In this document: piece after piece, positions 1 to 64,000 of the stretch
Numbering within the stretch: position 1 is the first letter of the stretch
Layout: the number at the start of each line of letters is the position of its first letter
Assembly: GCA_033664045.1 (NCBI GenBank)
Contig: GCA_033664045.1_3674.1
Length of the DNA stretch: 64,000 nucleotides
Direction: 5' to 3' (one strand)
Source of the DNA: a phage
Notes under the pieces: model-generated
Database searches by the model: none
Told to the model about the DNA's origin: nothing
The model's input: the letters and a program-made list of their open reading frames with translations, nothing else
Program-made: the position numbers and the translations under genes

Positions 1-2
1 TT

Positions 3-182
3 GATGGTCTAGCCACTTTTGGGTACAGTGACAACATTGATGCAGCCAGAAGCTCGGGTTGGATTGGATTTAAGTTTCAGTGGAACCCTGGTGGTAGAAC
101 ATTAGGTGTTGCAAGCATAGGTGTTATGCTACCTGGTAACCAGCAATACCATCTCGAAGCTTATACAAACTTCCCTAGTTAA
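3..182 (+). CDS. 3' end of a plus-strand gene continuing from upstream of the window (partial, hypothetical)
   Basis: Frame 3 is open from the window edge to TAA at 180-182 (…QWNPGGRTLGVASIGVMLPGNQQYHLEAYTNFPS*); followed by a terminator. Confidence 0.4.
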   Translation, partial: DGLATFGYSDNIDAARSSGWIGFKFQWNPGGRTLGVASIGVMLPGNQQYHLEAYTNFPS

Positions 183-195
183 CAGGAGGAAAATA

Positions 196-226
196 AAAAG
201 GGGCCAAACGGCCCCTTTCTTTTTAT
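196..226. terminator. Bidirectional rho-independent terminator
   Basis: GC stem GGGGCC/GGCCCC (200-215) with loop AAAC, flanked by an A-tract upstream and TTTCTTTTT downstream; sits between convergent genes. Confidence 0.6.
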
Positions 227-228
227 AA

Positions 229-429
229 TTAGTAATATTCCCAACACGACCCATCTTCAGACGGCTGGACACGTTTACCTTCATGATCGACATAGGTGTA
301 ACCACAGCCTTCACAGATAACAGGGGCCGCATAACCTTCCTTCCACTGGTCTTCTGTGATCAGTCCTTTCAGATCTCCGCAGTCACGACCAAACAACTCT
401 TCAGAACAATCTTTGCAAAAATCAGCCAT
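229..429 (-). CDS. Small Cys-rich protein (zinc-ribbon-like)
   Basis: Track ORF; CKDC…CEGC motifs; packed against the next gene; terminator immediately 3'. Confidence 0.5.
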   Translation of the reverse strand: MADFCKDCSEELFGRDCGDLKGLITEDQWKEGYAAPVICEGCGYTYVDHEGKRVQPSEDGSCWEYY

Positions 430-432
430 TTC

Positions 433-840
433 TCAGTCCTCGTATTTAACAAATTTTTCTACAGATCCACCAAGCACAGCTTGTTGTTTGATGGCACTTT
501 CTTCATCATAGTGGATAGACTTATGTTCCGTACCTCCAAACTTACCTGTGTGGAAGGTGTGCACCCAAATCTCTTTAGGAAGGGATTTATTCTCTTCCTC
601 CACCAACTCCCACATACCCCACAGGTGGTCTGTAATATCTTTGATGAAATATCCCTCACCAAGATTTGTATTCACACTATAGGCCGATTCGTGATCTCCG
701 CAAATATAACGGAAGGCAGTGTACTCTTTTCCTGGTGTGAAGTGGGTGTCCATTAGTATAGCTGTTAGAGAATAAGGATCTCGAAAACCTAAAAATTTTA
801 GTTTGACAATTTCAACCTTTATATCTGCAAGACTATCCAT
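433..840 (-). CDS. Hypothetical protein
   Basis: Track ORF, co-oriented and tightly packed. Confidence 0.5.
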   Translation of the reverse strand: MDSLADIKVEIVKLKFLGFRDPYSLTAILMDTHFTPGKEYTAFRYICGDHESAYSVNTNLGEGYFIKDITDHLWGMWELVEEENKSLPKEIWVHTFHTGKFGGTEHKSIHYDEESAIKQQAVLGGSVEKFVKYED

Positions 841-1009
841 ACTGCACCTCCGGCTTGTTTGTTATCGATATGGAGAATAATACTTCGCGAGGTGGAAGAT
901 GTCAAGATTAATTTTAAGCAATTTGAGAGGGTATTTTATTCAGGGGGGTAATCACATAGGGTATGGCAATTTATGAAGGCACAGGCCTCTTTTGAGGCCT
1001 TAAAATCGA

Positions 1010-1390
1010 TTATGACACTTTGACGTAGCGCTCTGACATAGCTGGAAAGCCAAAAGCAGTACCTATACTACCATATGCTACCCACCATTGAAGTTCATCG
1101 TGACACCATTTTCCGATCAGAAAGGTGCTGGGGTAGCGGGTCAGTATTTTGGCATAAGCTTTAGGGTCTGCATCCTCTGGGATAATGATACTTGGAACAT
1201 CTTTGTTATGACCACAGCAGCAGTTTAGAGTTTTCAATCCTGCCGCCCATAGACTCATGATAGGCTTAGCCATGCACTTATCAAGGCATACACGTTTTTT
1301 GCCGTCACGGAGCTTTTTAGGCACATCAACGATAACATTTTGATGCTTGGCACCTTTCACTTTCCAATTATAGGATTTACACTTGCACAT
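1010..1390 (-). CDS. Hypothetical Cys-rich protein
   Basis: Track ORF; GGAG ribosome-binding site upstream of ATG at 1390. Confidence 0.5.
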   Translation of the reverse strand: MCKCKSYNWKVKGAKHQNVIVDVPKKLRDGKKRVCLDKCMAKPIMSLWAAGLKTLNCCCGHNKDVPSIIIPEDADPKAYAKILTRYPSTFLIGKWCHDELQWWVAYGSIGTAFGFPAMSERYVKVS

Positions 1391-1420
1391 TCAATCAGTC
1401 TCCATCTATAAAGCAATACT

Positions 1421-1591
1421 TTACTTAAAATCTTTGTCACCTATTACAATTGCACGAATCCACTCATTGTGATGTTCAATGGCGGTAAGGTGTAACATAA
1501 TGTAGTGATTGTCATTACTAAACACGGTGCGGTAAGCTTTAGCAGCACCATGATATAACTTCCACATCAGGTAATGATATCTTCGCCTCAT
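1421..1591 (-). CDS. Small hypothetical protein (56 aa)
   Basis: Hand-translated ORF MRRRYHYLMWKLYHGAAKAY…; its ATG overlaps the stop of the upstream gene (ATGA). Confidence 0.3.
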   Translation of the reverse strand: MRRRYHYLMWKLYHGAAKAYRTVFSNDNHYIMLHLTAIEHHNEWIRAIVIGDKDFK

Positions 1592-2067
1592 GGCTCTTGC
1601 TCCGGTTCAGGGTCTGGGTAATCTTCAATAATAAAAGGCCATCCATTACGCTTTGCTTCAGACTTATACTTAATCTCCTTCATTGCAAACTCTAATTGAT
1701 TCTTAGCAGGAATGCAAGCCGGAGAATCATCCACCCAGATGTCGGGGTAGATATCGAACTGTGCCAAGTAGGCTGCCTTCTGCACACCTCCTGTATAGAA
1801 CACACCTACGTCCAACTCCTTGCGCCAATACTCAATGTCTACATTGTCTTGAGTGATGAATCGGAAAGTCACAAGGTATGGTGTCCACCCTTCCTTTTTC
1901 AAGTCCCTAATCAGGCGGGAGAAGATGAAAGGGCTCGCATTAAATGTCCCATCAAAGTCAATGGCAATGATGTGTGTTCCGTGGCGAGTCTCATATGGAT
2001 TGCTTGTGGTAAGATTGCTGTAGTTAAAAGGAACTTCTTCCCCGCAGTAGCTGTAGTCCATATTCAC
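1588..2067 (-). CDS. HAD-superfamily phosphatase-like protein (possible 5'-deoxynucleotidase)
   Basis: IIAIDFDGT resembles HAD motif I (DxDGT). Confidence 0.45.
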   Translation of the reverse strand: MNMDYSYCGEEVPFNYSNLTTSNPYETRHGTHIIAIDFDGTFNASPFIFSRLIRDLKKEGWTPYLVTFRFITQDNVDIEYWRKELDVGVFYTGGVQKAAYLAQFDIYPDIWVDDSPACIPAKNQLEFAMKEIKYKSEAKRNGWPFIIEDYPDPEPEQEP

Positions 2068-2339
2068 ACCTTCTCGTTGATAAATTTACGGGCGGTTTGG
2101 TGAGTTGTTTCTGCTGTCTTCAGAATGATATTAATTTTATTGTCAAGATCATTCATCTCAGCAGTTAATTCAGGAATCTCTCCGGCATGCATGGTGAAAT
2201 CATACATAGACATACTCAGGATCTCATTGATTCGGCGGTTGCATTCTGCAGCACGCTGGTTCATTTTCCAAGCTAACACCAGAGCCTCTTGCGTAGCCTC
2301 CAGTGCAAAGTCTAATACGTCAGCTTCTTCTTTCGTCAT
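2064..2339 (-). CDS. Hypothetical protein
   Basis: Track ORF; 4-nt overlap with neighbour. Confidence 0.5.
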   Translation of the reverse strand: MTKEEADVLDFALEATQEALVLAWKMNQRAAECNRRINEILSMSMYDFTMHAGEIPELTAEMNDLDNKINIILKTAETTHQTARKFINEKV

Positions 2340-2394
2340 CTCAGTTTCTCTTGTTGTATTGTTGATAGGTGCATGAACACCTTATATCTCACTT

Positions 2395-2961
2395 TTATTC
2401 AAACTGTAATAGCAAGTCCACCACCGCACTAGGCCTGTCAACAAATTCCCCAGGCCCACATGCCCATAGAGGGTATCCATCAACATACCGCCATATCCAA
2501 CCTGCAGTGTGGAGCTCAAGCAGGGCAGTGCCGTCCTTACTGTCAACTACTCTTTCCCACAGTGTTGGGCAGCGAAGCTTGAGAATAGGATCACCACCCT
2601 TATACCCATCCATGTAGATACCCATTGCAAAGTTCAGCATCATCTTTTTGTGCACTGATCTCTTATTGAGGGTGCTCATCACTTCTTCTTTGTGAATGTT
2701 TGTAAGCTTCTCCCTGGCTACCCGCAGATCGTTGCAACCATTGTTCAGCAGATCTTCCAGGCACTTGATCCGAAGGTCGTGAATGTCTTTGTCGTGTACC
2801 GTTGGCACAGGGTCGTAGCGGTATAGCACTGTTGATACAAGGTTGCTAGGGTGTGGGTCTGACAGCAACCCATAGCCCCAATACTCTTCTGTATCTGAAA
2901 GGACAAGACACCCAATGTCTCTGTCAAGCTTTCCTGTGTTGTAAGCCACATTGACAGCCAT
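2395..2961 (-). CDS. Hypothetical protein
   Basis: Track ORF, 188 aa. Confidence 0.5.
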   Translation of the reverse strand: MAVNVAYNTGKLDRDIGCLVLSDTEEYWGYGLLSDPHPSNLVSTVLYRYDPVPTVHDKDIHDLRIKCLEDLLNNGCNDLRVAREKLTNIHKEEVMSTLNKRSVHKKMMLNFAMGIYMDGYKGGDPILKLRCPTLWERVVDSKDGTALLELHTAGWIWRYVDGYPLWACGPGEFVDRPSAVVDLLLQFE

Positions 2962-2963
2962 GA

Positions 2964-3209
2964 CTATAGCTCCACTAGCAAAGTGCTTTCAAAGTGCCTC
3001 TCATGCAGACCGTTGTAAGGCACCACTTCCACAACGCCATCACGGACATATGGGGCCATCATGGTGGCATAATCTCCAAACGGGTTGGTATTGTCACTAA
3101 CCACAACCACCTTCTGTCCTTCCTTGGCAGAGTGCCAAATAGACCTGCACTTCATCAGGTGTTCGAGAGCTCCGGGTAAAATTTTGTTACGTTCTTTACG
3201 GGTCTTCAT
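2964..3209 (-). CDS. Hypothetical protein
   Basis: Track ORF, packed. Confidence 0.45.
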   Translation of the reverse strand: MKTRKERNKILPGALEHLMKCRSIWHSAKEGQKVVVVSDNTNPFGDYATMMAPYVRDGVVEVVPYNGLHERHFESTLLVEL

Positions 3210-3655
3210 AACAGGTATAGCTCCTTATGAAAGTAGTCTTTTAATTTCTCACTGAGAAACTTCTTGATACCTTCCTCTAAAGTGTTTTCGATGTAGTCCA
3301 GCTTAACTGCTTCGATGGACATATCATAGATCGCCAGCTCTAAGCTGTCAAGTCCCATCATAGCATGAACCATAAGATTTTCATCTTCAGATACATTCAA
3401 GGGACTTCCTATAACATCTGTAGGTAGGATAGTCTCCCAATTATTCTGGGGAGTAGTTCTCCCGCCATCCACTTTCCGGCGCAGTTCGAAGGTGTTCTTA
3501 GTGTAGAACACTTCATAAGAAACGATACGACTGTCACTCTCATAATAAACGAAGTTCAGGTAGGAGCCTAGCCGCAGTCGGCAAACTTCTACCCCAAACC
3601 ATTGTTTCTTATAGGAATTCAGGCTAATGCTGTCGCATTCACGTTTGCTCAACAC
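3206..3655 (-). CDS. Hypothetical protein
   Basis: Track ORF; 4-nt overlap with neighbour. Confidence 0.5.
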   Translation of the reverse strand: MLSKRECDSISLNSYKKQWFGVEVCRLRLGSYLNFVYYESDSRIVSYEVFYTKNTFELRRKVDGGRTTPQNNWETILPTDVIGSPLNVSEDENLMVHAMMGLDSLELAIYDMSIEAVKLDYIENTLEEGIKKFLSEKLKDYFHKELYLL

Positions 3656-3671
3656 GGCTCTCTCCTTTTTG

Positions 3672-3905
3672 TTAATCTTCGTAAATCAGGATTTCTGCTT
3701 TAGGTTTTCGTGCTTTCAAGTCCAGCTCTATCCAGTGCACCATAGCTGTTTCAAGAAAAACAGCTTGGATGCATCCGTCCTCAGCGTGCCCCACCAACAT
3801 AACAAGATCTTCACATTCGTCATCTGCATCACGAACATACAGAATCTCCCCAGATTCAAAGTCTTTCACAACCTGATTGCTGGATAATTTACGAATTTTT
3901 GCCAT
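3672..3905 (-). CDS. Hypothetical protein
   Basis: Track ORF. Confidence 0.45.
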   Translation of the reverse strand: MAKIRKLSSNQVVKDFESGEILYVRDADDECEDLVMLVGHAEDGCIQAVFLETAMVHWIELDLKARKPKAEILIYED

Positions 3906-3906
3906 A

Positions 3907-4170
3907 TCAGAAACCCTCTAAAAAGCTCTTGTAGAAAATAATTTCAGTATCAACACCAGTCACGATCTTGTCGTTCCTGATTTCATCGGTAAGATAGGTG
4001 TCAAAACGCAGAACCTGTGTGGTATTGTCGCACATCCACTCAGCTGTGACCATGGCGAAAATCTTAGCATCTTCATTATCTGGTGTAAATGTTACCACCT
4101 CACCACATTTAAATTTTTCGATAGGTTGCGTGTTAGCTTTCGGTTCTGCAATAGTGATTTTCGTGGTCAT
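3907..4170 (-). CDS. Hypothetical protein
   Basis: Track ORF. Confidence 0.45.
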   Translation of the reverse strand: MTTKITIAEPKANTQPIEKFKCGEVVTFTPDNEDAKIFAMVTAEWMCDNTTQVLRFDTYLTDEIRNDKIVTGVDTEIIFYKSFLEGF

Positions 4171-4436
4171 TACTCTTCCTCCATAGTTTCACCAAATACT
4201 TCGATACGAGCATCGAGCTCGGTTGCTTTCAGCTCCCCAACAAAGTATTTTAGTTCTTTCTCGTCCAGATCGTAAGCCCACACACAAGAAGAACATGCAG
4301 ATTTCACAATCAGCAGCGTAGATACACGACCTGACTCTGTGATCATGCTCACAATGGTTCCCACAGGGAACGTGTTGATAGCTTTTTTAACTGGGCGTTC
4401 AGCTTTAATTACTACCTCTGTTGCCATAAATAACAT
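4170..4436 (-). CDS. Hypothetical protein
   Basis: Track ORF. Confidence 0.45.
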   Translation of the reverse strand: MLFMATEVVIKAERPVKKAINTFPVGTIVSMITESGRVSTLLIVKSACSSCVWAYDLDEKELKYFVGELKATELDARIEVFGETMEEE

Positions 4437-4442
4437 CCTCTC

Positions 4443-5903
4443 TTACTTAGCGTACTCGATTAATTCCACAGTTTTCCCAAAGCTAGGGATATAATTTTTA
4501 TTATACCCTTCGGTGAGAACCCATAAAGTATCGTACTTTTTCCACTTGTTGTCAACAGCCTTTTGTTCAAAGTTATGCTCAAAGTATAGGTCGGTCAGGA
4601 CGATGACATCTTTTGCATTTGGTATGTTGGCATCCAGATACTCGAACACGCAAGCAGCTGTTGTGCCCCATGTTGAGTGGACCTCATAGTTGATCATCTC
4701 GTCTATGTTGCCGCGAGTATATACTTTAACCTCTCCGACTTCAGTTGACCAACAGAACATTGTAACCTTAAACTCTTTATACAGATTGCACAATCCGGTG
4801 ATTTCATTGAACATTTTCTTTAAAGTTCTTTGAGAGATCGAGCCAGAAACGTCTAAAGCTACCACAATATCTATGGTGTTTTCCGGATTACGACCAGGAA
4901 CAATAACGTGCTGGTTCTTGTTTATAGCCCCAACTTTTCGCATTGTGCTGGTCAAAGACCCAGATCGGCGACCAGGTTTTCTGTAGGTCAGTTCAGCCTT
5001 TCGTTTAGACAACATGCGTTGCTTAATGATGTCTATATAGTTGATTACAGGCTTGCCTCTGTTCTTGACAAACTCACGCACCGCCTCAGGGCAACGGCCT
5101 CCGGACGCTTGCATTGCTGCTTCCAGCATGTCACCAGAGTCTTGCATGGCCTGATCTTTATCAGATTGGCTGATTACAGGTTGTGGCTGATCATACCCCA
5201 TAGCCTTTCCAAGATCATCACTGGTACCACCGTTCCCACTCATGTGATCATCTGTTTGTCGCTTATCTCCTTGAGAGTTCTCACCTTTACCGCTCTTATT
5301 TTTACCGTTATTCTGATCTCTTTGCTTATCAAGAACTGCATAGACGTTCTCAGCAATCCATCCATGAAACCTCATGTCGCAGTAGCAGCTGGCTAAGAAA
5401 CCAAAAGGCTTACCTTTCACGAACGTAGTGCTTTTCCCCTTCGGGAAGAAAACACAAGGAGGCTTGCTAAAGTCAACCACAAGTCCTGTGTTGATAACGT
5501 GATCACAAGCAATATTGAACAGTTCCGGCTCAAAGCTTTTACCACGGACCAGGTGATCACAGATAATATGCCCCACCTCATGCGACAGAAGAAAGGCCAC
5601 CTCTTTCACAGATTTTGGGGAATAGAAAACTTCAGCCATCTCAAACTGCTCGTTAGTTAGAGAGGCCTTAAGAATAGCCTTGCGTTCATCAGCCAACCCC
5701 ATAATGAACTCAGGACTGTAATAGATACGTTTATGGTCGGTTGCCATGGTAGAGCACCATGTGTGGTTCTCTACGAACTGCAACCCTGACAGTAGTGTGC
5801 CATAAAACGGCAGCTTTTCAAGAAGATACATACGTGCAGCCTGCAACATTCTCAGGGCATCATCTTTCTGTGAGGCAATGATTTCTGAACTTCTGCTATC
5901 CAT
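4443..5903 (-). CDS. Metallopeptidase-like (HExxH) plus von Willebrand factor A domain protein
   Basis: HEVGHIICDH (HExxH) in the N-terminal half; DIVVALDVSGSIS MIDAS-like motif in the C-terminal half; start placed at ATG 5903 (track start 5924 is TTG) with GGAG site. Confidence 0.7.
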   Translation of the reverse strand: MDSRSSEIIASQKDDALRMLQAARMYLLEKLPFYGTLLSGLQFVENHTWCSTMATDHKRIYYSPEFIMGLADERKAILKASLTNEQFEMAEVFYSPKSVKEVAFLLSHEVGHIICDHLVRGKSFEPELFNIACDHVINTGLVVDFSKPPCVFFPKGKSTTFVKGKPFGFLASCYCDMRFHGWIAENVYAVLDKQRDQNNGKNKSGKGENSQGDKRQTDDHMSGNGGTSDDLGKAMGYDQPQPVISQSDKDQAMQDSGDMLEAAMQASGGRCPEAVREFVKNRGKPVINYIDIIKQRMLSKRKAELTYRKPGRRSGSLTSTMRKVGAINKNQHVIVPGRNPENTIDIVVALDVSGSISQRTLKKMFNEITGLCNLYKEFKVTMFCWSTEVGEVKVYTRGNIDEMINYEVHSTWGTTAACVFEYLDANIPNAKDVIVLTDLYFEHNFEQKAVDNKWKKYDTLWVLTEGYNKNYIPSFGKTVELIEYAK

Positions 5904-5936
5904 TAAAACTCCAGAAGGGGCCAATGGCCCCTGTCA

Positions 5937-6926
5937 TTATTTAACGTGTTTGAAAATACCTGCCAACTCGGTCATTGTCATGCGGGTGGTCTTCATAAGG
6001 TCTGTCATAGCCTTCTCCATAATTGGAGATACTACCATAAAGTTACCCTTGGTGAAACCTTTATTCCAGTCGGTCACTAATAGTGGTTTAAGTCCGACCC
6101 CGAGACGCTCACCAGTTAAAGCACAACATTTTCGAATGTACGTGCTCTTAAATTGACTGAATGACAGATCAACTTTCATACCTGCATCGTAGAACGTCTG
6201 ACAATAGAAAGTGTAAGCTTTGGCAATCTCAACATCGTCAGGCAGTGCAGGAACCTCTTCTGTGAGCTCTTCTTCGTCCCCTTGAGGCTCTTTTTCCTCT
6301 TCGTAAGCCTGTTGCGCCACTTCTTTAATCTCCTCTGCTGCAGGCTCGTTTACAATGTCAGAAATGTGCTTGTTGGCTCCACGGTTAGCCATGAAGTTTT
6401 TAAAATCCTGCATTGGTGACATATCTTCCTCCCATTCTTCGTCAAAGAGTGCCAGTTTATCCTCTTCCGTCCCATATTGCAAGATGAAATCTTCAAAAGT
6501 GTAATCACCTTTCAATTTCTCCATGCGCTCTTCGCTCAGGTGGAGCATCATCTGCTGGACAATTTTTCGATCAGTTTTGTCTTTAATCAAGATTGCGGTC
6601 TTTTTATCTACCAGGCAGTCTTTCAGAGAGTTACACCTCAATCCTACCACACAACAGTTATCAATTGCGTAAGGACCTTCATCATCTATCCGCTCCAGAG
6701 ATGGGTAGAAAGGATTCCCCAGCCCGTTTTCATCTGTGTGCATGTCGAAAGGTATAAGGGTATAGTCGCATACCCCCTCTCCTAAAAGTTTTTTACCAAA
6801 TAGGAGGTATTCTTCCCATGACAGGTTGAACTCTATATCTCGTTTCCGTGCATTATTTTGTTTGCGTCTGTATTTTTTGAGCAGGCGCTCTAACTCTTCT
6901 GGTGTATAATATTTTTCAAGATTCAT
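5937..6926 (-). CDS. Hypothetical protein (acidic central region)
   Basis: Track ORF 5937..7121 trimmed to the internal Met (MNLEKYY…) because the upstream part overlaps the divergent promoter region. Confidence 0.5.
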   Translation of the reverse strand: MNLEKYYTPEELERLLKKYRRKQNNARKRDIEFNLSWEEYLLFGKKLLGEGVCDYTLIPFDMHTDENGLGNPFYPSLERIDDEGPYAIDNCCVVGLRCNSLKDCLVDKKTAILIKDKTDRKIVQQMMLHLSEERMEKLKGDYTFEDFILQYGTEEDKLALFDEEWEEDMSPMQDFKNFMANRGANKHISDIVNEPAAEEIKEVAQQAYEEEKEPQGDEEELTEEVPALPDDVEIAKAYTFYCQTFYDAGMKVDLSFSQFKSTYIRKCCALTGERLGVGLKPLLVTDWNKGFTKGNFMVVSPIMEKAMTDLMKTTRMTMTELAGIFKHVK

Positions 6927-6957
6927 AAGTTGTCTCTTGTGCCCTGTAGGTGAAGAA

Positions 6958-6986
6958 ATCTTATCAAGTGCCTCGACAGATGTCAA
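6958..6986 (-). promoter_or_regulatory. Sigma70-like promoter for the leftward block
   Basis: Minus strand: TTGACA (6986-6981), 17-bp spacer, TAAGAT (6963-6958). Confidence 0.45.
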
Positions 6987-6999
6987 CCTCAAAAACGTG

Positions 7000-7028
7000 T
7001 TGACTTTACTATAAATCCACGATATAGT
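7000..7028 (+). promoter_or_regulatory. Sigma70-like promoter for the rightward block
   Basis: TTGACT (7000-7005), 17-bp spacer, TATAGT (7023-7028). Confidence 0.5.
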
Positions 7029-7068
7029 GCACCCATTCGAAAGAAAACGAACACAGGAGCACTTAATC

Positions 7069-7968
7069 ATGGCAAATCTTAACAGCTTTAGCACTCGGTG
7101 GAAACAAGATATCACAACCAATCTCTCAGCAGGTGATATCCTTTCTGCAATTTACGAGGCTTTGGATGATAAAGCTACTTCAAAATCGGTTTGTACCAAC
7201 CCGCTAATTCCTGTAGTAATGAAGGTTATTGAGCGTAGGCTGGTATCCGGATCTGATAAGTGGACATATCTGGATAATGGAGGCCACACTTACTCCAACG
7301 GCTATGTCGATATAAAAGTAGAATATGCGGTATCATATCGCCGGAGCGGCTCTGTAACTTTCAACTTCTCTGGTGGTTTCCGATCTCTGGCAACTTCACC
7401 TTTTGTTTCCTCAGAGGAGAAGTTTGAACTTCCGTTCCTTTGGATGATGGCTAACGCGACAGGCAAAACCCCTGTAAGCATTCGCGTAAAATACAACTAC
7501 AATGGATCTAGTAAGATCTATGCCGAGAGTGTCTCAGCAAGTTTTTATTTTGTGATGGGGGATGGAATCCTCAAACATATAAAGATGTGTGATATGCATG
7601 ATGTTATAAATGAAGTGACTGATAAGAATGTTCTGGTGAAGGATCTCAACAATTTTTATACACCGGGAGACTATTACGTCAACCGTCCACTGTGCATCTT
7701 TAATGCTGCACACCCTTTAGGTGAGTATTTGATTGCCAATAGTGATATTGCCAATAACCGCTTCGAGGTATCAAGAGTACAGAATGAGGTGTTGACATCT
7801 TGCAAGAGCGGTGATAAGTTTACCGAAGAAGAGATGGGTGTTTTAGAGATGATGGGATATAAGTGTAGCCTTTGGGTAGATGAGGTGTTTAATGACGGCA
7901 TCTATGGACAGGATATTTACCCGTTAAAGAAGTACACTGATTCCAGTTTAATTTACGCGGAGATTTGA
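7069..7968 (+). CDS. Hypothetical protein (299 aa)
   Basis: Track ORF; start at ATG 7069 after AGGAG site, downstream of the promoter. Confidence 0.55.
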   Translation: MANLNSFSTRWKQDITTNLSAGDILSAIYEALDDKATSKSVCTNPLIPVVMKVIERRLVSGSDKWTYLDNGGHTYSNGYVDIKVEYAVSYRRSGSVTFNFSGGFRSLATSPFVSSEEKFELPFLWMMANATGKTPVSIRVKYNYNGSSKIYAESVSASFYFVMGDGILKHIKMCDMHDVINEVTDKNVLVKDLNNFYTPGDYYVNRPLCIFNAAHPLGEYLIANSDIANNRFEVSRVQNEVLTSCKSGDKFTEEEMGVLEMMGYKCSLWVDEVFNDGIYGQDIYPLKKYTDSSLIYAEI

Positions 7969-7970
7969 CT

Positions 7971-8243
7971 ATGATGAAGTCATGTGGTAGTGTATATTAT
8001 GTTGGTGAGAATGTTCAGGCAGATAGTGTGTGGAAATCCATTAAGTCCACCACCGATGATGCCTTCTTGAGCGGGTTATGTTTCCCCAATCCCGGAGACA
8101 TTCTCCCTCACCCTGGGGATTTTGTTGTCAACAAGACGGACGGTTATACAGTGTGCCTGATGGTTGAAAAAATCTTTTTAGACACTAGACACAATCACCG
8201 TCTTGTGTTAAAATTTCAAGAATGTAAAATGACAATTGCCTAA
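7971..8243 (+). CDS. Hypothetical protein
   Basis: Track ORF; ATG 7971 preferred over TTG 7965. Confidence 0.5.
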   Translation: MMKSCGSVYYVGENVQADSVWKSIKSTTDDAFLSGLCFPNPGDILPHPGDFVVNKTDGYTVCLMVEKIFLDTRHNHRLVLKFQECKMTIA

Positions 8244-8256
8244 GGAGGCCTTACCT

Positions 8257-8613
8257 ATGTCTAAAGTTACTTATCGTGCAGCTATTTACTGCAATGAGCA
8301 CCCAATCAATAATGATGGTCACTGCCTTTTTAAAGAAAATCAGTTGGGCTGCATTGTCCTCCCTGATGAAGGGGAAGGTTATCTGATTGCATTGACAGGG
8401 TTTGAGCCTGAAGCTCTGGAAGCCAATCTGGACTACCTGGTGGAAGAGGGTGCTGCAGACTTGGTTGCCAATGGCCTCTCTGTAAGCCTTGACGAAGTGG
8501 AGCGCTTCATGGGCAATTACCGTGTAGTGCGTGAGTTTACTATCGAGGTGGAAACTCCAGAGTGGGGTAGCACTGAAACTAATGCCGAAGAAAAAGAAGA
8601 GGAGGTAGAATAA
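8257..8613 (+). CDS. Hypothetical acidic protein
   Basis: AGGAGG site then ATG 8257. Confidence 0.55.
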   Translation: MSKVTYRAAIYCNEHPINNDGHCLFKENQLGCIVLPDEGEGYLIALTGFEPEALEANLDYLVEEGAADLVANGLSVSLDEVERFMGNYRVVREFTIEVETPEWGSTETNAEEKEEEVE

Positions 8614-8870
8614 TGAAAGTACAGATCTTGACTAATGCCGAGAAGATGTTTATTGAAGATACACCTTTTGAAGCTGGTGAGCTCCAGTTTGTTTATTTTG
8701 TTGACTTAGATAAGGTGTTTCCTGCACTGAATCTGGGTCTGGATGAAGTTCCTCATAAGGTTTTGTGTCAAGTTGTTCGTGCCTTAGCGGCAGATGGAGA
8801 GTTCCACACCCTTCAAGATATCCAGACCTACGGGTATCTTGAACTACAACGAGAAGAAGAGGTGAACTGA
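8613..8870 (+). CDS. Hypothetical protein
   Basis: GAGGAGG site; overlapping stop/start. Confidence 0.55.
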   Translation: MKVQILTNAEKMFIEDTPFEAGELQFVYFVDLDKVFPALNLGLDEVPHKVLCQVVRALAADGEFHTLQDIQTYGYLELQREEEVN

Positions 8871-8872
8871 TA

Positions 8873-9253
8873 ATGGCCCGGTGGAAGACAACAGTTGACC
8901 TGCATGATCAGTGGTTAGGACGCATCACTGAAGACGGGAAACTAGCGGAGTGGGACAATAAGCATGTTAGCGAGTTGGCAAGCATTGTGGCTGGCAAGTT
9001 ACGCTCCAAGTTCCCTGAACAACTGAATCCTGATAGTTCAAAGTTCGATCCTGAGTTGGAGGATGTTGTATACTACTTCGATACCGTGGATGACTACGAT
9101 GCGTGGCTTGCAGCACGGGAGCTTTACCCACAAGGCTCTGCTATGCGCCAGATGGAAGAAGATTATCCTCCGTGCGAGCAATTTAATAGCGCAATGACTT
9201 GCCTCTACGATTGGGCAGATAAGAACCTTGTCTGGATTCGGACTGCATTCTAG
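8873..9253 (+). CDS. Hypothetical protein
   Basis: Track ORF. Confidence 0.5.
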   Translation: MARWKTTVDLHDQWLGRITEDGKLAEWDNKHVSELASIVAGKLRSKFPEQLNPDSSKFDPELEDVVYYFDTVDDYDAWLAARELYPQGSAMRQMEEDYPPCEQFNSAMTCLYDWADKNLVWIRTAF

Positions 9254-9259
9254 CAGGCG

Positions 9260-9562
9260 GTGGCAAGGATGCCACTTAAAAGAGTAATGAACATGTTATA
9301 CCAGAAACACGAACTTTGTGCAGAAAAAGAGTTAAATTTTGACAAAGTTATCCACAGATATTGTTATGGAAAAACCGGAAGACAACTAAGAAGATGCACT
9401 CCAGCATTCTTTCACCCCAGCAGGCGGCTAAGTCCTGAAGAGGCGACAGCAGAAAGGGTTGCATACAACTGGGAAGTTGTGTACGATATTGACAGATCCG
9501 ATGTGACATCTGTTTTGGAAAACTTTGAAAACACTTACACACAAGTAGAGGACTTTTACTAA
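9260..9562 (+). CDS. Hypothetical protein
   Basis: Track ORF; exact start uncertain. Confidence 0.4.
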   Translation: MARMPLKRVMNMLYQKHELCAEKELNFDKVIHRYCYGKTGRQLRRCTPAFFHPSRRLSPEEATAERVAYNWEVVYDIDRSDVTSVLENFENTYTQVEDFY

Positions 9563-10746
9563 TGTCAAGAAACGTATTTGAAAGTGGTCAAATCACTGTC
9601 CGTGAGTTGCCAGCTATCATTCAGTTCGCCCAGCGTCATAACCGATCTGTCCTGATTTTAGGACCAATGGGCGTGGGTAAGAGCCAGGTGATGAAGCAGA
9701 TTGCAGATAATATGTTCGGTGAGCGAGATGACAACCTGGTTGACGTGCGACTGTCAGATAAAGATCCTGCTGACTTATCTGGGCTACCTATCCCTGTAGA
9801 AGCGGATGGAACTACACGTACAGTGTTTGCAATTCCAGAATTTTGGCCTGCAGATCCGGACTGGAGCGGAATTATCTTTCTAGATGAGCTTACCCATGCA
9901 GATAATTACCTGCAGAAGGTTGCAATGCAAATTATGCTCGACCACAAGTGCGGCACTTATGCATTCCCTAAGGGCTCTGTTTTTGTAGCTGCAGGTAACC
10001 GTTCTACAGATGGTGCTGTTCTTTCAGCGCTTGAAGCACCTCTGGCTAACCGCTTTATCATTGTAGAGGTTACAAGCAATGCAGAGGTGTTTATTGAGGA
10101 CTATGCATTCCTCAACGGGGTGCACTCCTCTGTAATTGGGTATTTGAAAAGAGTTCCATCAGCTATCGATAATTATGAGGCTATGGCTGAGATTAATTGT
10201 CCATCTTTTGCCACACCGCGATCTTGGGTTGCTGCATCTGATATCTTGCACGATTTTGACAGCGGTATTATTTCTGACGCTATGGCCCGTGTTCTTCTGC
10301 AAGGTGCTATTGGTCACACTGCAGCGGTAGAGATCTGGACTTACCACACCAAAAAACGCAACTTACCGGAAATCGGTCGGATTATGGCAGGAGGTTGCAA
10401 AGAATACGTAGGTCCTAAACAGCCAGACATCTTGTGGATTCTTGGATCTGAAGGTTGTATCGCTATTCGTAATATGATGGAAAATGCAAGTATCTCCGAC
10501 GAAGATCTTGTTAGCTGTGTGGCAAACTTCCTCGATTTCCTTTGGGAAAATTTCAAGGACGAGAACCGAGATTTTGTATTCTCAGTCTTTATGGCGATGA
10601 TGAAACCTAATGCCTTAGGAAATGCCTTGCTTATCGGTAAAGGGCGTGACAAGATTGTTGCTCAGCTGATCAAAGCATACCCAAACCTGATGAAGATTGT
10701 AAAAGAGTTTGGTGAAGAGTTTAGCGCCATTTTGGCTAAAGCTTGA
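9562..10746 (+). CDS. MoxR-like AAA+ ATPase
   Basis: Walker A GPMGVGKS, Walker B IIFLDEL, sensor/Arg-finger-like AAGNRS and LANRF. Confidence 0.8.
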   Translation: MSRNVFESGQITVRELPAIIQFAQRHNRSVLILGPMGVGKSQVMKQIADNMFGERDDNLVDVRLSDKDPADLSGLPIPVEADGTTRTVFAIPEFWPADPDWSGIIFLDELTHADNYLQKVAMQIMLDHKCGTYAFPKGSVFVAAGNRSTDGAVLSALEAPLANRFIIVEVTSNAEVFIEDYAFLNGVHSSVIGYLKRVPSAIDNYEAMAEINCPSFATPRSWVAASDILHDFDSGIISDAMARVLLQGAIGHTAAVEIWTYHTKKRNLPEIGRIMAGGCKEYVGPKQPDILWILGSEGCIAIRNMMENASISDEDLVSCVANFLDFLWENFKDENRDFVFSVFMAMMKPNALGNALLIGKGRDKIVAQLIKAYPNLMKIVKEFGEEFSAILAKA

Positions 10747-10755
10747 GGAGGTTGT

Positions 10756-11136
10756 ATGGCTAAAGTAGGTAAGCGGGGAAACTACTTGGTAGTATTGACC
10801 GAGGAGCCGGAGAAGGAGTACGAATGCAGCTCCACTTGCGTGATCGATATCCGAGAAAAAGATGTAGATGAAATCTGGTTTGAAATATTAGATGCTTGCG
10901 ACAGCAGTGATTATTTCTTCATCTATGTCAACGATAAAGCTGGGTTCTTCCATGACGACGGAGAGTTGCCGTATGAAATCTATGAACTTGTAGAGGCTTG
11001 CCATCGTGGAGATGCGGAGTTGTTTGGCTTACGGCTGAAAAGCGGTAAATTCTTCTATCAAGATGAGTGCATGAATCTTCATAACTTTGTAGAGGGAACT
11101 TGCAACGATGGAGAGATTTTGGCACACTACGATTAA
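10756..11136 (+). CDS. Hypothetical protein
   Basis: GAGGAGG site; terminator follows. Confidence 0.55.
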   Translation: MAKVGKRGNYLVVLTEEPEKEYECSSTCVIDIREKDVDEIWFEILDACDSSDYFFIYVNDKAGFFHDDGELPYEIYELVEACHRGDAELFGLRLKSGKFFYQDECMNLHNFVEGTCNDGEILAHYD

Positions 11137-11148
11137 TTTCTAAGACCA

Positions 11149-11175
11149 CCCCGCTTCGGCGGGGATTTTCTATTT
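11149..11175 (+). terminator. Rho-independent terminator
   Basis: CCCCGC-TTCG-GCGGGG hairpin followed by ATTTTCTATTT. Confidence 0.65.
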
Positions 11176-11184
11176 GGAGTTATT

Positions 11185-11685
11185 GTGAAAATTAAGATCT
11201 TTGCTATTATTTTGAGCGCATTTTTATCGCTGCCTGTTGTTGCAGCACCAAAACAAAAAGTATACCATACTTGCAAGCCATCAGATACTAAGGAAAACAT
11301 TCTAGCATGCAATATCTACAGGGAAGCTAGAGGGGATGGCACGATGGGTATGCTGGCATCTGGGTTTGCCACATTAAACAGGAAATCTCACCCTAAATAC
11401 CCAGACACTATAAGAAAGATTGTCTACCAGCCTAACCAGTTTTCGTGGACAAACCACGGCAAAACTTTTAAGGTGACAGAAAAAGATTCATGGGATCACG
11501 CTAAAAGTCTTGCAAAGATGCTTCTAAAGGTCTACAATAACAACCATGTTGCATACATGGCTATGGACATAACAGGTGGAGCAACACACTACCATACAAC
11601 CAAAGTACGACCGAAATGGGCAAAAAAGATGCAGAGGACAGCTCAATTCGGGAGTCATATCTACTACAAGGAGCGCAATAAATGA
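11185..11685 (+). CDS. Secreted SleB-like cell-wall hydrolase (Hydrolase_2 family)
   Basis: N-terminal signal peptide MKIKIFAIILSAFLSLPVVAA; NIYREARG…LNRKSHPKYPDTIRKIVYQPNQFSW matches conserved SleB/CwlJ motifs; GTG start. Confidence 0.6.
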   Translation: MKIKIFAIILSAFLSLPVVAAPKQKVYHTCKPSDTKENILACNIYREARGDGTMGMLASGFATLNRKSHPKYPDTIRKIVYQPNQFSWTNHGKTFKVTEKDSWDHAKSLAKMLLKVYNNNHVAYMAMDITGGATHYHTTKVRPKWAKKMQRTAQFGSHIYYKERNK

Positions 11686-13664
11686 TTGTAAACAGTAATG
11701 AAACTAAAGCAGTACTAACCGGAAATATGGAGGTCACCAGGGGCTCAATTTCTCTGAACAAAGAGACTTTTGGGCTAATCATTAAAGGGATTTACGAAGA
11801 TAAGGTGCTGGCAAGCTGCCGTGAACCAATCTTCAATGCTGTGGACTCTCATGTTGAGTCTGGACGGAGTGATGTACCGATCATCATTCACTCTCCTACA
11901 GACCTTGAACCATACTTCTTTGTGCAGGACGTTGGATTGGGCATGTCAGAAGAGATGGTCCGCAACACGTTCATGAACCTTGGAGAGTCAACCAAACGCA
12001 ACAGCAACGCCCTGGTAGGTAATAAAGGTGTTGGCTCAAAGGCTCCGTTCAGCATGGTGGACACTTTCGATGTTATCAGTGTGCACAATGGTGTTGAAAG
12101 CACATATCTATTGTTCTTGGATCAGGGTATCCCAAACGTTACCAAGATCCGAGAGCGGAAGACTGAAGAGCACAACGGGGTAAAAGTTCAGTTCCATGTT
12201 AAGAAAGAGCATGTCCTGAAATATCGCACCGCTATTGCATCATGCCTACGCTATGCAAAATTCCCGTTCACCGTCACTGATCCGATGACGAGCAAGATGC
12301 TAGAGGGTGACAAGGTAGAGGCGCAATACTATTACGAAAAAGATGGTTGGAAGATGACCATCTTGAAGGGCTATACCAGCTCTGACGAGAGTCGTGTGGT
12401 AATGGGCCACCAACCTTACCGCTCTAAGTTCCTGGAGACATTGACCGATTACCCTGCAATCTGCGTGGAAATTCCTATTGGGGATTGCAATATTAACCCT
12501 GGGCGTGAATGGACCATAGAGGGCCATGACGACGGTGGATTCCAGGATCGCCTGGAGGCCTTTGTCAAAGAAGGTATACGTCTTCGCGGGGCAGAAGTTG
12601 TTGCAGAACTGGAGACGGCAAAAACCTCCGCAGAAGCACGTGAGATGATGAAGAACAGTGGAGTGTTCGGGCACATCTTCGGTAAGAATTTTATGTGGGA
12701 CCGATGGGAAGAGACAGGACTAGGAAGTTTGGGAGATTGTGAGATCTTCGCTGGAGGCTTAAATAAAGGCCGCATAGGTTACGCTTGTTACGGAAAGGTA
12801 GAATTCTTACGGGGAGTCTATTTAGTATTTAACGACGGAGACGGCAAATATAACCGAAATAAGTGTAACTACTTAAGCGAGATCACCGGACGCAACGTTT
12901 TCTATTGCCGTAACACGGATCTGGTGAAAGAGTTTAAAGAGGCGGCACACCATCCGTTCTTTGCAGATACGGTAAAATTGTTATCAGAGCTACCTCGCCG
13001 ACCTGCGAAGAAAGGTGAAACAAAAACTCATTATGAGCCAGGTTATTGGGTTAAAAAACTTGAGAAGGATGGTTACTTCCGTCGTGAGCGTATTACTAAG
13101 GCAGAGTTCAAGAAGATTAAGCACTGCATTCCTTATGAGGGTGATATCCAACGTGGAAGTTGTTGGCTGGGACAGCTGAGTAACATCTACCAGCAAAATT
13201 ATGATCGTGTGCGTGCGGCACTCCAGATTCCTGAAGGGGAAGATCTGTACCTGGTATCAGAATCCCGTCTGCTTTGGACTGATCCTGATTGCCAGTATGT
13301 TACAGAGAAAAATGTGGAACATTTGTTGAAAGAGGACGCCTGGAAATTCTTACTGACTCGCGCAGCAAATGAAACTTCATATGACAGCCTGTATAGACAA
13401 TTAGGGAAAATTATCCCCATGCAAGATTTTGGAAATTATCGGCCACATTTCCACAAGTGGGAAGGTAACACCGCGTGGAAGCACAGTGAGCTAAATCATC
13501 GTGCCAAAATCTTAATCGCCAACCGAGTCAAGTGCGGGAAGGCCTATATTGCAAGATTGGAAAAGAAATACCCACTTTTGAAGCATGTAGGCTTGAAATA
13601 TTGGGACACTCCTGCTATGATTGAATACCGTGAACTGATCGATACAAAGAATAACATCAAATAA
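11682..13664 (+). CDS. GHKL/Hsp90-like ATPase domain protein, possibly rIIA-like
   Basis: N-box REPIFNAVDS, G1 box DVGLGMS, G2 box GNKGVGSKAPF; 660 aa; followed by a 401-aa partner as in rIIA/rIIB. Confidence 0.55.
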   Translation: MIVNSNETKAVLTGNMEVTRGSISLNKETFGLIIKGIYEDKVLASCREPIFNAVDSHVESGRSDVPIIIHSPTDLEPYFFVQDVGLGMSEEMVRNTFMNLGESTKRNSNALVGNKGVGSKAPFSMVDTFDVISVHNGVESTYLLFLDQGIPNVTKIRERKTEEHNGVKVQFHVKKEHVLKYRTAIASCLRYAKFPFTVTDPMTSKMLEGDKVEAQYYYEKDGWKMTILKGYTSSDESRVVMGHQPYRSKFLETLTDYPAICVEIPIGDCNINPGREWTIEGHDDGGFQDRLEAFVKEGIRLRGAEVVAELETAKTSAEAREMMKNSGVFGHIFGKNFMWDRWEETGLGSLGDCEIFAGGLNKGRIGYACYGKVEFLRGVYLVFNDGDGKYNRNKCNYLSEITGRNVFYCRNTDLVKEFKEAAHHPFFADTVKLLSELPRRPAKKGETKTHYEPGYWVKKLEKDGYFRRERITKAEFKKIKHCIPYEGDIQRGSCWLGQLSNIYQQNYDRVRAALQIPEGEDLYLVSESRLLWTDPDCQYVTEKNVEHLLKEDAWKFLLTRAANETSYDSLYRQLGKIIPMQDFGNYRPHFHKWEGNTAWKHSELNHRAKILIANRVKCGKAYIARLEKKYPLLKHVGLKYWDTPAMIEYRELIDTKNNIK

Positions 13665-13674
13665 GGAGACCAAG

Positions 13675-14880
13675 ATGATTTTCATCTACGAACATTTCAA
13701 AACCCGTAAAGAAGCACGAGACCGCCGTGCAGAACTGGAGAAAAAGGGTTTCACATGTGCCATTGAGAAAGGCGACACAACCTGGACACTGGCAGTGGGT
13801 GCCCCAGAGTTGTTCGATCCTGACCGTGACAGCGTCTGCTACACCCGTGAGGATTTTGAAACCCGCGAAGAGGCCCGTTTATTTCGATATGGTCTGGAAG
13901 ATAACGGCAAGTACGCTATGATCTTAGATTTAGGCGAAGGTTCCGTTAAACGTTGGGGCGTGGTATATCCCCTGTGTGTTGTTCACGGTGTGGGGTTCAC
14001 TGGGGTGGCAATCAAGTCAGAAGAACCTTTAGTAGAAGTCAAAGATCCGGTGCTGGAGGTGGTGAGCAGTGTGTCTCAGCAACAGACTCGAAGCATCGAG
14101 CCTTTGGTAGTTATTTGTGGGGAACTCCTCCAGATCACCTGCAACGAAGGTATTTTTGAAATTCGCCGCAGTGAAAGTGAGGAAGTTTACCAGAAAGTCT
14201 TCGACCATATCTCTGTTCAGGAATATGATGAGGCAATTGGTGAAATCCTTGTCTGGCTGGAACGCAAGAATGAGTTCACCACACTTGCAGACAACCTGAT
14301 CATGAAAGATGGTAAGCTCTACTACTACGGTGTAGAGATGCGATCCACCATTGCAAAGAAAATTGAGAAAGACTATGCAGACGGAACACTGGATGACCGC
14401 TATGTGAAATTCCTCGTTCGCCTGCTACGCAATCCTTCTGCAAAATCTGTAAACATGCTCTACGATTTTATGCAGGCCAACGATATCCAGATTGCAGAAG
14501 ATGGTCGAATCGTTTGCTACAAAGGTGTTCAGTTTAACGGCAGCAAGTGGGTGGATTGGCACAGTGGTAAAGTTCCACAATACCAGGGTGCTTTTGTATC
14601 CATGCCTCGTAACTTTGTAGAGGATGATCCGGAAGCTGCGTGCTCCTATGGCTTACACTGCGCCAGCAAAGAGTATGCAAAAAGCTACGGCACTGTAATG
14701 ACTGTTATGGTTGACCCTGCAGATGTGGTTAGTGTGCCATACCAACACAATAGCGCCAAGTGCCGTGCATGCCGCTATGAGATTGTGGTAGCTCCGGAAG
14801 CACGCAAGGACGGAGACCCGATTGAATACGTGGTTGACAGAGATGGTAACACTATCGACATTCTTTACGAGGAGGTGTAA
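13675..14880 (+). CDS. Hypothetical protein with N-terminal tandem repeat, possibly rIIB-like
   Basis: Track ORF; two repeats FKTRKEARDRRAELEKKGF / FETREEARLFRYGLEDNGK; translationally coupled to both neighbours. Confidence 0.5.
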   Translation: MIFIYEHFKTRKEARDRRAELEKKGFTCAIEKGDTTWTLAVGAPELFDPDRDSVCYTREDFETREEARLFRYGLEDNGKYAMILDLGEGSVKRWGVVYPLCVVHGVGFTGVAIKSEEPLVEVKDPVLEVVSSVSQQQTRSIEPLVVICGELLQITCNEGIFEIRRSESEEVYQKVFDHISVQEYDEAIGEILVWLERKNEFTTLADNLIMKDGKLYYYGVEMRSTIAKKIEKDYADGTLDDRYVKFLVRLLRNPSAKSVNMLYDFMQANDIQIAEDGRIVCYKGVQFNGSKWVDWHSGKVPQYQGAFVSMPRNFVEDDPEAACSYGLHCASKEYAKSYGTVMTVMVDPADVVSVPYQHNSAKCRACRYEIVVAPEARKDGDPIEYVVDRDGNTIDILYEEV

Positions 14881-16250
14881 TGGAAAAAGGGCAGTATGAT
14901 GTAGGCACAGATGCTGCCCTCGTTGCAATCATGAGCGGTGAGAATGTCTTCGTTTCAGGACCCGCAGGTTGTGGGAAGACGTACCTCATCAACATGATCC
15001 AGTCAATGTATGGAGACTCTTGCATAACGGTTGCCCCGACAGGGGTAGCCGCTTTAAACGTTAATGGAGCAACAGCACACCGAACCTTCGATCTTGCAGC
15101 AGGTGTGAGCATGGAGTCAGACTGGACCGCAATAAGGGCAAAAACAGCAAAGCCTTTGAAAAGCAAGGCATTTACCATCCTAATTATCGATGAAATCTCT
15201 ATGATCCGTGCTGATAAGTTTATAGAGATGGATAGGAAACTTCGCTTCCTTCGAAAAAATGACAAACCTTTCGGAGGCATACAGGTCATATTGTTTGGCG
15301 ACTTTTACCAGGCACCTCCTGTTGTCTCTTCTATGGAGAAGGAAGCCTACTTCAACTTCTACCATACGGACCTGTGTTGCTATACCGAATCTTGGAAAGA
15401 GCTTGACCTCCACAACATAGCCCTAGTAGATCAGTTCCGACAGGAGTCTATTCGATTTGCCACAATGCTCAACTGTGTTCGTGAGGGTCGTCGCATAAAA
15501 GAGGTTGTAGCAGAGCTTAATGCTCGCTGTTACAAAGGCGGTGTACCAACAGACGCTCTCACAATTTGCGCCACCAACAAACAAGCAGAGGAAGTGAACA
15601 GAAGGTTCTATGATGCCATCAACGCCCCAGAGAAGGTATACACTGGTGAAATGAAGGGTAAGTTTCCCTCCACCCTACCAGTTGAGCAGGAGATGAAGTT
15701 GAAAATTGGCATGAAAGTTATGATAACCGCCAACGATGTTGACCCAACGCACAAAGTACCTTATTATGTTAACGGAACACGTGCCACAATTGTTAAATTT
15801 AAGAACAAGGCAGTGGTGGTAGAGCTTGAAGATGGAACACAGGTTGACATAGAGCAGATGTTGTGGGAGAATAACGAATATAAGCCATCTCAGAGATACA
15901 ACATTGCAGAAAGGAAGATGGAGAAGTTTATAGAGAGGGTAGTGATCGGGTCATATAAGCAACTCCCTCTGAAATCTGGGTACGCCGTAACATCTCATAA
16001 AAGTCAAGGACTTACACTAGATTGTTACAACCTAGACCTTGGAAAGAACGGAGCTTTCTCTCCTGGGATGACGTATGTCGCTTTGAGTAGAGTTAAGACA
16101 ATACAAGGAATAAACTTGTTGCGTCCACTAAGAGAGGTTGACATTATTGTTGACCCGCGAGTCGTAGAGTTTTACAATACAACATTCCCTGACTTAGACA
16201 AAATTGTCAGGAAAGATTTTGAAACCAGAGCCGAAGAGGGGGACGTATGA
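14880..16250 (+). CDS. Pif1/RecD/Dda-like DNA helicase
   Basis: Walker A GPAGCGKT, Walker B LIIDEISM, GDFYQAPPV, VTSHKSQGLT. Confidence 0.85.
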   Translation: MEKGQYDVGTDAALVAIMSGENVFVSGPAGCGKTYLINMIQSMYGDSCITVAPTGVAALNVNGATAHRTFDLAAGVSMESDWTAIRAKTAKPLKSKAFTILIIDEISMIRADKFIEMDRKLRFLRKNDKPFGGIQVILFGDFYQAPPVVSSMEKEAYFNFYHTDLCCYTESWKELDLHNIALVDQFRQESIRFATMLNCVREGRRIKEVVAELNARCYKGGVPTDALTICATNKQAEEVNRRFYDAINAPEKVYTGEMKGKFPSTLPVEQEMKLKIGMKVMITANDVDPTHKVPYYVNGTRATIVKFKNKAVVVELEDGTQVDIEQMLWENNEYKPSQRYNIAERKMEKFIERVVIGSYKQLPLKSGYAVTSHKSQGLTLDCYNLDLGKNGAFSPGMTYVALSRVKTIQGINLLRPLREVDIIVDPRVVEFYNTTFPDLDKIVRKDFETRAEEGDV

Positions 16251-16588
16251 GTTTGTGGAGAAATATAGTTAACTACGTGTGCGGCAATCCAACTCCTGAA
16301 GAGAAGGATGTTGTGATTCACGATTTTACTAAAAGATCTCGTGAAAAAGATCTACTGCTAACAAAGGTGACTGATAAAGATCCTGCAGTAGGGGACTGGG
16401 CAGGTTTTGCGTTTACATCGGACAAATACACCTTTAACAAAGGTGACTACCTTGTTGTAGATTTTAACGAAGACATCGAGGGTGCTGAACCTTACTATCA
16501 GACCCTTATTGTTGCAGGGTGTGTTGATCTCTCTGCAGGCATGCACAGTTTGATTCTTTTTGAGCTTGACTCTGAAGACCTTGAGTAG
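16247..16588 (+). CDS. Hypothetical protein
   Basis: Track ORF; 4-nt overlap with helicase. Confidence 0.5.
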   Translation: MSLWRNIVNYVCGNPTPEEKDVVIHDFTKRSREKDLLLTKVTDKDPAVGDWAGFAFTSDKYTFNKGDYLVVDFNEDIEGAEPYYQTLIVAGCVDLSAGMHSLILFELDSEDLE

Positions 16589-16648
16589 TAAGATGTGAGT
16601 ATAAAGGGGAGGCACTCCTCCCCACAAAAACTAAGGAAGCACTAAACG

Positions 16649-16951
16649 ATGAAACGTTATAAACCATACACTTTTGAAATCGATTTCGAACTTGACGATA
16701 TGTTTACTGTAGAAGCTCAGGCAGTTGTCCAGTTGCCAGACCCGGAGTGCCGTGATTCTGATGTTGACTATTACGGATTTAGACAAATTACCGATGTGCA
16801 TGTTTACCACAACGGTGAAGAGGTGGACTTCCACCAACTGCCAAACGATTTGCGACACTCAATTTACAAACGTGCAGCCCGTGAACTAGAGTCCTATCTG
16901 GATGCAGCGACGACAGCAGCTGCATTTGCTGAAGAAGTGGGAGGTTTCTGA
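16649..16951 (+). CDS. Hypothetical protein
   Basis: Track ORF with ribosome-binding site. Confidence 0.5.
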   Translation: MKRYKPYTFEIDFELDDMFTVEAQAVVQLPDPECRDSDVDYYGFRQITDVHVYHNGEEVDFHQLPNDLRHSIYKRAARELESYLDAATTAAAFAEEVGGF

Positions 16952-17349
16952 TGATTACAGGTGTGAAGATTATCCAATACCACTTAACCAAATTGGAAGA
17001 TGCTGAAAAAGAGCTTGCAGAAGTTCTGAATAGTGGATATACTTTACTATCATGCGCCTGCTCAGACACCTACGTTGTGTGGACACTTATCCGGAAGGAA
17101 GAGCCTGCGGGGATCTTGGTGCCAAACCCTAAGATCCTTAGTGAGGTGGATGACTACGCTCAGGACGGCCTGCCAGAAGGCTGGGAAGTATGGGAAGGTG
17201 GTGAAAACCCTGCACCAGGTAAGTGGGTAAAATACAAACTACGTAGCGGTGCGCAGTACGCTGACTACTCTGATGACCTAGACTGGAGTCATTCTTCACC
17301 AGGATCGTCTGCAAGTTCATATGATATCGTTGCTTTTCAGGAAGAATAA
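16951..17349 (+). CDS. Hypothetical protein
   Basis: Track ORF. Confidence 0.5.
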   Translation: MITGVKIIQYHLTKLEDAEKELAEVLNSGYTLLSCACSDTYVVWTLIRKEEPAGILVPNPKILSEVDDYAQDGLPEGWEVWEGGENPAPGKWVKYKLRSGAQYADYSDDLDWSHSSPGSSASSYDIVAFQEE

Positions 17350-17361
17350 GGAGATAGTGTT

Positions 17362-17844
17362 ATGTCAGATTTTATGTGGAAAGTAGGTTACGCAGCTCCT
17401 GAAATGTGTGAGGCTTGCTTTGTGAAAATAGGCCGCGAGGATATCGACAAAGTGATCCTTAAGTTTCGTGATGTAGCTGTGATCGGCAACCGAGTGCTTA
17501 AGCACTTAAAGAATCTGAAGCTCACCAAAAAGAAGTTCTTCGGACTTTTCGAAGAGAAAGTTGATGCTTGGACCCATTGCATTCAGGAAGCTAAATCTCA
17601 CTACAGTGCTATCGTTACCCCAGAACGGGTAGCCAAGATGGAAGGACTCATCAACAGCACAGAGTTTGAGTGCCTAAAGGCTGCCCTTGATAGTTATCCG
17701 AAATGCCTCAAGCACTTGGACAAGTATGTGGAAAAGGATGGGGAAATGTATCTCACCCTGGACGCATATTATGAGATGCAAGAAATTTTAAATTTAGATT
17801 TGACATTGGTATCCACCGAGTATACAATAGGTATCCGGGTTTAA
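17362..17844 (+). CDS. Hypothetical protein
   Basis: AGGAGA site; terminator follows. Confidence 0.5.
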   Translation: MSDFMWKVGYAAPEMCEACFVKIGREDIDKVILKFRDVAVIGNRVLKHLKNLKLTKKKFFGLFEEKVDAWTHCIQEAKSHYSAIVTPERVAKMEGLINSTEFECLKAALDSYPKCLKHLDKYVEKDGEMYLTLDAYYEMQEILNLDLTLVSTEYTIGIRV

Positions 17845-17850
17845 CACTAG

Positions 17851-17878
17851 GCCCTGCCCGAAAGGGTGGGGCTTTTTG
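17851..17878 (+). terminator. Rho-independent terminator (copy 1 of a conserved hairpin)
   Basis: GCCCTGCCC-GAAA-GGGTGGGGC followed by TTTTT; identical 22-bp core at 28658. Confidence 0.7.
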
Positions 17879-17895
17879 CATTAGGAGACAGCAAA

Positions 17896-18657
17896 TTGAA
17901 ATTTATCTACAAAGAACACTACCACAAAGGTGTTGTGTGGAGTCTATTTGACGGGTCTGGTGGTGCAGTCATTGACTGGGCAAAAGCTGGATATCTGTGC
18001 CTGTGCTTTAATGCAGAAGGTGCTGATCACGGCAGCTATGCAGAGGTGATAACCGATCATCCCAACATTCACTACGTGGATTATTGGATTGACCCATGGT
18101 TCCCTCAGGAAACTTTTTGCATGTACCCAGCTCCAGACTTTATTCTTGCATTTCCTCCGTGCACGCATTTAGCGGTATCAGGTGCCGCACATTTTAAGAA
18201 AAAGCTGGCTAAGGACCCCATGATCCAAATTAATGCTGTAAAGGATGCTCGGGTTGCGGAAGAACTGGGAGAGATTTACGATTGCCCGTGGCATGTAGAG
18301 AATCCTGTTGGTGTTATGTCCACACTGTGGCGCAAACCTGATTACCGTTTTCATCCTTCTGACTATGGCGGGTATTTACCGGAGGATGATGTAAACCCCT
18401 GGTTTCCTGAATTTATAGCTCCACGTGATGCCTATCCAAAAATAACTTGCGGCTGGATAGGTAATGGATTTATAATCCCGGCCACAAAACCTGTCCCGCA
18501 AATAGTTGACGCGGTTAGCGGGTATTCCATGCAACACGCCAAGCTGGGTGGAAAGAGTGCAAGAACGAAGATGATCCGAAGCCTTACACCACGTGGCTGG
18601 GCAAAAGCCGTATTCTTAGCAAACGAGCCTGTAGTAAGGAGAAGGGCCAATGGTTGA
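17896..18657 (+). CDS. DNA cytosine-5 methyltransferase-like protein
   Basis: LFDGSGG (motif I-like), FPPCT (motif IV Pro-Cys-like), ENPVG (motif VI ENV-like); TTG start after AGGAGA; short for a canonical enzyme. Confidence 0.4.
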   Translation: MKFIYKEHYHKGVVWSLFDGSGGAVIDWAKAGYLCLCFNAEGADHGSYAEVITDHPNIHYVDYWIDPWFPQETFCMYPAPDFILAFPPCTHLAVSGAAHFKKKLAKDPMIQINAVKDARVAEELGEIYDCPWHVENPVGVMSTLWRKPDYRFHPSDYGGYLPEDDVNPWFPEFIAPRDAYPKITCGWIGNGFIIPATKPVPQIVDAVSGYSMQHAKLGGKSARTKMIRSLTPRGWAKAVFLANEPVVRRRANG

Positions 18658-19321
18658 CTGGAGCAAGTATTTCACCTACAGTGACGGCAAACTGTTCTGG
18701 GCGTACACTGCAAAAGCCGGAAGGGGCAGGGTTATACATTACGCAGGTGAGGAGGCCACAGGTACAGATAAAAATGGCTATAGAGTGATATATGTGTCAG
18801 GTGTTGGGAGTGTTCGTAGGCATAGAATAGTTTGGGAGATGCATTACGGGGAGATACCCGAAGGACTTGTTGTGCGGCACAAGAACGACATAGCAGGCGA
18901 TGATAGGGTAGAGAACTTAGTCCTAGGTACACAGGGCGATAATGCACGAGACATGATCTACAGTGACAAACTGAGCATTAACAATACCTCAGGGTGTCGA
19001 GGTGTACGCTACCATAAAGGCATAAAAAGATGGATTGCATCTGTTGGAGACATATACTTAGGATGTTTTAAGACAAAAGAGGATGCAATTGCATGCAGAA
19101 AGTTATGGGAGAAGGGAAAATTCGTCCCGCAAGAGTTGGATGTTAGAAACACTAGCGGTGTAACAGGAGTGTTCTATGTGCCGAGCTCTGGAAGGTGGAG
19201 AGTAAGAGTGCAAAGCGGCAAAAAGAGAAAGAGCTATGGCACTTACAATACTTTAGAAGAAGCAAAAGCTGTAAGAGATAGAGTGATGAAAGAGATTGAG
19301 GAGTTTAAAGATGGGGAATAA
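18650..19321 (+). CDS. HNH homing endonuclease with AP2 DNA-binding repeats
   Basis: HRIVWEMHYGEIPEGLVVRHKNDIAGDDRVENL (HNH); two AP2-like repeats (GCRGVRYHKGIKRWIASV…, GVTGVFYVPSSGRWRVRV…). Confidence 0.75.
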   Translation: MVDWSKYFTYSDGKLFWAYTAKAGRGRVIHYAGEEATGTDKNGYRVIYVSGVGSVRRHRIVWEMHYGEIPEGLVVRHKNDIAGDDRVENLVLGTQGDNARDMIYSDKLSINNTSGCRGVRYHKGIKRWIASVGDIYLGCFKTKEDAIACRKLWEKGKFVPQELDVRNTSGVTGVFYVPSSGRWRVRVQSGKKRKSYGTYNTLEEAKAVRDRVMKEIEEFKDGE

Positions 19322-21389
19322 GTTTATATCCTCTGCATATAGCCGCTATGGAGAACCCAACCCGGTTGCAACAAGATACAAAAGTGGGGGCAGTATGAAA
19401 CGAGACTATCGTGATGAAAAAGAGGTTGAAACTGTAGAGACTGTTTTAGAAAATACTAAAATTGTCCCTGTTCCACAACAGAATATAGGGCTAATGGCTG
19501 CTCAATATTTTGGTGTGCGATCAGCATTATCCCAAGAAGATGGTGTGACAGTCACTGCAACATATTTTCCATATTATGACCGCTACGGAAATCTGTCTGG
19601 TTTCAAAAAACGTGATTGGTCTAAGCCGAAAGAGCAGAAAGGACACTGGTCTGTAGTAGGCATCGTAAAGGCTAACTCCCAGATGTTTGGTCAAAAGCTG
19701 TGTGCATCTTCCAACAACCGTAAGCAGATTAACGTTTGTGAGGGGGAAGGTGATGTTATTGCAGCATGGCAGGCTGCATATCAGATACAAGTAAAAGGGA
19801 TTCTCACCAACGCTAAAGCCCCGGCAAAGGTGAAGCAGTGGGCTAAAGAGGTCCAAGACGGGATCGACGCAGTTATCAACGGTGGTGATCTGGCAGGAAA
19901 ACCCTGCCTGCCTTTTGTTGGAATTAACTGTGGATGTGCAAACGCAGTAGATACTTTTGCAAACAATGAGAAGTTTATCCGTAGCTATGGAACAGTTGTG
20001 CTGGCAATGGATAACGATGCAGCTAACGAGGTAGAGAAGCAAAAACACGTCATCAAAGGTGTTGAGGCCACGCACAATATCGCAGCATTTTTGATGGCTG
20101 ATAACGTTTACCACGTAGAATACCCCGGTGAAGTAAACGACCCTGATGGTGTAAAAGATATCCGAGACATGCTGAAGGCTAAAAAGCTGGAAGATATTGT
20201 CAACATGTTCCGGCATCCTGTTAAATATGTACCTGATGCTGTGTCGGATTTAGAAGACTTCTCTATCGAGTCTTTGCGGAAAAAGACTTCCAACGGGGTA
20301 GATATCAGTGCAGAGTTCCCAAAACTGCAAAAAATGCTAAAAGGCTTGCACAAAGGGACACTCGTAATGCTTACAGGTCCATCAGGCGGCGGTAAAACAA
20401 CCGTGGCTAAAAAACTGGAACACTGTATTGCAAGATACCTAATGGACCCGACATGCCCGAAGGCCGATGACTATGAAGAGGATGATCGTCTATGTATGAT
20501 CCATCTTGAGGAGGATCCAGAGGAAGCAATTAACTCCTTGTATGCAAACCAGTTAGGGTTTGATGTTAAAGAGTTTGTTGAAGATCCTAGCCAGTTTTTA
20601 ACTGATCAAGAACACGCAGAGATTCACCAATCATGGGCAAAAGCTGGAAAAATCAAAGTGTTCAAACATTTCGGGTCTATTCCGGTGGACGAGTTGATTA
20701 CCAAGCTTAAGCAAATGGTTTGCCTGTACCATTGTCGTTATATTGTGCTGGATCACCTGTCCATGGTAATTTCAGGGCTTAATGTTAAGGATGAGCGAAA
20801 AGAACTGGACATGGCTATGACCCAACTGGCTGCGTTTTGTAAGCAGTTTAACGTGTTTATCTTGGTGATCGCTCACCTCAAACGTACAGAGATTGTGCCT
20901 CCTAAAGACAAGGATGGTAACCCGTTACCTTTCTGGTATCCTGTGCGAAAAGAGAATTTGCGAGGATCGGCTGGGCTTGAACAGTTGAGTTGGGTAGTCA
21001 TAGGTGTCGAGGCCGAAGAAATGGTGGATCGTTCTCGTGGGCGTGTCCGTTTAGTAGGTCTTAAAAACCGTCCAGCAAAAACATTGGGTATTGCAGACAC
21101 TTTGGTTATGGACCCACATACAGGTAAGTTCCATGATGCCAGTAATTGGTACTGGGACAAAGAAATGCAAATGTTTACAGATGGAGAAGGTGGGGAGGTT
21201 GTTTGGAGACCTCAGGCTATGTTTGAGGATCAGGAGCATGCAGTTGTAGAAACACCTATGGGCAAGGTTGTGGCTGATAAGGTTGTAACTCCTACTGTTA
21301 AGCCTGTTGACACGCAGGAAGACCTCCAGTACGATGATCCGTCCTCTGACCATGTTCCTGGTTTTGAGGATGATGAAACACCTTTTTAA
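19311..21389 (+). CDS. Primase-helicase (T7 gp4-like)
   Basis: TOPRIM-like EGEGDVIAAW / AMDNDAANE; helicase motifs LTGPSGGGKTT, YIVLDHLSMV, LVIAHLKR. Confidence 0.85.
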   Translation: MGNKFISSAYSRYGEPNPVATRYKSGGSMKRDYRDEKEVETVETVLENTKIVPVPQQNIGLMAAQYFGVRSALSQEDGVTVTATYFPYYDRYGNLSGFKKRDWSKPKEQKGHWSVVGIVKANSQMFGQKLCASSNNRKQINVCEGEGDVIAAWQAAYQIQVKGILTNAKAPAKVKQWAKEVQDGIDAVINGGDLAGKPCLPFVGINCGCANAVDTFANNEKFIRSYGTVVLAMDNDAANEVEKQKHVIKGVEATHNIAAFLMADNVYHVEYPGEVNDPDGVKDIRDMLKAKKLEDIVNMFRHPVKYVPDAVSDLEDFSIESLRKKTSNGVDISAEFPKLQKMLKGLHKGTLVMLTGPSGGGKTTVAKKLEHCIARYLMDPTCPKADDYEEDDRLCMIHLEEDPEEAINSLYANQLGFDVKEFVEDPSQFLTDQEHAEIHQSWAKAGKIKVFKHFGSIPVDELITKLKQMVCLYHCRYIVLDHLSMVISGLNVKDERKELDMAMTQLAAFCKQFNVFILVIAHLKRTEIVPPKDKDGNPLPFWYPVRKENLRGSAGLEQLSWVVIGVEAEEMVDRSRGRVRLVGLKNRPAKTLGIADTLVMDPHTGKFHDASNWYWDKEMQMFTDGEGGEVVWRPQAMFEDQEHAVVETPMGKVVADKVVTPTVKPVDTQEDLQYDDPSSDHVPGFEDDETPF

Positions 21390-21447
21390 TGTTTAACAAA
21401 GAGTGGGAGGGGTAGTACAACCGCCTCCCCTTTAAGGAGAACACTTT

Positions 21448-24225
21448 ATGAGTATGTATAGCTTCGATTTTGAGGCCTCTGGGCTTTTGGAAGATCCAGA
21501 CCTTTATTATCACTGCGGCCTGTTTAAAGCGTTGAATAAGAACCGTTTTATGCTGTTCCTTCCTCTGAATGACCGCACACACTACTCCGAGGAGGATATA
21601 GAGAAGGCTAAGAACTTTATTCTGGCAAAGAAAACTCTTTATAAGGATTTTGAAGTTCGCATAGCAGATTTTTCGGAGTTGGAAGGGTGGCTTACAGGAA
21701 ATTCTGACTGGTCACCCACAGCTTTGAACTGCCACAACTGCTACAGCTACGACTTTATGCTGATGGAGAGATTGTCCGGTATTCATTTTGATATGTTCCG
21801 TGATCCTAAGTGTATGGGGACTATCAACGACCACCAGGTTAATCTGTTTGATACATTGGCTATGAGCCGAATTTTGTGGCCTGACCGACCTTTGCCAAAA
21901 GGTTGTCCAGACGCTGTATTCAACCCGGTTACTAAGAAAATGCAGCCTGTTGGTCCTCACGGCCTTATGGCATGGGGCTACGCTCTTGGTAACCAGAAAG
22001 TTCAAATTGATGACTGGCGCGATCTTCCGTTGTGGAAGTATGTGGATCGTGTATTCGAGGACGTTATCATCCAGGAGCTGCTCTGGAAAGAGCTGGTAGC
22101 GGAATCAAAAGGTGTATTCTACGGCAAATCTGACATGCAGAACTTTATGTACGATCCTGCCAAAGAGAAGCCGAAAGGATTCAAGAAGATCACCTGGAAG
22201 AACGCATTACGTCGAGGCATGCTGCAGCACTTCCTGATGGAGCTGCAGGCCCGTCAGGGCGTATACTTCGACATAGATGGAGCTATTGCTTTACGTGACC
22301 GTTGCGATGCGTGGATGAAAGAAATCGCTGATCGTGTTGAACCACAACTGCCTTTAAAAGAGCTGTCAATGTCTCAGCGGCCCAAGTTCCCTGAAAAGCC
22401 GTTTAACCAAGACGGGACAATCTCCAATAATGGTTGGAAATGGTTAAAAGATAAGCTTGGCTATCCTGTAGACATGAGCGCTTTAGAGTTCAAAGCCCCG
22501 CCTAAGAGAGCATTTACCTCTACAGGAGATGTCAGCAAGATGGGGATAAAATGGTGTGAAGAGATGGGATGCAAAGACCCCGATAAGATGGCTGATTTCT
22601 TGAGAGGCTATATTAAGGGCACTTCCACACCACACCCTTTGCCTAAAGAGCTGATGGATCAGGCAATAAGTGATCTACAGCAGAAGCGAATGCCGGACTG
22701 CAAGATACCTATGAAAATCAGCAACCAGGACGACATTAAGCGATACCTGATCAGTGCTGGCTGGCTTCCGACAATGTGGAGAACTAAGGATGTAACTAAA
22801 GACAGCAAGAAGAAAGCTTTACCTGATGCAGATGTTGATGCACGAGTATATGCATATATGGACGAGCTTTTGGAGTCAGAGTATTGTGACCTAATTATCA
22901 ACTTCTGGAACAAAACTGATGCTAAGTTCCAGACAACCGTGCACAAGTTCCGAAGCTTTCCTAACTCCGAAAGGATTAAAAAGGAAGTATTCGGGAAAAT
23001 ACGTAGAAAAGCTAGGGCACTTATTACTTCTCCGCAACTGAAAGATACGTTTGGACACCTATGCCCAAATCTTGAAAAATTGAACGGAGAGATGGCTAAA
23101 GATATCGTCTTGTGGTTATCATTGCGAAACCGCAGATCGGTCCTTGATCCAATCAAGGAGGATAAGGTTGATACTGGTCTTCTTAATCACCCACGCTTGA
23201 AGATTGACCATAAGCTTCCTGCTAAAAGTTCTGGATTAACAAACACTTCCCGACAGAAACACAGTATTTGTGCAAACATGCCTAAACCATCTCCTAAAGT
23301 GGTTATGGGTAAAGAGATGCGTAGTCTGTGGGGTGTTCCTCCAGGATACTTTGAGATCGGTATTGACGGGTCCAACTTAGAGCAGCTTATCGGGGCTTGG
23401 GGTGCCTTTGAGTTCGACAACGGCTTGTATTATGATGTTGTAAGTAACGGGGACGCACACCAAAACAATGCTGAGGCATATACAAAAGTAGCAGGCAGAG
23501 AGGTGTCTCGTAACGACGGTAAACCTATCACGTATGGGGTTATGTACGGGGCACAAAAAGATAAAGTTGCAGACATGCTGGATATCTCTCCAGAGTTGGG
23601 GCAAAGGGTAATCGATGCGCTTTGGGATGCCAACCCAGGTCTTAAGGGGCGTAAAGAGGATCTGGAGAAATTCTGGGAAGCAACTGGTAAGAAGTTTATC
23701 TACTCTTTTGATGGTCATGCCATCTGGACCCGATCTAAACACTCTTTACTTAATGCATACCAACAAAATGGCGGTGCATCGTTGTGTGATTTAGTTGGGA
23801 TACTCATGCACCACCAAATGGTGAGGCGTGGGTGGTACGATGAAGGTGTTCGTCGTATTATCTATTACCATGACGAATATCAGCTTCAAGTACCTGACAC
23901 ACCGAAGTATAAGACTGTGTACACCTTCGACACAATTGAAGAATTGGAAGCATTTAAGGCAGAGCAGGAGGCCAAACTTCATGTGTTCGACGGTCATAAG
24001 TACAAAAAGGCACGCAAGGATGAAAACGGAAACGAAGTGGTTGACAGAGACGGAAACACGGTGTACGATCCTATCTTGAACGATGACGGAAAGCTTGAAC
24101 TTATCTGGAGTCCTGTGGGCGAAATGGTGGTACATTGCTTCTGGCAAGCTTCTAAAATGATGGGAGTCCCGTTCCAGATCACAGGTGAATACTTGTGTGG
24201 TCGTAATTGGGGTGATTGTCACTAA
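21448..24225 (+). CDS. Family A DNA polymerase with 3'-5' exonuclease domain
   Basis: Exo I-like FDFEASGL; motif B RNDGKPITYGVMYG; motif C YYHDEYQLQV; 925 aa. Confidence 0.9.
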   Translation: MSMYSFDFEASGLLEDPDLYYHCGLFKALNKNRFMLFLPLNDRTHYSEEDIEKAKNFILAKKTLYKDFEVRIADFSELEGWLTGNSDWSPTALNCHNCYSYDFMLMERLSGIHFDMFRDPKCMGTINDHQVNLFDTLAMSRILWPDRPLPKGCPDAVFNPVTKKMQPVGPHGLMAWGYALGNQKVQIDDWRDLPLWKYVDRVFEDVIIQELLWKELVAESKGVFYGKSDMQNFMYDPAKEKPKGFKKITWKNALRRGMLQHFLMELQARQGVYFDIDGAIALRDRCDAWMKEIADRVEPQLPLKELSMSQRPKFPEKPFNQDGTISNNGWKWLKDKLGYPVDMSALEFKAPPKRAFTSTGDVSKMGIKWCEEMGCKDPDKMADFLRGYIKGTSTPHPLPKELMDQAISDLQQKRMPDCKIPMKISNQDDIKRYLISAGWLPTMWRTKDVTKDSKKKALPDADVDARVYAYMDELLESEYCDLIINFWNKTDAKFQTTVHKFRSFPNSERIKKEVFGKIRRKARALITSPQLKDTFGHLCPNLEKLNGEMAKDIVLWLSLRNRRSVLDPIKEDKVDTGLLNHPRLKIDHKLPAKSSGLTNTSRQKHSICANMPKPSPKVVMGKEMRSLWGVPPGYFEIGIDGSNLEQLIGAWGAFEFDNGLYYDVVSNGDAHQNNAEAYTKVAGREVSRNDGKPITYGVMYGAQKDKVADMLDISPELGQRVIDALWDANPGLKGRKEDLEKFWEATGKKFIYSFDGHAIWTRSKHSLLNAYQQNGGASLCDLVGILMHHQMVRRGWYDEGVRRIIYYHDEYQLQVPDTPKYKTVYTFDTIEELEAFKAEQEAKLHVFDGHKYKKARKDENGNEVVDRDGNTVYDPILNDDGKLELIWSPVGEMVVHCFWQASKMMGVPFQITGEYLCGRNWGDCH

Positions 24226-24274
24226 TGTAAACTATCAACACATGGAAGTGTTGTTGAGCAAAGAGGAGACTTTT

Positions 24275-24559
24275 ATGGTAGTAGAGCCAACAAAAACATT
24301 TACATCCATGACCATTCCTGTTATTATGCAGGTGGAGTGTGTTCAGGTATCTCAAGTGTGGCCTGGCACCAAAATCCCAACAGGGCCTGATTTCTTTCAG
24401 GTTGGGAAAGTGTACAATGTCTGGAAGGCACCAGATTGTTACCCTTTCATTAAAGATGACCGTGGGATGCTGTGGTATCTTGGAAATGACTTGACACTGC
24501 ACCTTGGGAATGCTATTATTGCAGTATTCAGACTTAACAAGAAGGAGACCGATCAATGA
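24275..24559 (+). CDS. Hypothetical protein (paralog set, KDxxGxxWF motif)
   Basis: AGAGGAG site; IKDDRGMLWYL motif shared with the next two genes. Confidence 0.5.
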   Translation: MVVEPTKTFTSMTIPVIMQVECVQVSQVWPGTKIPTGPDFFQVGKVYNVWKAPDCYPFIKDDRGMLWYLGNDLTLHLGNAIIAVFRLNKKETDQ

Positions 24560-24783
24560 CGACTTTGGTTAAAGCTACCTTTGTAGAAGAAAAGATGACA
24601 GACCTGTCATTCTTTAAAGAAGGAAAGACCTACGAGGTTTATTACGATAAAAATCGTGCAAACAAGATGATTAAAGACGAGGAAGGGATTGCCTGGTTTA
24701 TCTCCCATCTGGCAAACGGTGAGTATCATATCTACGGAACCACCCTGCTTGCCAAGTTTGTAGCTGTTGAAGAGGGCCTATGA
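24556..24783 (+). CDS. Hypothetical protein (paralog set, KDxxGxxWF motif)
   Basis: IKDEEGIAWFI motif; overlapping stop/start. Confidence 0.5.
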   Translation: MTTLVKATFVEEKMTDLSFFKEGKTYEVYYDKNRANKMIKDEEGIAWFISHLANGEYHIYGTTLLAKFVAVEEGL

Positions 24784-24974
24784 AAGTAAAGTATCTGGCT
24801 GAGGGTATGAGTAGGTATTTCACCCTTGGTGAAGAATATTGGCCCTTTACAAGCAACGGCGATGTCTACGTGAAAGATAATTCCGGCACGCCGTGGTTTC
24901 TGCACTTTAATGGGCTGGGATACTCCATTTACTGCGGTGCAGTGAACAACACAACACTTGCAGAGTTTGTATAG
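24780..24974 (+). CDS. Hypothetical protein (paralog set, KDxxGxxWF motif)
   Basis: VKDNSGTPWFL motif. Confidence 0.5.
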   Translation: MKVKYLAEGMSRYFTLGEEYWPFTSNGDVYVKDNSGTPWFLHFNGLGYSIYCGAVNNTTLAEFV

Positions 24975-24984
24975 GGGAGGCAGG

Positions 24985-25356
24985 ATGTTAGTAAAAGGTA
25001 CTCACACAGTCAAACAGCGTATTGAAGTTGAGATTGATGATTGTGAGCTGAAGCATATTCTACGGTCATGTTCTAACGTTTTGCTCCTTAGCATTCTTCA
25101 GGAGCGAGCAGAGAACGAGTTCTTAAATGCACTGGCAGGCCGTCCTGGTGACTTCTGTGTGCGTAAGCGTGGTGACAACAAGTCATGGCTGTGGGAAATC
25201 GATGCCGACTGGGATTACCACAAAAATGAGGGTATAGATGAGCCTATTCGTGAATTGACAGACAAAGAGGTTCAGATGTACAATGAAGTTTGTCATTGGG
25301 CAACACGCCAACAAATTTACCTCGACCCTGTGTGGCTGATTGAAAATAGTCATTGA
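24985..25356 (+). CDS. Hypothetical protein
   Basis: GGGGAGG site then ATG 24985. Confidence 0.5.
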   Translation: MLVKGTHTVKQRIEVEIDDCELKHILRSCSNVLLLSILQERAENEFLNALAGRPGDFCVRKRGDNKSWLWEIDADWDYHKNEGIDEPIRELTDKEVQMYNEVCHWATRQQIYLDPVWLIENSH

Positions 25357-25432
25357 CAAGAAGTAAGATTAGATATAAGATGTTTCACACAAACAGAGCG
25401 TTGATTTTTAAATAACTAAGGAGACTGCCAAG

Positions 25433-25687
25433 ATGAAAATTACTTTGAAGCCAGAATGCGTTGAAAATGACCGAGCTTTTAAAGATTGCACAGTCGGTGC
25501 AATTTATGAAGCAGAGTTTTGTGAGAACCCTCTGGTAAAAGCCCTTCTGGAAGAAGGGGCCCCTTTATCACAAGAAGAGATCGATGAGCTGGAAAACTCA
25601 GCACAGTGCCTTACCTTTAAAGATGATGAAGGAGACTCTGTCTGGTGCACTGTTAATGAAGTAGTTTTTGTAAAACCTGAACATTAA
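25433..25687 (+). CDS. Hypothetical protein (paralog of 25751..26023)
   Basis: Shares AFKDCT…KDDEGD…CT pattern with the next gene. Confidence 0.5.
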   Translation: MKITLKPECVENDRAFKDCTVGAIYEAEFCENPLVKALLEEGAPLSQEEIDELENSAQCLTFKDDEGDSVWCTVNEVVFVKPEH

Positions 25688-25690
25688 TAC

Positions 25691-25719
25691 TTGACAACAG
25701 TGATAGGGCCTAATATAAT
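25691..25719 (+). promoter_or_regulatory. Sigma70 consensus promoter
   Basis: TTGACA (25691-25696), 17-bp spacer, TATAAT (25714-25719). Confidence 0.65.
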
Positions 25720-25750
25720 GGCCCTATCAAAACGAAAGGGGACCACAGCA

Positions 25751-26023
25751 ATGACCAAACAATATCAACGAATTAAAGCCAAGGTTAAGCCAGACTATCT
25801 GGAGAAGGACTCTGCTTTTCGGGACTGCACAGCTGACAAAGTTTACACAGGTGCCGTCCTGTTGAACGATGAACTTGAAGTAGATATTCTGGGTAAAGAG
25901 GCCACTATTAAGGACGACCAAGGCGATTATGTTTGCTGCACCACACGTGAGCTAGAAATCTTAGAATACTTCGGTGAAATCTTCACCTCTCTTGATGATT
26001 ACTTAGACGACGAGGAAGCGTAA
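25751..26023 (+). CDS. Hypothetical protein (paralog of 25433..25687)
   Basis: Start ATG 25751 downstream of the promoter. Confidence 0.5.
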   Translation: MTKQYQRIKAKVKPDYLEKDSAFRDCTADKVYTGAVLLNDELEVDILGKEATIKDDQGDYVCCTTRELEILEYFGEIFTSLDDYLDDEEA

Positions 26024-26412
26024 TGAAAAATATTTGGGATATTGATATCTTTGAAGCCTCTAAGCTTGACGGTGCTGATGGAGTGATTATGGTGTCTGAT
26101 GGCAAGGCAACACTAACTTCCGGAGATATCATCTATGCCTTGGACGAGCTGGCGCTTCTGAAGTCTACCGGTAACACTCTAGAGGAGCGTCTTCAAGGCT
26201 TCGCCTTCAAAGAAGGCACAAATACCGCCATGATGTGCACCACACGGACAGTTCAGGTGGGTAACGGTGTCTATATGATTATTGCTGTGTGTCCTAAATT
26301 CAGCAACGTCAACAAAGATGATGCTGACGCGGTAAACGATGTGGTTGTTCTCTTCGTGGGTGACGCTATGGCAGATCTGATGAATGCAGGAGAAGCAGCA
26401 AATGAAGACTGA
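26023..26412 (+). CDS. Hypothetical protein
   Basis: Track ORF. Confidence 0.5.
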   Translation: MKNIWDIDIFEASKLDGADGVIMVSDGKATLTSGDIIYALDELALLKSTGNTLEERLQGFAFKEGTNTAMMCTTRTVQVGNGVYMIIAVCPKFSNVNKDDADAVNDVVVLFVGDAMADLMNAGEAANED

Positions 26413-26704
26413 AAACATCACCCCAGCAGGGTTCTTAAAAGTATACCGTGAACTGCTATATACTACAGAGGACAGTGTTCTGGAGTATCCAGAATATCTT
26501 TTGCTGTATAAGTATCTACAGGAGGCTGGTGAAAATCTGCCAGTTAATGCAGAAGGCGGTCCGAACTGGGTATACAGCGCATGGAGAAAGGTTGACATTC
26601 TCCCAGATCCAGGTAAAGATATGGTAGTTTGGCAGCTTATCAACAACATCGGGATTCCAATCTTCGATGAGGCTGTTAAAATCTATTTTGAACTTGACGA
26701 TTAA
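26402..26704 (+). CDS. Hypothetical protein
   Basis: AGGAGA site; start ATG 26402. Confidence 0.5.
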   Translation: MKTENITPAGFLKVYRELLYTTEDSVLEYPEYLLLYKYLQEAGENLPVNAEGGPNWVYSAWRKVDILPDPGKDMVVWQLINNIGIPIFDEAVKIYFELDD

Positions 26705-26721
26705 TATCAGGAGACCTTAAG

Positions 26722-26967
26722 ATGACTGAAGTAGTTGCTCGCGCAGGACAGAAAGTACGTTGTGTTGAAGTAGGTTTTGGTGGCAAAGGGTGTCAAAACT
26801 TGACTCAAGGTAAGGAATACGCTGTTATCTCTGGTGGTGGCGACGAAAGTATTGTGTTCGAGGGCCACATCCTGGATGCTGAAAACTTTGAAATCTTTGA
26901 CGACGATGGGGATCCGATCACCTGCCTGCTGGACGGGAATTGGGGAACTTTCGAAGTGATTGGCTAA
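26722..26967 (+). CDS. Hypothetical protein
   Basis: AGGAGA site. Confidence 0.5.
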   Translation: MTEVVARAGQKVRCVEVGFGGKGCQNLTQGKEYAVISGGGDESIVFEGHILDAENFEIFDDDGDPITCLLDGNWGTFEVIG

Positions 26968-27050
26968 CAAATACCTATTGTAATTTACAGAAGGGGATGC
27001 TAAAATAGTGTCTCCTTCTATGTTGTTCAAATAAAATCGGAGATTCCATA

Positions 27051-27416
27051 ATGGAACAAATGAACGATCAAGCGTCGGTTGCGATGAACGAGCAAGAACA
27101 ACCTCAAGAATTTTTCTTAGGGTTAAGTAAAGATCAAGTGTCTCTTCTGCTAGTGCTTTCTTCTTTCATGGGAAGACTTCAGGAGCTCACACAACAGCCA
27201 GAGGCTGAACAATTATTCCAAGCTTTGCGTGAAGAAGAAAAATATCGTCGTTTGGACTATGCCTTAGGTTGGGTAGCTCAACAACGAGATATGCTAATGG
27301 CCCTCTCTGGGACTACAAGTTTTGCAATGGGCCTGTTGGCTCAAGTTCAGGACAAATTAATTCAAGCAGGGTTTGCACACACGGCAAACACTAACGAAGA
27401 ACAAGGAGATAAATAA
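27051..27416 (+). CDS. Hypothetical protein (Q/E-rich)
   Basis: Track ORF. Confidence 0.5.
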   Translation: MEQMNDQASVAMNEQEQPQEFFLGLSKDQVSLLLVLSSFMGRLQELTQQPEAEQLFQALREEEKYRRLDYALGWVAQQRDMLMALSGTTSFAMGLLAQVQDKLIQAGFAHTANTNEEQGDK

Positions 27417-28642
27417 TGAGCGTTATTCAACAATTCGCTAACCCAATGAATCCGCGTGAAACTGTTTTACTGGCTCACGGCATGATTAAACGTGTTAGCA
27501 TCAAGCCTATCAAAGGTGCTGATCCTACAACAGGTATTAAAACCACTGTGTGGCAAGGTAAGAAAATTGAATCCAGCCACACCATCTCTTTACTGATTTC
27601 TGAACTGGATTCCTCTGATAACCTGCTTCAAGGTGGTGAAGAAGTCTGGATCAGCATGGGTGATAAGCTGCTTAAACCAGGTCATCAAGACTCTGTCTCT
27701 GTTAAGATTGATGACAAGTGGGAAACCGTAACGCCAGGATGGATCGTAAATATCCCTTTGAAGGCAAACGAGCATAACGGTAAGACCTATTACAAGGGCT
27801 CACTGGCTAAGATGGTTAAGCTGGGTGCAGGAGAGGCTCCAGCAGCGACTCAGCAGCAAAAACAGCAACAAGGTGCACAATCACAAGGCCAGAAGCAGAA
27901 ACCTCAGCAGAATGCCAATCAGGACGTTTTACGCATCTATGGTGATGTGACTCAGATTGTTGGCAACGTGGTTACTGTTAATGACCACAAGATTGGCGAA
28001 GGTGCTATGGTTGTAACTGATGAGCAGCTTAAAGACCTGGTGGTAGGTGGTCGTGTTGCAGCCATTGTTGACAAAGACACCGGAAACATTATCAGTGGTT
28101 TCAAGGCCTATCCCCCTAAGGCAGAGAACGGCACTCAAGGCTCTGGTGGCAAGCGTAAATCCTCTTACGACCCTATCGGTGTGGAAACGGGGCATAGCAT
28201 CAATGCGTTGCAGATCATCCTGGATCGCGGGTTTAAGGTAGACGACCCGCTGGGCGTGGCTAAAACACTGCACGTAGTCACCATTGAGCTTAAGAAAGAG
28301 TATGCTCAAGCCACCAACCGAACTGAAGATGAAGTAGGTGCCAGTGTCGGTAATGCGGTGTTGAACGCTTGTCGCCGTATTGACAAGAAAACGAAAGTTG
28401 ATGATTTTGCAGCGGCAATTACTGCAGAAGCAAAAGATGTCTTGACTAATCTGGCTGAACCGTTGTACGATTGGATCAAGAACGGTGCTGGGTCAACCGA
28501 CCATCAAGAACCTCAGGCTGCCAAACAGGAAGCAGCTCCACAGCAAAACACTGTAGACGCTCCTCCTGTAAATGATGAGGAAGATGACCCAATGGATCAG
28601 AATCCAGCACAGTACGCCTTTGATGATGACATCCCTTTTTAA
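27416..28642 (+). CDS. SSB-like ssDNA-binding protein candidate
   Basis: Ends …FDDDIPF, the same hexapeptide that ends E. coli SSB; Q-rich linker QQQKQQQGAQSQGQKQKPQQ; located beside polymerase and primase. Confidence 0.55.
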   Translation: MSVIQQFANPMNPRETVLLAHGMIKRVSIKPIKGADPTTGIKTTVWQGKKIESSHTISLLISELDSSDNLLQGGEEVWISMGDKLLKPGHQDSVSVKIDDKWETVTPGWIVNIPLKANEHNGKTYYKGSLAKMVKLGAGEAPAATQQQKQQQGAQSQGQKQKPQQNANQDVLRIYGDVTQIVGNVVTVNDHKIGEGAMVVTDEQLKDLVVGGRVAAIVDKDTGNIISGFKAYPPKAENGTQGSGGKRKSSYDPIGVETGHSINALQIILDRGFKVDDPLGVAKTLHVVTIELKKEYAQATNRTEDEVGASVGNAVLNACRRIDKKTKVDDFAAAITAEAKDVLTNLAEPLYDWIKNGAGSTDHQEPQAAKQEAAPQQNTVDAPPVNDEEDDPMDQNPAQYAFDDDIPF

Positions 28643-28657
28643 CAATTAGTTAACATA

Positions 28658-28686
28658 GCCCTGCCCGAAAGGGTGGGGCATTTTTG
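28658..28686 (+). terminator. Rho-independent terminator (copy 2 of the conserved hairpin)
   Basis: GCCCTGCCC-GAAA-GGGTGGGGC followed by ATTTTTG. Confidence 0.7.
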
Positions 28687-28704
28687 TATAAGGAGATCTG
28701 AAAA

Positions 28705-29121
28705 ATGACATTAGAAGATATCATTGTTAAACCTGAGAACTATGACCAATACAACCTGTCAACTCAATCTGTAGACCTCGGATGCGCCACAGTCAGTGCA
28801 TGGCTGGTTAACGGAAAAGAGCTTGACGAGTGCCTGGAAGCACACATGTCGGTGAATAAATTTCTTGATGAAAATACCCACTGGCTAGAGGGTGCAGGAG
28901 TATATGCTTCATGGTTGGAGAGTATGGGATTCGACTACCAATCTGAAGAGGGGTGGTGGAGCTATTTAGCTATCTGCCCAGAGACGCTGCAATGCTTCAT
29001 GAAATATTCTGAAGATTTGGAGTACCGGGCGGTGGTTGATAGTGCCATTGCCCGTTATAGCCGTAAACCTTTTTCCCACGACATTAAAACTGTGGAAGAA
29101 TTTGTTGAAGTTTTCTGTTGA
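28705..29121 (+). CDS. Hypothetical protein
   Basis: AAGGAGA site. Confidence 0.5.
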   Translation: MTLEDIIVKPENYDQYNLSTQSVDLGCATVSAWLVNGKELDECLEAHMSVNKFLDENTHWLEGAGVYASWLESMGFDYQSEEGWWSYLAICPETLQCFMKYSEDLEYRAVVDSAIARYSRKPFSHDIKTVEEFVEVFC

Positions 29122-29217
29122 CACAGGTTGAAAGGTGTGCAATTATAACTTCATATAACGGGAGGACGCGATGAACGAAGAAAACTGGGATGTATAACTA
29201 ACAGGAGGCCACTGCCC

Positions 29218-29415
29218 ATGATTTATCGAATCCGTGTAAGAGAAGATGCACCAGGCTGTTACTTTGACTGGCGTGGGTGGTGGTTTCTCCACCCAATGGA
29301 TGGACTCACAGATAGAATGCTGGATGCTGCCCTTTATACAGATATCGACATAGAATATAATCTCTATCTGAAGGACGGTATAGATAACGGCCTGTTTGAA
29401 GCAATTCCTGTATAA
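29218..29415 (+). CDS. Hypothetical protein
   Basis: AGGAGG site. Confidence 0.45.
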   Translation: MIYRIRVREDAPGCYFDWRGWWFLHPMDGLTDRMLDAALYTDIDIEYNLYLKDGIDNGLFEAIPV

Positions 29416-29483
29416 GAGACTGTGATAGCCATGTTTTATGATCTCCCTGTAGCACCACCCCCTGTTGAACCCGGAGAACTAAG

Positions 29484-29909
29484 ATGATCTATGAAATGCC
29501 AAAACTGATTCGCGACGATGCCCAAAACGCTCACACCATTATTATGGGCAAGCGCATGGATATTATTTGTCATAAAGATTTCTGGGAAGGGAGTTACTTC
29601 ACAGAATATTTTGGTAAACTGGATAATGGTCTGCTGATCCAGTTCTACACCGATGCGGAAAACAACATTCACTGGGAGTTCGAAACTGAAGATATCCATA
29701 AACTTTTCACCTTCCTAGGTATTAAGGTTGAGGCCAAGTTCGAAGAAGGTGAGTGCGACGATTGTGGATTCTACGAGGTAACAGATTTCTATCTCCCAAG
29801 TGGTGAGAACCTTTACTATGAAAGCCACTTCGGCAACTCAAATATGCCACAAGGTTGGGATGAGTTTTTTGAAATTGCGGAAGAGGAGCTGGCATACCGT
29901 GATTATTGA
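29484..29909 (+). CDS. Hypothetical acidic protein
   Basis: Track ORF. Confidence 0.5.
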   Translation: MIYEMPKLIRDDAQNAHTIIMGKRMDIICHKDFWEGSYFTEYFGKLDNGLLIQFYTDAENNIHWEFETEDIHKLFTFLGIKVEAKFEEGECDDCGFYEVTDFYLPSGENLYYESHFGNSNMPQGWDEFFEIAEEELAYRDY

Positions 29910-30357
29910 TACTGTAGAGGGAGATCTAATCTCCATTTTCAAGAAAGGGTCAGGCCACATGATCCACGGTTGTAACTGCTTTCACACAATGGGTGCAGGT
30001 ATAGCGAAAGATATTGCCCGTGAGTTCCCTCAAGCACTGGCAGCCGACAAAGAGACTGCCTATGGTAATCTAGACAAGCTGGGTATGTTTTCTTGTTGGG
30101 AGCATTTTGCCAAGAACAGGGTTGTATATGGGATCAACCTGTATACCCAGTTCTACCCAGGGCCCAATGCTGAATACTTCTCAATCATGAAAGGTTTTGA
30201 GCGAGTCAACGAGGTATTCAAAGGTGTGTCATTGCCGTTCTACATCCCTAAGATCGGGTGCGGCATAGGCGGTTTGAAGTGGGAGCACGTGGAAGATGTC
30301 ATTAATCTTGCAACCACGGATATTGATGTGGTTGTAGTAGAGTACAAAAAGTGTTGA
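29899..30357 (+). CDS. Macro domain protein, TARG1/DarG-like (ADP-ribose processing)
   Basis: HGCNCFHTMGAGIAKDI and YIPKIGCGIGGLKWEHV match the TARG1 pattern (CxxxMGAGIA … PRIGCGLDRLxWExV); GTG start at 29899 with AAGAGGAG site. Confidence 0.75.
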   Translation: MIIDTVEGDLISIFKKGSGHMIHGCNCFHTMGAGIAKDIAREFPQALAADKETAYGNLDKLGMFSCWEHFAKNRVVYGINLYTQFYPGPNAEYFSIMKGFERVNEVFKGVSLPFYIPKIGCGIGGLKWEHVEDVINLATTDIDVVVVEYKKC

Positions 30358-30382
30358 CGACCATCTTCTGAGGTGATATATT
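30354..30382 (+). promoter_or_regulatory. Sigma70-like promoter
   Basis: TTGACG, 17-bp spacer, TATATT. Confidence 0.5.
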
Positions 30383-30411
30383 CTCCACAACGACTAAGAG
30401 AGGAGAGCGCT

Positions 30412-30582
30412 GTGGAGACTAAAATCTTAATTCTTGCTGTGGTAGATACAACCGAAGGAGCTATATTCGAATCTGCAGGAGGGTATTTCTATCTACCATA
30501 CGGAAAAAGAACTTCCGAGCCAAGTAAAGATTCAATCCTCAAAGTGTTCCCGTGTGCTTTCTGGCTGGAGATTTTGGTATAA
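30412..30582 (+). CDS. Small hypothetical protein
   Basis: GTG start after AGAGGAGAG site, downstream of the promoter. Confidence 0.3.
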   Translation: METKILILAVVDTTEGAIFESAGGYFYLPYGKRTSEPSKDSILKVFPCAFWLEILV

Positions 30583-30608
30583 GATTGCATAGGATTTGAG
30601 AGAGAATT

Positions 30609-30803
30609 ATGAGAAACAAGAGAGAGCTTTACTCTGGAGAGTGGATAAACGATCAACAGGTTGGAGAGGTAACCTGCTTCCGGTGTTTTACTCGGTACAA
30701 TCTTAAAACTGCACCAAAAAGTGTTCCAAAGACTGATGGTTATTACATAAAAGAACCTCATTGCCCAAAATGTAAATGCCGATTATACTGGAGTAACCTG
30801 TAA
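30609..30803 (+). CDS. Small zinc-ribbon protein
   Basis: CFRC…CPKCKC. Confidence 0.45.
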   Translation: MRNKRELYSGEWINDQQVGEVTCFRCFTRYNLKTAPKSVPKTDGYYIKEPHCPKCKCRLYWSNL

Positions 30804-30807
30804 AAGA

Positions 30808-30835
30808 TTGACATCTTAAAACTACAGTGTATAAT
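30808..30835 (+). promoter_or_regulatory. Sigma70 consensus promoter
   Basis: TTGACA, 16-bp spacer, TATAAT. Confidence 0.6.
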
Positions 30836-30866
30836 ATACGCACAGACTAACAGAGAGCGACGTATT

Positions 30867-31058
30867 ATGGTAATTTTTAACCGGGATGGCATCATAGTTA
30901 GACAGCACCCCTTCCTTGAATACTATCAAATTGAGCAATGGTGCTACGGAGATTGCAGTCACTCCTATGGGCAAAGTTGGGGATATCGCACAGTTTTTGA
31001 ATCAACAGACCTTGACAAAGTAAGACAGAAAGTTTTAGAACTTATTAACAACAAGTGA
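30867..31058 (+). CDS. Hypothetical protein
   Basis: Track ORF. Confidence 0.45.
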   Translation: MVIFNRDGIIVRQHPFLEYYQIEQWCYGDCSHSYGQSWGYRTVFESTDLDKVRQKVLELINNK

Positions 31059-31067
31059 GTATGACAT

Positions 31068-31400
31068 ATGGTAACATTAGAAAGACGTAAAGCTATCGCC
31101 GCAACACTGGCAGACATCTTTTGGGATTGCAACTTAAAAGATACCCGAAATTGTGGCGCATCTGTAGATGTATTATTCCCACGGCCCACCATTGTTGCAA
31201 TGGGAAACCTGTTAAACGTAGTGTACGGAGCATGGGACAAAGAAGGTGGATTCTATATCTGGCAACCTGACTACGGAGCCTGGAAAGAGGTAAGGGGTGC
31301 GGATGACTTTGGGCCTACAGTTGCTAAGATGGACGGCTGGGAAATTTATGTTGGAAACGACATGAAGCTGAAAGGCGAGATTGTTTACTGGCTACCTTAA
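31068..31400 (+). CDS. Hypothetical protein
   Basis: Track ORF. Confidence 0.5.
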   Translation: MVTLERRKAIAATLADIFWDCNLKDTRNCGASVDVLFPRPTIVAMGNLLNVVYGAWDKEGGFYIWQPDYGAWKEVRGADDFGPTVAKMDGWEIYVGNDMKLKGEIVYWLP

Positions 31401-31409
31401 GGGTAAAGT

Positions 31410-31655
31410 ATGAACACAGAGTGGACATCTGTAGACGGCGTTAAAAACATGCCTCTTGGAAAGTATATCGTAGCCATGGCTGATGAGGATGGCAATGTAG
31501 ATTTCGGAGCTTGCGAGGTTATTCTTGCAGGATCTGGTAACTATGTAGACAAAACCGGGATAATTAACGGTCAGTTCTACTTTGATCACAACCCTGTTGT
31601 AGCGTATATGGCTATGCCAGAGTTTAAGTTCCCAAAGGAGGGTGCTGATGTTTAA
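31410..31655 (+). CDS. Hypothetical protein
   Basis: Track ORF. Confidence 0.5.
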   Translation: MNTEWTSVDGVKNMPLGKYIVAMADEDGNVDFGACEVILAGSGNYVDKTGIINGQFYFDHNPVVAYMAMPEFKFPKEGADV

Positions 31656-31845
31656 GCTTAAATCCGCATGGAACATTGCTGTAGGTGACGAGATCCGTAT
31701 CCCCGGTGGGAAGACCATTATGAAGATATCTCGTATTGAGTACGAAGGTGACCGTGTATTCCACATCTTCGCAGAAGATGGTCGAGAAATTTATATACAG
31801 GCAGGTTCTCACATTTATATCCGTAAGAAAGGGGACGACAAATGA
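31642..31845 (+). CDS. Hypothetical protein
   Basis: Track ORF. Confidence 0.45.
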   Translation: MLMFKLKSAWNIAVGDEIRIPGGKTIMKISRIEYEGDRVFHIFAEDGREIYIQAGSHIYIRKKGDDK

Positions 31846-32171
31846 CAGAGATCATCATTTCAACTGCAGGGTATGTGTTCCTGACAATCATTGCACTGAC
31901 TATTTTGGTGACAGTGTATGGGTTTGTTATCCTTCCTATCCTTGAGACATTTAGTTTGTGTCGGTGTTGGAGAAAAGCTTACGGTCCACAACCATGGAAG
32001 GACTGGCCCCACCTGGTGCGCTTAGCGTTCTCTTATGCTTACGATCACTCCAGTAGTGCATGCATAACCGGATACCACGCCCACAACTGGAGCTGGGAAG
32101 GGTTGAGGAAATGGAATGTTACAAAGACCATACCTCTGCGCATGTACAAACCTAAAAACAAAGACAGCTGA
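31842..32171 (+). CDS. Membrane protein (N-terminal transmembrane helix)
   Basis: IISTAGYVFLTIIALTILVTVYGFVILPIL hydrophobic segment. Confidence 0.5.
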   Translation: MTEIIISTAGYVFLTIIALTILVTVYGFVILPILETFSLCRCWRKAYGPQPWKDWPHLVRLAFSYAYDHSSSACITGYHAHNWSWEGLRKWNVTKTIPLRMYKPKNKDS

Positions 32172-32480
32172 TACTTGAAAATTCCTGGCATATCAAGTAT
32201 AAGGGGGATTTCTAAAATGGATTTCCTCCTTTTGATATTTCACCGGGCTGGATATTTTAAAATTCTTAGAAAATCAGAAAATGGATCGAAAACTAAAATG
32301 GATTTTTCAGAGTAGGCGCGACAAGCTGAATAACTCATCCTATCGTTTGCACCATATTCCAGGCCACAATTACAGATTTCCAGCACATGCTCCCACCCTT
32401 CTACTAGAACTTCCTCCACTTACCCTTTACCTTCTATGGTAACAATCTAACCACTATCTTGAAGTTGCGGTGCAGCTTTC

Positions 32481-32665
32481 CAGGTACTCGATCTACTTTT
32501 CATTTCAGGGCTTGGATTTTCTGAAAATTTTTCTCGATAAATTTCTCAGTACTCGATCTGTTTTTCGTTTTCTGAATCGGATTTTCTGGAAATCGTTCCG
32601 GATCTCGACCTGAAATTTTTGGGGACGAAATCGATTTTTCGTTTTCAGAAATGGATTTTTAAAAT
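32481..32665. repeat. Iteron-like imperfect direct repeats (three copies of about 45 bp)
   Basis: CAGGTACTCGATCTACTTTTCATTTCAGGGCTTGGATTTTCTGAAAAT (32481), CAGTACTCGATCTGTTTTTCGTTTTCTGAATCGGATTTTCTGGAAAT (32546), partial copy at 32626. Confidence 0.6.
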
Positions 32666-32773
32666 TTGTATATGGAAATATTTTAGGAGGTATTATTTTA
32701 TATAGAATTGTCACGGTAGGTAATTAGCATGCTAACTAAATTTATGAAATGCGAAAAGTTCTCATTTAGAATT

Positions 32774-32792
32774 TTGAATGATAATCATTCTC
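32774..32792. promoter_or_regulatory. Fur-box-like site
   Basis: TTGAATGATAATCATTCTC, about 15/19 to the Fur consensus GATAATGATAATCATTATC. Confidence 0.4.
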
Positions 32793-32801
32793 GTTTGCAG
32801 A

Positions 32802-32830
32802 ATAACGGGCACCCCCGGTGATTGTCTCCC
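32802..32830. repeat. Left arm of a perfect 29-bp inverted repeat
   Basis: ATAACGGGCACCCCCGGTGATTGTCTCCC; exact reverse complement at 41615-41643; a degenerate direct copy at 32937-32965. Confidence 0.8.
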
Positions 32831-32893
32831 GGCCCCTACTGCCCCGGCTTGTTATTATAGTAACACACAGGACAAAGAAAGCAAGAAGTTTTT

Positions 32894-32929
32894 TGCATAA
32901 ATTTTTAGACGATAATGATAATCGTTCTC
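32894..32929 (+). promoter_or_regulatory. Candidate Fur-repressed promoter
   Basis: TTGCAT, 17-bp spacer, GATAAT; the -10 lies inside GATAATGATAATCGTTCTC (32911-32929), 17/19 to the Fur consensus. Confidence 0.45.
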
Positions 32930-33187
32930 ATTTTATGCAGCGCCCATCCCCGGTGGTTGTCTCCCTGTCACCGGTGCCTGCCGTCCTTTCGATATGTATA
33001 TTGTGCCACCTGGCGGGGCCGCTGTCAACACTTTTCAAAAAATTTTTCTAACCTGATGCGCTAACCGCTGCAACCTGGCGGGGCCAGCCTGGCAGGACCT
33101 AACTGACCAGGTAGGAGAGAATGAAGGCTTGCAAACCTGGTGGGCCTATGCTATAGGATAGGTAACAATTGAAGAGGAGGTACAAAA

Positions 33188-33364
33188 ATGAAAGGTAATA
33201 TAATCCCCCTGGAAAATGTAGCTATTAATGACGCTGAGGCTATCGCCCTGGTTGAAAAGGCTATGGCGGGAGCGTTGGAACATAAAGAAGAGTACGAAAA
33301 AATGATGGTTAACCTGGCAGGGGCGGCGGCTGGAGAATTCTACCCAAAAAATAATTTTAACTGA
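33188..33364 (+). CDS. Small hypothetical protein (58 aa)
   Basis: Hand-translated; GAAGAGGAGG site 7 nt before the ATG. Confidence 0.5.
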   Translation: MKGNIIPLENVAINDAEAIALVEKAMAGALEHKEEYEKMMVNLAGAAAGEFYPKNNFN

Positions 33365-33367
33365 TGG

Positions 33368-33396
33368 TTGACAGCTCGTACAGTTATTGTTATTCT
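33368..33396 (+). promoter_or_regulatory. Sigma70-like promoter
   Basis: TTGACA, 17-bp spacer, TATTCT. Confidence 0.45.
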
Positions 33397-33448
33397 TATC
33401 CTCGCAAGGTGAACAACACCACACCAATTAACAGAGAGGATAAAAATC

Positions 33449-33646
33449 ATGAACGCCTACGGAATCAAAGTACGTCGCAACACTCGCCAGGTGGTCACCG
33501 ATCAAATGGTTTGCCGGGTGGATGTAACCATCAACAACGGGCAAGGCCTTTATAAATTCCGTCGCGGTCAGAGCTATACCCGGCAGCAGCTTAATCGTTG
33601 CGCCCTGACAAAAGGTCAGATAAACCACTGGTTTAATAAAAAATAA
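33449..33646 (+). CDS. Small basic protein
   Basis: AGAGAGGA site. Confidence 0.5.
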   Translation: MNAYGIKVRRNTRQVVTDQMVCRVDVTINNGQGLYKFRRGQSYTRQQLNRCALTKGQINHWFNKK

Positions 33647-33649
33647 GTA

Positions 33650-33678
33650 TTGACATATAGTCCGACACCAAATACACT
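33650..33678 (+). promoter_or_regulatory. Sigma70-like promoter
   Basis: TTGACA, 17-bp spacer, TACACT. Confidence 0.5.
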
Positions 33679-33710
33679 AAAAGCACAAAAGACACTAAGA
33701 GGATAAAATC

Positions 33711-34109
33711 ATGAAAACCACTACCTTTAATTTTGATAATGCGGACTTTTCTTTTTCTGATGTCAAGAACTGCCGCCGTGATCGTGGATTTTACAAGGCC
33801 TATAATCTGGTGGGCCTGGACGATGACAATAATTTGCACGAAGTAGCTGAGATCCGGTATTATGCCGCCGCCAGCGGGAACACTCACTACTGCGTTTTTT
33901 GGATACACGACAACAAGAACAATAAGTACGGCTATACTGGAGGCAAGGCGAGCGGTCACGGTTATGATAAAGCCAACGCAGCACTTCAGAGCGCATTAAA
34001 TGCTATGGGGATCACTGCCGACGGCTGGATCTACGAAGAAGAGTTTTTGTCGGCACTTGCTGACCGCCTGGGCTATAAAAAGCACATTGTAACATGCGCC
34101 CACGAATAA
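33711..34109 (+). CDS. Hypothetical protein
   Basis: AAGAGGA site. Confidence 0.55.
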   Translation: MKTTTFNFDNADFSFSDVKNCRRDRGFYKAYNLVGLDDDNNLHEVAEIRYYAAASGNTHYCVFWIHDNKNNKYGYTGGKASGHGYDKANAALQSALNAMGITADGWIYEEEFLSALADRLGYKKHIVTCAHE

Positions 34110-34115
34110 AAATTG

Positions 34116-34143
34116 TTGACACGCTGCAAAATTCAAGTAAACT
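34116..34143 (+). promoter_or_regulatory. Sigma70-like promoter
   Basis: TTGACA, 16-bp spacer, TAAACT. Confidence 0.45.
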
Positions 34144-34191
34144 GGGCACAAAAGGCGGGAATGTTTCCCGCCAACATAAAGGAAAAAGATC

Positions 34192-34596
34192 ATGAATAAG
34201 AACGTACGCCGCATCATGAACGAACTGGCAAACGATGAAAAAATTATTGATATGCATTTGGTCAACATTTGCCGCCGTTGTGTAACATACAACAACCGCG
34301 CCGCAAAAGCGCGTGAGATGAACGCAAAAGGCACCTTAAAGCCATTCCAGGTGGTGGTAAAGGCCATTAAAGATGTAACTAATACGGCAAACCAGGTACA
34401 GGGGAACACCAACGAGAGTACCAATATTGATCCGTCTTACGTAATGAAACGGATCCGGACTTGCAAGAATAAAGAGCAGGTGTATAACGTCATAGATTGG
34501 CTGGACTCCCTGGGCGATGTGGTTTACAATAGGTTTTCTGCAGCTATTGAGATTCAGTTAGACAGGTTGGACGGGAAAGTACTAAAAACTTACTGA
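34192..34596 (+). CDS. Hypothetical protein
   Basis: AAAGGAAAAAG site. Confidence 0.55.
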   Translation: MNKNVRRIMNELANDEKIIDMHLVNICRRCVTYNNRAAKAREMNAKGTLKPFQVVVKAIKDVTNTANQVQGNTNESTNIDPSYVMKRIRTCKNKEQVYNVIDWLDSLGDVVYNRFSAAIEIQLDRLDGKVLKTY

Positions 34597-34643
34597 GTTT
34601 ATTTTTAGATGGCCTTGACTTCAGGGCCATCAATAAAGTAAAC
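34597..34643. repeat. Conserved intergenic element, copy 1
   Basis: ATTTATTTTTAGATGGCCTTGACTTCAGGGCCATCAATAAAGTAAAC with stem ATGGCC/GGCCAT; begins right after the stop codon. Confidence 0.75.
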
Positions 34644-34676
34644 TAGTCTCAACTAAGCGAAAAAGGGGGCTTTAAG

Positions 34677-34796
34677 ATGAGCACTACACGCCAATACACA
34701 AAGGTAACTATTATCGTTTGCGTTGTCGGTTACATCCTGGCGCAAATGTTAATGAGTAGCGCCAACAGTTTTGCAAAATTTTTCTTAAATTTTTAA
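34677..34796 (+). CDS. Small membrane peptide (39 aa)
   Basis: Hand-translated; AAAGGGGG site; hydrophobic core VTIIVCVVGYILAQMLM. Confidence 0.4.
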   Translation: MSTTRQYTKVTIIVCVVGYILAQMLMSSANSFAKFFLNF

Positions 34797-34825
34797 TTGA
34801 CAAGCTAACCCAAATCGGTATACTT
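34797..34825 (+). promoter_or_regulatory. Sigma70-like promoter
   Basis: TTGACA, 16-bp spacer, TATACT. Confidence 0.55.
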
Positions 34826-34875
34826 AAACACGTAAACGGGAAAACTTCCCAGAACACACAAAAGGAGAAAACACC

Positions 34876-35217
34876 ATGACTACTATGACCGCCACAGAAA
34901 AAGCTATGCAGATCGCCGCGCTGAAAAAACAGATCGCAGACCTTGAGAACAAGATCGATAACTTTGAAATCGACGAGGACAAGTACGACGAAAACTATGA
35001 CGAATGGTTAGACGAGATCTACGGCGAAATTATGATCGGAAACATTTCTTTTCTTCCGTCGCGTATCCTCAAGGAGCTGGATCCTATCGCTTACCGCTGC
35101 GGATTTAGCGACTACATCGACAGCTTGGATATTGAGGACGATGAAGAGTACCAAGAATTACAGACAGAGCTCGAAGAAGTGAAAGAAGAGCTTGCAGAAC
35201 TGGAAGAAAACGAGTAA
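34876..35217 (+). CDS. Highly acidic protein (DNA-mimic candidate)
   Basis: D/E-rich throughout with a coiled-coil-like N-terminus; AAGGAGAAAA site. Confidence 0.55.
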   Translation: MTTMTATEKAMQIAALKKQIADLENKIDNFEIDEDKYDENYDEWLDEIYGEIMIGNISFLPSRILKELDPIAYRCGFSDYIDSLDIEDDEEYQELQTELEEVKEELAELEENE

Positions 35218-35265
35218 AATTTATTTTTAGATGGCCTTGACTCCAGGGCCATCAATAAAGTAAAC
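35218..35265. repeat. Conserved intergenic element, copy 2
   Basis: AAATTTATTTTTAGATGGCCTTGACTCCAGGGCCATCAATAAAGTAAAC. Confidence 0.75.
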
Positions 35266-35307
35266 TTTATACTGTTAACACTGAACTAATGCATAGGAGT
35301 TAAAACC

Positions 35308-35553
35308 ATGGCAGCACTAATCACCAAATATTATGCCCCTACCAACACCAAAAGCGCCCGTATCATGGTAAAAGGCTTCGGACGTAAAAAGGTTTACACC
35401 TGGGATTATGCCTTAGACACAGAAGACAACTACACCAACGCGATGACCGATTTTATTAATGATCTGAACACGCGGATCTTGACAAATTATCAAATTACCG
35501 ATATTGCCTATATAGGGGAAGGCGGGATCTGTTTTGTCGGTATCGTCAAATAG
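35308..35553 (+). CDS. Hypothetical protein
   Basis: ATAGGAG site. Confidence 0.5.
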   Translation: MAALITKYYAPTNTKSARIMVKGFGRKKVYTWDYALDTEDNYTNAMTDFINDLNTRILTNYQITDIAYIGEGGICFVGIVK

Positions 35554-35630
35554 GCTGTTTTTTCGGTGGTCCTGGTAGCAGGGCCATCTATAAAGATAGT
35601 TTATCAACACAATGAAAGGAGAAAGTACAC

Positions 35631-35984
35631 ATGATCAGCGGGGCTAGTTTTATTATTGGCGCTATTGCTACGGCTTTAATTGTAAACAAGATCCAGGATA
35701 AAAAAGAAAGAGGAAGTACCGCCCTTGCAGAATATCCATTTTGGACATTCAACGATAACGAAGATTATATTATAAAGTATAAAAATAAAGAAGGCGACCA
35801 AGTAACACCGCGACCGATCCCGGCTTACAAAATGCAGGAAACACTATACCGCCTGGAGGCGGGGGGCGCAAAAATTGTGGACTTTTGGGGATACGACCAC
35901 ACAGATCAGGAAGTTATAAAGCGCCGTATCCGGGCTATTCAGGCCAATATTGAAGTTAGCAAGGGTGGAATATATGAAAATTAA
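35631..35984 (+). CDS. Membrane-anchored protein
   Basis: N-terminal helix ISGASFIIGAIATALIV; AAAGGAGAAA site. Confidence 0.5.
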   Translation: MISGASFIIGAIATALIVNKIQDKKERGSTALAEYPFWTFNDNEDYIIKYKNKEGDQVTPRPIPAYKMQETLYRLEAGGAKIVDFWGYDHTDQEVIKRRIRAIQANIEVSKGGIYEN

Positions 35985-36171
35985 TTTCGAGAAAATTGTA
36001 AAGCGCCCTCATGATTCCGAAGAGCTGCCAGAACGCCGACAGCGTAACAATAAACTGAATAAGCCAAAAAGATTTGGGAAGATCTGGCGGAATCATTATG
36101 ATCGTAAATTGCCCGGCCTACTTTTGGAACGTGAACGACAGGCAGAACGATACCGCCATAAAGACAAATAA
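35974..36171 (+). CDS. Small basic protein
   Basis: Overlaps the stop of the previous gene; R/K-rich; terminator follows. Confidence 0.4.
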   Translation: MKINFEKIVKRPHDSEELPERRQRNNKLNKPKRFGKIWRNHYDRKLPGLLLERERQAERYRHKDK

Positions 36172-36179
36172 CAACCAAC

Positions 36180-36206
36180 GCCCCGCCATTGTGCGGGGCT
36201 TTTTAT
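36180..36206 (+). terminator. Rho-independent terminator
   Basis: GCCCCGC-CATTGT-GCGGGGC followed by TTTTTATTT. Confidence 0.65.
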
Positions 36207-36330
36207 TTCTATCCTACGAATAGCGCCCCTGGTTGGCCCTGTAAGCGCCAAAAAGGCCCCCACCTATGCAATCGCCCCCCTTTAACCTGAAAACATCGCC
36301 CAGGGCCGTTTTATGGCGTTAAAAATATCA

Positions 36331-36358
36331 TTGACATCGTCAACAGGTTAGCTATACT
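36331..36358 (+). promoter_or_regulatory. Sigma70-like promoter
   Basis: TTGACA, 16-bp spacer, TATACT. Confidence 0.55.
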
Positions 36359-36390
36359 AACCACATCAAAGAGAGAAAGGAGTAAACGCC

Positions 36391-36651
36391 ATGCGTAAAT
36401 TAAAAAATTTTGATAAAGTTGATGTTATCCTGAATAATTTTTACTACTGCAACAATAAGGCTATTTGGTGGCGTGATAGTTCCACCGATAAAGTCAAGGC
36501 GCGCTTTCTTCAGGGGCACTGGCAAGGCCGCCCAGTGATTAAAATCATGGGGCAATTGGTAGCGTTTAAAAATTGCCGCCGTGTTGATGACGTTGAGGAG
36601 ATTTTAAACATTTTGCGCCACAATAATTTAAAAAATAGTGTTGACAAGTAA
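36391..36651 (+). CDS. Hypothetical protein
   Basis: AAAGGAG site. Confidence 0.5.
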   Translation: MRKLKNFDKVDVILNNFYYCNNKAIWWRDSSTDKVKARFLQGHWQGRPVIKIMGQLVAFKNCRRVDDVEEILNILRHNNLKNSVDK

Positions 36652-36668
36652 ATCTCAATAAGTATAAT
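36641..36668 (+). promoter_or_regulatory. Sigma70 consensus promoter
   Basis: TTGACA, 16-bp spacer, TATAAT. Confidence 0.6.
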
Positions 36669-36725
36669 TAAACACACAGGCGGGAAAACTTCCCGCCACT
36701 AACAAAGAAAACAGGAGAAAATATC

Positions 36726-37349
36726 ATGACCACCGTTAACATTACCACAGGTTACAATTTATCTTTCGACGTGCTGACCGATGAACAAAAAGAAAAAGCT
36801 ATTGAAATGGTCCGCGAAAGAGAAGAACACAGCGGGGATAACTTTTTTGCAGAAAGTGTAATTGAAGACTATAAAGAACATATCTTTCCAGAGTATGGCC
36901 TTGAAGATACCAAGGTACATTGGTCCGGATTTTGGTGCCAGGGCGACGGCGCATCAATCAGTGCGGAAAACGTGGATTTAGAAAAATTCTTGCGTAAAGT
37001 AAAGGCCCTTACCAAGTTCCGATCAATTCGTCACTTGTTCGGCACAATGCACGATGGCGAACTATCCGCAAGCGTTGAGCGTGATCCATATAGCCGCTAT
37101 AGTCACGAAAACACTGTAAGCGGGTACATCGATACTACATGGCTAGACCTGACCGCCAAACAAGAAAATAAAGTGGAAGATCTGGAAGAGCTGATCACCG
37201 AGACGGTACGGGAGCTATCCCGCAAGGTTTACGTAGACCTGGAGCAAGCTTATCTTGAACAATTTACTACCGAAAACCTGATCGGCCTTATCGAGGCCAA
37301 TGATTGGCGGTTTGATGTGGATGAATATGGCGAGATGACTTTTTCATAA
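36726..37349 (+). CDS. Hypothetical protein (207 aa)
   Basis: ACAGGAGAAAA site; largest gene of the small-gene block. Confidence 0.55.
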   Translation: MTTVNITTGYNLSFDVLTDEQKEKAIEMVREREEHSGDNFFAESVIEDYKEHIFPEYGLEDTKVHWSGFWCQGDGASISAENVDLEKFLRKVKALTKFRSIRHLFGTMHDGELSASVERDPYSRYSHENTVSGYIDTTWLDLTAKQENKVEDLEELITETVRELSRKVYVDLEQAYLEQFTTENLIGLIEANDWRFDVDEYGEMTFS

Positions 37350-37438
37350 ATAAAGTGTTGCAATAACCTAAAAACCTGCTATATTAAAACTCAAGGGGCA
37401 AGACGTTTGCCCCCACACAAAACAAAGAGGAAAACATC

Positions 37439-37819
37439 ATGAAAAACACCACTAAAGCTATTGACACCGTTATGTTTAACCTGGTTACCTTTCGCGAGGA
37501 TATGAAAGATCTTCCGCGTGAAACAGTGTGCGACCATATCGAAAACTATCGCAAACTAATCAAAGAGTTGCCTTTAAAACGTGATCAGTATGCGGCTAAC
37601 GCCATGCTTAATGCCATGATCAAAAAGATGATCCAGTGTGATTTAACTCTGGCCTATGACTATGCGGGTGGTCGTTTTGCAGTATACAATCAGCCCGTGC
37701 CTGGTATGAGCACCACCGAAGAATTGCACGCGCTCAATCTAAAACAAGACGTGTGGGATAGTATGCCTCGCGTGGTGGTATGGGTAGAAAGCGGAAAGAT
37801 TTACGGCGATAATTTTTAA
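37439..37819 (+). CDS. Hypothetical protein
   Basis: AAGAGGAAAA site. Confidence 0.5.
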   Translation: MKNTTKAIDTVMFNLVTFREDMKDLPRETVCDHIENYRKLIKELPLKRDQYAANAMLNAMIKKMIQCDLTLAYDYAGGRFAVYNQPVPGMSTTEELHALNLKQDVWDSMPRVVVWVESGKIYGDNF

Positions 37820-37883
37820 TCAGGTAACAGGCGGCATATTTGCCGCCTTATTGTTAATCAGAACTGTAAAAGAGGTACATAGA

Positions 37884-38255
37884 ATGGAATTTATTATTTT
37901 GGCTGTACTGGTTGCCTTGTTTAACGCCTGGATCGCTGGCAAGATGGGAAGATCCGCCTTTTTATGGTTTATTATATCTATTTTCCTGGGGGTGGTTGCA
38001 ACTATTGTATTGGTTATCCTTGCAATTGTTGACAAGGGGAATAATAGAAAGGGTAAAGTATTTTCAGACCTGTACGACGCTCAAACGTTTGTCAACGCCT
38101 ATTATAGTGATCTCCCAGTCTCCCTACGTTGCAGCCTTGCACAACAGGTTTTCGATGAAGCTAAAACCAGAGATCACGCCCATGAGATTTGTTTAACTGA
38201 GGCGGATCGCTTATTTGAGAGGAATAGAAAATATGTGGGCCAGCCGTTTAAATAA
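37884..38255 (+). CDS. Membrane protein (two transmembrane helices)
   Basis: MEFIILAVLVALFNAWIA and FLWFIISIFLGVVATIVLVILAIV; AGAGG site. Confidence 0.5.
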   Translation: MEFIILAVLVALFNAWIAGKMGRSAFLWFIISIFLGVVATIVLVILAIVDKGNNRKGKVFSDLYDAQTFVNAYYSDLPVSLRCSLAQQVFDEAKTRDHAHEICLTEADRLFERNRKYVGQPFK

Positions 38256-38454
38256 TACCACGTTAATTAATCCGCTTAGTGAAGATTTGAGGCCAGCCGC
38301 CTGGCGGGATGGATTCAATAATGAAAGCTTTATTTTCAGGCCTGATCTTAAGGAATTTTATAACAATGGATCGGACAACGACAGAGATAATTTTTCTTGT
38401 AATGTGCGTGGTGATAATACTCCTGGGGGCCATTGCAAACCACGTAACTGCTAA
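38233..38454 (+). CDS. Hypothetical protein (uncertain)
   Basis: Track ORF trimmed to ATG 38233; overlaps the neighbour; competes with another ORF in a different frame. Confidence 0.3.
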   Translation: MWASRLNNTTLINPLSEDLRPAAWRDGFNNESFIFRPDLKEFYNNGSDNDRDNFSCNVRGDNTPGGHCKPRNC

Positions 38455-38474
38455 CAGGGGGAAGGGGGGAGACG

Positions 38475-38594
38475 ATGACAACCAAGGATAAGCCCCGCAC
38501 CGATAAGGCGCGCCGTGCTATGGTATGGCTTGAGATCATCGCCCTTGAAATATTGTTAGGTGTAGGGATGTATTTTATCGCTGTAAGTAACTGA
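38475..38594 (+). CDS. Small membrane peptide (39 aa)
   Basis: Hand-translated; GGGGGGAG site; hydrophobic WLEIIALEILLGVGMYFIAV; terminator follows. Confidence 0.4.
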   Translation: MTTKDKPRTDKARRAMVWLEIIALEILLGVGMYFIAVSN

Positions 38595-38598
38595 TAAC

Positions 38599-38640
38599 GG
38601 CCCCCGATCCCTGGGGGCCTAACTTTTTAAAATTTTTTTC
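38599..38640 (+). terminator. Rho-independent terminator
   Basis: GGCCCCC-GATCCCT-GGGGGCC followed by TAACTTTTTAAAATTTTTTT. Confidence 0.6.
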
Positions 38641-38650
38641 TCCTTGGGTG

Positions 38651-38678
38651 TTGCAATCCGATCCAGAATATGGATAAT
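38651..38678 (+). promoter_or_regulatory. Sigma70-like promoter (conserved AATATGGATAATA core)
   Basis: TTGCAA, 16-bp spacer, GATAAT; nearly identical -10 region at 39482-39497. Confidence 0.5.
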
Positions 38679-38737
38679 AACAATCAACGGGGAGACACTC
38701 CCCACCACACAGACAAAATTCCAAAAGGAGAAACAAA

Positions 38738-38938
38738 ATGAGCAACAATATCCGCGTTATTAACTTCAAAAAAGAAGAAAAAATTGCTGTGCTGGTTGAT
38801 GGTCAAGAAATCTTCAAGGGCGACTATGAAGATCATCAAACGGCGATTAGTATCACTCGCGTGATCGGTTACCATAATTTCTACCCCCAAGGCGCTGAGG
38901 CAGCAGTTAAACGAATCAAAGAGATTGTAGGCCTGTAA
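38738..38938 (+). CDS. Hypothetical protein
   Basis: AAAGGAGAAA site. Confidence 0.5.
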   Translation: MSNNIRVINFKKEEKIAVLVDGQEIFKGDYEDHQTAISITRVIGYHNFYPQGAEAAVKRIKEIVGL

Positions 38939-38986
38939 AATTTATTTTTAGATGGCCTTTACTTCAGGGCCATCAATAAAGTAAAT
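38938..38986. repeat. Conserved intergenic element, copy 3
   Basis: AAATTTATTTTTAGATGGCCTTTACTTCAGGGCCATCAATAAAGTAAAT. Confidence 0.75.
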
Positions 38987-39029
38987 TTAAACCCTGTTAA
39001 AATAATCAGTGCAAAAAGGAGTAATGATC

Positions 39030-39329
39030 ATGTTTATACCCGCCAATAATCTTTATTTCTTTGATGGTCAGATCGTAGACGGTGTGGAAGTGGAGATCAC
39101 TGGGTGCCCTGGTGGTCAGGCTATGACTTTTCGGAATAATGCCTTTGATGATTCTCATATCGTTATGAGAATGGAAGTTACAAAGCTGGACGACAAGAAA
39201 ACGCTTATTGACTATTCCGTGAAAGATCATCCAGACTACCACATGATCTATGGTGATTTGTGTATTGTTGACCGTGACAAGGTGGGCGGCATTGTGATCG
39301 CTATTGTGAACGATGTTTTCTCTGAATAA
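39030..39329 (+). CDS. Hypothetical protein
   Basis: AAAAGGAG site; ATG 39030. Confidence 0.5.
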   Translation: MFIPANNLYFFDGQIVDGVEVEITGCPGGQAMTFRNNAFDDSHIVMRMEVTKLDDKKTLIDYSVKDHPDYHMIYGDLCIVDRDKVGGIVIAIVNDVFSE

Positions 39330-39469
39330 TTCCGGCAAATGATGCAAAATAAGGCCCCTAGCAGGGCCTGCAGCGATATAATCACATAAAGGCTATGCGG
39401 TTGCATGGCCTTTATTATTTTAGCGTTACAGCGGCCCCCAAGGCGCTTAAAAAATTTTTAAAGAAGTAC

Positions 39470-39497
39470 TTGCATCAAGCCCTACAATATGGATAAT
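39470..39497 (+). promoter_or_regulatory. Sigma70-like promoter (conserved AATATGGATAATA core)
   Basis: TTGCAT, 16-bp spacer, GATAAT. Confidence 0.5.
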
Positions 39498-39553
39498 AGG
39501 ACGTGTCAGGGGGGCGGCCCCAATCATTAACCGGATAGATAGGAGTTAAAACC

Positions 39554-39838
39554 ATGGCTATTGTTACTGCTGGCGATGTAGTAGAAATGGAAGCAAAATA
39601 CTTAAAAGCGGGTATGCATATCCTACGGAATGATCAAGAGTTATTATTAACGATGGTCGACTATAATCCCGGCCAGGATTATCCAAGCATCGACTACTTT
39701 TTTGAGTATGTTGATGAAGAATTAAAAGAGGATGAGGCCTATTGCGGTGAGTTCTGCAATTTCTTTTGTCCTGATGAGGTTGTAAAGGTTATCTATCAAC
39801 CTGGCGTAGCTTTCCCTCTGCACGCTATCAATAAATAA
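39554..39838 (+). CDS. Hypothetical protein
   Basis: TAGGAG site. Confidence 0.5.
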   Translation: MAIVTAGDVVEMEAKYLKAGMHILRNDQELLLTMVDYNPGQDYPSIDYFFEYVDEELKEDEAYCGEFCNFFCPDEVVKVIYQPGVAFPLHAINK

Positions 39839-39903
39839 ACCTGGCGGGGCCGAAAAGGCCCCTACAGCATAAAATCATAAAAAATAAAGAGAGGCAAATC
39901 ATC

Positions 39904-40137
39904 ATGATGGAACAAATTAAACGCGCTGAGGCTATTAATGGCAATGTGATCTATTTTGTCAGCAAAAACGAAAAAGGCGTACCATATGCGGCGGTAATAG
40001 TACAGCCTGACGGAGATTATTGGTTTACTGTATACGGATCTTATTCTTTTGGGCGTCCAGTGCATGATAAAATTTTGAAAGTAGCGAACCCCACCGGGAA
40101 GAATATCACGGCAGAAAAATTTTTTGAAAAGTGTTGA
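39904..40137 (+). CDS. Hypothetical protein
   Basis: AAAGAGAGG site. Confidence 0.5.
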   Translation: MMEQIKRAEAINGNVIYFVSKNEKGVPYAAVIVQPDGDYWFTVYGSYSFGRPVHDKILKVANPTGKNITAEKFFEKC

Positions 40138-40164
40138 CATGACCATATAAAACTGTAGTATATA
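40134..40164 (+). promoter_or_regulatory. Sigma70-like promoter
   Basis: TTGACA then an AGTATATAA -10 region. Confidence 0.45.
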
Positions 40165-40212
40165 AATCAAAGGGGGCAACAAGCCCCACCAACCACAAAG
40201 AGGATAAAAATC

Positions 40213-40392
40213 ATGGCTATTATTGCAAAAACTGAGATCGTAGGCTTAGATTCTATTCTCCTCGCATATGAGGAAGCTATAGAAATGTATGTGGTTTCCT
40301 ATGGTGAGTATATCCGTGAATATAAATCTATTGATCTGGCTTTTGAATGTTATATTCGCCAGGTAAATAAAGCATATGATGATTATCGTTAA
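40213..40392 (+). CDS. Small hypothetical protein (59 aa)
   Basis: Hand-translated; AAGAGGATAAAAA site. Confidence 0.45.
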   Translation: MAIIAKTEIVGLDSILLAYEEAIEMYVVSYGEYIREYKSIDLAFECYIRQVNKAYDDYR

Positions 40393-40488
40393 AATAGTTT
40401 GACAACAAACAACCATCTAACAAAGCATAATACATAAGGTGGTAGAATGATCTGATCCGCCACCTGGAACAAAGAAGAGGTAAACACC

Positions 40489-40593
40489 ATGAAACAGAAA
40501 TTAATTGATGCAGTGATCTTGGTTATTGCCCTAGGTATTGGCCTGATTGCAACCATGGCTAATGTGATCTTGTCTTCCAACGGTATCGGGTGA
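40489..40593 (+). CDS. Small membrane peptide (34 aa)
   Basis: Hand-translated; AAGAAGAGG site; AVILVIALGIGLIATMANVIL. Confidence 0.4.
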   Translation: MKQKLIDAVILVIALGIGLIATMANVILSSNGIG

Positions 40594-40602
40594 GGTTGAC
40601 AA

Positions 40603-40818
40603 ATGATCACTAACAAAACAGGCAAAACGGAATTTTTACGCAACTTGCAGATCGGCAAGCCTGAGATCTGGTATTGCACTAAAACACCACGTGACGAAAT
40701 GAAAGACTTCACCGCCACGCTGCAACGGGTAAAGATATCTATCACGCAGAAAAAGGCCTTACTAGTGGTGGAAGGGGAGATCCCCCAAACCGTTGTTATA
40801 GTTGAGCGTACAGCATAG
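40603..40818 (+). CDS. Hypothetical protein
   Basis: Track ORF. Confidence 0.45.
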   Translation: MITNKTGKTEFLRNLQIGKPEIWYCTKTPRDEMKDFTATLQRVKISITQKKALLVVEGEIPQTVVIVERTA

Positions 40819-40907
40819 TTTAATCTATACCGTACGCCCCATTAACTAACAAAGCATAAACAGGCGGCGGTAACCGCCTTAAACGCAGCAGAAAGAGGAT
40901 AGACAAC

Positions 40908-41192
40908 ATGAAAAAGATGATCGCAGTGGTTGCCCTGGTTATTGGACTTAATGCGCCTGTAATGGCTAAAGAGCTGGCAAAAGAGGTAGATCTAACTGAT
41001 ATCCATGCCGTCAATCAAATCGGTGTTACTTATCGGTTATGCCTTGCCGCAAAAACTTTCCAGGATGGCACAACAGAGTACTACGGATTCGAAGGCATCC
41101 GGTGCGGTGAGCTTGCTCGCGACCTTAAAGAAGATCCAGACCTGGAGGATCTGCCGATAACCGTAAACGGGAAAACTTACGTGAACCGTTAA
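40908..41192 (+). CDS. Secreted small protein (signal peptide)
   Basis: MKKMIAVVALVIGLNAPVMA signal-like N-terminus; AAAGAGGA site. Confidence 0.5.
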   Translation: MKKMIAVVALVIGLNAPVMAKELAKEVDLTDIHAVNQIGVTYRLCLAAKTFQDGTTEYYGFEGIRCGELARDLKEDPDLEDLPITVNGKTYVNR

Positions 41193-41194
41193 CC

Positions 41195-41329
41195 ATGAGA
41201 AAGATAATTATCACCATGGGGATCGTGGCGGGATCGCTGGCGCTCTTTCTCCTTATGGTTAGGTATGTGCTGATCAGTATTGTCCTGACAGTCAGTGATC
41301 TATTGGAAACGGTTGGCACCTTGTTTTAA
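41195..41329 (+). CDS. Small membrane peptide (44 aa)
   Basis: Hand-translated; starts 3 nt after the previous stop; two hydrophobic segments. Confidence 0.4.
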   Translation: MRKIIITMGIVAGSLALFLLMVRYVLISIVLTVSDLLETVGTLF

Positions 41330-41342
41330 AGAGCGATAGAAA

Positions 41343-41534
41343 ATGAATATCGAACAAGTTAGAAAGGTATTAACGGTACTGCGTTATCATAATCATAGAA
41401 AGGTCATAGACGATCCTGATTATGTTGATTCAAGCCTGGAAGGGGATACACTGCAAGCCATAAGCAACATGCAAGAATTGCTCAAGCGCATGACAGAGAA
41501 AAACCGACCGGACTACATAGGCGAAAAAATATAA
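41343..41534 (+). CDS. Hypothetical protein
   Basis: Track ORF. Confidence 0.45.
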   Translation: MNIEQVRKVLTVLRYHNHRKVIDDPDYVDSSLEGDTLQAISNMQELLKRMTEKNRPDYIGEKI

Positions 41535-41550
41535 TCCTTATAAACTACAA

Positions 41551-41580
41551 AACAGGGCTTGCAATGGTCCTGTTTTTTGT
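41551..41580 (+). terminator. Rho-independent terminator
   Basis: AACAGG-GCTTGCAATGGT-CCTGTT followed by TTTTTG. Confidence 0.6.
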
Positions 41581-41614
41581 TATACTTGTTTCACGGGTGG
41601 CACCTGGCGACGGG

Positions 41615-41643
41615 GGGAGACAATCACCGGGGGTGCCCGTTAT
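41615..41643. repeat. Right arm of the perfect 29-bp inverted repeat
   Basis: GGGAGACAATCACCGGGGGTGCCCGTTAT is the reverse complement of 32802-32830. Confidence 0.8.
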
Positions 41644-41663
41644 ATAAAAAACTATAAAAACCG

Positions 41664-41692
41664 TTGACATCTGCCGGGTGGTGGGGTAGCAT
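41664..41692 (+). promoter_or_regulatory. Sigma70-like promoter
   Basis: TTGACA, 17-bp spacer, TAGCAT. Confidence 0.55.
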
Positions 41693-41746
41693 TTACCTTG
41701 AAGGGGCAAAAGTGCCCACACAACAACCAGAAGAGAGGAAAACACT

Positions 41747-42019
41747 GTGTCAAGCTGGATTAATCAAGAAGTAGAATCACGTTTTAATGCTATTTGGGAT
41801 CTCATCGAAAAAGAGGACGGAACATCAAGCCCCTACCTCAACAATTTGGAATTCCATTTTGTGGAAGCGATGAACGCAGAACATGATCACGAAGGTGGCG
41901 CGGATGATTTCGCTAAAGGTTATGGCTTTAACAATGCCAACGAAATGATCGAGTCGGTCGTACTCCAGGCTGAGGAAGATTATCAATTAAAAACGCTTGA
42001 ATTCTGCCGCCATAAGTAA
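41747..42019 (+). CDS. Hypothetical protein
   Basis: GTG start; AGAGAGGAAAA site. Confidence 0.5.
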   Translation: MSSWINQEVESRFNAIWDLIEKEDGTSSPYLNNLEFHFVEAMNAEHDHEGGADDFAKGYGFNNANEMIESVVLQAEEDYQLKTLEFCRHK

Positions 42020-42080
42020 TAAGATAATGACACGGGCCAAAAGGCCCACCAATCAGAACCGCACAAAGAGGAAAAACATC

Positions 42081-42344
42081 ATGAAACGTCTTGACCAGCT
42101 CAAATTAGTTCAATATATGGCTTATCGTGTTCTTGAAGTCCAAAAAGGTAGCAAAAAAGAGGTTTGCGAGAAAGCATATAAGATCTTTACCCGTAAAAAA
42201 GATGATTGGATGTTACGCCAGACCAAAAAGGCTGACATCTTGGGGTACCTGGAAGAAGAGATCCGGCTTGAAGAACAAGAAGAGATCCGCCGCAGTGAGG
42301 CAGATTATCAGGCAGCTTGGGAAAACTGGATGAGCAACAAATAA
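42081..42344 (+). CDS. Hypothetical protein
   Basis: AAGAGGAAAAA site; ATG 42081. Confidence 0.5.
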   Translation: MKRLDQLKLVQYMAYRVLEVQKGSKKEVCEKAYKIFTRKKDDWMLRQTKKADILGYLEEEIRLEEQEEIRRSEADYQAAWENWMSNK

Positions 42345-42411
42345 TACAACAAGTTACATGGTCAGGGGGCAATAAAGCCCCTTTATCGCATAAAAATTAT
42401 GCTATCCTTGG

Positions 42412-42440
42412 TTGACAGGGATCGGCAGTTTTGCTATATT
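42412..42440 (+). promoter_or_regulatory. Sigma70-like promoter
   Basis: TTGACA, 17-bp spacer, TATATT. Confidence 0.6.
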
Positions 42441-42489
42441 CTTTTTTGAAGGGAAGTTGTAAGAAAATTAACTAAGAGGTAAAAACACC

Positions 42490-42909
42490 ATGAACATTAA
42501 ATCTAATAATCCGGCATATAGCTTTGATAACGCTTTTTGTCACGGTCCGGCGGCGAAAGGATTCGAAATCGATGGTAAACTAATTATTGTCAATGTTGAC
42601 GGGGAAGAGGTTGCAGTATATCCGGTGGCAGACGTTAAAAGCCGTTTGCAATGCCGCATGGATGTTACCGCCTATCAGCTTGATCCGGTCCGCATAGTTG
42701 CCCTGGTCCTGGAAGAAGAAATTAAAGCCATGCACCATAGCAACAGGTTTATTGGTGACGCACAGGATAATATGAAGGTATGCCGCCATAAAGTTAATGA
42801 AGTGCTTAAAGAATATGGCTTTAAAGATCTGATGATCAAACGTGAGGAAAAATTCCGTTATCGTAACGACCTGGCAAATCGGATTTTTGAAATATACGAA
42901 TCATTATAA
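42490..42909 (+). CDS. Hypothetical protein
   Basis: AAGAGGTAAAAA site; terminator follows. Confidence 0.55.
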   Translation: MNIKSNNPAYSFDNAFCHGPAAKGFEIDGKLIIVNVDGEEVAVYPVADVKSRLQCRMDVTAYQLDPVRIVALVLEEEIKAMHHSNRFIGDAQDNMKVCRHKVNEVLKEYGFKDLMIKREEKFRYRNDLANRIFEIYESL

Positions 42910-42929
42910 TTTATTAACTGAATTATCAA

Positions 42930-42954
42930 GGGGCTTAAGGCCCCTTTCTTTTTG
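42930..42954 (+). terminator. Rho-independent terminator ending the rightward small-gene block
   Basis: GGGGC-TTAAG-GCCCC followed by TTTCTTTTTG. Confidence 0.65.
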
Positions 42955-43570
42955 TTTGCTCTTTTCCTACCACAAACGGCCCAGCCTGGCAAGTGGAATA
43001 ATTGACTAGCCATCAATCCCGCACACTGTACAAATATACATATAAAATAGATATTGCATAACCTTTCATTGTGTGGTAGCAGGGCCATTTTTACACGTTT
43101 TTCCTTCCAAAATTGCACGTAATGCAGCTATTGCACAAAATTTAACCTGATGCACATCTTCAGTATACTGTCAACAATTAAAAACCCTTATAAGTCATAC
43201 ACTTACACAAACCAAAAAGCGTGTCCTACGTGAAAAATCGGGTGTAACTATAGCCGACAGATCTCAGAATCCACGTACGATCACCATTCTATAGCCTGCA
43301 AAGTATTTATTCCAACCACAGAATAACGGAATAGTCAATACCTGTATAAAATAATTATTCGTATAAACTGCATAACATAAACCCGCCCAGGTGTCAACAT
43401 TTTTCGTAAACAGTCCGAAATTGTCACGGTGAGTTATCATAAATAGAGAAATATTTAGTCGTCTAATGTTTACTGTACATTACTATACTGACTGGAATCA
43501 TTAGATGACTAAGAGAAAGATAAGAAATAATTAACAATGTAAGTATTTTACCTGCAACAATAAGGCAACT

Positions 43571-43803
43571 ATGCAAACGAATGTCATGGCGCGACGGAGT
43601 CGCGACATAATATAAAAGCAGTAACCATCACCCCCGTGATAGTTTGTCTGCAAACTATTAATCAGATCATAGTTGCCTTGTATTTAGTTAATCATGACAT
43701 AACAAGCAAGGCAACTATAGATCTTCTAATAGTTGCCCTGCTTTTATATTATGTCATCTATTGTAAATCAGTTAATTGTTTTCATGCAAACGAATGTCAT
43801 GGC
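43571..43803. repeat. 20-bp perfect direct repeat pair and ATAGTTGCC repeats
   Basis: ATGCAAACGAATGTCATGGC at 43571-43590 and 43784-43803; ATAGTTGCC / GGCAACTAT at 43564, 43669, 43710, 43729; palindrome AGTTTGTCTGCAAACT at 43641. Confidence 0.7.
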
Positions 43804-43830
43804 TTATCATTTTTGAGTAAATAGTTTGTT

Positions 43831-44030
43831 TGTAAACAATCTATACGTAAACAGTTAACTATGTAAACTATTAGATATGTAAACTATTGGTTATGTAGAC
43901 TATCAGGAATGTAAACAGTAAAGCGAGTGAATAGTGAGAGCGTAAACAGTCAGGCATGTCAATTATGTTTAATGTGCCCAGTATGTCACTATTGTGTCTA
44001 AAGTGTCATAGTATGTCACAGTATGTCAGA
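43831..44030. repeat. Arrays of short direct repeats
   Basis: Seven copies of TGTAAAC-like motif at about 15-bp spacing (43831-43950), then four to five copies of GTATGTCA (43955-44030). Confidence 0.7.
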
Positions 44031-45446
44031 CAAGTTTTTCTCCTCTTTGTCAAGTGCTGCATGAAAAATTTACAAACTGGTATGGTAGCATTTTTGCGGC
44101 CCTGTTTACATTCAGTAATGTATGTATAATCCTTGTTGTGTGGGCGTTTGGACGTCTAGACGGTTGGAAGTCTGCAGGTCAATATCTAATCTATTGGCTG
44201 CTAACTATATCCCACACAAATAGTAAGAAATATGATTGTTATATGCGTAAACAGTAACTCATGTTATCAATCCCTGTATGTATCGCCAGTGGTGCGCATA
44301 ATGGGTATTATGTTAAATTGCCCGTAATGATAACTATTCTCACAATGATAGGTATTCTCATTCACCCCCACAAGATAGGTTGCAAATGTTGTGCCACTGT
44401 GTGAACGGCCTCACCTATTAATTTGCCTCACTGCCTCGATATTTGAGAATTGTTATAAGAATGAGAAGTATTCCCATTCCGTCCGCCTGGCAGCACTCCA
44501 GTCGCTACGGCTCATAACAGGGCAGAACTGGGTCCATTCAGATATTTCTGGCTGGCTCTTCAGGTCTGTGTGGGAAAAGCCAACCTCTCCTGCGGCGGGG
44601 AGGGGGTCAATTAAAAAATTTACGTGGTATATGTAGCGCTGTTCAGGTAAGGCATGTATTATGGGATGAAATCCTCTTCAGGCAATGATATTTGTGGGTG
44701 TGATATTTGCTGGAAAGCCAGATATGACGGGACTCCCGGCGGGGCAGGGGTGGTACAGACAGGGAAAATATGGAGGATGTGGTTGGGTGAATTGATCAGA
44801 CAGGTAGAGTATGGAATATGTTACAAGTATGTTAAATATGAAGGGTGAATATCTGTAGGATTTGTGTGTAAAATCAAAGACTTAAGTAGTGTTGTGGTAT
44901 TTTCTATAAATAATTCAAGTTTAATAGGTAATATTTGTCTCTATCCACTTTGTGTGGTAAACAAATTCAGATGAGATTGGTTTACAAGTGTATACATAAT
45001 ATACAAATTAAAGATACAAGAAACCCCCCTCCCCCTTCGGCTACCATTCACCTTTTCCTCTGACTGGTACTTAAACACTTATTCAGACTCTTCAGGTTAT
45101 CACCCATATATCATATGGCAGTGACTGGTGTCCTCCGGCCCCTCTTTCGTCACCCGTCCGCTTCGCCATGCTAATGCCATAGCCAAATGTTCGGTTGTTC
45201 ACCCTGTTCACTCAGGTGTATCTCCATACCCCTTCAAACCGAAGAGAACAGAAAACCCGAATTACTCGGTAAAAGAAAAGAGAAGAACTTAATTTTATCA
45301 AGATAGGCAAGAATGTCAAGGCATGACTGCTCACTAAACAAGCAAACAGTCATGTGCGGTAGGTAAGTGATTGTGGTTGTAGGAAATTTAATTGAAAGAT
45401 GTGTTATAGGTGCTTCCAGCACTTTAGCCTGGCAGCTAATTGTGTG

Positions 45447-45662
45447 TCAGTCCAGCGGTTCATCCTCTACTTCACTGAAATCAATGTTCATGGTCTCTTC
45501 CCAACCATCGATCTCAGCACAAGAGTGGAGTTCTTTAGGGTTTACTCCCAAAGCCTCAGCAACAGAGTCTATATTTAACACCTCTGGCAGGTATGATTCA
45601 TCGAATTCAAGGTAAATCAGGCCACGAGTGTTGTCAGCTCCACCAAATATTTCTATCTTCAT
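45447..45662 (-). CDS. Hypothetical acidic protein
   Basis: Track ORF; last gene of the leftward block. Confidence 0.45.
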   Translation of the reverse strand: MKIEIFGGADNTRGLIYLEFDESYLPEVLNIDSVAEALGVNPKELHSCAEIDGWEETMNIDFSEVEDEPLD

Positions 45663-45783
45663 GAAATCTCCTCTGGAAATGAGAGTGTGAACAGGGTTTC
45701 ATACGTTCCAGTGCACAGGAATTATGCACGTTTGCCTCTTCAGGCCATGCTTTAGCATGAGAAACCTGTGTGGGCTCGGTGCT

Positions 45784-46089
45784 TCATAGTCTACCACCTC
45801 TGAACTCCTCGTGCTCAGGCATAATAGAGAACCAGATATCTACGATGTCTTCCCACGTTAAGTCATCAGCCTCAGGATCTACCTGGAGCGAAGATGGAGA
45901 ATCTTCAGAATCGAAGTTTTCCTCTTTAACTGGCTCATCCAAGGGACATATAGTCACTCCTTTGGATGTCTCTTCAGATGCATGTGTGTTGATCATGTTC
46001 CACCAGTGAGTATTCCTGCAACAGCCGCTATGGACGTAATGATCATCAGGATCACCACTAAAACTTCGGACAATGTTTTCATTGTGCAC
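45784..46089 (-). CDS. Hypothetical acidic protein
   Basis: Track ORF; candidate minus-strand promoter at 46115-46143. Confidence 0.45.
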   Translation of the reverse strand: MHNENIVRSFSGDPDDHYVHSGCCRNTHWWNMINTHASEETSKGVTICPLDEPVKEENFDSEDSPSSLQVDPEADDLTWEDIVDIWFSIMPEHEEFRGGRL

Positions 46090-46299
46090 TCCATATTCTC
46101 CAGACTATGTGTGGATACTATCACGAGAGTAGCAATGTGTCAACAGAAACGCCGCGAGGGTTTGGTTAAAATCCGAGCGTATGGTGATTTGGGTCAAAAC
46201 GGACGTGCGTTCTCGCTACGCTCGAAATATGGAGTTGTTTGTAGAAAGCTCTTAAACGCTCTATAATGAGATTATCTGTCCAAGGTATGCAATCGTGCA

Positions 46300-46331
46300 C
46301 TAGATAAAGAAAAGGACGCCACAGAGCGTCC
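46300..46331 (-). terminator. Rho-independent terminator (minus strand)
   Basis: Minus strand GGACGC-TCTGTG-GCGTCC followed by TTTTCTTT. Confidence 0.55.
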
Positions 46332-46356
46332 TAGGTGTCTTAAATTTGATATTTTG

Positions 46357-46668
46357 CTATACCCATGAGGGCTTATCAAGGTTGGAGTAGCTGAAAGGTG
46401 TCAAAAGGTGATTGTCAAAATCTCTCAAACTATCCAGATCTTTTTCCTCGTCCTGACACCATCTGTGCCTACATTTATTGTTGTAGTGCATAGAATGCAT
46501 AGCGTTCTGCAACTTAACAGGCACAAGTGATTCGGGAGTAGATAGTATTGTTGGGTATGCCAGAACCACCTCAAACAGTGGAAACACATCGAAACTAAAG
46601 TCTACCTCTGCAGAGGTTGATGGCATGTAGGAGTATTTAGCCGCCTTTGTAGACATAATCCACCTCAC
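46357..46668 (-). CDS. Hypothetical protein
   Basis: Track ORF. Confidence 0.5.
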   Translation of the reverse strand: MRWIMSTKAAKYSYMPSTSAEVDFSFDVFPLFEVVLAYPTILSTPESLVPVKLQNAMHSMHYNNKCRHRWCQDEEKDLDSLRDFDNHLLTPFSYSNLDKPSWV

Positions 46669-46991
46669 ACAGGTTTGATAATACCTTCACCGAATAGCTC
46701 TTCGTATCTAATCTTGTCAGGATCCCACTCCTGGATAATTTCGAAGACAATATCCAACCCTGGGATAATCACTTCTCCAGTGTCAAGTTTAGCAAGAACA
46801 AAACCAGAAGGCTGAATGGTTTCCCAGTTGCGACGATTGGAATAGAAGACCTCGAAAATATCACCGACCTTGATCTGTTGATCAAGATGTTCAAGATTCT
46901 CTTTCATGTAGACGCAGCGTATTTTTCGTGCAGGCCATAGACCACCTGCATCACGTTCATTTAATTCTTTTACAGTGATCGGTATACCCAT
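46665..46991 (-). CDS. Hypothetical protein
   Basis: Track ORF; 4-nt overlap. Confidence 0.5.
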   Translation of the reverse strand: MGIPITVKELNERDAGGLWPARKIRCVYMKENLEHLDQQIKVGDIFEVFYSNRRNWETIQPSGFVLAKLDTGEVIIPGLDIVFEIIQEWDPDKIRYEELFGEGIIKPV

Positions 46992-47009
46992 CTCAAATCT
47001 CCTTCATAG

Positions 47010-47037
47010 ATAGTAAAAGAGGGGCCCAAGCCCCTCT
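47010..47037 (-). terminator. Rho-independent terminator (minus strand)
   Basis: Minus strand AGAGGGGC-TTGG-GCCCCTCT followed by TTTTACT. Confidence 0.55.
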
Positions 47038-47045
47038 CTTTGTCA

Positions 47046-47351
47046 TTATTCCACAGAGCGTTTGAACAGAATGTCTGCCTCGGACATGTGCTCAACCTCT
47101 TCTTCGATTTTAGCTCGACGTTTTTCAGCCTCATATCGAATATCGAACTCGGTAGCCACCAGAGATTTGATGAATTTAGGAGAATACAGATGATCCTGCT
47201 TCTCAACGAGAATGATATCCTTGATGGCATCTTTCAGATCTTTAATCTGAAGTTGGAGTTCCACCAGTTCTTCGATTGTTTTGCGAAGGCGATCACGTTC
47301 TGCAGTGTCAGAAGGAAGAGAGGTGAACAGTTCAACTTTAGATTTAGCCAT
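47046..47351 (-). CDS. Hypothetical coiled-coil protein
   Basis: Track ORF; charged heptad-like sequence. Confidence 0.5.
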   Translation of the reverse strand: MAKSKVELFTSLPSDTAERDRLRKTIEELVELQLQIKDLKDAIKDIILVEKQDHLYSPKFIKSLVATEFDIRYEAEKRRAKIEEEVEHMSEADILFKRSVE

Positions 47352-47379
47352 AGTAAGAGTCTCCTTATGTTGTTTTAAA

Positions 47380-47631
47380 TTAACGTTCTACAAAAATACC
47401 GTTCAGTTCAATAACCAGGAATTTCTGATCTTCACTATCGTCTCGTGCCAGCACCTCACATACGTATCGGTCATCCCCATCATCATCGCAGTCAAATACA
47501 AGACTGAGAACTTTATCATGGTAAACCTTCGCCACTACCGCCTCGTAAGTATTGCCGATTGTGAATCCAAGATAATCTCCGATGCATTTGACAACAACAT
47601 GGTCTCCAGCATTTAAGTCAATCTTCGTCAT
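47380..47631 (-). CDS. Hypothetical protein
   Basis: Start placed at the internal Met (MTKIDL…) preceded by AAGGAG. Confidence 0.5.
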   Translation of the reverse strand: MTKIDLNAGDHVVVKCIGDYLGFTIGNTYEAVVAKVYHDKVLSLVFDCDDDGDDRYVCEVLARDDSEDQKFLVIELNGIFVER

Positions 47632-47786
47632 TACTGCGCTCCTTGGGTAATAATACTGTATGTAAAACTTTAACCAGAGATGTGAATAACGCCCCAAAAC
47701 ACACCGATAGCGCTAAAACAGACAAGGCCATCATTAAAGCTTCAGTAAAATCAGTCATTCCTCACCTCTTGTTAGTCACTATACTA

Positions 47787-48050
47787 TCATTTATCCTCGC
47801 CGTCAAGAACTTTTTTAAATCTTTCAGGTATATCACCCGTTCTTAGATAGTTCATGACCTCACAAGGTTCCCACTTGAATTTCTTACAGAGCAGGGCGGC
47901 TGAGATTGTTTCATTGCGAAAAGAAAGGATATTAATATCCCACTCTGAGAACCCCAACTTCCGAAGGGTAGCTACAGAAATCCTCACCGCAACCCAGCAG
48001 CAAAAACATGCAACAAAAGCCACTGCTACAACCCACATCAGGATGTTCAT
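47787..48050 (-). CDS. Membrane protein
   Basis: MNILMWVVAVAFVACFCCWVAV transmembrane segment. Confidence 0.5.
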   Translation of the reverse strand: MNILMWVVAVAFVACFCCWVAVRISVATLRKLGFSEWDINILSFRNETISAALLCKKFKWEPCEVMNYLRTGDIPERFKKVLDGEDK

Positions 48051-48139
48051 ATAAGCACCTTACTGAAATACAAGACATAGGGTTAAGGTTACTGACCAGC
48101 AAATAATTAACAGTGCCGTTGCAACCTTGGCAAGATTTA

Positions 48140-48427
48140 TCATAGTGCCTCTAAGATTTCATATCCTTCGGGTCGGAATACAAGCCACTCCGTGGCTCCG
48201 TTTGGTCGATACGCTTTATACAGAACAACCTGATCTCGGCACATGCACATAGCTACATAGTTTTCATCCACACCTGCAGCCTGCATTGCAGCTTCTTCTC
48301 CGGCAACTGCTTTGCTTACAACCTCTTTGGTAGGCAGGTGTGCGATCAGCTCGTCACCATCATTAATTCCAAAATGGCTGAGTTCTCCATTGGTATCTTT
48401 AATCTTAATCTTAACCAGATCTTTCAT
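48140..48427 (-). CDS. Hypothetical protein (loose member of the MKxK…VEE family)
   Basis: Track ORF. Confidence 0.5.
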   Translation of the reverse strand: MKDLVKIKIKDTNGELSHFGINDGDELIAHLPTKEVVSKAVAGEEAAMQAAGVDENYVAMCMCRDQVVLYKAYRPNGATEWLVFRPEGYEILEAL

Positions 48428-48756
48428 TAGTCTTCCTCCAGGTTCAAAGGTCCTAAGATTTCATATGCCAGATTAGAAGTTACCAGAGGATCTTCTGCAT
48501 CTTTAGTATTATACCACCCGTGAATAACCAGAGTCCCACTCTGTTTCATATCTAACTGGAACTGTTCTGCAGTTTCCTCATCCATCTCTAAGATCTCCAT
48601 AAGGTATTTGATGTTAGGGAGGTATGCAGCTGTTACAGTCCCCTCTACCAGACCTTCAGGCCAACCTACATCTGGATGACAAGTAGGAACCAGGTTGGTC
48701 AGCTTAATGGTGTACGCTTTTTCTGCACGAGCCTTCAGTAACGGGTCAATCTTCAT
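48427..48756 (-). CDS. Hypothetical protein
   Basis: Track ORF; 1-nt overlap. Confidence 0.5.
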   Translation of the reverse strand: MKIDPLLKARAEKAYTIKLTNLVPTCHPDVGWPEGLVEGTVTAAYLPNIKYLMEILEMDEETAEQFQLDMKQSGTLVIHGWYNTKDAEDPLVTSNLAYEILGPLNLEED

Positions 48757-49106
48757 TATTCGTCCTCCTCTTCGGTGCCTGCTTCCAGTAATAAGTTAAG
48801 AATATCTTCTGCACAAGGCTCATAGAACTCTTGGCCTTCATTATCGATGATTTTGTAGTCATCTCCACGAATAATCAGTGGATCACTCTCAAAATTATCG
48901 AGACCTTTAACAACGACAACACGATCGATTGCCATCATTGTAAGAACTTTATCGACATTTTCCTCTGCTACACCATACTGCAGCAGAATGTCTTTGGTAG
49001 GAGGAACAGCATCCACAACAACACCGTTACCAAAACCTTCCGGAAGTTTAGCTAAAATATCTTCCGGAACCGCATTCACATCAAAACCGGTAATTTCTAC
49101 TTTCAT
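48756..49106 (-). CDS. Hypothetical protein (MKVE… acidic-tail family)
   Basis: Track ORF. Confidence 0.5.
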   Translation of the reverse strand: MKVEITGFDVNAVPEDILAKLPEGFGNGVVVDAVPPTKDILLQYGVAEENVDKVLTMMAIDRVVVVKGLDNFESDPLIIRGDDYKIIDNEGQEFYEPCAEDILNLLLEAGTEEEDE

Positions 49107-49367
49107 TTACAGCACCTCTTCGTCAACTACTTCATAAAAATGGCTTGGGATTGCAATAGCGTTCTCACCTTCACCTACAAACACAGTTCCGTCAAGAATC
49201 AACATCATAAGAATTTCTGGAATATCCTCTTCCGGAACGTTGCCAAAACCTTTAATCAGCTTGTAGGTTGGAAGATTTACCTCTAAGATGTCACCATCTT
49301 TAGAGCGGAAATCAACACCATCCTGAATCTCTGCCATTTCAAGGTTTTTCAGTTTAATCTTCATCAA
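49107..49367 (-). CDS. Hypothetical protein (MKIK… acidic-tail family)
   Basis: Track ORF. Confidence 0.5.
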   Translation of the reverse strand: MMKIKLKNLEMAEIQDGVDFRSKDGDILEVNLPTYKLIKGFGNVPEEDIPEILMMLILDGTVFVGEGENAIAIPSHFYEVVDEEVL

Positions 49368-49443
49368 TCAGTCTCCCGTCTTGTTAAGATGAAGGTATTA
49401 TTTCACACAGGGTTGGCGTTGTCAACACCTGTGTGCAAGAAAA

Positions 49444-49839
49444 TTACTGAAACAGTGCGGATAAATTACCTTCTGGTGGGAACTTATCTGCCAAAAACGG
49501 TGTTAGCACAGTAGCCTTCTGAAGATCTGGGGTCCACTCGTTGTTCAGAACATCCCAGTAGTACGCAATGTTGCTGTGTGGGTGCCGCATTACGAACTTT
49601 TTCCCTTCGTAGTCATCTGAAACCTCTACAGAAGAAATAACAACAGAATCTTCAAGGGTTTCTTCATAGAAAGATCCACCTTCAAATTTCCAACGAGATG
49701 CAAGAGCCCCTGCCTTGAACGCTGCAGATAACGGACTGTCGGCAAGAACATACATTTCTTGCACTCTGTCGCTGCGATCTTTGCTTCTTACGTTGTATAC
49801 AGTATCTGAGCTATACTCAACACGGTATAGGCTTACCAT
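49444..49839 (-). CDS. Hypothetical protein (paralog of 51649..52047)
   Basis: Shares the …FV(I/M)xHPxS…YWxxxxxxWTP pattern with 51649..52047. Confidence 0.5.
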   Translation of the reverse strand: MVSLYRVEYSSDTVYNVRSKDRSDRVQEMYVLADSPLSAAFKAGALASRWKFEGGSFYEETLEDSVVISSVEVSDDYEGKKFVMRHPHSNIAYYWDVLNNEWTPDLQKATVLTPFLADKFPPEGNLSALFQ

Positions 49840-50198
49840 TACCGCACCTCCTCAATAACTTCCACATCTGAACCTACCACAAATGCAAAAGGACAGGTTT
49901 CATGAAAGATATCCGGATCGCCGCCAAGCTTGCTAACAATTTCTCCACCACTAATAAACACAAGCTCACCGATATTCATCAGATTGCTGAAATAGTACCC
50001 ATAATGATTAAAGAATGCAGCAGGGTCAGGTAGACTAGTGGCCTCAAGCACTACATCGGTTGAGGTTACTTTCTTATCATAACCTCTCGCCTTTTGAGAT
50101 GCAAGATCTGCAGAATCCTCAGGAGACCGGAGATGCACAGGAATTGTTTCACCAATAAAGCGTACTTTCATATTATCACCCAACAACCATAGCTTCAA
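49839..50198 (-). CDS. Hypothetical protein
   Basis: Track ORF; true start may be the internal MKVRFIG at 50171. Confidence 0.45.
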   Translation of the reverse strand: MKLWLLGDNMKVRFIGETIPVHLRSPEDSADLASQKARGYDKKVTSTDVVLEATSLPDPAAFFNHYGYYFSNLMNIGELVFISGGEIVSKLGGDPDIFHETCPFAFVVGSDVEVIEEVR

Positions 50199-50439
50199 AA
50201 GGAGTCATGAACGAATAAACGGCATCATCATCTGCTTCAGGGAATGCTCCCAAAGACTTCATGTCTGAGCCCTTGACAAATACAAGGTTTTGATCAAAAG
50301 CTTCTTGGGGGTCAATCCGATACATATTTCGTAGAATATCGCTTACCTCCTCATCAAGAGGTGAGTATGCTGTGCACGTTTTTCCGATCAAGCTTTGAGA
50401 ATCAGGGTAGCCACCTGAAGTTTTAAAATAAACAATCAT
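50176..50439 (-). CDS. Hypothetical protein (loose family member; KGSDMKSLGA)
   Basis: Track ORF. Confidence 0.5.
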   Translation of the reverse strand: MIVYFKTSGGYPDSQSLIGKTCTAYSPLDEEVSDILRNMYRIDPQEAFDQNLVFVKGSDMKSLGAFPEADDDAVYSFMTPFEAMVVG

Positions 50440-50533
50440 ATAGTATCACCTCTGGTAAGAGATTGGGATTCCTTTCCCATAAATAATTACAAATCTTCCT
50501 TAGCGAGGAAGTAGTATGCTAATCCAAGCAGGA

Positions 50534-50803
50534 TTATTCCTCTACAATCTCATACACATCAGGAGTTACAATCAACTCTTCTCCGTTACCCGGTGCAACA
50601 AACACCACCATTCCTTCAGGTGTGTGCTTTTTAGCCATCTCGATAACATCTTCTCGCAGAGCTGGCTCCATCAGATCAAAACCTTCACCCAGGGCATCAC
50701 GAACCACCTTCATATAGTCAACTGGTTGTGCTTCGACAATCATGCCTTCAACCAGTCCACAGTTTTTGTCTGCCAGCTCAGTTTTGAATAATTTAATTTT
50801 CAT
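50534..50803 (-). CDS. Hypothetical protein (MKIKLF… acidic-tail family)
   Basis: Track ORF. Confidence 0.5.
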   Translation of the reverse strand: MKIKLFKTELADKNCGLVEGMIVEAQPVDYMKVVRDALGEGFDLMEPALREDVIEMAKKHTPEGMVVFVAPGNGEELIVTPDVYEIVEE

Positions 50804-50940
50804 TTAGAGGTCTCCTCAATTATTTGATATTAATAGCCGTAACCTAACACATTAACTACAACTGCGATTGCAAACATAATTTCAAAGCATGCAATCTCTA
50901 CATTTGGGACTAATTTCTTAATCACGCCCATTGTAGCACC

Positions 50941-51258
50941 TCATTCTCCAAAGTCAATCTTTACTTTGCCTTTCCTCTTACCTTTCTTTCCACCACATTT
51001 AGCCAGCTGACGTGCTGCAACATCTACCATACGGTCAGTTGCCTCGTAAGCATCACCTCCTTTAGCCTTGGCAATAACTTCTTTTCCAGAATTGTCAAAA
51101 ATGAACGCCATAACTTCCTGGCGATCATTTTCAACTTTTACACTCACACGTGCATGATTTACAGAAGGATGTAGACGCTCCAGTTTTGACATTTTTTGGG
51201 AAATGAAAGACACCATGCCTTCGGTGATTTCTACGTTGCCAGTGATCTCAATTTGCAT
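50941..51258 (-). CDS. hpf: Ribosome hibernation promoting factor (HPF/RaiA family)
   Basis: MQIEITGNVEITEGM…KLERL…VSVKVE…AKGGDAYEATD…AARQLAK aligns along its length with E. coli HPF (MQLNITGNNVEITEAL…KLEQY…VVLKVE…AEGQDMYAAID…LARQLTK); basic C-terminal extension. Confidence 0.8.
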   Translation of the reverse strand: MQIEITGNVEITEGMVSFISQKMSKLERLHPSVNHARVSVKVENDRQEVMAFIFDNSGKEVIAKAKGGDAYEATDRMVDVAARQLAKCGGKKGKRKGKVKIDFGE

Positions 51259-51340
51259 AACGTGTTCCTTTTAAAGAAGAGGGAACCAAACCCTCTTTGA
51301 AAACAATGATACTAAATCTGAAGCGTTGTGTCAACAGTTT

Positions 51341-51631
51341 TTACAGCTTGTTGTCGATAGTATCCAAAATATCTACAGCAAGATCTGCCATTTTTCGAAC
51401 ATACTCTGCAAACTCAACAGGGTCCTTGATTAAAGAATTCACAGGGTCGTACCCTAGAGCGTTCAAAATGGCTGCAGCATCTACAACCTTCTCATCATTT
51501 GCAAAGATCTCTCCGTCAAACTTATAGGTCCCTTTTGAGTCAATCTTGGCAGGGCATGGTTGGTCCATGCTTATTACACCATCTTTTTTAAACGATTCGG
51601 TGTTATCAGTATCCAAAACTAAATCCATCAT
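51341..51631 (-). CDS. Hypothetical protein
   Basis: Track ORF. Confidence 0.5.
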   Translation of the reverse strand: MMDLVLDTDNTESFKKDGVISMDQPCPAKIDSKGTYKFDGEIFANDEKVVDAAAILNALGYDPVNSLIKDPVEFAEYVRKMADLAVDILDTIDNKL

Positions 51632-51648
51632 GTAAGTACCCCACTGTT

Positions 51649-52047
51649 TCAGCTTATTTTTTCTTCAACAACCCCGTAGCTCGGGGCAGAGTCAAGAGCT
51701 TTCTGGTTTAAAAGTGGTGTAGCAGAATCTGCAAACGGTGTCCAGGTTTTTGTTCTGGCATTCCAGTAATGCTTCACTCTGGAATCAGGATGCACTATAA
51801 CAAAAACTTTTTCACTTGTCAACACATTAATTTCTTCCACACCCCTGCTGATAATTTCTCCGTCATATCCCCCGGTCTGGTATCCTTCGTACCAGGTTCT
51901 TGCATAGGCATAGCCAGCCTGCCAGCATGCAGCCTCCTCCGAGGTGGAGACTACGTAGAAGTCTTTCTCAAATTCTGGGATACGCCCTTGCTTTACGCTC
52001 CAAGCTCCGCGAATTTTCATTGTAACTTTGAACAGTTTATTTTTCAC
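51649..52047 (-). CDS. Hypothetical protein (paralog of 49444..49839)
   Basis: Track ORF. Confidence 0.5.
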   Translation of the reverse strand: MKNKLFKVTMKIRGAWSVKQGRIPEFEKDFYVVSTSEEAACWQAGYAYARTWYEGYQTGGYDGEIISRGVEEINVLTSEKVFVIVHPDSRVKHYWNARTKTWTPFADSATPLLNQKALDSAPSYGVVEEKIS

Positions 52048-52059
52048 AACGGTTACCCA

Positions 52060-52314
52060 TCACAGCTCTACAATATCTGCATCTGACCCTGCCCCAAAGG
52101 CATAATATGACTCTTCCCCGAAATAATATTCCGGTGCACCAGCCGCGATCAGGTCTGATCCCAAGATGAACACCACATTGTGGCCTACATAGCTGTGATT
52201 TTGCCGCACAGGATCATCCCACGGCAACCCTTCGAAGTATACAGCAGGTACGATCTTTCCCTTCAGGAATGATTGCCCCAAGTAGACGTTAGAGTCAAGA
52301 ATTTTAACCTTCAT
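52060..52314 (-). CDS. Hypothetical protein (MKVKIL…GSDLIAAGA family)
   Basis: MKVKILDSNVYLGQ…GSDLIAAGAPE. Confidence 0.55.
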   Translation of the reverse strand: MKVKILDSNVYLGQSFLKGKIVPAVYFEGLPWDDPVRQNHSYVGHNVVFILGSDLIAAGAPEYYFGEESYYAFGAGSDADIVEL

Positions 52315-52528
52315 GATCGTCCTCCACTACCTCTACATCCTCGCCTAGGGCAAAGTTGTAATTCCACTGACTGTCAAAGCATTCCTGAGATGCGCCAGCG
52401 GCAATAAGATCTGACCCTTTTATTTTTAAAAGGTCAGGGTAATCTTCATTAGGAACAGCGGTAAACACTTTTCCAACCAAAGGCTCTTGACCAATATAGA
52501 AGTTTGAATCTAAAACTTTAACTTTCAT
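52304..52528 (-). CDS. Hypothetical protein (MKVKVL…GSDLIAAGA family)
   Basis: MKVKVLDSNFYIGQ…GSDLIAAGASQ. Confidence 0.55.
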   Translation of the reverse strand: MKVKVLDSNFYIGQEPLVGKVFTAVPNEDYPDLLKIKGSDLIAAGASQECFDSQWNYNFALGEDVEVVEDDHEG

Positions 52529-52812
52529 CAGCGGTCTCCATCGGGCGGCTGTGGAACGTAAACACTGTTACGAATCTCGTCAGCAGTGTAGTAACAAGTT
52601 TTCCCCTCTCTGTCTCTGGCAGCAATGTATTCAGCTATACCAATAAGTGCCATAGACTTGGTGGCGTATCTTTTAAGCTCGTTAGCTCCCCAGCAAAATC
52701 TCTGCCAAAACGGTATGAAACCGAATAGGTACACCTTCTGTTTCACTATCCAATAAGTTCCTTTACAGATCACTTTAAACTCTGCAGCACTGTTACTGAC
52801 ACCATTGCTCAT
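52528..52812 (-). CDS. Hypothetical protein
   Basis: Track ORF. Confidence 0.5.
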   Translation of the reverse strand: MSNGVSNSAAEFKVICKGTYWIVKQKVYLFGFIPFWQRFCWGANELKRYATKSMALIGIAEYIAARDREGKTCYYTADEIRNSVYVPQPPDGDR

Positions 52813-52824
52813 TATCTTCTCCTT

Positions 52825-53109
52825 TTATTTTTCTAGGTTTGGCAGATATTGCACATTGGCAGGAGGAACACCGGATAGCTCCCAAACAACCATAGTGCTA
52901 TACCCTGGCACACTTCTAACATTTAAAAGAGTAGGAGCACCAACACATTTAAACTTCCTTTTCCCAAATCCGTTCTCCATCATAACCCAGTATCCGGTAT
53001 CCTGATCACCTGGAATTTGTGTTCCATCATCGTCCACCCAGCGGACGGTCCATTTCGATACAGCAACTGATCGGTATTTAAACTTTTTAAACCACTCAAA
53101 CAGTTTCAT
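52825..53109 (-). CDS. Hypothetical protein
   Basis: Track ORF. Confidence 0.5.
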   Translation of the reverse strand: MKLFEWFKKFKYRSVAVSKWTVRWVDDDGTQIPGDQDTGYWVMMENGFGKRKFKCVGAPTLLNVRSVPGYSTMVVWELSGVPPANVQYLPNLEK

Positions 53110-53204
53110 AATTCAGCCTCGCATAGCCATAATAACTATAAACAGACAAATAATGAATCCGAATGCCACGCCACCCATAAACGTTAATATTGATGCGACC
53201 ATAA

Positions 53205-53390
53205 TCAATCATCCTCGTTTGGCAGCTCTTCCATTTTGACATACCGAAAAGTGTTGCCGTAATAGTTGATCCATGACATCAGCTCGCTTTCTTGCTCTTC
53301 CTCTGGAATTGACTCTCGGATACTGACAAGTTTTAAGAAAATCCAATCACAATCCACACCCATCCTACCAGACAGGCAATAGTGCTTCAT
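53205..53390 (-). CDS. Hypothetical protein
   Basis: Track ORF. Confidence 0.4.
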   Translation of the reverse strand: MKHYCLSGRMGVDCDWIFLKLVSIRESIPEEEQESELMSWINYYGNTFRYVKMEELPNEDD

Positions 53391-53408
53391 AGAACCCTCC
53401 CGCCTGGT

Positions 53409-53603
53409 TTAGAATATTGCTTCTTCCATTACGCCTGAGAGCAATAAAGAGGTAATATGACTAACATTCATCTCAGACTCTACTTCCTCTCCTTTGAAAG
53501 GTTCGCGGCAGAATAGGACTGTTTCAGGACTTTTACTTCGAACAATATAATACAAATCATTCAAAGTGTTGTAGTAATAAGTGTTAAAACGTAAGTTTTT
53601 CAT
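53409..53603 (-). CDS. Hypothetical protein
   Basis: Track ORF. Confidence 0.45.
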   Translation of the reverse strand: MKNLRFNTYYYNTLNDLYYIVRSKSPETVLFCREPFKGEEVESEMNVSHITSLLLSGVMEEAIF

Positions 53604-53887
53604 TTTCTAGTCCCCTTCTTAGATTTTTGTGCAGAAACGCTTTCTGCAATACGAGACAGGCGTTCTTCTGAAGCTTTACCTACCCCAGGTTTCTTGAGCG
53701 GGTTATCTTTATGACCGCAATCCAATTGGATGCTAGATACCTCCCCAACCTTGTAAGTCAATTCTAACAAAAGGTTGTCGTCCTTGTCAAATGTTTTTAC
53801 GATAAATTTTTTATCGTCCTCCTGAACTTCGTACCTAGTACCTGCAGTATACAGCATGGTGCCATCAGCATAGGATATCCAGATCAT
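53600..53887 (-). CDS. Hypothetical protein
   Basis: Track ORF; 4-nt overlaps on both sides. Confidence 0.5.
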   Translation of the reverse strand: MIWISYADGTMLYTAGTRYEVQEDDKKFIVKTFDKDDNLLLELTYKVGEVSSIQLDCGHKDNPLKKPGVGKASEERLSRIAESVSAQKSKKGTRK

Positions 53888-54249
53888 TGAGCCTCCTTCT
53901 GCTGCAACAGCATTAACTCTTTGTTAGAGATCTTTACTGCTGTTTTTATTGTTCCATCTTTGCGGAACCACGACCAGAACTCTACAGTGTCCCCATTATC
54001 AAGCAAAGCATACCCGTGGTAGAAGTCTTTGTCCTTAGACAGTTTCTCATCTATGTCTGCATCGACACATTCGTGATCCATAGCATTTTGCCTGAATGCA
54101 TCGGTTATGCCAATGCACGCCTTGCTCTCAAGACTGGTATATCCAGTATCTTTTAATTCGGTTTCCCAAACCCAGTATCCTACAAAAGCTACGACGGTTA
54201 CCAGCCCCATAGCAGCTACCCACATTAATATCGACTTAATATTTGGCAT
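53884..54249 (-). CDS. Membrane-anchored protein (N-terminal helix)
   Basis: ILMWVAAMGLVTVVAFVGYWVW. Confidence 0.5.
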   Translation of the reverse strand: MPNIKSILMWVAAMGLVTVVAFVGYWVWETELKDTGYTSLESKACIGITDAFRQNAMDHECVDADIDEKLSKDKDFYHGYALLDNGDTVEFWSWFRKDGTIKTAVKISNKELMLLQQKEAQ

Positions 54250-54309
54250 TCTCTCTACCTCTTTCTTAGTTTAATTAATCATGGCACATCCTTTGTGCCT
54301 TGTTGTACA

Positions 54310-54771
54310 CTACTTAAACAACAGTTCAAGATAGTGCAAAATTAACAGAAGTTGAATTACGCCTAGCACAACGGCGAGTATGTTAATCTTAGAATCAAAA
54401 AACTTCTTAACTTTTACCCTAAAAGGCTCTTTAATGTCCTTTACGATCCTATTTATAGATGATTTCATATCCCTGATTACCATCCTAAACATTAGAGACG
54501 GATCCTCCTTCTCTGTAACAGAATCGAAAACATACTCTCTTCGGTCATAAGGCCCTCCAGATCTGCGTATTAACCTCTCCACAGAGACCTCGTACGACAC
54601 ACCTGTAACGTAATCATCTATGACAAGTAGTGACGGGTCTTTATCATCCAAGGGTATTAAAGTTATCTTTCCAGATTTTGTTAAAATTTCTCCTTTTTCA
54701 AGCAAGGTGTACCAATGCTCTCTACCAAGATTGTTGAGGCACGTTTTTACATATTTAACAAACATCGTCAC
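54310..54771 (-). CDS. Tail-anchored membrane protein (C-terminal helix)
   Basis: C-terminal ILAVVLGVIQLLLILHYL. Confidence 0.5.
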   Translation of the reverse strand: MTMFVKYVKTCLNNLGREHWYTLLEKGEILTKSGKITLIPLDDKDPSLLVIDDYVTGVSYEVSVERLIRRSGGPYDRREYVFDSVTEKEDPSLMFRMVIRDMKSSINRIVKDIKEPFRVKVKKFFDSKINILAVVLGVIQLLLILHYLELLFK

Positions 54772-54971
54772 CCCTCATCGCACGTCTGATATAACCATTC
54801 TATGAAATCTTGATACCACTCTCCCTCTGAGCGCTCCGTAGGCCAATAATCTTCCCCCTCTCTTGCATTAAAATCTGAGTATTCAACTTTCCACTCCTTT
54901 ACCAGCTCGTGGAGAAGGTTTTCGGCCTGTTCTAAGGATTTATTTTTTGTCATTACTGTCCCCTTTTTCAA
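54768..54971 (-). CDS. Hypothetical protein
   Basis: Track ORF. Confidence 0.45.
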   Translation of the reverse strand: MKKGTVMTKNKSLEQAENLLHELVKEWKVEYSDFNAREGEDYWPTERSEGEWYQDFIEWLYQTCDEG

Positions 54972-55173
54972 GATAATTATACATCAGTGCCGCGCCACCC
55001 AAAATGGCTACTAGCAGTAATACTCCAGAGAGCATTTCAATAAACATGGCTTGAAACATTAGAAGGCCCCCTCTAATTTTACGCACCATTTTAAATACAC
55101 ACTCTTTTCCCATGAAGATGCTGAACTAAGGTCTGTATGGAATGCAATCTCCCTAAGAATAGTGTAAACAGTT

Positions 55174-55410
55174 TCAGGCACTGTTACCATCCTTATCTGC
55201 CTCCTTCATTTTCCTGACGGTTTTACAGTGATCTACCAAGCACATAACAACAATGAAGAGAACGACAGGCCAAAAAGGTGCGGCAGTGATTATAGTTATA
55301 AAGTCGTCAAACTTAATTTTTCTACAAGATATGATGCAAAGAGTTGCTAAAACAACCATTGTCAGAAAGGTCAATGCGCAATACCAAACCAACACAGTAT
55401 CTATGGCCAT
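55174..55410 (-). CDS. Membrane protein (two hydrophobic helices)
   Basis: VLVWYCALTFLTMVVLATLCII and AAPFWPVVLFIVVMCLV. Confidence 0.5.
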   Translation of the reverse strand: MAIDTVLVWYCALTFLTMVVLATLCIISCRKIKFDDFITIITAAPFWPVVLFIVVMCLVDHCKTVRKMKEADKDGNSA

Positions 55411-55411
55411 A

Positions 55412-55939
55412 TCACATCTCCTGGTTCAAACTGTTAAGAAAGGATACTCTGTCTTCGCTATTTTTCTCTGTGATATACCCTCCAAACATGGAAAGAATCA
55501 CATGCTTCAAGTAATCTTTTTCTGGGTCGCTTAGATGATTGCGTGGCTTTATTTCCACATCATGGTAGTCATACAATCCACAATCATGATACCCCCAGTA
55601 TCGACACACCTCAATACTGATCGGGAGTTTTTTGTCACACGAAACTTTCCAACGGGTTACGTTGTTACCAGGGGATAAATCCTCGCCCACCTTCACGAAT
55701 GACAAATCGTAATTCATAAACTTTTCGTACAGTTTAAGTACAAAACCCTCGACCTGTGGAGAAACACCAGCCACTAGCTGGGCGTATCTATATTTACTTT
55801 CAATAATTTTTCGGCGCTTTGCTGTAAGGTTTATTGCAGCAATTTGACTCTCTGAGTATCTCCAAGGCTTGTATATAAATGCTTTCGGGTCTTTATCGCC
55901 ATAAAAATCTTTCCAATCAACTAGCAGCATACCTGTCAC
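55412..55939 (-). CDS. Hypothetical protein
   Basis: Track ORF. Confidence 0.5.
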   Translation of the reverse strand: MTGMLLVDWKDFYGDKDPKAFIYKPWRYSESQIAAINLTAKRRKIIESKYRYAQLVAGVSPQVEGFVLKLYEKFMNYDLSFVKVGEDLSPGNNVTRWKVSCDKKLPISIEVCRYWGYHDCGLYDYHDVEIKPRNHLSDPEKDYLKHVILSMFGGYITEKNSEDRVSFLNSLNQEM

Positions 55940-56169
55940 TCCTCCACAACTTCAAGGCCTTTTCCGCCTCGTTCTGGTAGATTACTTAAAGACAGGTAAT
56001 ACGTATAGTCAGGAGAGATCCTGCCAGACTCTGCACCTGCAGATAGTAAATCTTTTCCCTTAACCATGACAACATTATCGTTTGCAGATAGTCGTTTTGC
56101 TTCCACAATTTTACCAACGCAGTCAACCAAGGAAGGGTACCCTAAATCTGTAAGAAATTTAACTTTCAT
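55936..56169 (-). CDS. Hypothetical protein (MKVKFL…GKDLLSAGA family)
   Basis: MKVKFLTDLGYP…GKDLLSAGAES…EVVEE. Confidence 0.55.
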   Translation of the reverse strand: MKVKFLTDLGYPSLVDCVGKIVEAKRLSANDNVVMVKGKDLLSAGAESGRISPDYTYYLSLSNLPERGGKGLEVVEE

Positions 56170-56208
56170 GCTACCTCCTACTTCTACCGTCCCTGGTAAG
56201 ATAAATTA

Positions 56209-56607
56209 TTACTGAACAGAGCGCGGAGCTGGGAAGGATAACTCTTCTAAAGAGAAGATTTCATTCCCCACAATCCATGTTGCAGGATCATCTGGGTTTA
56301 CTGGATAGATAATCATCACCTCGTCAGTGTTACATACCCGCTTTTTACCTGTGGAGTCATCAGCAACCAGCATGCGCGGTTCTTCAGAAATGCACAGGTA
56401 GCCTCCTCGGCCCACTGTTCCTTCCACAGGATCTTGTCCTTTGATCACGATGATTATCTTCTCTCCTGAGGCGATATTACCTTGCACACTCACCGTTTGA
56501 CCAACCTTGGATGTGCCAATCTTAGTGACTTCGAACATTACATCCCGAATTACTGTTGCATAATCGCCAGACACTTTCTTACCTTCTTTAGTGATCTCAA
56601 TCTTCAT
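56209..56607 (-). CDS. Hypothetical protein
   Basis: Track ORF. Confidence 0.5.
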   Translation of the reverse strand: MKIEITKEGKKVSGDYATVIRDVMFEVTKIGTSKVGQTVSVQGNIASGEKIIIVIKGQDPVEGTVGRGGYLCISEEPRMLVADDSTGKKRVCNTDEVMIIYPVNPDDPATWIVGNEIFSLEELSFPAPRSVQ

Positions 56608-56870
56608 ACACTGGGCTCCTTAAATGAATCTATGTAATCAATTAAATCCCAAGCATCCCTATGACCTGTCAGAGGGTATACTTCTCCAAGAGGGATCATA
56701 GCAATAAGTCTATCAAAAACCCAATCTGGACGCAACATTTTATGGTGATATTCCCACTCACCTTCTACAGATTTTTTCTGAGTAATCAGGATCTCTGTGT
56801 AGTGTTTCGCCTGTCTTGAGTAAATTGAAAATGACTTGTACATAAATGACCCCCTTGTTGAGAACAACAA
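56604..56870 (-). CDS. Hypothetical protein
   Basis: Track ORF. Confidence 0.5.
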   Translation of the reverse strand: MLFSTRGSFMYKSFSIYSRQAKHYTEILITQKKSVEGEWEYHHKMLRPDWVFDRLIAMIPLGEVYPLTGHRDAWDLIDYIDSFKEPSV

Positions 56871-56877
56871 TACACAA

Positions 56878-57162
56878 CTACCAAGTTACTGTCAAGTAGG
56901 CAACAGTGTTATTTTTCTCTGGAGAGATGCCAACAACATCTACCTGCAGACCTCCTGCCCTCAAATCCCCAACAATATGCGGGAAGTAATCTGAGAGATG
57001 CGAGGGTAGATTTATCGAAAATCCGCATCCCAGAAAGCCTGCTAACGCTTTATTTTGTATCTCCCCTACAATCGCATCATAAATGGAGTTAAGCTCGTCA
57101 GGGAGCGTTACAGGACGTTTTAGCGCTAACTGGTGTAATTTGTCCTTAGCACTCATTTTCAT
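56878..57162 (-). CDS. Hypothetical protein
   Basis: Start placed at the internal Met that overlaps the Dam stop (ATGA). Confidence 0.5.
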   Translation of the reverse strand: MKMSAKDKLHQLALKRPVTLPDELNSIYDAIVGEIQNKALAGFLGCGFSINLPSHLSDYFPHIVGDLRAGGLQVDVVGISPEKNNTVAYLTVTW

Positions 57163-57692
57163 TTCAGGTCTACCTCTGGGGGTGCCAACCACATAAACGG
57201 CGGCAAGTCTAAACGGTTTTTCTTATCCCACACAAAATATGCATATGCTTGCCCGTCAGTTCTGCCATTTGATTGAAATGATGGACGCTTAGATATTGTG
57301 ATCACAGTGGTAGGTGCATTATCAAGCCACCATTCAAATCTGGCTTTGCTTTCCAGAAAATTAAGACGCAAAAGCATAATAACTACGTCAGCATCTTTCA
57401 ACGCCTTGTCTACGAACTCACGAGCCAGACTGTACGGTGGGTTGGTGATAATACAGTCAACATGGTTGTATTCTGTATTCAGATAGTCAACACCTTCTTG
57501 GATTTCTCCCCATGCAGATCCTAACGGCATACGGGAGTAGAACACACCTGAGGCACTATTCCTGCAAGGCTCTAAGTAGGTCCAGTCCTCTGGGAACGGA
57601 ATAAGGTCATACAGCCCTTCTGCACACCACTCCGGTGTCACATACTCATCGTATGCGTTACGTTGTTCATCAGGTTTTCTAGCACAAGTCAT
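57159..57692 (-). CDS. dam: DNA N6-adenine methyltransferase (phage Dam-like)
   Basis: Catalytic motif IV ITNPPYS; about 177 aa. Confidence 0.7.
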   Translation of the reverse strand: MTCARKPDEQRNAYDEYVTPEWCAEGLYDLIPFPEDWTYLEPCRNSASGVFYSRMPLGSAWGEIQEGVDYLNTEYNHVDCIITNPPYSLAREFVDKALKDADVVIMLLRLNFLESKARFEWWLDNAPTTVITISKRPSFQSNGRTDGQAYAYFVWDKKNRLDLPPFMWLAPPEVDLK

Positions 57693-57705
57693 GCAAATCT
57701 CCAGA

Positions 57706-57731
57706 TCATAAAAGCCCTCCGAAGAGGGCTT
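57706..57731 (-). terminator. Rho-independent terminator (minus strand)
   Basis: Minus strand AGCCCTC-TTCG-GAGGGCT followed by TTTATGATC. Confidence 0.5.
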
Positions 57732-57743
57732 TAGAATTAATGT

Positions 57744-58793
57744 TTAAGCTTCTTCGACAATTCCTGCACCCAGGATTTTTTCATTGAGCTCTTTTGCTGT
57801 TTTAATGATATTGTCCATCAGACGCTTGCGGGTCTTATCTTTCACCTTAATCTCTTCACCGCCGTTCAGAGTAGTCTTCAATTGAGACAGAATATCCTGA
57901 AGTTCGACGACAGAGAATCGCTGCAGATCTTCTGAAGTAATTTCACCCAAGGCGATCCGGACGGTCTCGCCACTTTCCATCTGCAGATTCAGGAACACAG
58001 TGTGAACATCGCCTTTCGTACCATTTGCTTTTGCAGACTCAACAGCATGAACCAGCTCGTCCAGAGATGTGCATTGGTGAATCTCTGGCAGGCCTGCTTC
58101 GCCTAGCACACCTTCTTCATCACTTTTTGCCAAAAGCTTTTTCGGTTTCTGTCCATTCTGAATGCGCTGAATGTTTTCATCGTCCAGAATGATAGCACCA
58201 GTTCTAGATGCCAGCTCTTCTCCATCTAACCACACTTCACCGCCAGCTGTAATGGATGCGATCTCATCTTCTGTTAGCACCCCACCGTAGTATTTTTCAA
58301 TCAGGCGTTCAAAACGTTTCTTCCAGTAGTTGATCTGAGTATTCATGTTCACACCGTTACCATAGGTGCCACCTTGATAGTAGTGGAACATAAACTCTGT
58401 GTCCGGAGCCACAGTGCGTTCTTTGCAACCCAGCCATAGGATTGTTCCAGCAGAGCAGCACATACCTTCAGCATGTGCAACAACGCTTGCCTGAGACTCG
58501 CGGAATGCCTGCAGATAAGCCATTGCAATGTGCACGCAACCACCAGGACTATTGATGATCACCCGAATGCTTTCTTCAGGCTGAGCCATACGGATCGTCT
58601 GCAGACGAGACATATGATCTTGTAAGTCTTCCAGATCGTCGATATAAAGAACGTGGTCAACAACAGGTGTTGGGTAGCTGTATGTCTCCATAATACCACC
58701 CGGCATACCAAACATTTTATTACTCATAGGTTCAAAACCGTTCTGTTTTTCTTTCATACCGTGTACCATGGTGCTGCGAGGTGTTAAATTCAT
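57744..58793 (-). CDS. ClpP-like serine peptidase with C-terminal extension
   Basis: VIINSPGGCV, GMCCSAGT, FMFHYY resemble the ClpP core; AAGGA site. Confidence 0.7.
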   Translation of the reverse strand: MNLTPRSTMVHGMKEKQNGFEPMSNKMFGMPGGIMETYSYPTPVVDHVLYIDDLEDLQDHMSRLQTIRMAQPEESIRVIINSPGGCVHIAMAYLQAFRESQASVVAHAEGMCCSAGTILWLGCKERTVAPDTEFMFHYYQGGTYGNGVNMNTQINYWKKRFERLIEKYYGGVLTEDEIASITAGGEVWLDGEELASRTGAIILDDENIQRIQNGQKPKKLLAKSDEEGVLGEAGLPEIHQCTSLDELVHAVESAKANGTKGDVHTVFLNLQMESGETVRIALGEITSEDLQRFSVVELQDILSQLKTTLNGGEEIKVKDKTRKRLMDNIIKTAKELNEKILGAGIVEEA

Positions 58794-58852
58794 GAGAAAT
58801 CCTTAATATTGGAAGTTGAAAGCTATTTATTAAACCTGATTCACATTTACCT

Positions 58853-59164
58853 TTATTTAGCAATCACTATAGAATACTTACGATTGTCAGAAGCATCACA
58901 GCTCAAGGATTGCCAGTCTACCACATACCACGTATCATTGTCAACAATTACTTTATCGCCTGTTCTGTAGCAGGTGCTGCTTTCAATAATCCGAGACTCG
59001 ATAAAGAATCTGTGTCGGCGCTCACGTAGCAACGCTAAGTTGATTATATTACCACCACTGTCCTTGATCCACACATTCTTGGATCCTTTATTTGCCAAAA
59101 TTGTCTCTCCGTTATAGACAAACAGGCAGTATATTTTATTCAGTCTCTCTTGTATTGTAGCCAT
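58853..59164 (-). CDS. Hypothetical protein
   Basis: Track ORF. Confidence 0.5.
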   Translation of the reverse strand: MATIQERLNKIYCLFVYNGETILANKGSKNVWIKDSGGNIINLALLRERRHRFFIESRIIESSTCYRTGDKVIVDNDTWYVVDWQSLSCDASDNRKYSIVIAK

Positions 59165-59267
59165 ACTATCTCCTTCTACTTGTCTTGTCCGATAATAATA
59201 TCTAAAGCTTACCTGTTTGTCAACAACTGTTTTAGATATTTAAGGGTGGAATAACCACCCTTCTGTA

Positions 59268-60056
59268 TTACTCGGAAACAGGGGTCCAAATATGATTTGC
59301 ACGATCCTCGATAAGATTGAGTGCAATCTGACGACCCAACCCGGAACGAACGACATCATCTGGACTATCAAAGCTGATCATTCCAACCTCAGGATCTGGA
59401 TGGCGAGTAAAGAAATCCGTCACCCATGCAAGGCCAGATTTACCAGGGATGTCACGTTGGCTATTATCGCCCATAATTACAAGGGTGGCCTGATCAGAGA
59501 TCCTTGTGATAATTGACAACATTTCTTCAGGGTTAGTTTGCTGTGCCTCGTCAATCAGGACAAAGCATCGCTCATCGAAACTACGACCACGAATGCTTTC
59601 AACTTCACAAATCTCGATACGGCTGTTCTGACCGTCTCCCAGCATTGCGGCAAAAGCACCTTTGCCAACACGACGACAAATAGTGTCCATCATACTACGA
59701 AGGTAAGGCCAAAGCTTCTGCATTGACGTTCCCGGTTTGTATCCGCTTGATTTTCCGGTCTGTACATAAGGACGTGCAACAATGATCTTATCAATCTCGT
59801 TCTTACGCAGAAGATCACCTGCATATGCAGATGCCATGAACGTCTTACCAGACCCAAACACACCGTTTACAATAATAATCTTACGTGACCCTAGATAATC
59901 AAGATACTTTTGCTGCTTCTTATTCATTGGTCGGAGAGCTGGAGCGGTGTGCTCTCGTTCGTCAGCAAATTTCTCAGCAGCCTTGCGCAAGCGATCAGAT
60001 TTGCGAGCCTCTCTAGCTTCATCACGCATGCGTTTTGTTTCTTTAGCTCGACCCAT
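59268..60056 (-). CDS. phoH: PhoH-like ATPase
   Basis: Walker A GVFGSGKT, Walker B VLIDEAQ; AAAGGAG site. Confidence 0.85.
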   Translation of the reverse strand: MGRAKETKRMRDEAREARKSDRLRKAAEKFADEREHTAPALRPMNKKQQKYLDYLGSRKIIIVNGVFGSGKTFMASAYAGDLLRKNEIDKIIVARPYVQTGKSSGYKPGTSMQKLWPYLRSMMDTICRRVGKGAFAAMLGDGQNSRIEICEVESIRGRSFDERCFVLIDEAQQTNPEEMLSIITRISDQATLVIMGDNSQRDIPGKSGLAWVTDFFTRHPDPEVGMISFDSPDDVVRSGLGRQIALNLIEDRANHIWTPVSE

Positions 60057-60094
60057 GTTGGGACTCCTTTCAGATTGAGATGTGCCAAGTACTT

Positions 60095-60445
60095 TTACTG
60101 CAACAGTTTTTCAATAGCCGCTTCCATGCTGCTTGCAACAGCCTGAACTCGGATATTCATCTCTTCTTGGTGGATCAGCTCCTTAAGCTCTTTAATGGTA
60201 AATTCTTTAGAGAAACCTTCCACCATAATCTTGTGTAAGGCTTCTTGCGTATCTACTTGCAAGAACTTTTCCAGTTTGTCGGCAGAGGCTTCTAAATCAG
60301 CCCGAATACGAGGGTCATCTGTGCGATTCAGCATTAGACGTAAGCCATCAAGATTAGTAGAAATAGCGTCTGCATGTTGAGTAACTAACCGTGGCAAAAT
60401 GAGATCTACAAACTTATTAGCCAAATCGATACGTTCTTGTGTCAC
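60095..60445 (-). CDS. Hypothetical protein
   Basis: Track ORF; GTG start. Confidence 0.45.
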   Translation of the reverse strand: MTQERIDLANKFVDLILPRLVTQHADAISTNLDGLRLMLNRTDDPRIRADLEASADKLEKFLQVDTQEALHKIMVEGFSKEFTIKELKELIHQEEMNIRVQAVASSMEAAIEKLLQ

Positions 60446-60555
60446 TGCTGCACCCCCTCTTCATCCTCATGATGTTTCTTTTCACGCTTGTGTTTTTTCT
60501 TAAGCTCAAGCGCAATCTCTTTTTTGTACGCCTTCTTCAAGGCTTTTTTAGCCAT
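60442..60555 (-). CDS. Lys-rich mini-protein (37 aa)
   Basis: Hand-translated MAKKALKKAYKKEIALELKKKHKREKKHHEDEEGVQQ; GGAGG site 6 nt upstream; stop overlaps the next start. Confidence 0.4.
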   Translation of the reverse strand: MAKKALKKAYKKEIALELKKKHKREKKHHEDEEGVQQ

Positions 60556-60619
60556 TTGGCACCTCCTCTGCTTTCATTTTACGATAATTATACCTATCTA
60601 AACAAAGCTTTGTCAACAA

Positions 60620-61093
60620 CTAGTCTACCTGGACCCAACCGCCTGCTACTTTTTTAAACATTCTTTGGTTATCGCTACCTCGGAACGGTTTCTTGGTTGG
60701 TAAGTCTTTTACATACTTACCGTCAATGATGATATCAGCCAGTTTAAGAACATCACTAGAGATATGGTCAAATGTGAACCCAGTATATACAAGAATAGTT
60801 TTCTTGTCACCAAATTTTTCCTTAATTTTCTCCATCAGACTAATAATATCTGGCTCATTATAGTATGCTAAGGGTTCTCCACCCAGCAGAGAGATACCGC
60901 ACACAGACGGGTTATCTAAATCTGACAAGATTTTTTGCAAGTCTTCTTCAGTAAACTCTCTCCCCTTATCTTTTGACCAAAATGCCTGATTAAAGCAACC
61001 AGGGCAAGCGTGTGGGCACCCAGATACCCATAAGGCAGTTCTAATACCTGGCCCTTCGGTGTAAGATATTTCTGTGTATCCGGCAATGTTCAT
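60620..61093 (-). CDS. nrdG: Anaerobic ribonucleotide reductase activating protein (radical SAM)
   Basis: CPHACPGC radical-SAM cluster motif and GGEP; size and context match NrdG. Confidence 0.85.
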   Translation of the reverse strand: MNIAGYTEISYTEGPGIRTALWVSGCPHACPGCFNQAFWSKDKGREFTEEDLQKILSDLDNPSVCGISLLGGEPLAYYNEPDIISLMEKIKEKFGDKKTILVYTGFTFDHISSDVLKLADIIIDGKYVKDLPTKKPFRGSDNQRMFKKVAGGWVQVD

Positions 61094-61206
61094 AGATACT
61101 CCGCATCACATTTAGGGCAATGCCAAATAAAATCGTCCAGTGCCTTGCACCAACGAAGATTACAATGACAACCGCACTTGCAGATTTTATAGATACCCGA
61201 TGACAT
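61090..61206 (-). CDS. Cys-rich mini-protein (38 aa) coupled to nrdG
   Basis: Hand-translated MSSGIYKICKCGCHCNLRWCKALDDFIWHCPKCDAEYL; AAGGAGGTG site; ATGA overlap with nrdG. Confidence 0.4.
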   Translation of the reverse strand: MSSGIYKICKCGCHCNLRWCKALDDFIWHCPKCDAEYL

Positions 61207-61258
61207 ACTGCACCTCCTTAGTTAATAGCATATTTAAGATATGCATATCTTTCTACGA

Positions 61259-62191
61259 TCATTTACCACAAATCTTCTTGTATACCTCTTCTACCGTGTC
61301 AAACACTTCAGGCCTGTAGTAGAAAAACTCAGTGCTACCGTCAAATTTTACAGGAAAGTTTATTTTATACTTGCTGAAGGCCTTATGCACAGATTTTTCT
61401 AAATCTACCATGTTTTGAGTTGATCCGCTCCATGTTTTTACTACGTGAAGAGTGTGGACACCTGCGCCAGATTTACGAGCACTGTTAAGCACCTCATTTT
61501 TCCTCCTGTGCATTTTAACGCATACACCGATTTTCATAAGTGTTGGCACTTCTAAGTCATCAACCATAATGTAGAGTTTACCGTACTCATGAGATAAGAA
61601 TCCATTTTGTGCGCATTTACAGCAGCCACGACCACTTTTTAGGTTATTAGGTTTAGCAGACCACTTATACCCACAAATTTTGCACCTACATTGCACTTTT
61701 GTGTTATCATTGGCAATTTCCTCTAATATTTCTATATCTGGGTTGGCTTTGTGGATAATTGCAGCATGCTCCTTATGGGTTAACGCTTGACTTTGCCCAC
61801 GTCTTAAGTCATAGCACTCTGGGCAGCCGTTTCTTTGGTATAAGTGGTTTTCAGGGTATTGTTCAAACACACCGTGTTCAGGGCAAACAATTTTTACAGG
61901 CGTTCTCATGTTCACATATTTGACTAATGAGTAATCGTACTTGTCCCCATGAACAGCCATAGCCTCTTTTATGAACTCTTCAGTGTTCTTTTTCGCTGAC
62001 CCACCACACCTTGGACAACCATGCTTCTTGAAAGCATGTGCCACAGGGGTTTGCCAGAACTCACCGTGCTCAGGACAAATTATGCACACAGGTGTCTTGT
62101 TGTTTTTATACTCCACTTTGAAGTAATCATATTTGTCACCATGTATAGTCTGAGCTTTTTCTATAAACTCTTCGGTTGTTAGTCTCCTCAT
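61259..62191 (-). CDS. Free-standing homing endonuclease-like protein (GIY-YIG-like/T5orf172-type C-terminus, two zinc-binding repeats)
   Basis: Two repeats …EEFIxKAxxxHGDKYDYxxVxY…CPEHGxFxQ…GCPxC; C-terminal KLYIM…MKIGV…R…E…H pattern. Confidence 0.55.
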   Translation of the reverse strand: MRRLTTEEFIEKAQTIHGDKYDYFKVEYKNNKTPVCIICPEHGEFWQTPVAHAFKKHGCPRCGGSAKKNTEEFIKEAMAVHGDKYDYSLVKYVNMRTPVKIVCPEHGVFEQYPENHLYQRNGCPECYDLRRGQSQALTHKEHAAIIHKANPDIEILEEIANDNTKVQCRCKICGYKWSAKPNNLKSGRGCCKCAQNGFLSHEYGKLYIMVDDLEVPTLMKIGVCVKMHRRKNEVLNSARKSGAGVHTLHVVKTWSGSTQNMVDLEKSVHKAFSKYKINFPVKFDGSTEFFYYRPEVFDTVEEVYKKICGK

Positions 62192-62230
62192 TACCAGACC
62201 AGACCCTTCCGCTATTCACTTTATATTGCA

Positions 62231-62259
62231 TACTATAGAAAAGAGGAATAGAAGTCAAT
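62231..62259 (-). promoter_or_regulatory. Sigma70-like promoter for the endonuclease gene
   Basis: Minus strand TTGACT, 17-bp spacer, TAGTAT. Confidence 0.45.
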
Positions 62260-62289
62260 AAAAACAAAAATGAGAGCATCCTTGCTCTC
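62253..62289 (-). terminator. Rho-independent terminator after nrdD (minus strand)
   Basis: Minus strand GAGAGCA-AGGA-TGCTCTC followed by ATTTTTGTTTTT. Confidence 0.55.
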
Positions 62290-62300
62290 AATCTCTTTCC

Positions 62301-63602
62301 TTATTTACTCAACGGACAACAGTCTACATTCCCAACATGTTTAACACGTTCGATAACCTCTGCTTGTTTACCTGTGTTATACGGTCTACTGTTCGGGCTG
62401 GAGAGATAGCCAGACACTCTTCGGATCACTGAGATATATTGTTCATCGTGGCATCCACACGCAGGGCAGCAGAACCCTTTAGCTGTTGCACTGAACTCAC
62501 CAGAGAAACCACACTTAAGACATTTATCCACAGGTTGGTTAATACCAAAATACATAATGTGTTTATACCCGAAATCGACAAGGGCTTCCAAAGCATCCAA
62601 GTTGTTTTTCAGGTTAGGTGTTTCTATGTATCCAATGTTGCCGCCAGAAGAGATCATAGCAAAACCTTCCTCATACTTCCACTTATCAAAAGGCGAGCTG
62701 TTGATCCATACTGGCTGATGGAAACTGTTGGTGAGGTATTCATGCTCGTGCTTCAACACTTCTGGGTATTCACGATCCAGACAGGTTGCAGCTTTATAGC
62801 ATAAACTCTCAGAAGGTGTGCCGTACAAGCTAAATGCTAGTCCACTTTCCTTCTTATATCGATCACAAGCATCTTTCATATGCTGAAGGATTCCAAGAGC
62901 TAAAGCCTTGTCACCCTCTCTGCCCAAAATTTGGCAGGTTTCATACACACCAATATACCCAATACTGATGGAAGCGTACCCGTCATAGAAGAGTTTATCG
63001 ATACTCTCTTCAGGATCCAGGCGAGCAAGAGCTCCTTCACACCACATGATAGGGTTCTGCCCAGCCTTGGTGCCTTTCAAACGATTAACTCTTACAAGGT
63101 GAGCCTCATATGCCAAATCCAAGTATTCGTCAAGAACGGCAAAGAAATCAACACCTTCCGTCTTAGCTTTTGCCGCAATCATTGGCAGGTTAAGACTAAC
63201 AACCCCCAAGTTGAATCTGCCGAGGTATTTCTCCTCACCTGTTTCCAAGTCATTGTATTTGCTAAGAAAACTCCGGCAACCCATGCTCGTTACTTTGCCA
63301 TCTGTAGAGCCTGTCACTTTACGATTTAGTGGAACAGAAACAAAGTCAGGATAAATCCGCTCTGCAGAGCATTCCAGAGCTAATCGTTTCAAATCATAGT
63401 TAGGATCTCCAGGGTTCATGTTGACACCTTCTTCTAGGAAGAACAGCACTTTAGGGAACACAGGTGTGATACGTTCTTCACCAAGACCCATTTTGTGGAC
63501 TTTCAAGTAGTTTTTGGTAATCATTCTACCAAATACTGAGGTGTCCAGACCTAAACTTAATGTGATGAATGGAGTCTGCTGTCTCCTCCCCTGTGTTTCC
63601 AC
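62301..63602 (-). CDS. nrdD: Anaerobic ribonucleoside-triphosphate reductase, C-terminal portion only
   Basis: C-terminal zinc ribbon CLKCG…CPACGC and glycyl-radical motif RRVSGYLS; ORF begins at a GTG three codons after an in-frame stop and is shorter than a complete NrdD. Confidence 0.8.
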   Translation of the reverse strand: METQGRRQQTPFITLSLGLDTSVFGRMITKNYLKVHKMGLGEERITPVFPKVLFFLEEGVNMNPGDPNYDLKRLALECSAERIYPDFVSVPLNRKVTGSTDGKVTSMGCRSFLSKYNDLETGEEKYLGRFNLGVVSLNLPMIAAKAKTEGVDFFAVLDEYLDLAYEAHLVRVNRLKGTKAGQNPIMWCEGALARLDPEESIDKLFYDGYASISIGYIGVYETCQILGREGDKALALGILQHMKDACDRYKKESGLAFSLYGTPSESLCYKAATCLDREYPEVLKHEHEYLTNSFHQPVWINSSPFDKWKYEEGFAMISSGGNIGYIETPNLKNNLDALEALVDFGYKHIMYFGINQPVDKCLKCGFSGEFSATAKGFCCPACGCHDEQYISVIRRVSGYLSSPNSRPYNTGKQAEVIERVKHVGNVDCCPLSK

Positions 63603-63618
63603 AGGGCCAGACTATCTC

Positions 63619-63951
63619 TTACTCTACTTCAATAAGATAATAACCCTTTATTGTGAGATGCTTACCTTCGGCATTTCCTTCGATAGCCCTATGAACGTTA
63701 CCTACGTTCAAATTTAAGGCTTTTGCACAGGCATAGAGTGAAGGATATTCACCCACCAAGGTTTTCCCTTTGTATGCCTGCACTTTCCTATAGCACTTGC
63801 CTGGGCAAAGCCCTGTTCGGAAAGCATGTCTCTTATTATCTTCCGGCAAAACCCACTCTAGGTTAGACGGATGATCATTCAATGTATTGCCGTCTTTATG
63901 ATTCACTTCCCAGTTTTCAGGGTCTTCTGGGACATCTGGCAAACAATACAA
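63619..63951 (-). CDS. HNH homing endonuclease
   Basis: WEVNHKDGNTLNDHPSNLEWV HNH motif; ends 16 nt before the nrdD fragment, in a different frame. Confidence 0.7.
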   Translation of the reverse strand: MYCLPDVPEDPENWEVNHKDGNTLNDHPSNLEWVLPEDNKRHAFRTGLCPGKCYRKVQAYKGKTLVGEYPSLYACAKALNLNVGNVHRAIEGNAEGKHLTIKGYYLIEVE

Positions 63952-64000
63952 GGCAACAATCCTTGAGGTTTGGATTCGAATCTTTTTACCTTTGTGGTTG

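What the first reader, a model, noticed from the sequence alone, without database searches (positions are those of the whole stretch)
34876..35217. Strongly acidic small protein, a DNA-mimic candidate
The 113-aa product is dominated by Asp and Glu (for example DIEDDEEYQELQTELEEVKEELAELEENE) with a coiled-coil-like N-terminus. Known phage DNA mimics that block restriction enzymes or other DNA-binding defence proteins have this composition. It has its own promoter at 34797-34825.
Basis: inference. Interest (0 to 1): 0.5.

Follow-up and report, generated by a model that had tools for sequence, protein, structure and literature searches.

The report
Conserved acidic early phage protein
This is a real, strongly conserved early gene of an rV5-like coliphage whose product has almost the same size and charge as the DNA mimic Ocr of phage T7 and belongs to a very large, phage-only, unnamed protein family, but nothing computed here shows that it mimics DNA or blocks restriction.

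Summary
ORF 34876-35217 (+) encodes 113 aa with 35 Asp/Glu and 9 Lys/Arg (net -26, computed pI about 4). It is the most acidic ORF in the window and sits behind a near-consensus sigma-70 promoter and a good ribosome-binding site. The window is a Vequintavirus (rV5/FV3-like coliphage).

The gene is under strong purifying selection (dN/dS 0.05-0.08). It belongs to PHROG 9294 (unknown function), part of a family with at least 3,856 clusters at 50% identity. I found the family only in phages; it has no Pfam model.

A confident AlphaFold model shows a compact about 50-residue head (helix, beta-hairpin, two helices; motif LKELDPIAYRCGFSDY). Heptad N- and C-terminal helices flank the head. Every relative examined is acidic, including head-only forms, and charge is conserved where residue identity is not.

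No sequence, profile or fold match links it to Ocr, ArdA or any other solved structure. Relatives lie in early regions of other phages.

Published BASEL plating data show that phages carrying this gene are destroyed by type II and III restriction but plate almost normally on two type I systems. That rules out broad protection and leaves a type I role open.

Best reading, at moderate confidence: an early polyanionic decoy for a nucleic-acid-binding host protein, target unknown.

The parts
34797..34824 (+). Sigma-70-type promoter, TTGACA-16 nt-TATACT
   Evidence: 11 of 12 consensus positions. It starts immediately after the stop codon of the upstream 39-aa ORF. Other + strand ORFs in 33.3-36.7 kb have similar sites upstream of them. 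The region holds 31 promoter-like sites against 19.1 +/- 4.3 in shuffles.
34838..34850 (+). Short 5'UTR hairpin GGGAA-AAC-TTCCC, part of a promoter-plus-leader cassette found again elsewhere in the window
   Evidence: Family D4: 34797-34862 and 36641-36706 are 74% identical. Family D7: the hairpin motif also occurs at 41162-41186. Function not tested.
34863..34867 (+). Ribosome-binding site AGGAG, 8 nt before the ATG
   Evidence: sequence. family D2, shows the same RBS-to-ATG layout at six genes.
34876..35217 (+). Coding sequence: 113-aa acidic protein, PHROG 9294
   Evidence: phrog_9294, E 5e-54; dN/dS 0.05-0.075.
34891..34959 (+). N-terminal heptad helix, residues 6-28, near-neutral charge
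   Evidence: helix 6-28; hydrophobic a/d positions 13, 16, 20, 23, 27 and 30 are conserved. This arm is absent from head-only relatives.
34972..35139 (+). Conserved head domain, residues 33-88: helix, beta-hairpin, two helices; motif YDxxLDExYG...SRxLKELDPIAYRCGFSDY
35143..35208 (+). C-terminal acidic heptad helix, residues 90-111, within the acidic C-terminal stretch (residues 90-113 hold 13 Glu and 1 Lys)
   Evidence: helix 90-111; a/d positions Y92, L95, L99, V102, L106 and L109 are conserved, and the exposed positions are Asp/Glu in 55-79% of relatives.
35214..35267 (+). Repeated intergenic stem-loop element that overlaps the stop codon; the stem is at 35230-35253. It probably marks or stabilises the transcript 3' end and carries a promoter-like site for the next gene.
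   Evidence: family D1: four copies; three near-exact copies against 0 expected.: -23.3 kcal/mol, z -5.6. TTGACT-18 nt-TAAACT at 35237-35266. It is not a canonical terminator, because no T-run follows the stem.

Best explanation
The gene encodes an immediate-early protein made by the host RNA polymerase from its own strong promoter. The product is a small polyanion. It has a compact, conserved head of about 50 residues mounted on an antiparallel pair of heptad helices, and the C-terminal helix is lined with glutamates.

I propose that it acts as a stoichiometric decoy. The acidic surface occupies the positively charged nucleic-acid-binding surface of a host protein, either a defence nuclease or a housekeeping DNA- or RNA-binding factor. 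The conserved head would supply the fold and the specificity. The helices, or in shorter relatives an acidic tail, would add charge and probably mediate dimerisation.

Shown here: the gene is real and constrained; its expression signals look early; the charge is conserved across a very large family that I found only in phages; the head matches no solved fold.

Inferred: that it binds a host protein, that binding is by charge mimicry of nucleic acid, and what the target is.

The target is not a type II or type III restriction enzyme. Type I restriction-modification remains one candidate among several; others include RecBCD-like nucleases, nucleoid proteins, SMC-type complexes and RNA polymerase.
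For: - Composition matches the best-studied DNA mimic. This protein has 113 aa, 35 acidic and 9 basic residues. Ocr has 116 aa, 34 acidic and 6 basic.
- Charge, not just sequence, is conserved. All 218 relatives from the first two searches have pI below 5, with a mean Asp+Glu fraction of 0.30 and a median net charge of -27. The 116 mostly head-only relatives recovered with a head-only profile have a median net charge of -22 in 89 aa.
- About 24 positions are Asp/Glu in at least 60% of sequences while residue identity is low. The near-invariant residues are mostly glycines, a proline, a serine, aromatic and hydrophobic residues, a cysteine and two aspartates; I read them as mainly fold-determining, which is an inference.
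- The expression context is early. There is an 11/12 sigma-70 promoter and a good RBS. Homologues lie before the replication or RNA-polymerase genes in two Autographiviridae. PAK_P3 gp86 is a homologue (hhalign probability 97.7%) and lies inside the RNA-seq-defined early region gp74-gp112 (PMC4933390).
- The gene is standalone. No neighbour is conserved across lineages.
- I found it only in phages. There are at least 3,856 clusters. There was no true plasmid hit, no hit in 5,426 complete E. coli genomes, and one weak hit in 185,579 species genomes with a strict pattern.
- The family spans phages of Escherichia, Klebsiella, Pseudomonas, Vibrio, Providencia, Proteus, Microbacterium, Clavibacter and Gordonia, and marine phages. 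That range fits a target shared by many bacteria.
- BASEL Vequintaviruses that carry the gene plate at EOP 0.06-0.83 on EcoKI and 0.2-1.0 on EcoCFT_I, although they have 9-15 and 4-6 sites. Bas01, with 3 EcoKI sites, drops to about 1e-4. The window shows no EcoKI site avoidance: 8 sites against 6.7 expected.
Against: - No similarity of sequence, profile or fold to any known DNA mimic or anti-restriction protein.
- The charge geometry of the model could not be compared with B-DNA, and no binding partner was tested.
- Purifying selection is very strong (dN/dS 0.05-0.075), and the head motif is nearly invariant across distant phages. That is unusual for fast-evolving counter-defence genes, and would fit a conserved enzymatic or assembly role equally well.
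- The phages carrying it are wiped out by type II and III restriction.
- phi92-like BASEL phages resist type I equally well, yet none of three tblastn searches gave a sign of a homologue in Escherichia phages outside the Vequintavirus group; this rests on unchanged organism counts, not on a full hit list. The type I phenotype therefore does not track the gene.
- High acidity plus heptad helices also occurs in proteins that have nothing to do with DNA mimicry.
Confidence: 0.4

Rival explanations
1. A specific Ocr/ArdA-like inhibitor of type I restriction-modification. The protein would bind the DNA groove of the methyltransferase core and so account for the near-normal plating of Vequintaviruses on type I hosts. 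This is the narrow version of the first reader's idea.
For: - Size and charge are Ocr-like.
- Bas57-59 plate at EOP 0.06-1.0 on EcoKI and EcoCFT_I despite 9-15 and 4-6 sites, whereas Bas01 with 3 EcoKI sites drops to about 1e-4.
- In another type I-resistant BASEL phage, Bas63, the authors point to a Lar-like anti-restriction gene.
- tblastn found no RalR homologue in Vequintaviruses.
- Type I systems are widespread, which would fit the family's broad host range.
Against: - Bas60-62 show the same type I resistance, and no family member was detected by tblastn outside the Vequintavirus group of Escherichia phages.
- There is no relationship to Ocr or ArdA.
- The family is absent from plasmids, where type I inhibitors are common.
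- Ocr is reported to block type III systems as well, yet these phages are fully restricted by EcoCFT_II and in most experiments by EcoP1_I.
- Several other acidic orphan ORFs in the same window are equally untested candidates.
Confidence: 0.17
2. A host-takeover factor that binds a conserved host protein through the invariant head motif, for example RNA polymerase, a protease or chaperone, or a replication or division protein. The acidity would be secondary (solubility, electrostatic steering), and no nucleic-acid mimicry would be involved.
For: - The near-invariant motif LKELDPIAYRCGFSDY is kept across phages of Gram-negative and actinobacterial hosts, which suggests a specific conserved interface or active site.
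- Purifying selection is strong.
- The context is early and the gene is standalone.
Against: - Most invariant residues look structural rather than like an exposed interface; this is inference without coordinates.
- The negative charge is kept even in head-only forms and in unrelated C-terminal tails, which points to charge as a selected property.
Confidence: 0.25
3. A phage-internal helper rather than a host effector: an acidic chaperone or assembly factor for basic phage proteins, or a packaged internal protein.
For: - The constraint is core-gene-like.
- In some metagenomic proteins the head occurs twice inside 200-560-aa multi-domain proteins whose segments are joined by repeated AE(S/T)F-type linkers, which could be processing sites.
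Against: - All of those resemblances are below threshold and are typical of coiled-coil noise.
- The gene lies among promoter-driven small early ORFs, not in a structural module.
- No partner gene is conserved next to it.
- In Autographiviridae and PAK_P3 it is an early-region gene.
Confidence: 0.13

Closest known systems
T7 Ocr (gp0.3), DNA-mimic inhibitor of type I R-M and BREX
   Same: Length and charge are almost identical: 116 aa with 34 acidic and 6 basic residues, against 113 aa with 35 and 9. Both are largely helical and are made from an early host-type promoter. Family members in Autographiviridae sit in the same early region where gp0.3 lies in T7 (the T7 position is).
   Different: There is no sequence or profile similarity and no fold match. 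This protein has a head with a beta-hairpin plus a helical hairpin. Phages carrying it are fully sensitive to type III systems, which Ocr is reported to block. A dimeric state and a DNA-like charge geometry are not established here.
ArdA (Tn916 / plasmid anti-restriction DNA mimic) and the small sArdN/sArdC forms
   Same: Acidic, with a conserved short motif embedded in a variable acidic scaffold. ArdA acts on type I systems, which would fit the BASEL phenotype.
   Different: There is no Pfam ArdA hit at E up to 10 and no PDB profile hit. ArdA is typical of plasmids and conjugative elements. This family has no true plasmid member and I found it only in phages.
Other small acidic phage DNA mimics: T4 Arn, T7 gp5.9 (RecBCD, MukBEF), lambda Gam, SPO1 Gp46 (HU)
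   Same: Small, acidic phage proteins that block DNA-binding host proteins other than classical restriction enzymes (abstracts listed). They illustrate the range of targets still possible here.
   Different: None is matched by sequence, profile or fold. This family is far more widespread across phage lineages and much more conserved in sequence.
PHROG 9294, with the related phrog_9396 and phrog_37123 (unknown function)
   Same: A true family member: E 5e-54 over the full length. The head alone matches the other two PHROGs at about 1e-10.
   Different: The PHROG entries carry no function, so membership names the family but explains nothing.

Membership tests
DNA-mimic proteins (a functional class, not a homology family) | Small protein with a large excess of Asp/Glu and a low pI | tested here: met
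   113 aa, 31% Asp+Glu, net -26, computed pI about 4. Conserved family-wide.
DNA-mimic proteins (a functional class, not a homology family) | Surface carboxylates arranged so that they superimpose on the phosphate backbone of DNA | not testable with these tools
Only the secondary structure and the heptad pattern are known.
DNA-mimic proteins (a functional class, not a homology family) | Direct, DNA-competitive binding to a DNA-binding protein | not testable with these tools
   Needs pull-down, competition gel-shift or complex prediction. No multimer prediction was available.
Ocr family (T7 gp0.3) | Sequence or profile homology to Ocr | tested here: not met
   Ocr is not among the 25 best of 41 sub-threshold Pfam hits at E up to 10, which are coiled-coil families. 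No PDB chain of Ocr was matched by the single sequence or by two profiles at E up to 10.
Ocr family (T7 gp0.3) | Ocr-like fold | tested here: not met
Ocr family (T7 gp0.3) | Protects the phage from type I, and reportedly type III, restriction | tested here: inconclusive
   From published data, not a test of this gene. Carriers Bas57-59 plate at EOP 0.06-1.0 on type I hosts, but are below detection on EcoCFT_II and below detection to 0.57 on EcoP1_I. Non-carrier relatives resist type I as well.
ArdA (PF07275) | Homology to ArdA and carriage on plasmids or conjugative elements | tested here: not met
   ArdA is not among the listed Pfam hits and there is no PDB hit.
PHROG 9294 | Full-length match to the family profile | tested here: met
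   E 5.2e-54, 183 bits, residues 1-113 against profile positions 1-119 of 127.
Gas vesicle protein GvpG (name given by NCBI to one partial homologue) | Score above the Pfam gathering threshold for PF05120 | tested here: not met
   17.9 bits against a cut-off of 30.6, and only over the N-terminal heptad helix. The name on P0035 appears to be an annotation artefact.
Prefoldin-like coiled-coil chaperones | Significant profile or fold match to prefoldin subunits | tested here: not met

The most novel reading that the evidence does not exclude
The protein would be the coliphage representative of a very large family (at least 3,856 clusters at 50% identity), found only in phages, not in Pfam, and with a compact fold unlike any solved structure. 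The family would be a new structural class of nucleic-acid mimic that neutralises a DNA-binding host factor shared by Gram-negative, actinobacterial and marine hosts.

In Vequintaviruses it could be the unrecognised reason why these phages, described as exceptionally restriction-sensitive, nevertheless plate almost normally on type I R-M hosts.
Probability: 0.15. Interest if true: 0.7.

Novelty: new variant of a known kind. Interest (0 to 1): 0.42.

Why it matters
Known DNA mimics are few, structurally unrelated to one another, and useful both as probes of defence systems and as tools. This family is unusually large and well conserved. It spans phages of enterobacteria, pseudomonads, vibrios, actinobacteria and marine hosts, has no Pfam entry and matches no solved fold.

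If it is a mimic or decoy, finding its target would assign a function to thousands of hypothetical early phage proteins at once. It might also reveal a host factor that very different phages all need to neutralise.

The BASEL phages already provide a genetic system for the test, including published plating data on defined restriction systems. If the protein instead has a phage-internal role, it becomes an ordinary conserved orphan.

Tried and rejected
- Pfam and NCBIfam scans gave only sub-threshold coiled-coil hits (GvpG, HalX, SlyX, Prefoldin and similar). I rejected these as heptad and low-complexity noise.
- PDB searches by single sequence and by two profiles found nothing meaningful. The best hit was a 30-residue stretch of cytochrome bc1 core protein 2 at E 0.08.
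- The AlphaFold database library (afdb50) was unavailable. The viral structure library (BFVD) returned only uncharacterised phage proteins.
- Domain fusions gave no lead. Longer family members carry tandem heads, a Kyano_Gp96 domain of unknown function, or Cys-rich tails.
- Gene-neighbourhood analysis over 39 loci found only lineage-specific synteny. The window neighbours have no Pfam hits.
- Searches of plasmids, complete E. coli genomes and species-representative genomes found no non-phage homes.
- Literature searches by locus tags and PHROG ids found nothing. The accessory-gene screen and the PhageMaP study do not cover this gene.
- I tried to explain the type I phenotype by a RalR homologue; tblastn found none in Vequintaviruses.
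- I tried to tie type I resistance to presence of the family. I rejected this as evidence because phi92-like phages show the same phenotype and no homologue was detected in them.
- Other acidic ORFs of the window are also orphans.

Full report
**1. What is there**

The window is part of a Vequintavirus (rV5/FV3-like coliphage). The 2 kb around the finding are 96% identical to phage FV3 and match 121 phage records.

ORF 34876-35217 on the + strand encodes 113 aa. It has 22 Glu, 13 Asp, 7 Lys and 2 Arg, giving a net charge of -26. The computed pI of 4.05 is the floor of the routine. It is the most acidic of the 168 ATG-initiated ORFs of at least 60 aa in the six frames of the window.

Expression signals:
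- TTGACA-16 nt-TATACT lies at 34797-34824, an 11/12 match.
- A short leader hairpin lies at 34838-34850.
- AGGAG lies 8 nt before the ATG.
- The promoter-plus-leader cassette recurs at 36641-36706, and other + strand ORFs between 33.3 and 36.7 kb have similar promoter-like sites upstream.

This layout of small genes each with its own promoter fits an early region transcribed by host polymerase. Every annotated record calls the gene a hypothetical protein.

**2. The gene is real and constrained**

About 115 phage records carry it at 88-100% amino-acid identity. Against phage Mangalyan there are 8 synonymous and 2 non-synonymous differences (dN/dS 0.05). Against an 88%-identical metagenomic relative, dN/dS is 0.075.

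**3. The family**

The protein is a full-length member of PHROG 9294 (E 5e-54). Its central part also matches phrog_9396 and phrog_37123. All three are of unknown function.

A word-indexed search gave 71 relatives. A profile search of 1.84 billion cluster representatives gave 3,856 at E up to 1e-3 and 1,607 at E up to 1e-10. A head-only profile gave 737 more sequence clusters, none with a Pfam domain or an informative name.

Alignments show three parts:
- The N-terminal heptad helix has conserved hydrophobic positions 13, 16, 20, 23, 27 and 30.
- The head spans residues 33-88, with consensus YDxxLDExYGxVxIxGxxFxxSRxLKELDPIAYRCGFSDY. D69 is conserved in 99% of sequences, A72 in 97%, L65 in 96%, D79 in 93%, P70 in 89%, Y73 in 87% and C75 in 86%.
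- The C-terminal heptad helix has a/d positions at Y92, L95, L99, V102, L106 and L109. Its exposed positions are Asp/Glu in 55-79% of sequences.

Many relatives of 56-104 aa have only the head plus a short acidic tail. The head is therefore the core unit and the helices are accessories.

**4. Acidity is a selected trait**

All 218 relatives collected in the first two searches have pI below 5. Their mean Asp+Glu fraction is 0.30 and their median net charge is -27. The 116 relatives recovered with the head-only profile have a median net charge of -22 in 89 aa, including forms whose tail is unrelated to the coiled coil.

About two dozen alignment positions keep a negative charge in at least 60% of sequences while residue identity is low. 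The near-invariant positions are mostly glycines, a proline, a serine, aromatic and hydrophobic residues, a cysteine and two aspartates. My reading is a conserved scaffold that displays a polyanionic surface.

**5. Structure**

AlphaFold2 with 32 sequences gives mean pLDDT 91.3 and pTM 0.70. The elements are helix 6-28, helix 34-49, strands 52-54 and 57-59, helices 61-68 and 70-83, and helix 90-111. The head alone is modelled the same way, with pLDDT 86.8.

- PDB sequence and profile searches find nothing.
- Foldseek against viral models finds only uncharacterised proteins, from Pseudomonas, Pseudoalteromonas, Clavibacter and Gordonia phages.

The head therefore matches no solved fold in these searches, and the protein is unrelated to Ocr, ArdA, Arn, Gam or gp5.9.

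**6. Where the family lives**

I found it only in phages:
- No match turned up in 5,426 complete E. coli genomes.
- One weak hit came from 185,579 species-representative genomes, using a strict pattern.
- Phage hosts include Escherichia, Klebsiella, Citrobacter, Serratia, Providencia, Proteus, Pseudomonas, Vibrio, Aeromonas, Acinetobacter, Microbacterium, Clavibacter and Gordonia, plus marine metagenomic phages.

In Providencia phage PS3 and Pseudomonas phage Lepni01 (both about 41 kb) the homologues lie in the first 2-3 kb, before the primase or RNA-polymerase genes.

PAK_P3 gp86 is a member (hhalign probability 97.7%, E 1.4e-12). It lies within gp74-gp112, the region shown by RNA-seq to be transcribed early (PMC4933390).

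Across 39 loci no neighbouring gene is conserved beyond lineage-level synteny. The window neighbours are orphans.

**7. Restriction**

The BASEL paper states that Vequintavirinae are exceptionally susceptible to R-M systems and seem to lack effective protection (PMC8594841). Its raw data are more nuanced.

| System (type) | Bas57-59 plating (EOP) | Sites per genome, Bas55-59 |
|---|---|---|
| EcoKI (I) | 0.06-0.83 | 9-15 |
| EcoCFT_I (I) | 0.2-1.0 | 4-6 |
| EcoRI (II) | about 1e-4 to 2e-3 | 26-38 |
| EcoRV (II) | below detection in all but one experiment | 92-110 |
| EcoCFT_II (III) | below detection | 287-306 |
| EcoP1_I (III) | below detection to 0.57 | 198-218 |

Bas59 carries a 96%-identical copy of the gene (P0010). 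For comparison, Bas01 with 3 EcoKI sites drops to about 1e-4 on EcoKI. The window shows no EcoKI site avoidance, with 8 sites against 6.7 expected.

The protein therefore cannot be a general restriction blocker. A type I-specific role is compatible with the data.

The link is weak, however. The phi92-like phages Bas60-62 resist type I equally well, with EOP 0.1-1.3 and 12-14 and 7-9 sites. Three tblastn searches gave no sign of a homologue in Escherichia phages outside the Vequintavirus group; this rests on unchanged organism counts, not a full hit list. For Bas63, which also plates normally on both type I hosts, the PhageMaP authors describe a Lar-like anti-restriction gene. tblastn found no RalR homologue in Vequintaviruses.

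**8. Interpretation**

The best-supported reading is an immediate-early polyanionic decoy that binds a nucleic-acid-binding surface of a host protein. The head would provide the fold and specificity, and the acidic helices or tails would provide charge and probably dimerisation (confidence 0.4).

A type I R-M inhibitor is a sub-case (about 0.17). Rivals are a host-takeover factor that acts through the invariant motif without mimicry (0.25) and a phage-internal chaperone or assembly role (0.13).

The very strong sequence constraint and the breadth of hosts argue for a target or function common to many bacteria. They are somewhat atypical of fast-evolving counter-defence genes.

**9. Novelty and score**

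The sequence is already in databases as a hypothetical protein, so the gene itself is not new.

What is not described anywhere I could search is the family as such: its size, its apparent restriction to phages, its conserved charge and its orphan fold. The same holds for the mismatch between the published summary and the raw type I plating data.

As a candidate it is a new structural variant within the known kind of small acidic early phage proteins.

Noticed in passing
window 34592-34645, 35214-35267, 35549-35602 (61% identical), 38935-38988: A repeated intergenic element of about 54 nt, TTTATTTTTAGATGGCCTTGACTYCAGGGCCATCAATAAAGTAAAC. It forms a strong stem-loop (-23.3 kcal/mol, z -5.6). A -35-like TTGACT sits in or next to the loop, and a TAAACT lies 18 nt downstream. 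One copy overlaps the stop codon of the acidic gene and another lies upstream of the preceding small ORF. It resembles the promoter-early stem-loop cassettes described for T4-type phages; that comparison is from memory and was not checked.
   Followed up: partly
window 34797-34862, 36641-36706 and 41162-41186: A promoter-plus-leader cassette (TTGACA...TATAMT, then a GGGAAAACTTCCC hairpin) is repeated upstream of at least two early genes, and the hairpin motif recurs a third time. It may be a shared 5'UTR regulatory or stabilising element.
   Followed up: no
window 34677-34796 (+): A 39-aa hydrophobic ORF (MSTTRQYTKVTIIVCVVGYILAQMLMSSANSFAKFFLNF) lies directly upstream. Its stop codon abuts the -35 box of the acidic gene's promoter. 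The equivalent ORF is annotated as a gene in phage Mangalyan (gp200).
   Followed up: no
BASEL S1 Data and S5 Table (PMC8594841), phages Bas55-62: The raw plating data show that Vequintaviruses and phi92-like phages are almost unaffected by the two type I R-M systems (EOP about 0.06-1.3) despite 9-15 EcoKI and 4-9 EcoCFT_I sites. The paper's text summarises them as exceptionally susceptible to R-M and lacking effective protection. I found no mechanism proposed for the type I resistance.
   Followed up: partly
L010:588-2267 (P0125) and relatives P0104, P0113, P0129, P0150, P0163: Metagenomic proteins of 200-560 aa contain two tandem copies of the head domain followed by unrelated segments. The segments are separated by recurring AE(S/T)F(G/E)A-type linkers, and two of them (P0125, P0150) end in a hydrophobic C-terminal stretch followed by KKLRK; P0129 ends similarly. 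They look like polyproteins with repeated processing sites. Their neighbours have no PHROG hits.
   Followed up: partly
L006:1683-1886 and L006:2931-3131 (Providencia phage PS3): This 41-kb Autographiviridae phage carries two head-only paralogues of the family in its early region.
   Followed up: no
L009:2504-2840 (Citrobacter phage Tr1): The homologue is interrupted by an in-frame stop between the N-terminal helix and the head, and the record annotates three short ORFs there instead. This is either a pseudogene or a sequencing error.
   Followed up: partly
phage records MG065655-MG065682: Seventeen unannotated records labelled Campylobacter phage, 128-141 kb, are 94-99% identical to rV5-like coliphages in this region. 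The host label is probably wrong.
   Followed up: no
P0035 and P0023: A partial homologue is named 'gas vesicle protein GvpG' by NCBI, and another is named 'predicted nucleic acid-binding Zn-ribbon protein' by JGI. For GvpG, the window protein scores only 17.9 bits against the Pfam cut-off of 30.6, over the heptad helix alone. The JGI name was not tested; I take both to be spurious.
   Followed up: partly
window 45450-45996 (-), 48759-49106 (-), 8257-8610 (+), 29484-29906 (+): Several other small, strongly acidic ORFs (net charge -15 to -21) occur in the window. None has a Pfam hit. They are equally untested candidates for host-directed acidic proteins.
   Followed up: partly

Follow-up and report, generated by a model that had tools for sequence, protein, structure and literature searches.

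The gap at 42956-45446 probably spans the chromosome ends, or concatemer junction, of a Vequintavirus. It holds the sequence (44029-44487) that forms the 459-bp direct terminal repeat (DTR) of virion DNA in this genus, a linear molecule with fixed ends. From left to right, the rightward genes and a terminator are followed by an AT-rich spacer, a nested inverted repeat, an array of GTRAAC units, an array of TGTCA units, the DTR, a variable patch, conserved non-coding DNA and the leftward genes. The features are listed below, with the strand where one is assigned:

42490-42909, + strand: ORF164 homologue, the last rightward gene, its block closed by the terminator at 42928-42955
42928-42955, + strand: rho-independent terminator, stem AAGGGGCTTAAGGCCCCTT followed by a T-run
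42956-43561: non-coding AT-rich spacer lacking a conserved ORF (ORFs broken in relatives; pairwise identity 0.86-0.97)
43562-43803: nested inverted-repeat (multi-hairpin) element, recognized from its repeats and fold energy
43757-43783: insertion hot spot, where aligned relatives bear alternative small hairpin cassettes
43831-43950, + strand: GTRAAC (TGTAAAC-type) array, period 15-16 bp, six exact units and one degenerate
43955-44028, + strand: (TA)TGTCA array, period about 10 bp, the last unit finishing at the genome terminus
44029-44487: 459-bp DTR, aligned to the record ends of relatives and to the KPP-1 DTR
44326-44362: adjacent pair of Fur-box-like palindromes (AATGATAACTATTCTCA, AATGATAGGTATTCTCATT) within the DTR, in 18-bp tandem
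44460-44478: third Fur-box-like palindrome (AATGAGAAGTATTCCCATT), 9 bp inward of the right DTR boundary
44488-44525: variable patch outside the right DTR boundary, with 1-2 copies of a unit beginning GGCAGCACTCCWGT
44597-44606, + strand: GGGGAGGGGG run; G-runs are retained in relatives
44856-45021: AT-rich, weakly conserved segment of low duplex stability, downstream of the - strand G-run
45022-45360, - strand: near-invariant 340-bp block (identity 0.96-1.00 in the 12-phage alignment)
45447-45662, - strand: rV5 ORF163 homologue, last gene of the leftward block and right flank of the gap

The window, i.e. the whole 64-kb stretch analysed, belongs to an rV5-like coliphage of the genus Vequintavirus. 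By blastn, the gap matches 122 Vequintavirus records at 88-94% identity, and comparison with rV5 identifies it as the unannotated interval separating ORF163 and ORF164; the rV5 genome paper (2013) marks the same gap as a box labelled "non-coding". A blastn search for distant relatives of the region found none beyond the genus, the gaps of Phapecoctavirus and KPP-1 have only short patches in common with it, and an exact-pattern scan of IMG/VR returned one additional contig only. Our main alignment comprises 12 phages, the window and 11 relatives.

The two gene blocks converge as predicted, + strand genes stopping at 42909, before a canonical terminator at 42928-42946, and - strand genes at 45447. 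The flanks of the gap carry only small unassigned ORFs, with no initiator gene adjacent, and the Murica record has a terminator annotated at the site matching 42928-42955. The original prediction also described the gap as gene-poor and its short ORFs as unconvincing. Indeed, all ORFs of at least 50 aa but one are interrupted in half or more of the 12 phages aligned, and coding conservation of the short ORFs is absent. The one that escapes, 45128-45292, sits in near-invariant DNA; like the shorter intact ORFs, it shows few substitutions, mostly amino-acid-changing and without third-position excess. Frameshifts or stops in relatives, together with the lack of codon bias, rule out a coding role for the 23 ORFs of at least 30 aa; of the 12 phages, only 3 keep intact the 64-aa ORF annotated in Murica (44654-44848).

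A tRNA scan of the gap found none. A scan with the Rfam 15 covariance models gave no match at E < 0.9, the best reaching 20 bits (E = 0.94), where the gathering score is 81; the DUF2693 match (E = 0.94) is merely the terminator hairpin. The GC fraction of 43001-44000 is 0.345. In a duplex-stability scan, the spacer stretch 43470-43549 and the GTRAAC array (43831-43950) are among the least stable of the window.

The terminal repeat

The DTR is bounded by cut sites at TGTCA/GACAAG (44028/44029) and CGTCCGCC/TGGCAGC (44487/44488), the slash marking the cut. Both repeat_region features of Gotham (1-459 and 136567-137025) align base-exactly to window 44029-44487. The HdK5 and ECP2309 records start at window position 44487 and finish at 44029, with the repeat at each end; Pr121LW and Aya have window 44029 as their first base; ECP2303 terminates with the repeat, and YN3 has two copies, one per end. 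That 44029 and 44487 are fixed boundaries is attested by several laboratories, whose records have one or the other as first or last base.

The window sequence is about 95-98% identical to the DTR of the genus, and the aligned phages are 92-98% identical to each other in this segment. One copy is held by the window assembly, in which the two DTR copies have been collapsed into one. The termini of the window phage itself would lie at the same positions, judging from relatives about 95% identical in the DTR.

The DTR as such is already known for the genus. Passages on the repeat in the published reports, which draw on read data, give a length of 459 bp for Gotham (PMC7471380) and 458 bp for EdH4/HdK5 (PMC6563267); the corresponding passage of Dias 2020 (PMC7471380) states that all virions share one start and implies twofold coverage for Gotham. 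For the Klebsiella phage KPP-1, of the genus Mydovirus, the passage on termini in PMC9862379 reports a 514-bp DTR of T7 type, from twofold coverage and PhageTerm. These Vequintavirinae repeats are the same element as ours: both boundaries of the KPP-1 DTR align with those of 44029-44487 despite the different genus, and it sits in a comparable convergent, gene-poor gap. The passages of these three papers that treat the repeat report only its length or existence; they do not describe the arrays, inverted repeat, block or palindromes, nor do they connect the repeat to the rV5 "non-coding" box.

Two published statements are contrary to fixed ends: the 2013 paper described the rV5 genome as circularly permuted, and a 2026 paper gives a PhageTerm "headful" call for the Vequintavirus BpE1AUH. 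Shallow Sanger coverage, or a library type masking fixed ends, may explain them. The terminase genes fall outside the 64-kb window.

A 543-bp duplication in I29 (44271-44813) was considered as a trace of the DTR and discarded, as its boundaries mismatch; it is probably an assembly artefact. The two cut sites show an inverted likeness, TGYCA/GRC, in both the window and KPP-1, which is a weak lead: as a common cut motif it is broken by rV5 (TGCCT), and Mangalyan has TGCTA. Just outside the right boundary, the patch 44488-44525 differs between phages by indels of 30-50 nt (pairwise identity 0.44, 34% gaps).

Arrays and inverted repeat outside the left boundary

Seven TGTAAAC-type motifs had been noted left of this boundary, and seven are there: GTAAAC is exact at 43832, 43847, 43863, 43879, 43911 and 43942 (spacings 15, 16, 16, 32, 31), and a degenerate GTAGAC lies at 43895. 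Only about 0.05-0.08 copies are expected in this stretch (Poisson P ~1e-10), and elsewhere in the 64 kb GTAAAC never occurs more than twice within 125 nt. A second motif, announced in four to five copies, is TGTCA, present five times at 43957-44024 (spacings 27, 20, 10, 10; 0.11 expected, P ~1e-7).

Conservation of the arrays among relatives, whose absence would have counted against the original prediction, holds for motif, period and position, and fails for sequence and copy number. The 12 aligned phages have 3-7 GTRAAC units, spaced by 15-16 bp or multiples, and 2-7 TGTCA units, the final one abutting the DTR in 12 of 12. The order, GTRAAC then TGTCA, is kept in all 12 despite a sequence turnover of 60-70%. 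Pairwise identity of the array segment is 0.30-0.42 among phages, against 92-98% for the DTR, and no database record contains the array of the window (closest match 82%). Only weak short repeats adjoin the DTR of KPP-1, so conservation of the arrays does not extend to the subfamily as a whole.

Further left, several repeats that had been listed separately are components of a single nested inverted repeat: the 20-bp repeat, the ATAGTTGCC/GGCAACTAT arms and an 8-4-8 inverted repeat. The direct copies of ATGCAAACGAATGTCATGGC at 43571-43590 and 43784-43803 are 100% identical, and ATAGTTGCC is present in both orientations as claimed, 43562-43573 pairing with 43668-43679 and 43704-43718 with 43729-43743. 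The supposed perfect palindrome AGTTTGTCTGCAAACT is actually the 8-4-8 repeat (43639-43658), with arms ATAGTTTG and CAAACTAT around a non-symmetric 4-nt spacer, TCTG. The element also holds an 18-bp perfect inverted repeat (43604-43621 and 43738-43755) and, on the - strand, a terminator-like hairpin (43644-43623). Compared with shuffled sequence, the fold energy of 43583-43803 has z = -9.1 on the + strand and -7.6 on the - strand. The core of the element (43576-43675) has an identity of 0.95-0.99, and a 33-nt insertion in rV5 lands in a hairpin loop. The inverted repeat and the 45022-45360 block are both more conserved than the coding flanks.

An origin of replication, a packaging site, an operator cluster and non-coding RNAs had been offered as functions of the gap. 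The packaging site gains support from the virion termini, the DTR and the arrays ending at the terminus; specific support for an origin is absent. Operators or RNAs may occupy other parts of the gap, the candidates being the Fur-box-like palindromes, the block 45022-45360 with its strong promoter and the nested inverted repeat. By analogy with T7, the region would most likely serve terminase in recognizing and processing the concatemer junction.

In our own check of the T7 sequence, CCTAAAG units with 13-bp spacing (175-341) adjoin the 160-bp terminal repeat, and a looser array with a 19-nt inverted repeat lies left of the right-hand repeat. The T7 repeat is flanked by the short-repeat arrays SRL and SRR and an inverted repeat, and a hairpin-intermediate model for its junction comes from Chung, Nardone and Hinkle 1990 (cited in PMC4925675).

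The region resembles that of T7 in its direct terminal repeat, which is short and exact and has fixed ends, in the regular arrays of a 6-7 bp unit directly outside it, and in the inverted repeat a few hundred bp beyond one boundary. The phage also has a replisome of the PolA plus primase-helicase type (T7-type genes for PolA, a DnaB-type primase-helicase and a PIF1 helicase occur in the window), and a promoter aimed at the repeat, here at 45319-45292 (-), like the leftward promoter A0 of T7. There are also differences. T7 is a 40-kb podovirus, this phage a 137-kb myovirus; sequence similarity is nil, and the units and periods (16 and 10 bp) are not those of T7. Clear arrays flank a single side of the repeat; the other has a short variable patch. 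T7 is transcribed inward from its left end, whereas here gene blocks converge on the ends, and phage RNA polymerase promoters are not involved.

Lambda cos, with cosB and a host IHF site, provides a second comparison, as a model for terminase assembly aided by a host factor: repeated putative protein-binding sites stand beside the cut, and the Fur-box-like palindromes in the DTR are, by sequence resemblance only, a possible host-factor site. The ends of lambda are cohesive, unlike the terminal repeats here.

Following T7, genomes copied by the T7-like replisome would join head to tail via a single copy of the DTR. The short phased repeats beyond the DTR would be the loading site of terminase, probably of the small subunit. 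The 10-bp phasing of TGTCA would present successive sites on one helix face, leading to the cut at TGTCA/GACAAG; a second fixed cut would be made at the right boundary. The 16-bp period of the GTRAAC units sets them on alternating helix faces, which is not the classic geometry of cooperative binding. The DTR could then be duplicated either through strand displacement or from a hairpin primer; on the T7 model, the nested inverted repeat, which lies 225-445 bp beyond the boundary, is a candidate for such a hairpin. The arrays would evolve through slippage and unequal exchange, tolerated, we propose, because the binding sites are redundant.

The near-invariant block, the palindromes and other readings

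To the right of the DTR, the block 45022-45360 has 118 full-length matches in the database, each of them at least 97.9% identical. It has no relative beyond the genus among these matches, no match in E. coli genomes and no family in Rfam (best 10-13 bits). The block carries an invariant sigma-70-type promoter at 45319-45292 (-), TTGACA-16-TAAAAT with TG (11/12 match), a weak hairpin with a U-run at 45269-45257, and a purine-rich stretch of about 264 nt. It ends in G5AG6TTT (45035-45022), exactly where conservation halts. GGGGAGGGGG has two exact copies in the 64 kb, facing each other at 44597 (+) and 45025 (-). The segment 44856-45021 is replaced in 3 of the 12 phages.

This host-type promoter would give a purine-rich RNA of about 264 nt ending in G5AG6UUU, followed by an AT-rich, freely varying segment. 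Such an end closely resembles the mitochondrial CSBII element, at which transcription stops and the primer for replication is formed.

The gap could be read as the seat of one or more non-coding RNA genes, yielding this RNA or a structured RNA from 43583-43803; we give this a small chance. The block is better conserved than the whole region (88-94%), its promoter is strong and conserved, the substitutions in the overlapping ORFs lack codon bias, and in the predicted fold a pyrimidine-rich 5' end pairs with a purine-rich 3' end. Likewise, the inverted repeat folds well beyond shuffled sequence and accommodates the rV5 insertion in a loop. However, the fold of the block is non-significant (z = -1.64), a match in Rfam is absent, and the inverted repeat folds equally on both strands, as expected of a DNA cruciform or hairpin signal. 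Being invariant, the block offers no covariation to examine. A reading of the block as a CsrA sponge was dropped after a hand count showed no enrichment in GGA motifs. A literature search found no Vequintavirus transcriptome or origin-mapping data.

A replication origin is distinctly unlikely. Either the arrays would be iterons by an AT-rich unwinding element, or the block would be a transcription-primed origin, in which the promoter-made RNA forms a stable hybrid through its G5AG6UUU end and primes into 44856-45021. In T7, origins consist of a promoter with AT-rich DNA downstream, and the phage studied here has a T7-like replisome with no obvious initiator protein. The invariant promoter, the end of conservation at the G-run and the facing pair of GGGGAGGGGG would also suit an origin.

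Of the four 80-bp stretches with the lowest duplex stability in the 64 kb, three fall in the gap; yet unstable AT-rich DNA is usual in non-coding gaps, and 32629-32708 is comparable. Both arrays consist of direct, phased repeats and stand beside easily melted DNA, as do the iterons of plasmid and lambdoid origins, but the 16-bp period departs from the usual 11 or 22 bp, no initiator gene is adjacent, and the array runs into the DNA end, an exact stop at the terminus that an origin leaves unexplained. The check proposed for an origin, GC skew, also speaks against it: the cumulative curve is at its maximum (3.25), not its minimum, at 44-45 kb, in the gap, and the minimum lies at about 7 kb, by divergent promoters. 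The rV5 authors ascribe the change of skew here to the orientation of transcription.

The three palindromes of the DTR share the box AATGAKAAnnnTTMTCATT, of which 32748-32932 contains another three copies; the expected number is 0.1. ESCO13 and KPP-1, from two other genera, have the same box in their terminal gaps, and Olsen-type records have a 34-bp repeat_region annotated at the 44326-44362 site. From the 19-bp consensus of E. coli Fur, GATAATGATAATCATTATC, the box at 32911 differs by 2 positions; by hand count, the two adjacent DTR boxes match 13-14 of its 19. The DTR palindromes might bring host Fur, or a phage protein imitating it, to the ends of the chromosome. We consider it quite improbable that they do so and that, at the same time, the block is a transcription-primed origin or a new structured RNA.

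Very unlikely, too, is an operator or promoter cluster, in which the arrays, read on the - strand as rows of -35-like hexamers (TTTACA, GTGACA), would, together with the palindromes, be binding sites for RNA polymerase or for a repressor, which could be host Fur or phage-encoded, and control early transcription from the ends. The 21 promoter-like sites, mainly on the - strand, against 10.9 +/- 3.1 expected, and the palindrome box, with its excess, its recurrence and the closeness of one copy to the Fur consensus, point in this direction. On the other side, promoter-like matches within the arrays are weak (9/12), the flanking blocks transcribe toward the gap and not outward, and the stop of the arrays at the cut site finds no explanation.

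That the gap is a functionless spacer, its repeats being slippage products near recombinogenic DNA ends without any signal, is extremely improbable: the arrays do evolve fastest in the region and indels are frequent, but motif, period, order and abutment on the cut are kept in 12 of 12 phages, and the inverted repeat and block surpass the coding flanks in conservation.

Meaning for the genus

Read as the chromosome-end region, the gap would account for the "non-coding" box of the rV5 reference, unexplained since 2013. Many Vequintavirus records, among them rV5, Murica and the BASEL phages, would then have been deposited with the true chromosome ends in mid-record. The arrays constitute a natural series of variants, in which the motif is constant while copy number and spacers vary. 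Together with the conserved hairpin element and precise cut sites common to different genera, they could be used to probe how terminase recognizes and processes the junction. If the recruitment of Fur proves true, packaging or early transcription would be tied to iron status. For phage-therapy genomics, the DTR boundaries supply the correct start coordinate and orientation for a widely used genus.

Setting and coding content of the gap

The 2.6 kb around the gap at 42956-45446 match 122 phage records at 88-94% identity in a database search, nearly all from Escherichia Vequintavirus, the rV5-like myoviruses with genomes of ~137 kb. The window is reverse-complemented with respect to the rV5 record. 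The gap is the counterpart of the unannotated rV5 stretch between ORF163 and ORF164, drawn in the genome paper as a grey box that "contained no ORFs"; its authors explain the local skew change by transcription orientation and call the genome circularly permuted (PMC3606486). Three T7-type replication genes are present in the window:

14880-16250, PIF1 helicase
19296-21389, DnaB-type primase-helicase
21448-24225, PolA

The ORF164 homologue (42490-42909), with a Rel homology domain according to the Murica annotation note, encodes a protein 86-91% identical in Phapecoctavirus, a genus of a different subfamily. There it is again the last gene ahead of a 1.2-1.4 kb non-coding gap (sequences L018 and L019), and several Phapecoctavirus records begin or stop beside it. 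Some 18-19 unannotated "Campylobacter phage" records (MG0656xx) share ~93-97% identity with E. coli Vequintavirus DNA across the gap and look mislabelled or contaminated.

We aligned the gap of the window phage with those of 11 relatives. All ORFs of at least 50 aa but one are disrupted in at least half of the 12 phages. The intact ORFs, namely this exception and four shorter ones, all lie in nearly invariant DNA; their few substitutions are mostly amino-acid-changing, with no third-position excess. Scans of the gap found no tRNA and no Rfam family. Because its ORFs are broken in relatives or lack codon bias, and given the empty tRNA and Rfam scans, the gap is non-coding: its original description as gene-poor is borne out, and the confident coding conservation that would have spoken against it was not found in the 12 phages.

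The terminal repeat and the chromosome ends

Several Vequintavirus records among the database matches start or stop within the gap. In phage Gotham, a 459-bp repeat_region annotated at both record ends aligns exactly to window 44029-44487, the direct terminal repeat (DTR). In the HdK5 and ECP2309 records the first base is window 44487 (reverse strand) and the last is 44029, so both copies are present; Pr121LW and EcoIv14a_Aya start at 44029 and hold one copy each; YN3 has two copies, and the ECP2303 record ends with the repeat. Korf et al. give terminal redundancies of 458 bp for EdH4 and HdK5 (PMC6563267). For Klebsiella phage KPP-1, of another genus in the same subfamily, a T7-type DTR of 514 bp is reported from twofold coverage and PhageTerm (PMC9862379). 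It likewise falls within a convergent gene-poor gap. Aligned with flanks of +/-20 nt, both its boundaries are in register with those of the window DTR: one reads ...TGCYA/GRCGGAC, and the other agrees to within 0-1 nt.

Since the relatives' record ends, the published redundancies and the KPP-1 boundaries agree, the window holds a single collapsed copy of the terminal repeat, and the "convergence region" is the junction of the right and left ends of a linear chromosome. The terminus positions are shown for relatives. Among the functions first proposed (origin, packaging site, operators, non-coding RNAs), a packaging-type site is thus retained and narrowed to chromosome ends with a DTR.

In the record of Escherichia phage I29 (ON286975.1), window 44271-44813 (543 bp) is duplicated, the join being a 65-bp inverted piece. 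The boundaries of the duplication do not fit the DTR, so we read it as a probable assembly artefact close to the genome ends.

Arrays and hairpins beside the cut site

All repeats of the original prediction were found where it had placed them; its "perfect palindrome" in fact consists of 8-bp arms flanking an asymmetric 4-nt spacer. Six exact GTAAAC units occupy 116 bp of one strand, at spacings of 15, 16, 16, 32 and 31 (~0.05-0.08 expected in that stretch; P ~1e-10). Five TGTCA units follow in 72 bp, at spacings of 27, 20, 10 and 10 (~0.11 expected; P ~1e-7). Nothing near either count occurs elsewhere in the 64 kb. To their left, a nested multi-hairpin element (43562-43803) includes the 20-bp direct repeat and the ATAGTTGCC/GGCAACTAT arms, together with two inverted repeats, a perfect one of 18 bp and the 8-4-8 one. 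Compared with shuffled sequence, both strands of the element fold far more stably (z = -9.1 and -7.6), and its core is 95-99% conserved in the 12-phage alignment. In rV5 a 33-nt insertion falls precisely within a hairpin loop. An insertion hot spot at 43757-43783 and 43700 holds at least three alternative small hairpin cassettes among relatives, those at 43757 differing between phages.

In the conservation profile of the 12 phages, pairwise identity is 92-98% over the DTR but only 30-42%, with many indels, over the 200 bp directly to its left (43826-44025), and it recovers abruptly at 44029. Another short patch of hypervariable sequence (44488-44525) starts directly past the right boundary. 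All 12 phages keep one grammar: 3-7 GTRAAC units spaced by 15-16 bp or multiples, then 2-7 TGTCA units, often 10-11 bp apart, the last adjoining the DTR (...TGTCA/GACAAG). The window's own version of the array was not found in ~50,000 records, the best match reaching 82%. Conservation of the arrays among relatives therefore holds for motif, period, order and abutment on the cut, and fails for sequence and copy number.

We also ran the repeat finder on the ends of T7. There the 160-bp terminal repeat is followed directly by an array of CCTAAAG units, 13 bp apart, that fills 175-341, and ahead of the right-hand repeat lie a looser array and an inverted repeat of 19 nt. The window has this layout too, with an inverted repeat, then the arrays, the terminal repeat and a short variable flank. 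Processing of T7 concatemers through a hairpin intermediate was proposed by Chung, Nardone and Hinkle (1990), as cited in PMC4925675. We file the finding as a T7-type terminal-repeat junction.

From this layout and the T7 hairpin model we propose an order of events. Genomes copied by the T7-like replisome would be linked through one DTR copy; the phased repeats flanking the DTR would serve as the assembly site of terminase, which would cut at two fixed positions; the DTR would then be restored by displacement or hairpin-primed synthesis. By analogy, the arrays would be protein-binding sites, with the inverted repeat acting in end processing. Redundancy among these sites would account for the free drift of spacers and copy number alongside a fixed motif and a fixed final unit at the cut.

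A regulatory cluster is possible for some elements of the gap, but transcription of both gene blocks runs into it, not outward. A replication origin is unlikely. Of the four 80-bp stretches with the lowest stability in the window, three do lie in the gap, but cumulative GC skew peaks here instead of reaching its minimum, the array has a 16-bp period, the gap adjoins no initiator gene, and an origin leaves unexplained why the array runs up to the cut site. Functionless slippage is contradicted by the conserved array grammar.

Fur-like boxes and an invariant block

Three AATGAKAAnnnTTMTCATT palindromes, close to the E. coli Fur box, lie in the DTR at 44326, 44344 and 44460 (spans 44326-44362 and 44460-44478). 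Three more occur in another non-coding gap, at 32748-32932 (0.1 expected). One box has 2 mismatches to the E. coli Fur consensus. The box is also present in the terminal gaps of Phapecoctavirus ESCO13 (L018 172-190, 1106-1124) and Mydovirus KPP-1 (L022 2414-3160), which are otherwise not alignable.

That second conserved gap, of ~1 kb (32200-33187), has no ORF of at least 50 aa annotated as a gene in rV5-like records, and no Rfam match. Within it lie the 80-bp stretch of lowest stability anywhere in the window (32629-32708), a unit of Fur-like box plus GC-rich element in two copies, and ACCTGGCGGGGCC repeats at 33011 and 33076. ACCTGGCGGGGCC also occurs at 39842.

To the right of the DTR, the ~340 bp at 45022-45360 are 96-100% identical in the alignment and at least 97.9% identical in 118/118 full-length database matches, exceeding the coding flanks. 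They include a strong promoter of sigma-70 type, the best in the region (- strand, 45319-45292; TTGACA-16-TAAAAT with TG). Conservation ends exactly at G5AG6TTT (45035-45022), beyond which the segment is AT-rich and variable. Database searches linked the block to no Rfam family and gave neither an E. coli homologue nor a relative outside the genus, and the RNA fold is not significant (z = -1.64). The block may serve as an RNA gene, as a transcription-primed origin or as an additional packaging signal.

The 64 kb contain just two exact GGGGAGGGGG runs, at 44597-44606 (+) and 45025-45034 (-), which are convergent and 418 bp apart; the latter, C6TC5 on the + strand, is similar to the CSBII tract of mitochondria. 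CTCTTCAGG recurs on the + strand right of the DTR at 44556, 44639, 44674 and 45088 (also 45736). Of its seven exact window copies, four fall in a span of 1.2 kb; relatives share the one at 44639 exactly.

Earlier work had reported the terminal repeat in this genus and had recognised the gap as non-coding. In searchable papers we found neither the link between them, nor the T7-like architecture of array and hairpin with its conserved grammar and rapid turnover, nor the cross-genus coincidence of cut sites. New biology could lie in the invariant block at 45022-45360 and in the Fur-like boxes.

Follow-up and report, generated by a model that had tools for sequence, protein, structure and literature searches.

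The window analysed, a 64,000-nucleotide stretch, comes from a Vequintavirus (an rV5/FV3-like E. coli myovirus). In its leftward block, three paralog families, termed A, B and C, accounted for 12 of approximately 29 genes. The leftward transcription unit that holds the family A genes also encodes nucleotide metabolism; a RaiA/HPF gene (50941-51258), whose orthologue belongs to PF02482, lies between two groups of family A paralogs, and a DNA methyltransferase gene is found at 57159-57692. All family A copies are annotated as hypothetical proteins only.

Paralog families of the leftward block

The three genes singled out as paralogs in the first-pass annotation proved to be true paralogs. They are minus-strand ORFs at 55936-56169 (77 aa; rV5 ORF127/gp122), 52304-52528 (74 aa; ORF140/gp135) and 52060-52314 (84 aa; ORF141/gp136), and they carry the N-terminal MKVK[FVI]L and central G[KS]DL[LI][SA]AGA motifs as had been claimed, with the C-termini LEVVEE, VEVVEDDHEG and ADIVEL. 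When the block proteins were compared by BLASTP with composition correction, 52060-52314 matched 52304-52528 with 42% identity over 83 aa (E = 7e-16), and the matches of 52304-52528 and 52060-52314 to 55936-56169 had E-values of 1e-6 and 4e-3, respectively. Furthermore, all three genes matched the full 74 positions of phrog_5009 end to end (profile positions 1-74 or 1-69), with E-values of 6e-32 to 3e-38 (8.5e-36 for 55936-56169, 2.7e-38 for 52304-52528 and 5.8e-32 for 52060-52314). Since these similarities are full-length and well above chance, they do not merely reflect start-codon context or composition, a possibility that had been raised at the outset.

The genes 52304-52528 (upstream) and 52060-52314 (downstream) form a tandem pair and are each other's closest relatives. 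They overlap by 11 nt on the minus strand (52304-52314), read from the sequence as ATGAAGGTTAA, such that the upstream paralog terminates within the MKVK codons of the downstream one. This overlap suggests translational coupling of both genes, and an identical 11-nt junction links two neighbouring family A genes in the unrelated contig L004.

The family, described initially as comprising at least three genes, is in fact larger, with five members. A hidden Markov model (HMM) built from the three core genes was searched against the 461 ORFs of the window, and retrieved 50176-50439 (E = 8e-7) and the ORF 49839-50198 (E = 6e-5), with the next-best ORF at only E = 0.44. Both genes also matched the family A profile in hhalign (98.4% and 98.5% probability, respectively); because that profile already included all five genes, it is the E-values of the three-gene HMM that provide independent evidence for membership. 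The first of these diverged members (50176-50439, minus strand, 87 aa; rV5 ORF147/gp142) matched phrog_5009 weakly (E = 1.2e-4) and has its own phrog_13920. The second (49839-50171, minus strand, 110 aa when started at the ATG at 50171; rV5 ORF148/gp143), whose stop codon shares bases with the start codon of the following gene (TAATG), had phrog_13661 as its sole PHROG match and was joined to family A by profiles; its C-terminal half matched 52304-52528 and 52060-52314 by BLASTP (E = 1e-3 and 2e-3). Pairwise identity among the five paralogs was 27-50%. The phrog_5009 entry has no annotation, structure or described paralogy, and the two diverged members are assigned to other PHROGs; the links between phrog_5009, phrog_13920 and phrog_13661 are established here at the level of profile searches. 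In the complete rV5 genome, exactly five family A copies are present, all in this block, at 93.2-99.6 kb (a span of approximately 6.4 kb).

Family B consists of two minus-strand genes, 51649-52047 (132 aa; rV5 ORF142/gp137; phrog_7379, E = 3e-73) and 49444-49839 (131 aa; rV5 ORF149/gp144; phrog_7379, E = 2e-66), which matched each other by BLASTP with E = 8e-10. Each is located directly downstream of a pair of family A genes, the former after 52304-52528/52060-52314 and the latter after the second pair. Duplication of an A-A-B arrangement as a unit is nevertheless weakened by the mutual relationship within the first pair, as it would additionally need gene conversion.

With regard to the neighbours that had been thought to share the family pattern more loosely, five proved to be related to one another and constitute family C, although they could not be demonstrated to be members of family A (hhalign probability at most 34%). 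That highest value, for 50534-50803, was confined to 28 N-terminal columns; 49107-49364 reached 11% and the other neighbours 1% or less. In order to assess family C, leave-one-out HMMs were built and the omitted gene was ranked among the 461 window ORFs. It was the best non-training match in all five cases: 50534-50803 (89 aa; E = 4e-4), 49107-49364 (85 aa; E = 0.2, still top-ranked), 48756-49106 (116 aa, with an acidic C-terminal tail; E = 2.5e-4), 48427-48756 (109 aa; E = 1e-4) and 48140-48427 (95 aa; E = 3.7e-5), all on the minus strand. The counterpart of 48140-48427 in the rV5 reference is represented by two ORFs (ORF153/154). Profile comparisons of 56209-56607 revealed no kinship with family A or C.

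We also ran a consensus scan for promoters. A predicted sigma-70-type site at 51306-51334 (minus strand; TTGACA, 17 nt, TATCAT; 11 of 12 consensus matches), upstream of the RaiA/HPF gene, coincides with the annotated rV5 promoter P144, and another at 49397-49425 (minus strand; TTGACA, 17 nt, AATAAT, with an extended -10 TG; 11 of 12), upstream of the family C array, coincides with P150. The scan as a whole was no richer than shuffled sequence (23 sites found versus 20.6 expected). Transcription units have been proposed for rV5 (PMC3606486); considered together with these units, the predicted promoters and the nucleotide-metabolism genes of the leftward unit point to family A being probably expressed early or in mid-infection.

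Predicted fold and selection

The AlphaFold (AF2) model of 52304-52528, the minimal version of the domain, had a pLDDT of 92.6 and showed an SH3-like barrel, partly open, with five antiparallel strands (residues 2-5, 21-23, 33-37, 56-61 and 65-69) in SH3 strand order. In this predicted model, the G-x-D-L-I-x-A-G-A motif corresponds to a short helix (38-43) directly after strand 3. The conserved Tyr11, Tyr57 and Phe59 probably serve in barrel packing or line a binding surface; most of the positions conserved in the family hold Gly, Ala, Leu or an aromatic residue, and may be purely structural. Setting the family alignments against the model placed the differences between paralogs mainly in insertions: seven residues between strands 4 and 5 in 55936-56169, 14 residues between strands 2 and 3 in 52060-52314, approximately 20 residues at the same position in 50176-50439, and, in 49839-50171, insertions there as well as after strand 1.

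The proteins appear soluble and mostly acidic, with no signal peptide or membrane segment visible in the family A sequences. Net charge ranged from -1 to -10 among the copies in the window, with a family median of -4 and a family range extending up to +3. No Pfam family was matched by the ten block proteins at E up to 1, including the SH3 clan, DUF7244, SH3b and KOW (PF00467), and every NCBIfam match had E of at least 0.026, with scores far under the cut-offs. Similarly, a sequence search of the PDB yielded no relative of solved structure, the best match being lactate dehydrogenase (E = 0.06), which we judged to be due to chance. Compared with known SH3-like barrels (Spt5/NusG KOW, PsaE, eukaryotic SH3), family A is acidic, carries the additional short motif helix and shows 4-24% identity without common motifs; the likeness is one of fold only.

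The model of the family C protein 49107-49364 (pLDDT 88.7) displayed five strands in the family A order, with helices 34-39 and 45-58 between strands 2 and 3. In BFVD it matched a 95-aa protein of phage ECP32 (E = 3.8e-3), which was taken, by its length, as the orthologue of 48140-48427. In hhalign, the A and C profiles matched with 57% probability (P = 1e-4) over the 29 N-terminal columns only, and the BFVD matches that both models had in common were only weak. The link between the two families is only suggestive.

It had been proposed that the expansion reflects diversifying selection. This was not supported when gene-wide dN/dS was calculated for the five paralogs across ten vequintavirus genomes (dS 0.11-0.48). 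Values were 0.119 for 55936-56169, 0.107 for 52304-52528, 0.178 for 52060-52314, 0.082 for 50176-50439 and 0.067 for 49839-50171, indicating purifying selection within the range of the neighbouring genes (0.009-0.28). All five copies were present in 10 of 10 genomes with constant lengths. The pattern looks like long-standing subfunctionalisation of old, individually conserved paralogs rather than an ongoing arms race.

Relatives of family A in other phages

Family A genes were conserved in approximately 120 phage records, with copy number varying hardly at all among about 120 vequintaviruses. Beyond these, members in other phages were collected by HMM (E-values of 1e-11 to 1e-3) and tblastn. 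Metagenomic sequences contributed 81 clusters at 50% identity, nearly all of them small single-domain proteins, along with fusion proteins in which the domain occurs two or three times (P0040, P0043, P0067, P0098); neighbouring copies were also found in contigs L004 and L020, and in two rV5-like contigs a chimeric single gene (P0011) takes the place of the tandem pair. Among isolated phages, RB49 (Krischvirus) has at least five copies among the small hypothetical ORFs ORF071c-ORF080c, between gene 38 and dam, and Vibrio phage VpV262 has three (ORF27/31/32). Homologues also occur in temperate coliphages of the mEp021 group and in E. coli prophages (P0032/P0033). The temperate phages have one copy, which in E. 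coli prophages is placed between a Q-type antiterminator and lysis genes (holin).

These relatives are related at the sequence level, and are small hypothetical proteins in accessory clusters, often in several copies; compared with the window phage, their copy number and location vary. The genes always lay in blocks made up of small genes of early or accessory type, with neighbours encoding primase-helicase, dCMP deaminase, RNA ligase, Dam methylase, SSB or exonuclease. As multi-copy clusters recur in unrelated phages, expansion can be regarded as a trait of family A.

Possible roles of the paralogs

Our tentative preference, held with something short of even confidence, is that the five anciently diverged SH3-like paralogs of about 70 residues are early protein-binding modules, diversified in their loops, that act on host or phage partners. 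Each would dock stoichiometrically on such a protein and modulate it, serving host takeover or counter-defence; the genomic context makes a host-interaction or anti-defence role, as had been put forward for the expansion, plausible. The loop after strand 1 and the gap between strands 2 and 3 occupy the positions of the RT and n-Src loops of SH3 domains, respectively. In classical SH3 domains, these loops and the turn between strands 4 and 5 are the surfaces that confer specificity. Because the family A inserts fall at these surfaces, partners probably differ from copy to copy. Adjacent copies would probably act jointly, given their apparent translational coupling here and their fusion into two- or three-copy polypeptides in other phages, and the family may have grown and shrunk through tandem duplication and recombination of neighbouring copies. 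The gene-wide purifying selection and near-constant copy number stand against this explanation, in that they are unlike a fast arms race. The possibly structural nature of most conserved positions and the lack of promoter enrichment over shuffled sequence also count against it.

A broader and rather unlikely version would unite A and C in one SH3-like adaptor superfamily, in which the ten A and C genes of the 8.5-kb block encode variants of differing specificity, with a separate host defence or factor neutralised by each, adjacent copies acting as hetero-oligomers and family B as a further partner. If this were true, clusters such as those of RB49 and VpV262 would represent a widespread, previously unrecognised modular toolkit for counter-defence or host takeover in phages of Gammaproteobacteria.

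Other explanations were weighed against protein binding. The RaiA/HPF gene between the two paralog groups would fit KOW- or Sm-like binders of nucleic acid or of the ribosome that reprogram translation together with the phage RaiA/HPF homologue. We give this a slim chance only, as no Pfam model, KOW or otherwise, was matched, RaiA is not beside family A in the other phages examined, and the acidic charge of the domains is unfavourable for RNA binding; KOW, NusG-Spt5 and ribosomal L24 domains are recognised by the PF00467 motif and a basic RNA-binding surface, a combination not seen in family A. Within counter-defence, the paralogs could instead be acidic DNA mimics or direct inhibitors of restriction-type defences, like Ocr, ArdA and Arn. 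Their small size, acidity and probably early expression would agree with this, as would the methyltransferase genes nearby (in the window, in L023 and as dam in RB49) and the extended acidic surface that multi-copy fusions could offer. However, the charge is not conserved (only -1 in 55936-56169), a globular barrel of 70 residues is unlike the known elongated mimics, and sequence matches to solved structures were no better than chance, all of which leaves such mimicry improbable. Among the PDB and BFVD matches, no characterised anti-defence protein (Ocr, ArdA, Arn, Tad, Gad and others) was present.

The predicted fold also recalls the SH3b wall-binding domains of endolysins and the DUF7244 protein of T1-like phages (assignment according to PMC13164509), which is phage-encoded, stands alone with an SH3-like fold, is approximately 70 residues long, counts as an accessory and not a core protein, and has been proposed as an endolysin helper (PMC13164509). 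A role as lysis or cell-wall accessory modules could draw on this precedent beside the lysis cassette in Drexlerviridae (PMC13164509) and on P0032, located some 870 bp upstream of a holin-lysozyme-Rz cassette in E. coli prophages. We consider it very unlikely: DUF7244 is single-copy and bound to the lysis cassette, whereas family A is multi-copy in early/DNA-metabolism blocks, and no relationship to DUF7244 or any SH3 family was detectable in Pfam at E up to 1. Moreover, the sequences show neither a signal peptide nor a membrane anchor, the five rV5 genes lie far from the endolysin/spanin genes at 2.0, 60.9 and 71.6 kb, and the members in RB49, VpV262 and the metagenomic contigs have genes for replication and nucleotide metabolism as neighbours. 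Finally, the copies are very short and annotated as hypothetical only, as might be expected of functionless decaying duplicates or over-called ORFs. This reading retains hardly any probability, being effectively refuted by the selection data; in addition, lengths are intact in all ten genomes, conservation extends over the phage records, the structure predictions are confident and homologues exist in unrelated phage groups.

Variable phage regions are already known to carry multi-copy ORFan families, and the expansion of family A, real as it is, is fairly ordinary and changes no concept by itself. To our knowledge, most early-region genes of rV5-like phages, which are in wide use for E. coli biocontrol and therapy, have no known function. 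The results provide a sequence profile and a predicted fold for a family that lacks a Pfam entry, as well as a short list of candidates that could be screened for host takeover or counter-defence, and portray family A as a well-defined domain of SH3-like type, retained independently in multiple copies by several unrelated phage lineages.

A five-member family in the minus-strand block

The 48–57 kb portion of the window was 92–95% identical to its counterparts in rV5-like myoviruses of E. coli (genus Vequintavirus; ~120 records), with FV3 as the closest match (94.4%). It carries a block of small, tightly packed minus-strand genes, which are labelled 'hypothetical protein' in all annotated relatives and whose rV5 counterparts, ORF126–154, fall in a proposed transcription unit (82–163) together with nucleotide-metabolism and replication genes (PMC3606486). 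Three paralog families, referred to here as A, B and C, accounted for 12 of the ~29 genes in this block.

The first-pass annotation had proposed that three ORFs (55936–56169, 52304–52528 and 52060–52314) are paralogs. All three were present as described, and their relatedness was borne out by composition-corrected BLASTP, in which 52060–52314 and 52304–52528 shared 42% identity over 83 residues (E 7e-16), 52304–52528 matched 55936–56169 with an E-value of 1e-6, and 52060–52314 matched 55936–56169 with an E-value of 4e-3. All three also matched PHROG phrog_5009 full-length (E 6e-32 to 3e-38). The similarity within this family (family A) therefore covers the entire protein and is not confined to start-codon context and composition.

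An HMM built from the three genes retrieved two further ORFs among the 461 of the window, 50176–50439 (E 8e-7) and 49839–50198 (E 6e-5), the next match lying at an E-value of 0.44. By hhalign, these two genes scored 98.4% and 98.5%, respectively, against a broad family A profile; since that profile already included all five window genes, it is the E-values of the three-gene HMM that provide independent evidence. A scan of all 1126 ORFs of a complete rV5 genome returned exactly five family A genes (ORF127, 140, 141, 147 and 148) and nothing else with an E-value below 0.02. On the basis of these profile searches, family A is assigned five members in the window.

A confident AlphaFold2 model of family A was obtained from a 37-sequence alignment (pLDDT 92.6, pTM 0.80), with strands at residues 2–5, 21–23, 33–37, 56–61 and 65–69 and a short helix at 38–43. 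The motif G-[SK]-D-L-[IL]-x-A-G-A, noticed in the first-pass annotation, corresponds to this helix and its flanks, and conservation over the 123 domains compared was highest at Tyr11, Gly38, Leu41, Gly45, Ala46, Tyr57 and Phe59. Most domains were acidic, the median net charge being -4, and the window copies ranged from -1 to -10. In the alignments, paralogs were distinguished mainly by inserted residues in three places, namely after strand 1, in the segment joining strands 2 and 3 and in that joining strands 4 and 5, at sites which we take to be the RT and n-Src loop positions of classical SH3 domains, where these loops set ligand specificity. Searches of Pfam, NCBIfam and PDB sequences with family A gave no meaningful match; a lactate dehydrogenase considered as a PDB relative (E 0.06) was judged to be a chance hit.

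Several other features of the block were also recorded. A mid-block gene (50941–51258, minus strand) encodes a homologue of the ribosome hibernation factor RaiA/HPF, already annotated in rV5-like phages, whose orthologue matches Pfam Ribosomal_S30AE (PF02482). Two minus-strand genes, 55174–55410 and 55412–55930, had a close DNA match in only three of nine related genomes, with the remaining block genes matched in seven to nine of them, so that 55174–55930 looks like a local variable spot; the counterpart of 55412–55930 is named putative glycosidase in BASEL phage records. A terminator-like hairpin with a 10-bp stem and a T-rich tail lies at 52411–52437 (minus strand), within the coding sequence of 52304–52528. 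Finally, 18 'Campylobacter phage' records (MG0656xx) matched rV5-like phages of E. coli at ~95% identity throughout the block, and their host label, Campylobacter jejuni, looks doubtful.

Families B and C and the order of genes

Family B comprises two minus-strand paralogs, 51649–52047 and 49444–49839 (132 and 131 aa; BLASTP E 8e-10; both phrog_7379), each located directly downstream of a family A pair. The order A-A-B thus occurs twice, as 52304, 52060, 51649 and as 50176, 49839, 49444, an arrangement suggestive of an ancient duplication of three genes as a unit. By BLASTP, however, the neighbours 52304 and 52060 were each other's closest relatives, and therefore a unit duplication would also require later gene conversion. 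With tblastn, family B was found in vequintaviruses only, and no family B gene adjoined family A genes in the further phages that were inspected.

The first-pass annotation had also grouped several neighbours across 48140–56607 more loosely with the three paralogs. Five of these proved to be related to each other, but their membership of family A was rejected at the sequence level: hhalign against family A gave a probability of 34% for 50534–50803, over the N-terminal 28 columns only, 11% for 49107, and at most 1% for the others. The five minus-strand genes (48140–48427, 48427–48756, 48756–49106, 49107–49364 and 50534–50803) constitute family C. In leave-one-out HMM searches of the 461 ORFs, the omitted gene was always the top non-training match, with E-values, in coordinate order, of 4e-5, 1e-4, 2.5e-4, 0.2 and 4e-4. 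The family is very diverged, with four genes arranged head-to-tail (48140–49364) and 50534–50803 standing apart; 56209–56607 belonged to neither family A nor family C.

The AlphaFold2 model of 49107–49364 (pLDDT 88.7) showed five strands ordered as in family A and, separating strands 2 and 3, an insert of two helices. Against BFVD, this model matched an 86-residue protein of Vibrio phage Vc1 (E 7.7e-5) and a 95-aa protein of phage ECP32 (E 3.8e-3), the latter taken, by its length, to be the orthologue of 48140–48427. Profile-profile comparison of families A and C gave a probability of 57% (P 1e-4), confined to the first 29 columns. From the shared strand order of the models and this match, both families may therefore belong to one superfamily. 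When databases were searched with family C for sequences that would bridge the two, all matches were orthologues, truncations or chimeras from vequintaviruses, and the link could thus not be bridged. In the rV5 reference locus (L008, 3758–4028; ORF153/154), the 95-aa orthologue of 48140–48427 is broken into two overlapping short ORFs, probably through a frameshift or a sequencing error in the rV5 record.

Distribution, recombination and selection

When 1.84 billion cluster representatives were scanned in full with HMMER, 81 family A clusters emerged at E ≤1e-3, with lengths of mostly 63–90 residues; one candidate from the representative search, a 2833-aa BapA-like repeat protein (P0056), was a false positive and was left out of the profiles. 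Multi-domain polypeptides were found among the database proteins, with three domain copies in P0040 and two each in P0043, P0067 and P0098, as well as a fusion of the domain to DUF3310 in P0078. E. coli prophages and temperate phages of the mEp021 group have a member between a Q-type antiterminator and a holin; in an SU10-like contig a member adjoins an HTH regulator, and in metagenomic contigs members adjoin primase-helicase, dCMP deaminase, RNA ligase or Dam methylase genes. A search for related loci with protein P0042 found nothing.

T4-type phages related to RB49 and Vibrio phage VpV262 carry further members, the latter phage three of them. In RB49 (L024, 40688–46864), the interval from gene 38 to dam contains at least five ORFs that matched the family A profile (ORF071c, 073c, 074c, 076c and 080c), and therefore this cluster of small hypothetical ORFs is partly an expansion of the family A domain. 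Two contigs, L004 and L020, carry two adjacent members each. The 11-nt overlap at 52304–52314, ATGAAGGTTAA, in which the stop codon of the upstream gene lies within the MKVK codons of the downstream gene, is the same as that joining adjacent members at 4195–4205 of L004, an unrelated SU10-like contig. A common origin of the pair may explain this identity, as may a coincidence favoured by those codons. At both overlaps the upstream protein ends in ...EG.

Two rV5-like metagenomic contigs (L017 and L018, both at 5001–5213) contain a single chimeric gene in place of the tandem pair, encoding a 70-aa protein (P0011) with an N-terminal half of the 52304–52528 type and a C-terminal half of the 52060–52314 type; recombination between neighbouring copies can therefore lower copy number. 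A 98-aa metagenomic protein (P0164), a chimera whose N-terminal 55 residues match Pfam DUF7399 and whose C-terminal half is identical in type to 48427–48756, is a further sign of recombination within the block. Apart from the chimera-bearing contigs, the five family A genes were kept at constant length in ten genomes.

Pooled Nei-Gojobori dN/dS values for family A were 0.067, 0.082, 0.107, 0.119 and 0.178, those of other block genes ranging from 0.009 to 0.28, and thus each family A paralog is under purifying selection. Diversifying selection, which had been suggested for families of this kind, found no gene-wide support, with dN/dS well under 1 for every paralog.

Expression and putative role of family A

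Two strong predicted sigma-70-like sites on the minus strand, 51334–51306 and 49425–49397 (11/12 matches each), lie in the only sizeable intergenic gaps of the block and coincide with the predicted promoters P144 and P150 annotated in rV5, respectively. Since the promoter scan overall gave no excess of sites over shuffled sequence, and since the rV5 promoters are themselves predictions (PMC3606486), we only infer an early or middle expression of family A.

The best-supported reading is that family A proteins are small, soluble, mostly acidic SH3-like protein-binding modules that would be made before the late genes. Such modules would bind other proteins, the loop insertions giving each paralog different partners; candidate targets are defence systems or other factors of the host, or else proteins of the phage. 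Neighbouring copies may act jointly, as suggested by the inferred translational coupling here and by the polypeptides of two to three domains in other phages. A role in binding ribosomes or RNA is disfavoured by the negative charge of the domains, and their function as DNA mimics by the variation of that charge, while the genomic context in most phages argues against an accessory role in lysis. The selection data, in turn, speak against the genes being non-functional.

Family A was already known as an unannotated PHROG. The words paralog and duplication are absent from the rV5 genome paper (PMC3606486), and literature searches on the early genes of vequintaviruses and on phage proteins with an SH3-like fold yielded nothing about these genes. 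What is new is the five-member extent of the family, its fold, families B and C, the recurrence of multiple copies in unrelated phages and the dN/dS results that speak against diversifying selection at the level of whole genes. As a solid but modest addition, family A joins the stand-alone SH3-like accessory proteins of phages, a class already known.
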